Positions 1 to 22,174 of a DNA stretch of 22,174 bases are shown here, piece by piece. The notes under the pieces are model-generated. The model had not been told where the DNA came from, searched no databases, and saw nothing but the letters and a program-made list of their open reading frames with translations. The first letter of the stretch is position 1; every line of letters starts with the position of its first letter. The translations under genes were made by a program, and so were the position numbers. Source of the stretch: an uncultured archaeon (GTDB lineage: Archaea; Asgardarchaeota; Thorarchaeia; Thorarchaeales; CAZPUN01); contig CAZPUN010000054.1 of the NCBI GenBank assembly GCA_964589775.1, positions 1 to 22,174 of the forward strand. Direction: 5' to 3'.

Positions 1-317
1 AGAATCGCGGATTGAAAGTTATAGATGAATCTTATAGAATCATCGTCAATCTGGTAGGTTGAAAAGTAGCCCGCAAGAATCGCGGATTGAAAGTCATCTG
101 TCAATTCAATTTCTCGATAGGGTTTATCAACCTGTTGAAAAGTAGCCCGCAAGAATCGCAGATTGAAAGATTGTACAATGCAATGATAAATATTGCACCT
201 AAGCTAAGTTGAAAAGTAGCCCGCAAGAATCGCGGATTGAAAGGTAAGTAAGCTAGTTGTACCACCTGAAATTAAACTAAGGTTGAAAAGTAGCCCGCAA
301 GAATCGCGGATTGAAAG
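1..317 (+). CRISPR. CRISPR array, distal end, truncated by the window edge: 4 full repeats + 1 partial, 4 spacers
   Basis: 36-bp repeat GTTGAAAAGTAGCCCGCAAGAATCGCGGATTGAAAG at 58-93, 134-169 (G>A at 160), 208-243 and 282-317, partial at 1-18. Unique spacers at 19-57 (39 nt), 94-133 (40), 170-207 (38) and 244-281 (38). The 3' ATTGAAAG handle gives the orientation. Confidence 0.98.
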
Positions 318-337
318 GAAAGAAATGATTGGAAGTT

Positions 338-397
338 AAAAAGACTTTTATTTTACCGCGCACTCACAAAACATGATGTACGTACATTTGGATGTGA
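338..397 (+). promoter_or_regulatory. Putative archaeal promoter and SD of the PRTase-MTAP operon, with a 12-bp palindrome near the expected TSS
   Basis: A-rich BRE-like 338-343, TTTTATTT 346-353, perfect palindrome ATGTACGTACAT 376-387, SD-like GGATGTGA 390-397 before ATG 405. Confidence 0.45.
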
Positions 398-404
398 TAA
401 ATGT

Positions 405-1064
405 ATGGCACTCAAAGGAATAAAGTGCAAACTACTTTCATGGGATGATGTTTATAATTATGCAATTTCTGCAGGCGATAAAGTTAAGAAAGATGGCTTT
501 AGACCTGAAGTTATTGTAGGAATTTCAAGAGGTGGATGGGTCCATGCAAGGATCCAGAGTGATTATTTAGGTGTCAAGCAATTATACACTATAAAAGTAG
601 CACATTGGGGTGTTACTGCAACAATTACGGGCAATGCAGAACTTCAGATACCTCTTGTGGGTGATGTTAAAGGCAAGAAAGTTCTTGTAGTTGATGACAT
701 TACCGATACAGGAGACAGTTTGAGTCTTGGTGTCAAGCATGTTCAAGAGAAAGGCGCCGCTGAAGTTCGAACTGCAACATTACAACACATAAAGGATTCC
801 AAATTTGTTCCAGATTATTACGGTGAGGAAGTTGAATGGTCATGGTTTGTATATCCATGGAACTTTTTCGAGGACATGGTTTCATTAATCGGCAAGATAT
901 TCGAAGGTGAAAAGACAGATACATTGAAAGACGAGCAAGTAATTAATTTGCTAAAAGAATACAATGGAATAACAGTGCCTGCAGAGAGATTCAATAGAGT
1001 CAAAGACCATCTAAATTGGTTAGGAACTTATGAAATCAAGAATGGTGTTTGGAAAAAGCTATAG
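405..1064 (+). CDS. Type I phosphoribosyltransferase (archaeal purine/xanthine-guanine PRTase-like)
   Basis: GISRGG loop, PRPP-binding motif VLVVDDITDTGDSL, PDYY...WFVYPW; adjacent to MTAP. Confidence 0.92.
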   Translation: MALKGIKCKLLSWDDVYNYAISAGDKVKKDGFRPEVIVGISRGGWVHARIQSDYLGVKQLYTIKVAHWGVTATITGNAELQIPLVGDVKGKKVLVVDDITDTGDSLSLGVKHVQEKGAAEVRTATLQHIKDSKFVPDYYGEEVEWSWFVYPWNFFEDMVSLIGKIFEGEKTDTLKDEQVINLLKEYNGITVPAERFNRVKDHLNWLGTYEIKNGVWKKL

Positions 1065-1076
1065 GAGAGAGAAGAA

Positions 1077-1937
1077 ATGACTCGCTTTGAAGGAGGATTA
1101 ATAGTACCGAGAGATCCATCAAAGGCAGACCGCCTAAAAGAATTATTACCAATAGAGATTGGAATATTAGGTGGAAGTGGAAATTACGATCCAGCTTTTG
1201 TTGAAAATACTGTTGAAGTTAAGGTTTATACGCCCTATGGAAATCCTTCTGATTTTTATGTTCTCGGGACTATGAGAGGCAGGAAAGTTGCTTTTCTCGC
1301 AAGACATGGTAGAGGACACAAGATCCCACCACACAAGATAAACTATCGTGCGAACATCTGGGGCTTTAAGACACTGGGTGTAAAACGAATAATTGCATCA
1401 TCAGCTTGTGGAATTCTACAACCCGAGAAAATTAAAGTTGGAGAATTTGTAATTGCGGACCAACTCTTTGATAGAACCTTCGGACAACGCGCTGATACAT
1501 TCTTTGACGGCGGTGTAGTTGCACATGTTGCATTTAAACAGCCATTCTGTCCGGAATTACGAAAAGTGATCATTGACACAGCGAAAGAAATCAACTATAA
1601 AGTGCATGAAAAAGGAACTTATGTTGCCATAAACGGACCCAGATTTTCGACTACAGCAGAGTCATTGTTCTATCACAAGATGGGGTTTGATATTATTGGA
1701 ATGACTGCGTATCCTGAGGCAATACTCGCAAGAGAAGCTGAACTATGTTATGCATTAATTGCACTACCAACAGATACAGACATCCACGAGGAAGAAGAAG
1801 TCAGTGTAGAAGTTGTCATTCAAAACATGCAGAAAAATGTCGAACGCGTAAGAAAATTACTATATGAAGTCATACCAAAGATTCCAAAAGAAAGAAATTG
1901 TAAATGTGGCCAAGCCTTAGAAGCAGCTTACTTCTAG
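1077..1937 (+). CDS. mtnP: S-methyl-5'-thioadenosine phosphorylase (PNP/MTAP family 2)
   Basis: IGILGGSG, TPYG.PS, LARHG..H.IPPH.INYRANIW, GPRFST.AES, IIGMT..PE..LARE, TDTD, C-terminal CxC. Confidence 0.93.
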   Translation: MTRFEGGLIVPRDPSKADRLKELLPIEIGILGGSGNYDPAFVENTVEVKVYTPYGNPSDFYVLGTMRGRKVAFLARHGRGHKIPPHKINYRANIWGFKTLGVKRIIASSACGILQPEKIKVGEFVIADQLFDRTFGQRADTFFDGGVVAHVAFKQPFCPELRKVIIDTAKEINYKVHEKGTYVAINGPRFSTTAESLFYHKMGFDIIGMTAYPEAILAREAELCYALIALPTDTDIHEEEEVSVEVVIQNMQKNVERVRKLLYEVIPKIPKERNCKCGQALEAAYF

Positions 1938-1958
1938 GCATCAGCCAATTCATATTTT

Positions 1959-2570
1959 TTATTTTATATCGATCCACTTAATCATTTTCATATCTTCGAG
2001 GGCTGTGAGATGCTTTTGCACAGCTACAAGTGGAACCCCAAGTTCTTTTGCAATATCCTGGGCGGTTCGCTTGCCATCACATAGGACCGCTACATTATAG
2101 ACTTCCTGAGACATCTGACCAAATCGTACGACCATAGGCGAAAGTTTTCCTTTTAATTTCGGAGCAACCACACGCTGCTCAGCTATTTTTCCATTTTGGG
2201 TAAATTCATCGATTTTCTTCTTAAAATCTTCAAACATTTCCAAATTGCCATTCCATGAAGAAAGCTCATCTGCAAATAGCTTATTGAATTCATCATTTAT
2301 TTTTGTTAAAGTAGACATAACTATGTTATTGTCATCTAGTTTATCCACAGCTGCCGCCACAATTACATGATCTTTTAGAGACAGACAGAGGTCAAAATTT
2401 TGGAATTCAATAACATGCACTTTATTACCAGAACTTAATTCTTCACCAAAATTAATTAATGCAGATAAAAATCCACTTATTAAGTTAGGATCAATCAAGG
2501 ATTCACCATAAGTTCGGTCCACTACACATAAACCGCTATCCGCGATCAATACATAGATTGCATTTATCAA
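1959..2570 (-). CDS. Longin-domain protein with C-terminal winged-helix domain (Asgard eukaryotic-signature type)
   Basis: N-terminal IYVL...SGLCVV.R.Y.....DPNLISGFLSAL..F..E longin pattern; C-terminal LCDGKRTAQDIAKELGV....VQKHL..LE HTH. TTG start with GGGAG SD. Confidence 0.8.
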   Translation of the reverse strand: MINAIYVLIADSGLCVVDRTYGESLIDPNLISGFLSALINFGEELSSGNKVHVIEFQNFDLCLSLKDHVIVAAAVDKLDDNNIVMSTLTKINDEFNKLFADELSSWNGNLEMFEDFKKKIDEFTQNGKIAEQRVVAPKLKGKLSPMVVRFGQMSQEVYNVAVLCDGKRTAQDIAKELGVPLVAVQKHLTALEDMKMIKWIDIK

Positions 2571-2672
2571 ATTTAATTCTCCCTTTTAGTTTTTAATATA
2601 CTACATTTAATATCACATAAAGTAAATATAAGATTTTATCCTGAATTGACATGGGTTTTATCATTAGTCGTC

Positions 2673-2715
2673 GCTATGAAAGCACCACTCATTAGGGTGG
2701 AGAGTGTGCCATAGC
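2673..2715. ncRNA. Candidate structured RNA element (nested hairpin) in a divergent intergenic region
   Basis: GCTATG (2673-2678) pairs with CATAGC (2710-2715) and encloses GCAC/GTGC and CCACTC-ATTA-GGGTGG. GC-rich patch in an AT-rich spacer. Family not recognised. Confidence 0.35.
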
Positions 2716-2840
2716 TAAATACTTGATGCGTATATAGATAAATCTTCACCATTTTGAAAAGTGATGTATTATCTAAAGTATAACATACAAAGGAAACATA
2801 TAAAGATAAATAACACACAACGATTTGTAGGTGATGAATT

Positions 2841-3542
2841 ATGGATACTGGAAATGATGGACGCATTTTAATGGCGATAAAATCTGCAAACACACTAAAA
2901 GAAATTTTCAAAGGAAAACGATTCAAAATTCAATTTCCTTATGGTGAAAATGAGAAAAAAATAGATGAAGTACTCAGAACACTCATGACTATAAGATATT
3001 CATACATGGAGGCAAAACAGCTTGCTGAAAATCCAGAACTATTGAAAGTTGTAGATTATGCAAAAAAGATGCGTGAATATCTACAGCAGGCTATGAAAAA
3101 ATCAGGGATCAAACCTCAATCCGAGAAAGATAAACTGGTATTTGCTGAGGCCTTCTATGCAATGGAAACACTCATTGAACTACCACGGAAATTAAGAGAT
3201 GCCCCGTCAGATGATGCGGGATACGCAATAGATCTATTTACGGTCCAGATTACAGATGTGAAAAAACACCCTGAAGCATCAAAACTTAAGGTTTGTCGAT
3301 GTACGGATGGAAAGAAACCGTGGACAATTATTACAAATATTGAAACTGTCAAAAAAGGGGACATTATGCTTGCCGCAAAATTACCACCGGTGCTTCTCAT
3401 GGGACTCCTAAGTGAAGCGATGTTTATTTCAAGCGAACCATTACCACCAAACACAGAAATTGGAAAAATAATCAAGCCAGAAGGCAAATTACTGGATGTT
3501 GCCCGAGGACATGTCTTAAACGAAATCAAAAATATCAAATAA
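2841..3542 (+). CDS. Archaeal tRNA-binding protein: helical N-domain plus C-terminal EMAP/Trbp111/CsaA-like OB fold (COG2517-like)
   Basis: C-terminal V.I.DVKKHP.ASKL.V......IITN....K.GD......LPP..LMG..SEAMF pattern typical of tRNA_bind domains. Confidence 0.82.
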   Translation: MDTGNDGRILMAIKSANTLKEIFKGKRFKIQFPYGENEKKIDEVLRTLMTIRYSYMEAKQLAENPELLKVVDYAKKMREYLQQAMKKSGIKPQSEKDKLVFAEAFYAMETLIELPRKLRDAPSDDAGYAIDLFTVQITDVKKHPEASKLKVCRCTDGKKPWTIITNIETVKKGDIMLAAKLPPVLLMGLLSEAMFISSEPLPPNTEIGKIIKPEGKLLDVARGHVLNEIKNIK

Positions 3543-3557
3543 TCGAGGCGAGAAATA

Positions 3558-3899
3558 TTGGACCTCAGAGAAATACAACGCATGAAACACGAATTCGAGA
3601 AGGAACGCGGTTGGGATAAATTTTCTCCCGCTCTAGTTTTTACTCATCTAATTGAAGAATTAGGAGAAATCGCAGATTATATTTTGGTAGAAGAAAAATA
3701 CAAGATTCCGGGTCTAGGGCATGATGCCCCAGATATTAAGAATTTATCAAGAGAGTTTGCACAGGCGTTCAACTTATTCGTGCAGCTTGCAAACCACTTC
3801 AACATTGATTTAGAAGATGCAATTTTAAATGAGATGGAAATCATGGCGAAACGATTTCCAGCGGATAAATGGAGAAAAGTTATGGACAATTATTCATAA
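3558..3899 (+). CDS. MazG-like all-alpha NTP pyrophosphohydrolase
   Basis: ERGW, HLIEELGEIA, L..EFAQ...., LANHFNIDLEDAI..........RFP; TTG start with GAGG SD. Confidence 0.85.
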   Translation: MDLREIQRMKHEFEKERGWDKFSPALVFTHLIEELGEIADYILVEEKYKIPGLGHDAPDIKNLSREFAQAFNLFVQLANHFNIDLEDAILNEMEIMAKRFPADKWRKVMDNYS

Positions 3900-3904
3900 T
3901 TGTC

Positions 3905-4345
3905 TTACTTTTTCTTTCGTTCTAAAATTGCACGATCTAAGGAGTTCTTAACATACTTTTCTAATTCTTTTGTAATGTCAATATATGCAATTGCTTTATT
4001 ATACACACGTGCAATTCCTTGTTCTTTTGCAACAGTTGCAAGACCTTGAATTAATGGGCCCATTGCAATATTAGCTGCTTCAACGAGTCCCATTGCCTGA
4101 TTTAACAGTTCGACCTTCTTTTTATCGTTTTTTTCGGCTTCAGCAACTCTCAACCAGACAAGAGAATGGAGCACATTTAGAGAGTCCAATATTAATGTAG
4201 AAGATTTTGGACGATCTTGAACTTCCTTTATAAAATTATTTAATCGATGTTCATAAACATCTTTAAATAGACCATATGCTTTTTTAGCGTTTCCTTTTTC
4301 TAGCTCAGCAATTCCTTTACTTAACTTTTCTGCGTATTCGGACGT
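3905..4345 (-). CDS. Alpha-helical (TPR-like) hypothetical protein, probably 146 aa from a non-canonical ACG start
   Basis: The track ORF (start 4189) stays open 52 codons further upstream: (M)SEYAEKLSKGIAELEKGNAKKAYGLFKDVYEHRLNNFIKEVQDRPKSSTLI-LDSLNVLH. It reaches ACG at 4345-4343, preceded by in-frame TAA and SD-like GGAGAGTGG (4359-4351). Confidence 0.75.
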   Translation of the reverse strand, partial: TSEYAEKLSKGIAELEKGNAKKAYGLFKDVYEHRLNNFIKEVQDRPKSSTLILDSLNVLHSLVWLRVAEAEKNDKKKVELLNQAMGLVEAANIAMGPLIQGLATVAKEQGIARVYNKAIAYIDITKELEKYVKNSLDRAILERKKK

Positions 4346-4753
4346 TTAAACCACTCTCCAACATGATTTTACTTATGAGCGTTATAATTTGTTTCAATTG
4401 CGCGAAAGATATAAACATTATATAATCATTTCAAATTACGCATAACACGTAATAATTTTTGCAACACTCATGTTATTATTATTAACTCAATATTTAAGAA
4501 TTTCTTACAGAACCTATACGAAAAAACATCGCTTTTAAAGTCTTAAGATTTAAAGCCGAAGGTTTTATCATAAATTTATGCAAAAACATACAATTATTTA
4601 GATAAGATATCTAACACAGCTAGTAATCTCAAAGAGCATGAGCATATTGTTATCGCATTTGGCATAACAAGTATGTAATAGAATACGCATTCAAACAAAA
4701 TAGCCTAACAGAACCCTCGCTTTTCAATACGTAGAGCAAATTAAACGAAAATT

Positions 4754-5128
4754 TTAGATAGATACTATAGAATTGAATCCAGCTCTATTAAGATCTTTTA
4801 ATATATTCATAAGGTCAGATTCTTCTAATGGATTCTCTAATGCGTGAAGACAACATTCTAGAATTAATAACTGCTTTTCGGAGATGTTTGTAGCATCTAA
4901 GTCCTTTATGGCATCAAATATTGCAACTGTAGCCCTAGCATTTGGATGAAGAGCTGAAAATTCCACGGTAAATGCCATAAACAAAAGTTCTAGTTCTTCA
5001 CGAATATCTTTTAATCGTAAATTTGCATCTTTAATTTCGTTTTCTAGTAAAGCCGACCGTAATCCATTTGCATATTCTCTAATTTTTTGAAGTGATTCAT
5101 CAATCATGGGAGTAAACAGCAAGGGCAC
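4754..5128 (-). CDS. Hypothetical helical protein (exact start uncertain)
   Basis: 124-aa ORF with amphipathic helical composition. A strong AGGAGGTG SD overlaps the called GTG, so the true start may be a few codons downstream. Confidence 0.7.
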   Translation of the reverse strand: MPLLFTPMIDESLQKIREYANGLRSALLENEIKDANLRLKDIREELELLFMAFTVEFSALHPNARATVAIFDAIKDLDATNISEKQLLILECCLHALENPLEESDLMNILKDLNRAGFNSIVSI

Positions 5129-5185
5129 CTCCTAATAATAAATAAATGTGTAAAAAAGATATAAAACTTCGTATATTTTTTAAGA

Positions 5186-6274
5186 TTATTCAAATATAGA
5201 ATTCACCATGAATTTCATATCGGTTTTCCAAGATTTTTTCTCAGTATCAAATGTCTCAGACCAGAAACAATATGTCTCAGTAGATTGATAATCAAGCCAG
5301 TAAATATCAAAATCATCAAAATAATTCCAAAGATTGCCGATAAATGGAGACATTTGGTCCTGTGAAATACCTAAATACCAAATAATGCCATGTTTGGTTT
5401 TCCTCATTGTGGACTGGAATGGAATGGGATTATTTATGAGATTAGAATATAATCGATCACGCTCTTTCTTAGACGTGCGAATGACAATTATTTGTGGATT
5501 GAAAATATTAAATACTTGCCATGTAAGAAACACTCGAAATCCCGATATAACGTTCTTCTTCAAAAATTGTATTGAACGCGTAATTTGATATGGTTCAACA
5601 TTTAATTTCGTAGCCAGATCTAAATTACGAATTCGTGCATTATATGAAAGTTCTTCTAGAACCTTAAGATCAAGTTCAGAAAGCCGTCTTAGTACAGACT
5701 TATATTTTTTGGAAGAAATTATAGGTACGGAATCTAACTCTGAAAACCACCAGTTCCAATCGTAATTCCACGTAAGACCATTCCATGCTTTGAAGTCCGC
5801 TTTCGTATATATTGAAGAGCCTGTTGAATTAATATTGAAATAATCAATTATGTATTTTTCCTTCAAGCGATCTAAAAACTTCACTAAATTATTAGTGGTC
5901 GATTTAGGAATTCTAAATTGTACATATATTCCCTTTTGTGGTCCAACAATTCTGCCTCTGAATAAAATATAGGGATGCTTATCCAGAAGGTCTTCAGTTT
6001 TTACCAAATGATACTTAGAGTCGATTTCCAAAATCATATCAACAAGTTGTAAGTCAATTGCATCGCAATTTATATCAGCAGAAACGCGATAGTATAGCCC
6101 CACTTCACTGATTTTATCCATTTTCGCTTTTGCAGTAGGTGGAGTCACATTCAGCATACGAGCTAATTGGTGAAAACTAGCAAGTGGTTCTTGTTGAAGG
6201 GCAATTAGGAACTTTATAATGTCTGGAGTAATCTCCAAGTTCCTAATCGCCTTATTTGTAGTCATTTGGCTCAT
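5186..6274 (-). CDS. Tandem (duplicated) Lrp/AsnC-family winged-helix transcriptional regulator
   Basis: Two HTH units (ALQQEPLASFHQLARMLNVTPPTAKAKM and LDLKVLEELSYNARIRNLDLATKLNVEPYQITRSIQFL), each followed by a RAM-like alpha/beta domain. Confidence 0.85.
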   Translation of the reverse strand: MSQMTTNKAIRNLEITPDIIKFLIALQQEPLASFHQLARMLNVTPPTAKAKMDKISEVGLYYRVSADINCDAIDLQLVDMILEIDSKYHLVKTEDLLDKHPYILFRGRIVGPQKGIYVQFRIPKSTTNNLVKFLDRLKEKYIIDYFNINSTGSSIYTKADFKAWNGLTWNYDWNWWFSELDSVPIISSKKYKSVLRRLSELDLKVLEELSYNARIRNLDLATKLNVEPYQITRSIQFLKKNVISGFRVFLTWQVFNIFNPQIIVIRTSKKERDRLYSNLINNPIPFQSTMRKTKHGIIWYLGISQDQMSPFIGNLWNYFDDFDIYWLDYQSTETYCFWSETFDTEKKSWKTDMKFMVNSIFE

Positions 6275-6325
6275 CTTCTGTTTTCTATTATGACACTGTT
6301 TAAATTCAACAAAGATTATGAAAGA

Positions 6326-6814
6326 TTAAGCTGGAATCGCCTCGACAATCACTGACGGCGCTCCATTTCCACCTTTCTTGGGAGGATCAAATGCGTATAC
6401 TGAGGTCGAGAAGCTATTTAAATAGTCATTGAAGTACGCATGTGCTCTGATAACATACCATCCCTGCTCCGTTACTGTATTAAGAGCACTAAACACTAGA
6501 TATTGATCCACTGCTGGACTGATAAAATGAGCTTTAATGAGATATCCATTTCCTGAGGGAAGATATATGTACATATAGAGATACCATTCCAGTGAGCTCT
6601 CAAGATAAAATACGTTTAATTCCAGATATGTGACTATGCGTATATCATCTTGGAAACCATCGCCATCACAGTCTGCATAGCTAGCAGAAACAATTGTCAA
6701 ATTTGTACTTCCGAATGTATATGCCGAAGCAGTTGGAATAGAAAACATCAGAAGCATAGCCATTAAAGACAATATGGCAAGACTTCTGTGCACTTTCATC
6801 GTAGTAACATCCAT
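6326..6814 (-). CDS. Secreted beta-rich protein with a DxDxDG Ca-binding-type motif
   Basis: Signal peptide (KVHR + hydrophobic stretch + TASA cleavage site), YADCDGDGFQDDI motif, beta-strand-rich body. Confidence 0.75.
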   Translation of the reverse strand: MDVTTMKVHRSLAILSLMAMLLMFSIPTASAYTFGSTNLTIVSASYADCDGDGFQDDIRIVTYLELNVFYLESSLEWYLYMYIYLPSGNGYLIKAHFISPAVDQYLVFSALNTVTEQGWYVIRAHAYFNDYLNSFSTSVYAFDPPKKGGNGAPSVIVEAIPA

Positions 6815-6941
6815 AAGTTATTTAACGATACATAAATGGAAAAACATTATAAAAGTATTACTATAAAAAAATCGTATTTGGAAAAATTAATTGAAATTAA
6901 AAATAATTAGATGAAATATTAATTAGGAAAGAGGTGTTTCT

Positions 6942-8297
6942 TTGATAGTATATATAATTAAAGCAAATGAAAATCCAGAAACAATTCCGGATTACGTACA
7001 GACTGTTTATTTGATCTCTGATAAAAATACAAACGTCGAGAAAATAAATGAATTTAAGGAAAAAATAAGAAAAAGAATTAAGATCATTAAGATGGCAACA
7101 CCACCAAAGTATCCAGAAATTGTAGAAAAATTAAGGCCTCGAATTGAAAAGGAATTTGGAAAATACACAACAATTCTTCATCCATATCTTGTAAAGAATC
7201 TGATTAAAGATATGAAGAGATGGGGGTTCGGCAATGAAGAAAACTTGGAACCTCATAGATTGATTGAGATTGCAATAAGCTATATCGATCGAGAGAAATA
7301 TGAAGATATGATTAAAGAAGGTCAAGAAGAGTATAGTATAAAATTCTTGCAAGGACGAAAAGCCTGGACCGATACAGACCTTATGAATTTCACAATATGG
7401 TTTACCTTTACAAAAGTCATAAAGCCGCCGGACCAAACTTTTGCGGATATTGTAGCGACATCTGGAAAAGGTTTAAAACCTAGTGAGCGAAAAGCGATTG
7501 TTGCATTTAAGGACTATATAGACGGCGCTTTTGAAATAGTTCATACAGAGAAACAGTGCTATATTGGACAAGATGTATTGACAAAAGAGAACTACTATAT
7601 ATTAAAGCCAGAAATTAGTAGATTACCAAAGCTTGAGGTTGGTTCAATAATCAGATGCAAGATATTTCCATGGAAAGGATTCTTTATAATATATGGGCCG
7701 GTGATGGTAGTTCCAAAGAAGGATGCTGAAGAATACAAACAACAAATTTATGATTTAATAGAAAAAACTACAAAACCATCAAAAGAAGAACGTATGGCAG
7801 TTCATAGCGATTTTATTGATTTCTTTGGTACAGACAATGTAATTTTTGAAACTAGTAAAGAATTAGAAGATGCTGTGAACCGATTTATTGATTGGCTAAC
7901 ACGTAAAGAGATGGGAGATACAAAGAAGCATACAGATACAGAACCACCAAAGCGATTTGTCGTTCCGGAAAGCATAATGGGTAAGAAAGGATACGGCTTG
8001 ATATCTTCAATTGAGCATGGAACATACGTTGTTCCGAACTTTCAAGAACTGAAAACAATTTTCTCAATTGATAATCCGAGAGATTATCCCAACTGGAGAA
8101 GAATTTTACGCGAAATCATTGAGGACCCAGAAATTCCACCAGAAGCTCTAAGATTAGCTGCAGAAAATAAAGAAGATATTATGGAAGAAATGATTAAGGA
8201 GATCGTATCCGAAAAAATAAAGGGTTCAGATGAGCCGTTAGATGATTTAATTGAAAAGTATCGTGAAATACTAAAAAAGGAGAAATCTAACAAATAA
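6942..8297 (+). CDS. Hypothetical protein; central region resembles the OB-like domain of SEC-C-associated/DUF3843-like proteins
   Basis: 451-aa ORF, TTG with GAGGTG SD; pattern F..WF.F ... G.FEI ... D.LT.E.Y.I ... L.VG.II..KI.P. Family call is tentative. Confidence 0.7.
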   Translation: MIVYIIKANENPETIPDYVQTVYLISDKNTNVEKINEFKEKIRKRIKIIKMATPPKYPEIVEKLRPRIEKEFGKYTTILHPYLVKNLIKDMKRWGFGNEENLEPHRLIEIAISYIDREKYEDMIKEGQEEYSIKFLQGRKAWTDTDLMNFTIWFTFTKVIKPPDQTFADIVATSGKGLKPSERKAIVAFKDYIDGAFEIVHTEKQCYIGQDVLTKENYYILKPEISRLPKLEVGSIIRCKIFPWKGFFIIYGPVMVVPKKDAEEYKQQIYDLIEKTTKPSKEERMAVHSDFIDFFGTDNVIFETSKELEDAVNRFIDWLTRKEMGDTKKHTDTEPPKRFVVPESIMGKKGYGLISSIEHGTYVVPNFQELKTIFSIDNPRDYPNWRRILREIIEDPEIPPEALRLAAENKEDIMEEMIKEIVSEKIKGSDEPLDDLIEKYREILKKEKSNK

Positions 8298-8341
8298 GGT
8301 TTTATTGCAGCTCATATAGAGAATATGTATAGGTGATAATG

Positions 8342-8938
8342 ATGACAAATGCCGCAAAATATATTGAAGATGCAAAAATCTCATATAGAGCAGGAAAATT
8401 CAGAAAAGCATTAGACCCCGCAAACAAAGCTGTGGAACTAGAACCAAATAACATTGAGGCGTGGCTAATAAAAGGGTTAGTCCAGATCGAGATTGGCGAA
8501 CAATATGATGCCATAAAGTGCTTTGATAAGGCATTTGAATTAGATCCAAAGGACATAAGAGCTTTAAAATATAAAGCGAAAGCATATATTAGCGTCGATG
8601 AATACGATAAGGCAATTAAAGTACTTGAAGAAGCGTTAAAAATTGATAACGAAGATCCTGAAATATATAGCACATTAGCATTGGCATATGAAAGCATTGG
8701 ACAGATTGAAAAAGCAATAGATCTATACCAACAATCATTAAAATTCGATTCCGAAAATCCAGAGACATGGAAGAGTCTTGCTACATGCTACGATGCATTA
8801 GAAAAATGGGAACAAGTATCTCGTGCATGGAGAATTGCAGCTGATCTTCATGAGAAACGCGGAGAAATGGATGCAGCTAGAATTTGCATTCAGTGGGCGG
8901 AAATAGCAGAGAAACACGATACCGATGAAAAGTTTTAA
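8342..8938 (+). CDS. Tetratricopeptide repeat protein
   Basis: Repeating 34-aa units (AW..KG......G.Y..AI.CFDKA.ELDP). The AGGTGA SD at 8331-8336 favours ATG 8342 (or 8339) over the GTG at 8333. Confidence 0.92.
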   Translation: MTNAAKYIEDAKISYRAGKFRKALDPANKAVELEPNNIEAWLIKGLVQIEIGEQYDAIKCFDKAFELDPKDIRALKYKAKAYISVDEYDKAIKVLEEALKIDNEDPEIYSTLALAYESIGQIEKAIDLYQQSLKFDSENPETWKSLATCYDALEKWEQVSRAWRIAADLHEKRGEMDAARICIQWAEIAEKHDTDEKF

Positions 8939-8944
8939 TGCAAT

Positions 8945-9502
8945 TCAAGCTGCCTTTCCATTTTTAATTTTGTTCAAGCGATATCGGATATATTCTGTAA
9001 TAATTTTTTCAAAGAGAACATCAATGTTATATCCAGTTTTTGCTGATACTTCAAATATGTTCTTAATACCTAGTTCTTCGCCAAATTCTTTTGCCTCATC
9101 AATACTAACTTGCCGTTTATCCTCTAAATCTTGCTTACAACCGATCAAAAAGATTGAAGCGTCTCCAGTCTTATAACTATTTGATTTTTTATAAATATCG
9201 AACCAATCAGGAACATGATAAAGAGTTTCACGTCGAGATATATCATATACAAATACGATTGCAGAAGCACCTTCAAAAAATAGTTTGTTCTGGAATAGAA
9301 ATTCCTTTTGACCGGCAAGATCAAATGTCGTGAGTACTACATCAAATTTTTCAAATTCGACCCTTTTTGATGTAATGGATACACCCATAGTTACAAGATA
9401 TTCTTCGTCAAACTGATTCTTAACATATTTTGCTATAATTGAAGTTTTGCCAACAGCTGGATCTCCGACAAAACAAACCTTAATTGGATATTCGCGCTTC
9501 AT
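8945..9502 (-). CDS. Rab-like small GTPase (Ras superfamily), about 185 aa
   Basis: G1 GDPAVGKTS, G2 YLVTMG, G3 FDLAGQ, G4 GCKQD, G5 EVSAKTG, plus the Rab/Ras-like RQVS..EA motif. Likely start is MKREY at 9502. No C-terminal Cys. Confidence 0.92.
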   Translation of the reverse strand: MKREYPIKVCFVGDPAVGKTSIIAKYVKNQFDEEYLVTMGVSITSKRVEFEKFDVVLTTFDLAGQKEFLFQNKLFFEGASAIVFVYDISRRETLYHVPDWFDIYKKSNSYKTGDASIFLIGCKQDLEDKRQVSIDEAKEFGEELGIKNIFEVSAKTGYNIDVLFEKIITEYIRYRLNKIKNGKAA

Positions 9503-9645
9503 TGTAAATCTAATTATGTGATACATGAATTTATAGCTTTCTAATTGAACCAAATCTTGATAAATTACAGTTGGATAAAATATTAAAACGATAAAATTAA
9601 AAGCCAATTTCTACTGAATTTTCCTAATTTACATATTGAACTGGG

Positions 9646-10995
9646 GTGTTCAAATTGAGCGAGAATCCAAAATTCAAAAGACATATGGGCGTGCTTGGCG
9701 CTACTAATGTTGGAATCGGAGCAATGATGGGAAGTGGAATCTTCATTTTGTCCGGTGTTGTTGCAGGAGTTGTTGGACCGGCATTATTCATTGCGTATTT
9801 ACTTTCTGGATTTATTACGCTTTTTACAGCGATCAATTATTCTGAACTTGTAGCCTCAATTCCAAAACAAGGCGGTGGCTATACTTTTGTCCATGATATA
9901 ATTGGTGGGTATCCGTCTTATTTAACGGGCCTTTTTATGTGGGCAGGAACTGCTGTTGCATGCAGTGTTTTTGCTATTGCTTTTGCACACTCATTAAGAA
10001 TATACTATCCGGGAATTGACATAAATCTCGTTGCGATTATTCTGATAATTGTTTCATTTTTCATAAACCTGATGGGCGTTGAAGGTTTTGGTATCTCACT
10101 TGCTGCTATGAATATTACAGAACTTGCTACATTAGCATTTTTCGTCTTAATTGGTGCATTTAGGGTAGATCCTGCAAACTTCAATCCAATTTTACCACCT
10201 GGAGAAACATGGACAAGTTTAATTTCTGCCATTTCACTATTATATTTAGCATATGTAGGGTTTGAACTGATAACTACGGCATCTGAAGAAATTAAAAACC
10301 CACCAAAAGTAATTCCGAAGGCAATTTTGCTAACACTTCTAATTACTACTGCATTTTATACCTTAGATGCTTTGATCCTTGTAGGAGTTACAAATTGGAC
10401 TAATATAGCAGGAAGTACAACTGCAATTGTTGATGTTTATAAAATGATGATCGGAGATTGGGGCTTATTCCTTGGAGTTCTTGGTACGGTTATGGCAAGC
10501 GTTTCTGCATTAAATGCAACCATGATGGCATCTGGAAGAATATTATATGCAATGAGCCGTGATGGATTTTTCCCTAAGAAAATTAGTTCTGTACACAAGC
10601 GATTTAGGACACCCCATGTGGCTCTTGCAATTACTGCTGTAATGATCGCGACGTTTACTTTAACAGGTCATGTAGAAATGGTTGCTGGAATGTCTGACTT
10701 TGGATATCTTATGGGGCTCACTCTGATAAATCTAAGCGTAATTTGGCTACATAGAAAAGGGCTTTATGTCCCAGGAACATTCAAGGCACCATTATATCCA
10801 TTGTTCCCAATAATTGGTGCATTATCCACACTACTTATTGCACCTAGCTTGCCATTTTCTGCAGTACAACTTGGTTTAATATACACTATAATTGGAACAA
10901 TAGTCTACTTTGCATATGCACGAGGAAAACATCATTCAAACCAAGTTGAAAAAAACGCGAATAGTATAGATTTTCCCGAAGAAATGCAGGAGTGA
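9646..10995 (+). CDS. APC-family amino acid permease
   Basis: GAMMGSGIF, YSEL...IP..GG.Y, YVGFE.....SEE.KNP...IP.AI, SRDG.FP......H.RF.TP; about 12 TM segments. Alternative start TTG 9655. Confidence 0.95.
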   Translation: MFKLSENPKFKRHMGVLGATNVGIGAMMGSGIFILSGVVAGVVGPALFIAYLLSGFITLFTAINYSELVASIPKQGGGYTFVHDIIGGYPSYLTGLFMWAGTAVACSVFAIAFAHSLRIYYPGIDINLVAIILIIVSFFINLMGVEGFGISLAAMNITELATLAFFVLIGAFRVDPANFNPILPPGETWTSLISAISLLYLAYVGFELITTASEEIKNPPKVIPKAILLTLLITTAFYTLDALILVGVTNWTNIAGSTTAIVDVYKMMIGDWGLFLGVLGTVMASVSALNATMMASGRILYAMSRDGFFPKKISSVHKRFRTPHVALAITAVMIATFTLTGHVEMVAGMSDFGYLMGLTLINLSVIWLHRKGLYVPGTFKAPLYPLFPIIGALSTLLIAPSLPFSAVQLGLIYTIIGTIVYFAYARGKHHSNQVEKNANSIDFPEEMQE

Positions 10996-11016
10996 CTAAT
11001 TCCTGCAATCTATATT
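10985..11016. terminator. Hairpin between convergent genes, possible terminator
   Basis: TGCAGGA (10985-10991) and TCCTGCA (11001-11007) arms with a 9-nt loop, followed by an AT/T-rich tract. Confidence 0.4.
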
Positions 11017-11736
11017 TTATTCCTCATATGTCCTAAGTCGTTGTAATTTTGAAGCCATTTTTCTTACTGAATCCTCAAGTCCATATCCAACTTCAACAAG
11101 TCCTCCAGGAAGTGCCGCAAGGAAATTTCGCGTTTCAGGATCTAAATGCGCTTCTACATTGACAATAACATAGATTTTCACTTCATTTCGCACCATGTCC
11201 CTAATTCGTTCAATTGTTTTTCGGGGTGTTGGAACAGGTTTCGAGAGAAATATGATATTTACTGTTTGTTCACGATTGTTTATTTCCTCAATTTTATCCA
11301 TCAATTTTAAAATTGGTTTTTTAGCCCCGTCCGGAACAAATGATTTCTTTATCTTCTCAGTACTTTCAAATGGACGAACAATTGCAAAATCGATATCTGA
11401 ATCATCTTCTAGTCGAGCTGGAAATATTATAATAAGATGATGCGTATCTTTGTATTTCTTTTCATAATCAGATAAAACTTGGTCGAATGCCTGAACCATC
11501 GCATTGACCATTTTTGGATATTCTGCAATGGATTCCGAGAAATCAAATGCGATAATTGCTTTTCTAAATGGCCTAGATTTGTTATAAAATTCTGTTGTTA
11601 TACGGGTACCATTCATTGCACCACGTGTTAATACAGGACCACGAAAAGTACGCTTTATTATTTTTTTACACTTTTTTCGAAACCCCTTATCGATCTCTTT
11701 GGTCATCTTTAACTTTATAGATTCTCCTTCCGACAA
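11017..11736 (-). CDS. vWA-like domain protein with a basic N-terminal extension
   Basis: AIIAFDFSES is a beta-strand plus DxSxS MIDAS motif; alternating beta/alpha pattern (LIIIF, NIIFLS, VKIYVIV, FLAALPGG). The downstream TDG motif is degenerate. Confidence 0.7.
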   Translation of the reverse strand: MSEGESIKLKMTKEIDKGFRKKCKKIIKRTFRGPVLTRGAMNGTRITTEFYNKSRPFRKAIIAFDFSESIAEYPKMVNAMVQAFDQVLSDYEKKYKDTHHLIIIFPARLEDDSDIDFAIVRPFESTEKIKKSFVPDGAKKPILKLMDKIEEINNREQTVNIIFLSKPVPTPRKTIERIRDMVRNEVKIYVIVNVEAHLDPETRNFLAALPGGLVEVGYGLEDSVRKMASKLQRLRTYEE

Positions 11737-11794
11737 TTAGAATCACCATACCACACACATAATGCGAATTCAAGTATAATATAGGAATAAAAAC

Positions 11795-11816
11795 TTATAA
11801 ATTGGACTGGAGTCCA
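11795..11816 (-). promoter_or_regulatory. TATA box with an adjacent 14-bp palindrome upstream of the vWA gene
   Basis: TGGACT-GG-AGTCCA (11803-11816) lies directly upstream, on the minus strand, of TTTATAA (11801-11795). Confidence 0.4.
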
Positions 11817-11826
11817 TGCTCTGAAA

Positions 11827-12186
11827 TTACTTTTGACGTGCTCGCTTTTTCGCTTGTGCAAACTCCGTTGAAACAGCAATTGAATAGACTCCAGTCCTTC
11901 GGGAGACGATTATTGGAGCACCCATGAGGAGGGCATCAATATCGATTTCATAAACCCCAGGCCGCACACTTCGGATCGTTTCAATTTGTGCTAGCTTTTG
12001 CTGCATATCCATAATTTTTTTCTGTACATCCTTATTTTTCACATCAAGTACAGGAGATTCTGATTTATCTTTTTGGCGTATAATCTTAAAGCTGGTATGC
12101 CCACACTCGCAGCCCTTCAATATGTTCGGGTCATCAATACTGTAGGTTTTTCCACAATTTCTGCATACGAATAACATTTCACTCAA
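11827..12186 (-). CDS. oapC: Zn-ribbon protein, DUF2072 family (OapC/ArvC)
   Basis: CRNCG..Y......ILKGCECG...F and C-terminal IETIR...PG.YEIDID.L....PII.....G.Y.I; follows oapA and oapB. Confidence 0.85.
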   Translation of the reverse strand: MSEMLFVCRNCGKTYSIDDPNILKGCECGHTSFKIIRQKDKSESPVLDVKNKDVQKKIMDMQQKLAQIETIRSVRPGVYEIDIDALLMGAPIIVSRRTGVYSIAVSTEFAQAKKRARQK

Positions 12187-12198
12187 TTATGTGCCCCC

Positions 12199-12552
12199 TT
12201 ATACTCGCAGTGATACCGTTGTAATATCTGAGCCTTCTTGAACTGCTGATACTTTACCAGAGGGCGCAATCATAGTCATTTTGGTTTCTGCCTTCTTTTT
12301 CCATATACCGCGTCTATTAGACTGTAGAATGTTTGCTCCATTAAATGTAATAACCTCAATTCCAGTAAATCCATCGAAGCTTATATTCTTCATAGTTTCA
12401 GATACCAAATCTAACTGTTCTGTAGGCTCTAAACCTTCTTCAAGTAAAATAATTCGATCATTCATTACACGTTCAAGTATAAATTGAATCTTTTCATTCT
12501 TCGACAAATTTACTGTGAATTTTTTAGGAATAAAGTCCATCTGTAATGACAT
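12199..12552 (-). CDS. oapB: DUF2073 family protein (OapB/ArvB)
   Basis: EKI..IL..V....II.LEEGL.P.EQ..L..ETM..I..DGFTGIE...MT.I.P; synteny with oapA and oapC. Confidence 0.88.
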   Translation of the reverse strand: MSLQMDFIPKKFTVNLSKNEKIQFILERVMNDRIILLEEGLEPTEQLDLVSETMKNISFDGFTGIEVITFNGANILQSNRRGIWKKKAETKMTMIAPSGKVSAVQEGSDITTVSLRV

Positions 12553-12561
12553 GATTACACC

Positions 12562-13173
12562 TCATTTAATCATTTTTTCAATAGTATCGTACAGGATTTT
12601 TATATCGCCCTTCAATGCGCTCAAGGCAATCACCGTATGATTCGAAAAAGTTTCTTTCACTAATTCGGGTCTTGCATCAGGCAGATCAATTTTATTTGCT
12701 ACAATAATACTAGGAATTCCACGAGCCTCCAGATTTCCAACAATTACTGCATTTATCTGGTCATAGGGAACTTTCGTGGAATCAATAACTGTAATAGCCA
12801 AATCAACATTATCAAGATATTTAATCGCCTCGATTACACCTTTTGTAGCTTCTTGAGCACGTAATAGAGCTTCATCTTGGGGAAGTCCTTGCTCAACAAA
12901 TTCACGGTAATCAACTTTTGTACTTATTCCGGGCATATCTAAAAGATCTAACTCAAGTATTCGACCATTAATATTTAGTTCGACGGTCTCTTTCTGTATG
13001 GTTCTAGTTTCATGAGGAATTGGAGATGTGGGCCCAACTTCACGACCAACCAAATCTAGAGCAACTCTATTTGCAAGTGTTGTTTTTCCAGCATTAGGCG
13101 GGCCGTAAATTCCTAAGCTCGCCTTTTTCACTTGTGTCTTTCCAAACAGTTTTTCAAGGAATTGCATTTTCAT
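12562..13173 (-). CDS. oapA: Archaeal Era-like small GTPase OapA/ArvA
   Basis: G1 GIYGPPNAGKTTLANR, G2 PHETR, G3 DMPG, family insert KVDYREF..G...A..RA.EATKGVIEAIK, P..Q.N..I.GNLEAR, G4 NKID, G5 SALKG. SD spacing suggests the start may be ATG 13167 (MQFLEKLFGK). Confidence 0.92.
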   Translation of the reverse strand: MKMQFLEKLFGKTQVKKASLGIYGPPNAGKTTLANRVALDLVGREVGPTSPIPHETRTIQKETVELNINGRILELDLLDMPGISTKVDYREFVEQGLPQDEALLRAQEATKGVIEAIKYLDNVDLAITVIDSTKVPYDQINAVIVGNLEARGIPSIIVANKIDLPDARPELVKETFSNHTVIALSALKGDIKILYDTIEKMIK

Positions 13174-13403
13174 TTCTCCTCGTCAATTTTTGTTAATAGA
13201 TAGAATTTGGCCTTTTTATCACCAATTTTCTGAAGCGCACCACATGCAGACAAGCCATCAAGATATCCACTAAGATAATTTCTATTCACGGATAAGTGCC
13301 GTGAAATCTGAGCCACATTTGCATAGAACCCATCCTGTGTCTTTAGAAAATCTTCAATTTTTTGTTTCAATTCGTCTGCGTGCATCATAGTTGCATCATG
13401 CAT
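13170..13403 (-). CDS. Small winged-helix protein, first gene of the oap/arv operon
   Basis: NVAQISRHLSVNRNYLSGYL..L...G.L..IG..KAKFY HTH plus wing; its stop overlaps the first oapA ATG (ATGA). Confidence 0.8.
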   Translation of the reverse strand: MHDATMMHADELKQKIEDFLKTQDGFYANVAQISRHLSVNRNYLSGYLDGLSACGALQKIGDKKAKFYLLTKIDEEK

Positions 13404-13424
13404 ATAAAAGAAAAAAATGATTAA

Positions 13425-13457
13425 GGAGTCTTGTAATATATGTGTAATACTGACTCC
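13425..13457. promoter_or_regulatory. Candidate operator or hairpin upstream of the wHTH-oap operon
   Basis: GGAGTC (13425-13430) and GACTCC (13452-13457) inverted arms enclose a TGTAATA direct repeat at 13432 and 13443 (11-bp period). Confidence 0.35.
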
Positions 13458-13458
13458 A

Positions 13459-14589
13459 TCATTTAAACAATGTAAACATATCCTGAACTACAATTACAAA
13501 GTAGGAATAGTTTAACCCTAGTCCGACAAAATGTGCCACACCGAGCGCCCCGATTATTAATAGATAATTACGTGATTTTTCTTTTGTACTCATAATAATT
13601 GTAGGAATTAAGAGCCAGAGGTAATACCAAATTAGTACCCAGCGAATAAACATAAGGCCTATCGGTGCTAACATCATGATTATTTCAGGAATGCTCAAGT
13701 CCTTCCTACGGGTTATATCAAGTTTAATTATAGATTCCGGATTTTTCTTGATATCGAAAATTGCATGAACTACTGCAATCACAACAACTATATTCGTCAA
13801 AATCGCAATTGGATTACTGAGTATAAATCCAACATACATAGGATTTGTAATATATGGACTATAGCTAGGATCATTTGTCAAATGCGAGATTAACGCACTA
13901 TAGGAGTGTCCGGTAAGAGCCATTGGAATCATAGAAAGCACAAATGGAATAACCATTGGAATGATACTCAACGGATTTTGCGCGAGGAAAATTGGTGCAG
14001 ATACTGCAGGGTATATCTTCGTTTCAGCAGCTAGTCCTAAGAAAAAGCCACCCTTTAACCAATCATTTTTCTTGTAATAATATAGTGCAACAAGCCATAT
14101 GAAATCAACTAATGGCTCCGTCTTACCCCACAGAACAGACATACCAAATAAATAAGAATAGTATACAACAGAAAATGGTCTAAACCAACATTCTTTTCGC
14201 CGATCACCAACAATATATGCCATTAGGATCCAATCAAGATTTGCAAATAGAAACAAAACCGAATTAATAAAATAATGTTGTAATCCATCCATGCCTGGTA
14301 TCACGGCTACGAGCCCTGCATAAAACAACAATACAGGCAACGGATATTCATATGTTAAATTTAGGTAACTGGATAGTAAATGATCTTCACTGATATTAAA
14401 TTTCTCTTTTAAAATATAATCACTTAAATCATAAACTCCAAGTCCATATTTCCAGAATAATTCTCCATAAACTTCATTTCGGTTACGGTCACGTTGAACA
14501 ATGTGAGCTTCAGCGACAGGCATCAGGATGATACCCATGATAATCCCAAGAATAAGCCATTTTCGATATTCATAGATAATATGCCGCAT
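13459..14589 (-). CDS. Polytopic membrane GT-C fold glycosyltransferase (GT87/PIG-M-like)
   Basis: About 10 TM segments; YEYP.....FY, G..E....., and G...G.....K.YP (GFFLGLAAETKIYP) motifs typical of lipid-phosphate-sugar-dependent transferases. Confidence 0.7.
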   Translation of the reverse strand: MRHIIYEYRKWLILGIIMGIILMPVAEAHIVQRDRNRNEVYGELFWKYGLGVYDLSDYILKEKFNISEDHLLSSYLNLTYEYPLPVLLFYAGLVAVIPGMDGLQHYFINSVLFLFANLDWILMAYIVGDRRKECWFRPFSVVYYSYLFGMSVLWGKTEPLVDFIWLVALYYYKKNDWLKGGFFLGLAAETKIYPAVSAPIFLAQNPLSIIPMVIPFVLSMIPMALTGHSYSALISHLTNDPSYSPYITNPMYVGFILSNPIAILTNIVVVIAVVHAIFDIKKNPESIIKLDITRRKDLSIPEIIMMLAPIGLMFIRWVLIWYYLWLLIPTIIMSTKEKSRNYLLIIGALGVAHFVGLGLNYSYFVIVVQDMFTLFK

Positions 14590-14685
14590 TTCCGATACCT
14601 CACGTCTCTATCATGTGATATAAAAAGACAAATAAGAATTTTCCGATTCCCAGTAAATTAATTTGTAGATAATAAAAAGAAATAT

Positions 14686-14724
14686 AATCAATTAATGATT
14701 ATTAATGATTAATTAGTCATGATT
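14686..14724. repeat. Short tandem/inverted repeat cluster in an AT-rich divergent promoter region
   Basis: ATTAATGATT twice (14691-14710), AATCA (14686-14690) inverted to TGATT, a third TGATT at 14720-14724. Confidence 0.5.
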
Positions 14725-14849
14725 TAAGTTTAATAGTTGAATTTTTTAATTTTCTAACAATTTATAAAATAATAATCTAATTTCAAAATTATTATAAATA
14801 GGTTTCTTATTAAATAGTAATTTAAGAATCATAGGTTTAGTGACTAAAA

Positions 14850-15920
14850 ATGCTTACGGGGATGAGTATTAAAAACTTCCGAGGAATTAACAAAGGAAAT
14901 CTAGATAGATTCGGAAATGTAAATATTTTATTGGGTCCTAACAATTCCGGAAAATCCACAATTCTTGAAGCTATTTATTTAGCAAGTACAGCTATATCTA
15001 AAAATGATCTATTGAATCGAATACGTATAGAATATTTAGCAGACAGACGGGTAAAAAGAAAATATCGGCTTTTTGATTCATTATGGTATAAATATAAAAC
15101 AACAAAACCAATTCAATTAATATTAACATTGGATAATGAAAATTCGTTTACATTTGAATCATTTAAAGAAAATGAGACAATGTTTACATACTTGAATCTA
15201 GAAAATAGATATTTTATACGAAACTCAAGAATATGGCAAGAATACAAAATTGTTGATAATGTACCACATTTCAAACAACAAAACTATACTATTGAACGAT
15301 TATCTAGTATTTTTAAAATATCAAAAAAAGCATTAAAAAATCTAATTAAAATGTTATCTGCTTCAGTCATGATTGATCCTTTTATAATTAATTCATTTAA
15401 TGAAATTGAAGAAAATTTATGGTTCAAAATCATTGCAGAACGGATCGATAAGAAAATCGTGAAAACCATAAATTCATGCTATAATATGAATATTGAGAAT
15501 TTTTCATATTTTAAAATTGGCCCAGGTTATAGTTTGGCAGCCTTATTACCGACTCATTCAGTCCGACTTGATGAGATTGGCGATGGCGTAAGAATGAGTG
15601 TTGCAATGATAACTATTGCATATTTAATAGAAAATAGTATTATACTTTTGGAGGACCCAGAAACCCATCAACATATTCGAGCTCTTAAAGAGATAATGAG
15701 CACATTACTTAAAGTGTCAAAATCTCAAAATAATCAAATATTTATATCAACACACAGTCTTGAACTTACCAAGGAGATTGTTAATTTGAGTTTTAGACTT
15801 GATATAGATTTAACAATATTTGGTATAACTCTTGATAATGGAAATCTTAATGTAAGAACAATTAAAAAAGAAGATGCGAAAAATTTGTTAGAAGTAGGTG
15901 AGGACATACGTATAATATAA
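14850..15920 (+). CDS. ABC-type ATPase (AAA_15/AAA_21; OLD/AbiEii/AriA-like) of a two-gene ATPase-TOPRIM module
   Basis: I.NFRGI, Walker A GPNNSGKST, degenerate signature IGDG, Walker B/D-loop ILLEDPETHQH, H-loop QIFISTHS, C-terminal G.DIR. Confidence 0.9.
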   Translation: MLTGMSIKNFRGINKGNLDRFGNVNILLGPNNSGKSTILEAIYLASTAISKNDLLNRIRIEYLADRRVKRKYRLFDSLWYKYKTTKPIQLILTLDNENSFTFESFKENETMFTYLNLENRYFIRNSRIWQEYKIVDNVPHFKQQNYTIERLSSIFKISKKALKNLIKMLSASVMIDPFIINSFNEIEENLWFKIIAERIDKKIVKTINSCYNMNIENFSYFKIGPGYSLAALLPTHSVRLDEIGDGVRMSVAMITIAYLIENSIILLEDPETHQHIRALKEIMSTLLKVSKSQNNQIFISTHSLELTKEIVNLSFRLDIDLTIFGITLDNGNLNVRTIKKEDAKNLLEVGEDIRII

Positions 15921-16595
15921 AAAATATACGAATACTACTAGAAGGAAAAAGCGATGCAACTTTTTTTAATGCATTATTTAAAAAATTAAATATTAAAAAT
16001 TTCAAAGATTCTATAAAATATTCCGAAGGAAAAACAAATCTAAAAGAAACGGCTTATTCGTTTATTAAATACAAGTCAAAACATACAATAATTGTAGCAG
16101 AAGACTTAGATAATCGAACATATAAAGAATTAATAAATTCATGGAAAGATTCATTAAAAGAAAAATTTGAATCAGTTGAATGGAAAAATGGAAAAAATAT
16201 TTTTAATATTAAATATAAGAATGAGGACATAAGATTGATAATCATACCTATGGGGCTACCTCAAGATGAGATAATTAATAAGTTTAAAATAACCAAATAT
16301 ATGATGGAAGATTATATTATTAAGATATTAATGACAAGTGGTACAAAACTTTATGAAGATTTAAAAATTTAAAATAAATAATCCAGAAAAACTAGAATTC
16401 AAAATATTAGAAATTCTTGATCTATTAAGACAGCAAGATATTTTGATCGAATCGAGTAAAGAAATTTTATCGATAATGCGGGTTTTATTATGTGATAGTC
16501 CCCCAAATATATTTATAGAAAACACAATAACTAAGTCAAATAATGAATTTATACGTAATATATTTCAAGATATTATTCAATATTTTAGATTATAA
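15917..16595 (+). pseudogene. TOPRIM-domain nuclease-like gene (DUF3226/DUF4435-like), no canonical start and one +1 frameshift; absent from the ORF track
   Basis: Frame from 15917 reads IKNIRILLEGKSDATFF...YSEGKTNL...IIVAEDLD...IIPMG...MMEDYIIK...LKI* (TAA 16370-16372). The +1 frame continues FKINNPEKLEFKILEILDLLRQQDILIESSKEIL...QYFRL* (TAA 16593-16595). EGxxD and DxD are the TOPRIM acidic motifs. Confidence 0.85.
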
Positions 16596-16922
16596 TTCAT
16601 AACAATCTTAATTTAAATAAATTTTAATTATATCCAGACAAATATAGCCACATTTAAACTTTATATAAAAATTCAAATTCTCAAAAACTATTGAAATTAT
16701 CAATATATATTCATTAGGATTAGAATCAATACATGCTTATAATTTCGTGATAATATTCACAGATCATATTCAGTTAAGATAGAAACGGCAAATATTTTGA
16801 ATAACAATCAAAAATTATCAAATGTAAATTTATTCCATATAAAAGTTTTAAATATCACCAAATGATAACATAAATGAAGACCAAAATCTACAAAGGGTAA
16901 ATATAATTTTGAGGGAATTCGA

Positions 16923-18188
16923 TTGAAAACAGAAATTAATACGGAAAACGAATATGCCATTAAAATTACGGGTTCTGCGGAGATTAAAGTCACAAAGGGA
17001 ACGATAAATCTCTTTGGAATCGAACTAAATGAGGGAAGCACCTTAAAAATCGAGAATATGATAAGTGGGCAGATTTCACCAAATTCGATAATTGAAATTG
17101 TCAGTGATGAAACTACGATCATAGAAACAACAAAAACTCCGGTTTGCAAGAACTACCAAAAATTCATGGATTTACTAATTGAGCAAATAAACAAGGATCA
17201 TCTCACAAAATATCTATTTGTGGGTCATGTCGATGCAGGAAAAAGTACAATGCTTCTATCAGCGGCGAATAGATTAATTTCAAAGGGGCATAAAGTTGGA
17301 ATTTTAGACTTGGATGTAGGGCAAAGTATATCAAAAAGACCGGCGGCAATAAACTTATCGATTGTTGATGGGCTTGCGATAGATCAATTAAAATTGAAGC
17401 ATCTATCATCAAGATTTGTTGGGGTTGTTTCGCCATATAATTTTGAGTACCGTATAATAGCAGCTACAAAAATGCTCATGAAACAAGTAGAAGATGTCGA
17501 TGTAATCTTAATAGATACACCGGGCTGGATACAAGATGCTAGAGGCAGAGATTTCATGTATTCAATATATGAAGTAATCGAAGCGGATTTTATATTTTCA
17601 TTTGGAGATGATACGATTTTACGCCCATTTATTAAACTATTGAATGCACGCCAAATTAGTCATTTATACGTGGGAAAATCAATTTTTGCAGAAAGTAGGG
17701 ACTGGCAAATTAGAAAGAACAATAGGGAAAATGCATTTAGAGACTTATTCGAAAATGCCAAGAAATTCAAGATCACATTGTCAAATCTGATAACGGAATT
17801 TTCACAGATTGGCTCCGGTATTCCCACAGACCTAAAAATAGCAGATGAAACAATTCTTTGGGCTGAAGCTATAAATGAATATTTGATAATAATAACAAAA
17901 GGTTTGGAATTCAAAGAGATCGAACAACTAAAATATGAACTATTTGATAATAAAACAAAAGTGATTCAAAGCGAGCAATTAAAAGGGCTTGTTGTTGGAT
18001 TGATGGACAAAAAGGGTTATCTATTAGGGTATGGAAGAATTAACGATTTAGAAAGAAACGGTTCAGAATTGAATCTAATAATCGAATCAAATGTGCCCCC
18101 AGAACAGATTAAGGGAATAGCCTTCAGTATAATCCGCCTTGATGAAAATTATAGAGAGCTGGATAGACTCAAATTCAGAGAACTTTGA
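16923..18188 (+). CDS. clp1: Clp1/Grc3-family polynucleotide 5'-hydroxyl kinase
   Basis: P-loop GHVDAGKST, DLDVGQ, IDTPGW clasp, R...R...RE lid, N-terminal beta-sandwich and C-terminal GL.VGL.D..G..LG.G domain. Confidence 0.88.
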   Translation: MKTEINTENEYAIKITGSAEIKVTKGTINLFGIELNEGSTLKIENMISGQISPNSIIEIVSDETTIIETTKTPVCKNYQKFMDLLIEQINKDHLTKYLFVGHVDAGKSTMLLSAANRLISKGHKVGILDLDVGQSISKRPAAINLSIVDGLAIDQLKLKHLSSRFVGVVSPYNFEYRIIAATKMLMKQVEDVDVILIDTPGWIQDARGRDFMYSIYEVIEADFIFSFGDDTILRPFIKLLNARQISHLYVGKSIFAESRDWQIRKNNRENAFRDLFENAKKFKITLSNLITEFSQIGSGIPTDLKIADETILWAEAINEYLIIITKGLEFKEIEQLKYELFDNKTKVIQSEQLKGLVVGLMDKKGYLLGYGRINDLERNGSELNLIIESNVPPEQIKGIAFSIIRLDENYRELDRLKFREL

Positions 18189-18203
18189 GATACGAAAAGA
18201 ATA

Positions 18204-18395
18204 CTATTCTTTTTTGTCGATATCCTCAAGGATTTCAACAGTTATACGTACTTTTTTACCTACAGATTGTTCCATGAATTTGCCGAACTGATTCTGATAG
18301 TCTTTAAATCCGATATGCTCATATTTTTTACCTTCAATCTCGATGATTTCAGAATATATCTCACCATCAAATGTCATCTTTTCCATTTCGGACAT
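18204..18395 (-). CDS. Small hypothetical protein (63 aa), possibly a swapped-hairpin/AbrB-like fold
   Basis: ATG 18395 with GAGGG SD; ends in VGKKVRITVEIL. The fold call is tentative. Confidence 0.65.
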   Translation of the reverse strand: MSEMEKMTFDGEIYSEIIEIEGKKYEHIGFKDYQNQFGKFMEQSVGKKVRITVEILEDIDKKE

Positions 18396-18484
18396 GATAA
18401 ATTCCCTCAATCATTATGAACCAACATATACATATTAACTCATATATTTTTTCGATAATATATAAAAAATAAGAGAAGAAAAAG

Positions 18485-20134
18485 CTATTGCAGCATCTCT
18501 TTTATTTTATAATCAAAAACTTTTCGTAATAGTTTCATGGGTATTGCGCCACTGTAAATAATGGTATCGTGGAAGAATTTTGGTGTGTATTTATCGCCCA
18601 ATTTCTTCTTAACTTCCTCACGAAGTTCAAGAAACATGTGCTTACCTAATAGATATGATAACTGATAACCCGGTGATGTTGTATAGCGATTCACTTCTGC
18701 GATTGCACTTGGTTTTTGCATTTTTGTTTCCTTAATAAGATATTCAACAGCCTCATCAAAACTCATTTGACCAGTACTAAGTTTTACATCCACAATTACA
18801 CGAACGGCTCTCCAGATCAGGTCCTTAGTTTGAGCAAAACGAGCCTCTGGAGTGTTGTCAAAGCCCATCTCTTTGGTTGCCTGTTCGCAATAGTGTGCCC
18901 AGCCCTCAATATATTCTACAGGATTCCCAAACATTCGAGCAAGCGGGGCAAATGTTGCTGCAAGACCTTGCAGATAATGTCCGGGATATGCTTCATGCAC
19001 TGTCGTATTTGGAATTCCGGCTTTTTCATGTGCTTTTAACAAATCGGGATTTTCCTTCGGCGGAGTTACCAAATATGTTCCAACTTTTTCTTTTTCAAAT
19101 CGTGCGGGTTGAATAGCAGCGGCAAATGGTAAAATGTGAATTAAATAATCGGGTGTTGGAATAACTTCAAATTTGTCGCCTTCGGGAATCGTAGCAAAAT
19201 CTGATTTTATTACCCATTCACGAGCCCGCTTGACTGAATCACGATATAACTGAAGTACTTCATCGAAAGTCTTAGGATGATCTGCAGATAATCGCTCATC
19301 AACCTCCTCCACGGTAGCATTGGGATCTATTTCCTTTGCTATTTCCTCCAATTGAGCCTTAAATTTCTTAAGATAGTCTTCACCGAGCTTCAAGATTTCC
19401 TCAGGAGAATAATCAATTAATCTCAGTTTGAGTAATTTTGCAAATTTTTCAGGACCAATCGCCCAATCATTATTTGCAGTGTTTGCAACTTCCTTAAGCC
19501 ACTTGGCATATTCTTCGATTGCAGACTCTGTAGAACGTATAGCAGCCACTAATTCATCAAATGTTTCTTTAGATACTTTTCCTTTTGCTGCATTAACTAT
19601 TTCATTAAACAACATGGGAATTGCTTCAACAGATTGGAGGCCATTTTCAATCCATAATTTGACAGGATGCTTGATACGCTCTTTGTCTTGTTCGAAAACT
19701 CTAGGAAATTGCTTAATTCTACTAATAATATTTTTAATTCTTTCTTCGAATGGCGCAAAATCTCTAGTGAAAAGAATAAATAATGCATCTCCAGCAATCC
19801 ATGCACCAGTCGGTGATTTTTCCCAGCTTCGTAATTCATCTGTAGTAAATAATTCTAATTCCAGCGAGAATTTTAATGCTTCATAATCGATTTCTTTTTC
19901 ATGATCTAATTTTGATGTGTCGATGTCTTTGATCAGACCCAAAAGTTTCTTTATTACATTTATGCGCTCGATATAAGATTCTGTGCTTTGTTCCGAGACG
20001 CGATGGTCTTCGGTATGAATTCCAAGATACGTAGCTGCCTCAGGTTCCATCCTTACAAGTTCATCAAGAAAGGCTTTAGCTAGCCAATCAACGCGTTCGT
20101 TATCATTAAGTTTGTAAAATTCATCCACATTCAT
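18485..20134 (-). CDS. DUF885 family protein (putative zinc metallopeptidase)
   Basis: PE.AT.LG, HEAYPGHYLQ, EGWAHYCE, WRAVR..VD..L, EV.RY...PGY.LSY..G, FHD.I...GA.P. Confidence 0.92.
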   Translation of the reverse strand: MNVDEFYKLNDNERVDWLAKAFLDELVRMEPEAATYLGIHTEDHRVSEQSTESYIERINVIKKLLGLIKDIDTSKLDHEKEIDYEALKFSLELELFTTDELRSWEKSPTGAWIAGDALFILFTRDFAPFEERIKNIISRIKQFPRVFEQDKERIKHPVKLWIENGLQSVEAIPMLFNEIVNAAKGKVSKETFDELVAAIRSTESAIEEYAKWLKEVANTANNDWAIGPEKFAKLLKLRLIDYSPEEILKLGEDYLKKFKAQLEEIAKEIDPNATVEEVDERLSADHPKTFDEVLQLYRDSVKRAREWVIKSDFATIPEGDKFEVIPTPDYLIHILPFAAAIQPARFEKEKVGTYLVTPPKENPDLLKAHEKAGIPNTTVHEAYPGHYLQGLAATFAPLARMFGNPVEYIEGWAHYCEQATKEMGFDNTPEARFAQTKDLIWRAVRVIVDVKLSTGQMSFDEAVEYLIKETKMQKPSAIAEVNRYTTSPGYQLSYLLGKHMFLELREEVKKKLGDKYTPKFFHDTIIYSGAIPMKLLRKVFDYKIKEMLQ

Positions 20135-20196
20135 ATCAAACCCATCCTTGATAATAGAAAATAAAAACTACTTAAATTGTTTTCCAAATATGTAAT

Positions 20197-21078
20197 TTAT
20201 AAATTCGGCAGTGATATATCAAATTTAATAGACTCGCCAATTCGAAAATCCGTTATATTTTCTGTATTATACGGAACAATCTTAATTGCAGGCTTTGAAA
20301 GATACAGATTTAGTGCAATACCACGAATCGATATTTCATTGGCGGTAATTTTGATTTGCTTGCGAAAATCGATAAAACCGACATTATATGATATTTGTGA
20401 AGACCCAATTTCTTTATCGAATAATTTTAGTTTAGAATCTTGCAAATATTCGGAATAAACTCGCCCATAACCATAATATGGAATTCCACCCTCAAGTAGT
20501 CCATACCCATTCTTTAGCTGTACTTTTAATCCAAAATACGGACCAAACGAAGCAACATACGGCTCAGGAATTGAAACAAGTAAATATTCTGGCCTTTTAG
20601 AAATGATTGAAAATCTCTTGGAAAAGTTGATTTTTGATTTATCGGCATCAAATAAAATATGTAATGGGAGACCCCCTGAGGACCGCAGAATTCCCTTTAG
20701 AGACTTACGATACTCAACATGAATATGTGGATCCGTCCAAAACTCAAAAAATGGACTGCGAATATAATTTCCAATGTAGTCTCCAACGTAGATATAACTT
20801 CCAATATCCACAGCAGGGTCTAAATGCAAAATACGGACAATAAGATTATCCCTGACTTGAATTGCTGAAACACAGTCTTCACCTATCCTTTTTGTGAAGA
20901 CAAATTTTCCATCAACAGGGGAGAACACATCAGCAAAATAAGACCTACTAGCATTATATATATCAAGTCCATATCCCAAACGATGCGCAGGATAAGGACT
21001 ATTTGAGAAAGAAATGAACGAATCCGTTGATGTATATATCTTGGATTGCTCATAATGAGCTACAGGAATATATTTCAT
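20197..21078 (-). CDS. M23/LytM-like metallopeptidase-fold protein, archaeal type, no signal peptide
   Basis: H-x6-D (HRLGYGLD), SPVDG, LHL.P.V.IG..I.VGD.IG, HxH (PHIHVE). Confidence 0.75.
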   Translation of the reverse strand: MKYIPVAHYEQSKIYTSTDSFISFSNSPYPAHRLGYGLDIYNASRSYFADVFSPVDGKFVFTKRIGEDCVSAIQVRDNLIVRILHLDPAVDIGSYIYVGDYIGNYIRSPFFEFWTDPHIHVEYRKSLKGILRSSGGLPLHILFDADKSKINFSKRFSIISKRPEYLLVSIPEPYVASFGPYFGLKVQLKNGYGLLEGGIPYYGYGRVYSEYLQDSKLKLFDKEIGSSQISYNVGFIDFRKQIKITANEISIRGIALNLYLSKPAIKIVPYNTENITDFRIGESIKFDISLPNL

Positions 21079-21154
21079 GATAAGGGCGATATTTCGTTTA
21101 TTTATTACATTTTACGGTAACGGACAGAAATACATTTTTATATACAAAATAAAA

Positions 21155-22042
21155 ATGAGCCAAATACCAATGATGGAGTTGGTCATTATATCACAGAAGA
21201 GAATCACAGATTGGCATGAACTTTTTATCAAGGTTATAAGCGGAAATAGATCATGGGAGGTAATACAAGAATATGAGATCTCATCAACTCGAATCGACGT
21301 CATTATAAAAAAGATAAATGAAGATAGTTCTGTTAATGACCTATTAAATGATTATTTATCGTTAGTTAATATTATAGAATACAAATCATTTTGAGAAACA
21401 CTAACATTACCTGAATTTTTCAAAACCCTTGGAAAATTCTTTCTATACATTTCAAAAATATCTCAAGAAGAAGTAGACAAATCATCAGTTATTTTCATAG
21501 TTACACACATGCCTCAAAAATTGATGAATTCAAAATATTTCAAGATGACAGAAGTTAATACAATTGAAGCGGGCGTTTATGAATTAAAAAATGTAATTAA
21601 TCAATTCAAAATTCATCTAATAGTCATAAACCAATTAAATATAGAGGACCGAACATTTAACTTGCTAAAATTCTCAAGAGGAAAAGCTAAACGAAACTTT
21701 ATTAATTTTCTCGTGAATCATATAAATGAAGAAAAATATGCAAGGGTCTTAACAGAATGCTATATAATAGACCCACAGGAGACTATTGAAATGAGCCATG
21801 GCGAAGTTATGCAACTTGTTTCGGTAAATGATAATATAAGATACGCTATTGAAAAAATTGGGCTCGAAAAAGTTATTAATGCCGTAGGGCTCGAAAAAGT
21901 TATTGAAACAATGGGTATTCAGATCTTCTTTCAAATTCCAAAAGAAAAAATGTTCAAGTTAATCGACGAAGCTGAATCCGAAGGAAAAATAACTAAAGAA
22001 ATAGCAGATAAACTAAGAGAACTTTATAGTTTAATGCCATAA
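21155..22042 (+). pseudogene. PD-(D/E)xK nuclease-like (Rpn/transposase-like) gene interrupted by one in-frame TGA
   Basis: The two track ORFs share one frame: ...DWHELF...RIDVIIKK...NIIEYKSF*(21392-21394)ETLTLPEFFKTLGKFFLY...VIFIVTHMPQKL...EAGVYEL...LIVINQL. The D...ExK motif is intact. Start uncertain (ATG 21155, 21170 or 21173). Confidence 0.82.
21791..22042 (+). CDS. Putative intragenic small protein (83 aa) from an internal start; C-terminal repeat domain of the nuclease
   Basis: AGGAG (21777-21781) lies 9 nt before in-frame ATG 21791. The downstream stand-alone copy starts at exactly the equivalent codon. Confidence 0.5.
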   Translation: MSHGEVMQLVSVNDNIRYAIEKIGLEKVINAVGLEKVIETMGIQIFFQIPKEKMFKLIDEAESEGKITKEIADKLRELYSLMP

Positions 22043-22174
22043 AAAATTAAAAACAATATAACACCTACAAAGGTAATAGTAAAGATGAATAATAAAAGTT
22101 CTCCACAACTTGTTTCGGTAAATGATAATATAAGATACGCTATTGAAAAAATTGGGCTCGAAAAGGTTATTAAT
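21812..22174 (+). repeat. 69-bp direct repeat (21812-21880 and 22106-22174; second copy cut by the window edge) plus an internal 27-bp-period repeat
   Basis: 68/69 identical, with one synonymous A21871/G22165 difference, offset 294. GGGCTCGAAAAAGTTATT occurs at 21860-21877 and 21887-21904. Confidence 0.97.
22085..22174 (+). CDS. Partial ORF: stand-alone copy of the nuclease C-terminal domain
   Basis: MNNKSSPQLVSVNDNIRYAIEKIGLEKVIN... is open to the window edge; AAAGGT SD-like sequence at 22069-22074. Confidence 0.7.
   Translation, partial: MNNKSSPQLVSVNDNIRYAIEKIGLEKVIN

Follow-up and report, generated by a model that had tools for sequence, protein, structure and literature searches.

A putative Rpn-type gene-within-gene locus from an unannotated, mainly Asgard archaeal PD-(D/E)xK family with nine-residue tail repeats

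Layout of the locus and its second tail gene

The window analysed here is the whole of contig C54 (22,174 nt), one of 64 contigs of an Asgard archaeal genome of 2.16 Mb with 35% G+C. Its right-hand end carries a long gene interrupted by one in-frame stop codon, a nested open reading frame preceded by a Shine-Dalgarno (SD) sequence, and the beginning of a stand-alone second tail gene (Table 1). All coordinates given in a preliminary description of this DNA (the long ORF, AGGAG, ATG 21791, the spacer, ATG 22085 and the repeat) were correct when the sequence was read again. The two ATG codons are 294 nt apart, and the direct repeat downstream of them is far beyond chance, its sole mismatch being a synonymous change of AAA to AAG (Lys). 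The first seven codons of the two tail reading frames are unlike each other (MSHGEVM and MNNKSSP).

Table 1. Positions of genes, signals and repeats at the right-hand end of the window
Feature	Position	Strand	Remarks
Long gene, unannotated family with PD-(D/E)xK domain and 9-aa-repeat tail	21155..22042	+	295 codons, one in-frame stop; from translation
Catalytic-type motif	21296..21385	+	D48 = 21296-21298; E75-x-K77 = 21377-21385
In-frame TGA, codon 80	21392..21394	+	Trp (TGG) in relatives
TATATAATA, TATA-box-like	21761..21769	+	Centre about 26 nt 5' of ATG 21791; read from sequence
Internal Shine-Dalgarno AGGAG	21777..21781	+	ATG 21791 9 nt further on; complementary to 16S 3' end
Nested ORF, 83-aa tail, candidate small antitoxin-like product	21791..22042	+	Stop 22040-22042
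First copy of 69-nt direct repeat	21812..21880	+	From repeat search
Two tandem 27-nt (9-aa) units, GLEKVINAV + GLEKVIETM	21860..21913	+	From repeat search
Spacer, 42 nt	22043-22084		Between stop of long gene and ATG 22085
AAGGTAAT, SD-like	22070..22077	+	7 nt 5' of ATG 22085; 6/8 match to GAGGTGAT, compared with 16S 3' end
Stand-alone second tail gene	22085..22174	+	3' end lies past the contig; start codon homologous to 21791
Second copy of 69-nt direct repeat	22106..22174	+	68/69 identical to 21812-21880

The TGA in the long gene cuts the protein two codons past the E-x-K motif. It is present in three assemblies, i.e., the window, an ENA contig (L066, see below) and a Logan contig from SRR8542060, and the relatives have tryptophan in this column (the paralogue on contig C18 and the homologues P0002, P0003 and P0004). 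The long gene of the window is therefore a pseudogene resulting from a TGG to TGA change, and the locus as it stands makes no full-length nuclease; judged from its reading frames, it would now encode at most the two small proteins. Reading of the TGA as selenocysteine or under a variant genetic code was considered and excluded because relatives have Trp at this position and table 11 fits the remainder of the genome. Stops are also present in several relatives from other genomes, and many copies of the family contain stops or are fragments.

A search for paralogues, which the preliminary description had proposed, revealed at least three further copies in the same genome. The first is interrupted by a series of 27-nt GLEKVIDAV units, with one part at the end of contig C18 and the other at the start of contig C59, the second runs off the end of contig C3, and the third is a divergent copy on contig C42.

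The contig stops within the second tail gene, which occupies its last 90 nt, and the preliminary description had itself named a contig-end artefact as a possibility that would speak against its reading. Such an artefact is suggested by the position of the copy, with the contig ending inside the repeat, and also by the example of another genome (G127, locus L044), in which an apparent downstream copy turned out to be a scaffold-gap duplicate and was discarded. Independent assemblies were found via a look-up of the neighbouring 293-aa protein. The ENA MEGAHIT contig k141_377113 (ERZ27262694; L066) is identical to the window over 1020 nt from position 21155, shares with it both the TGA and the G at 22165, and reaches 79 nt beyond the end of C54. 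In this extension, which reads AVGLKKIIDTVGLKKIIDTVGLEKII, the second ORF continues in frame, with 56 codons open, and the units are GLKKIIDTV, GLKKIIDTV and GLEKII, unlike GLEKVINAV and GLEKVIETM in the first copy. With at least four, diverged 9-aa units as compared to two in the long gene, the second gene is a diverged paralogue and no re-read of the first copy. The identity of an independent contig and the in-frame continuation with differing units thus establish that the second copy is real, and a 63-nt unique junction 5' of the copy as well as the occurrence of the same architecture in a genome assembled into ten contigs (G312, see below) also argue against an assembly artefact, to which we assign a negligible probability.

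In an hmmalign alignment, the Met of the 22085 ORF falls on the conserved start column of the family. The downstream copy is thus a separate, diverged gene that begins at the homologous start codon, as had been proposed. Of the further cassettes that had been suspected beyond the end of the window, one is visible, whereas there is no sign of an array. Contig C16 opens with 59 nt identical to positions 21962-22020, followed by last codons of its own and a stop, and C16:1-90 is probably the 3' end of the second gene. A look-up via the neighbouring gene did not bridge the gap between the second gene and C16, as the Logan contig begins later than C16, and JGI metagenome contigs contained no exact match to the junction pattern. 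As part of the overall explanation preferred below, which we hold with moderate confidence, the gene at 22085 would be a local duplicate of the tail with its own translation start and an expanded repeat array.

The nuclease family and its internal start

An AF2 model of the long protein (pLDDT 80.8) consists of an alpha/beta core at residues ~18-170 and an all-helical C-terminal third, in which every 9-aa unit forms its own short helix. Structural comparison of residues 18-170 retrieved NucS (2vld_B; Z 8.6, rmsd 2.9, 99 residues aligned) and McrC (6hz4_M; Z 8.2), and further matches to Can2, Card1, FokI and XisH; nearly all top rows are PD-(D/E)xK nucleases. In an alignment of 72 sequences (A2), D48 and K77 are present without exception and E75 in at least 90% of the proteins, and all three residues are invariant in a further alignment (A1). 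Judged by model and alignments, the N-terminal domain of the long gene is a PD-(D/E)xK fold with a catalytic-type motif, and the identity originally ascribed to it stands. NucS/EndoMS, McrC, Can2/Card1 and XisH have the restriction-endonuclease-like core in common with the window protein (Z 6.5-8.6) but possess unrelated accessory domains and are devoid of the repeat tail, such that the likeness is one of fold only and not of function.

No model from Pfam, NCBIfam or PADLOC matches the window protein, its paralogues, the 72 relatives or 32 tail modules, and a profile search of the PDB sequences with the family returned nothing. In contrast, when 1.84 billion cluster representatives were searched with a profile of the family, 1952 relatives passed E ≤ 1e-3, and 570 of these passed E ≤ 1e-10; the relatives that carry a name stem from Promethearchaeota MAGs. 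The family occurs in 33 of 400 Asgard genomes and 24 of 85 genera, with a patchy distribution and multiple copies in some genomes, and a search for related loci with alignment A5 pointed to three archaeal loci.

Multiple copies in some genomes, patchiness across genomes and genera, copies at contig ends and the former annotation of Rpn proteins as transposases are all features that a mobile or transposase-like element could have, and the extra tail copy would then be a by-product of transposition. However, terminal inverted repeats do not flank the gene, where weak AT-rich matches alone were found, the tandem repeats together with the shared tail sequence account for the contig breaks, and the C18/C59 orthologue shares synteny with L009 and L065. 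In addition, PD-(D/E)xK proteins are not known as autonomous transposases (PMC10400984). We consider a mobile element very unlikely.

The 16S rRNA 3' end reads GGATCACCTCCT, and AGGAG, GAGGTG and AGGTGA are therefore true SD cores. Among the internal in-frame ATG codons of long ORFs in this genome (n = 9463), GGAG is found at SD distance in 1.6% and AGGAG in 0.36%. GGAG followed after 9 nt by a start-capable codon is present in four close relatives, with ATG in the window and in L009, GTG in C18 and TTG in L008, and the synonymous sites around GGAG vary freely among the four. The analysis was extended to 35 full-length Asgard genes from the phylum search, for which the homologous start column was mapped back to the DNA. 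The codons in this column are ATG (15), TTG (6), GTG (3), ATA (6), ATT (2) and others (3), i.e., 24 of the 35 genes have a start-capable codon (ATG, GTG or TTG) and eleven have a codon outside the usual starts (ATA, ATT, GTC, CTG, TGG). An SD match of at least 5 nt with the right spacing precedes the column in 17 of the 35 genes, as compared to 4.2% for the remaining codons of these genes, an enrichment for which the binomial P of about 1e-14 is overstated because the relatives are phylogenetically non-independent; the remaining 18 genes have no clear SD.

Leucine in the column is written TTG in six of seven cases (background in the same genes, 17.5%), valine at codon -3 is written GTG in 16 of 17 (background, 28%), and glutamate at codon -4 is written GAG in 19 of 21 (background, 39%). 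The SD is thus assembled from synonymous codons at frequencies far above background, which reflects selection acting on synonymous positions to keep a ribosome-binding site. Together, these signals provide strong evidence at the sequence level that many family members initiate translation at the column codon. Conservation of the internal SD and start, on which the preliminary description had made its reading depend, is thus borne out in many members. With regard to membership in the RpnL/RpnS-type class, the sequence signals of an internal initiation site are present and the synonymous sites are constrained.

Tail-only genes and repeat number

The tandem units begin about 22 residues past the internal Met, Met213 of the long protein. 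Within clusters of at least 90% identity, members differ solely by whole 9-aa units: P0009 (329 aa) is one unit longer than P0276 (320 aa), and P0010 (346 aa) exceeds P0279 (319 aa) by three units and P0277 (301 aa) by five. In the C18/C59 paralogue, at least five units are present in the genome of the window, as compared to three in the ENA contig k141_59069 (P0003), and such unit counts have to be read bearing in mind that short-read assemblers can collapse repeats.

Tail-only genes in other Asgard genomes were uncovered when the frames between stop codons in the retrieved loci were searched with HMMs. Just downstream of a full-length gene, genome G053 (L045) has a small gene with AAGGAG, a spacing of 9 nt and ATG, whose start lies within one residue of the conserved column and which contains four units as compared to one in the long gene. 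The corresponding small gene in the ten-contig assembly G312 (L046) is preceded by GGAG at 6 nt from its ATG and has three units, as compared to two in the long gene. The closest relative of each small gene is its own upstream gene, so that the duplications were local and independent. In L035 and L047, tail genes begin exactly at the conserved Met, and in L025 and L035 nuclease and tail are split over two frames. Including the window, the downstream copy exceeds the adjacent long gene in units in three of three cases (at least 4 versus 2, 4 versus 1 and 3 versus 2).

These observations have to be weighed against a simpler scenario, in which the tail is an oligomerisation or DNA-binding part of a single protein and the tail-only ORFs are decaying duplications without a function as small proteins. 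The conserved Met/Val/Leu would then be a buried hydrophobic residue, and the duplications would have arisen from slippage or recombination in repeat DNA. Indeed, hydrophobic residues occupy the start column throughout (M 33, V 14, L 13 and I 10 of 72), tandem repeats promote unequal recombination, and the stops or fragmentation seen in many copies, including the pseudogene in the window, are what decay would leave behind. However, a buried side chain does not account for the synonymous choice that creates the SD (GAG-GTG, CAG-GAG) far above background nor for TTG as the codon for six of seven leucines, and mere debris would not be expected to retain, in three lineages, open frames with their own SD and an ATG at or near the homologous codon. 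We therefore regard this scenario as unlikely.

Relation to bacterial Rpn systems

In bacterial Rpn systems, RpnL is a toxic PD-(D/E)xK nuclease, and RpnS is a small protein from an internal start that binds and inhibits RpnL (Zhong et al. 2023, PMC10400941; commentary PMC10400984). The neutralisation of Rpn toxins by small proteins from internal starts, given as background when the window was initially described, is reported as such in PMC10400941. Rpn proteins contain 4-aa repeats from 8-20 residues past the internal Met, the number of which varies between strains and must match for inhibition (PMC10400941). Second small copies, termed RpnSs, are located downstream in E. coli, namely ypaA (RpnESs) after rpnE and rpnCSs after rpnC; they arose independently from their own upstream gene and are sometimes fused or lost (PMC10400941). 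The separate spare tail gene postulated for the window is real, but the idea behind it is not new, as the E. coli RpnSs genes have been published (PMC10400941).

As read from sequence and models, the window family is similar to E. coli RpnA-E and the plasmid-encoded RpnP2 in the combination of an N-terminal PD-(D/E)xK domain with a helical tail, in the internal start at the domain boundary, in tandem repeats about 20 residues past the internal Met that vary in number between near-identical alleles, and in its patchy, multicopy distribution. It differs from them in its motif, which is E-x-K (IIE[FY]KS) instead of E-x-Q (E-H/V/I-Q-S in RpnA and in Asgard Rpn-like genes), in a repeat unit of 9 aa (27 nt) instead of 4 aa, and in the predicted structure of the tail, as the Rpn repeats lengthen one long helix whereas the 9-aa units are modelled as separate short helices. 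Moreover, Rpn has been described in bacteria, whereas the host of the window family is an Asgard archaeon. The gene pairs rpnE-ypaA and rpnC-rpnCSs are matched by the Asgard cases in that a tail-only gene sits just downstream and is closest to the tail of its own long gene, which implies local duplication that occurred independently in the lineages of the window, L045 and L046. The unit surplus downstream in the three Asgard cases and the broken long gene of the window set them apart from the E. coli pairs.

In sequence comparisons, the homology of the family to Rpn is borderline. The Rpn model PF04754 (Transposase_31, COG5464) matches neither the window protein nor its paralogues, the 72 relatives or the six-frame translation of the whole genome, and PF27070 (HTH_Rpn_C) and PF14261 (DUF4351) do not match any of the 32 tail modules at E ≤ 1. 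The assignment to a different PD-(D/E)xK subfamily thus holds, in the sense that the Pfam model for Rpn does not cover the window family. Comparison of the family by hhalign with a single RpnA sequence gave nothing, and alignment A2 matched a low-diversity alignment of E. coli-type RpnA with an E value of 0.1 and a probability of 0.6%. Among the 400 Asgard genomes, PF04754 scores above the cut-off in two. Weak matches to this model in L070, L072 and L073 are Rpn-like genes with an E-x-Q motif and 4-aa repeats of the type (KEGM)n; they agree with the window family in phylum, size and overall layout but differ from it in the 4-aa Rpn repeat and E-x-Q. When A2 was compared with these three Asgard genes by hhalign, the core motifs lined up as expected, at a similarity that is statistically borderline (E 0.0014, probability 17%). 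Neighbours according to a protein language model include clusters with DUF4351 and HTH_Rpn_C, which we take as a lead only. Remote homology of the window family to Rpn is plausible on the basis of these comparisons. A Foldseek search with a model of the 83-aa tail returned helical matches at chance level alone and no RpnS-type structure, and a complex prediction for two copies of the tail module gave a score of 0.10, which speaks neither for nor against binding.

The general picture is that the window family probably represents the Rpn-type gene-within-gene architecture, a known design, in an unrecognised and mainly Asgard family with 9-aa repeats. In our preferred explanation, which we consider reasonably probable, the locus represents a decayed copy from an archaeal family that lacks annotation and has the design of the bacterial Rpn gene-within-gene toxin-antitoxin modules. 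In an intact member, the long gene would encode an N-terminal PD-(D/E)xK nuclease (a DNase) followed by a helical tail of 9-aa tandem units, while the conserved ribosome-binding site and start codon within the gene, where the two domains meet, would allow translation of the ~83-aa tail alone. By analogy to RpnS and RpnL, the small protein would bind to the same module in the long protein and thus keep the nuclease inactive, and the pairing of small with long proteins would be governed by the number of repeat units. The gene at 22085 would be the counterpart of E. coli RpnSs/ypaA and provide an extra small tail protein. Translation and binding of the small protein, toxicity and neutralisation, a decoy or donor role and an antiviral role are all matters of inference.

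Two observations fit a reading along the lines of Rpn imperfectly. The genomic neighbourhoods of the family genes are ordinary and are not defence islands, and the downstream copies have a surplus of units in all three cases. If the Rpn rule (PMC10400941) holds, this surplus implies that the downstream copies do not neutralise the adjacent long protein; they may instead serve other paralogues or represent past or prospective tails, or a different rule may apply in this family.

The same mismatch between downstream copies and adjacent long genes, which is a poor fit to inhibition, leads to a further possibility, namely that the small protein is complementary and not inhibitory, either as a subunit or specificity factor, as is Cas11d for Cas10d, or as a DNA-binding regulator. 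Genes within genes with a complementary function are known (PMC10400941), and the present data are compatible with an effect in either direction. On the other hand, the combination of a nuclease with hypervariable repeats, small copies, a patchy multicopy spread and frequent inactivation of the long gene fits a restrained toxin, and we judge a complementary role to be improbable.

Extending the toxin-antitoxin explanation, one could imagine that a large unannotated family, comprising Asgard proteins and many metagenomic ones of unassigned origin, arrived at the solution known from Rpn either on its own or by extreme divergence. A nuclease toxin would be policed by its own tail, the count of 9-aa units would serve as a pairing barcode, and the downstream tail genes with their expanded repeats would form a reservoir from which tails are swapped or re-tuned or which cross-protects against paralogues. 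This extension is speculative and rather doubtful in its entirety; a reservoir role, if true, would explain the constant unit surplus of the downstream tail genes over the adjacent long gene. Confirmation of the preferred explanation would mean that the gene-within-gene toxin/antitoxin design is not peculiar to the bacterial Rpn family but recurs in a family that existing models do not recognise and in the archaeal lineage closest to the eukaryotes, the defence of which is poorly charted. It would also offer a second, structurally different repeat barcode, consisting of 9-aa helical units, for studying how repeat number relates to partner specificity. An SD composed of synonymous codons, combined with a start-capable codon at a domain boundary, is a general route to nested genes that annotation misses.

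A minor observation concerns transcription of the nested gene in the window. The TATA-box-like element TATATAATA upstream of ATG 21791 is a possible internal promoter for a leaderless small mRNA.

Possible expression of the interrupted window gene

The stop codon that interrupts the nuclease gene in the window is the same in three assemblies. Read-through of this UGA by near-cognate tRNA-Trp would give back the original residue, and a low level of intact nuclease is therefore possible from the gene. As judged from its sequence, the element TATATAATA, located upstream of the in-frame internal start codon ATG 21791, is a candidate internal archaeal promoter from which a leaderless mRNA for the small tail protein could be transcribed, and such a transcript could provide an alternative to Shine-Dalgarno-led initiation. 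Among close relatives, TATATAATA is retained in part, via Tyr-Ile/Met codons.

Features discussed in the text, with their coordinates
Feature	Location	Strand	Remarks
In-frame stop TGA	window 21392-21394		replaces ancestral TGG (Trp) codon
TATATAATA	window 21761-21769		centre about 26 nt 5' of ATG 21791
356-aa ORF	window 14850-15920	+	AAA_15/AAA_23 ATPase matches (Pfam record, same gene on L066, an independent assembly of the locus)
Split nuclease and tail	L025:1468-2358		Asgard genome; TAA at domain boundary
Split nuclease and tail	L035:1498-2347		Asgard genome; overlapping frames; tail frame begins at conserved Met (homologous to ATG 21791)
Rpn-like gene, canonical type	L070:1435-2370		E-x-Q-S-T-N-D motif; weak PF04754 score
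Rpn-like gene, canonical type	L072:1408-2301		E-x-Q-S-T-N-D motif; weak PF04754 score
Rpn-like gene, canonical type	L073:847-1845	-	E-x-Q-S-T-N-D motif; weak PF04754 score
C18/C59 paralogue (L002, L005)	G000 C18:54979-55113 and C59:1-130		27-nt GLEKVIDAV units
Fourth paralogue, divergent (L057)	G000 C42:323-1063	-	

Nuclease and repeat modules in other arrangements

In two loci, nuclease and tail are encoded as separate frames, and these are either genes in decay or genuine two-gene versions. In a profile search of 1.84 billion cluster representatives, four to six distinct stretches of the proteins P0087 (1064 aa) and P0104 (1365 aa) matched the repeat-tail part of the profile only, so the module of 9-aa units is found in other architectures as well. 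The three canonical Rpn-like genes from other Asgard genomes carry long runs of 4-aa repeats, (KEGM)/(KEGI), with at least 11 units in L073; thus, the phylum holds both 4-aa and 9-aa versions.

Paralogues, repeat numbers and neighbourhood

In G000, the genome to which the window belongs, the units of the C18/C59 paralogue extend past both contig ends and number at least five, whereas ENA contig k141_59069 (P0003, L065) reads across this gene with three units only, a difference that reflects either true repeat-number variation or assembly collapse. At the position homologous to the internal start, the C42 paralogue has AAGGTGA followed by ATA-ATG. One apparent case of a full-length gene with a downstream copy (L044, G127:C92:5200-8800) was rejected, as a run of N marking a scaffold gap is followed by the same tail read again, which calls for caution when cassettes are counted in scaffolded MAGs. 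Some 5 kb away from the nuclease/tail locus is the 356-aa ORF, whose ATPase matches are of a kind often found in defence systems.
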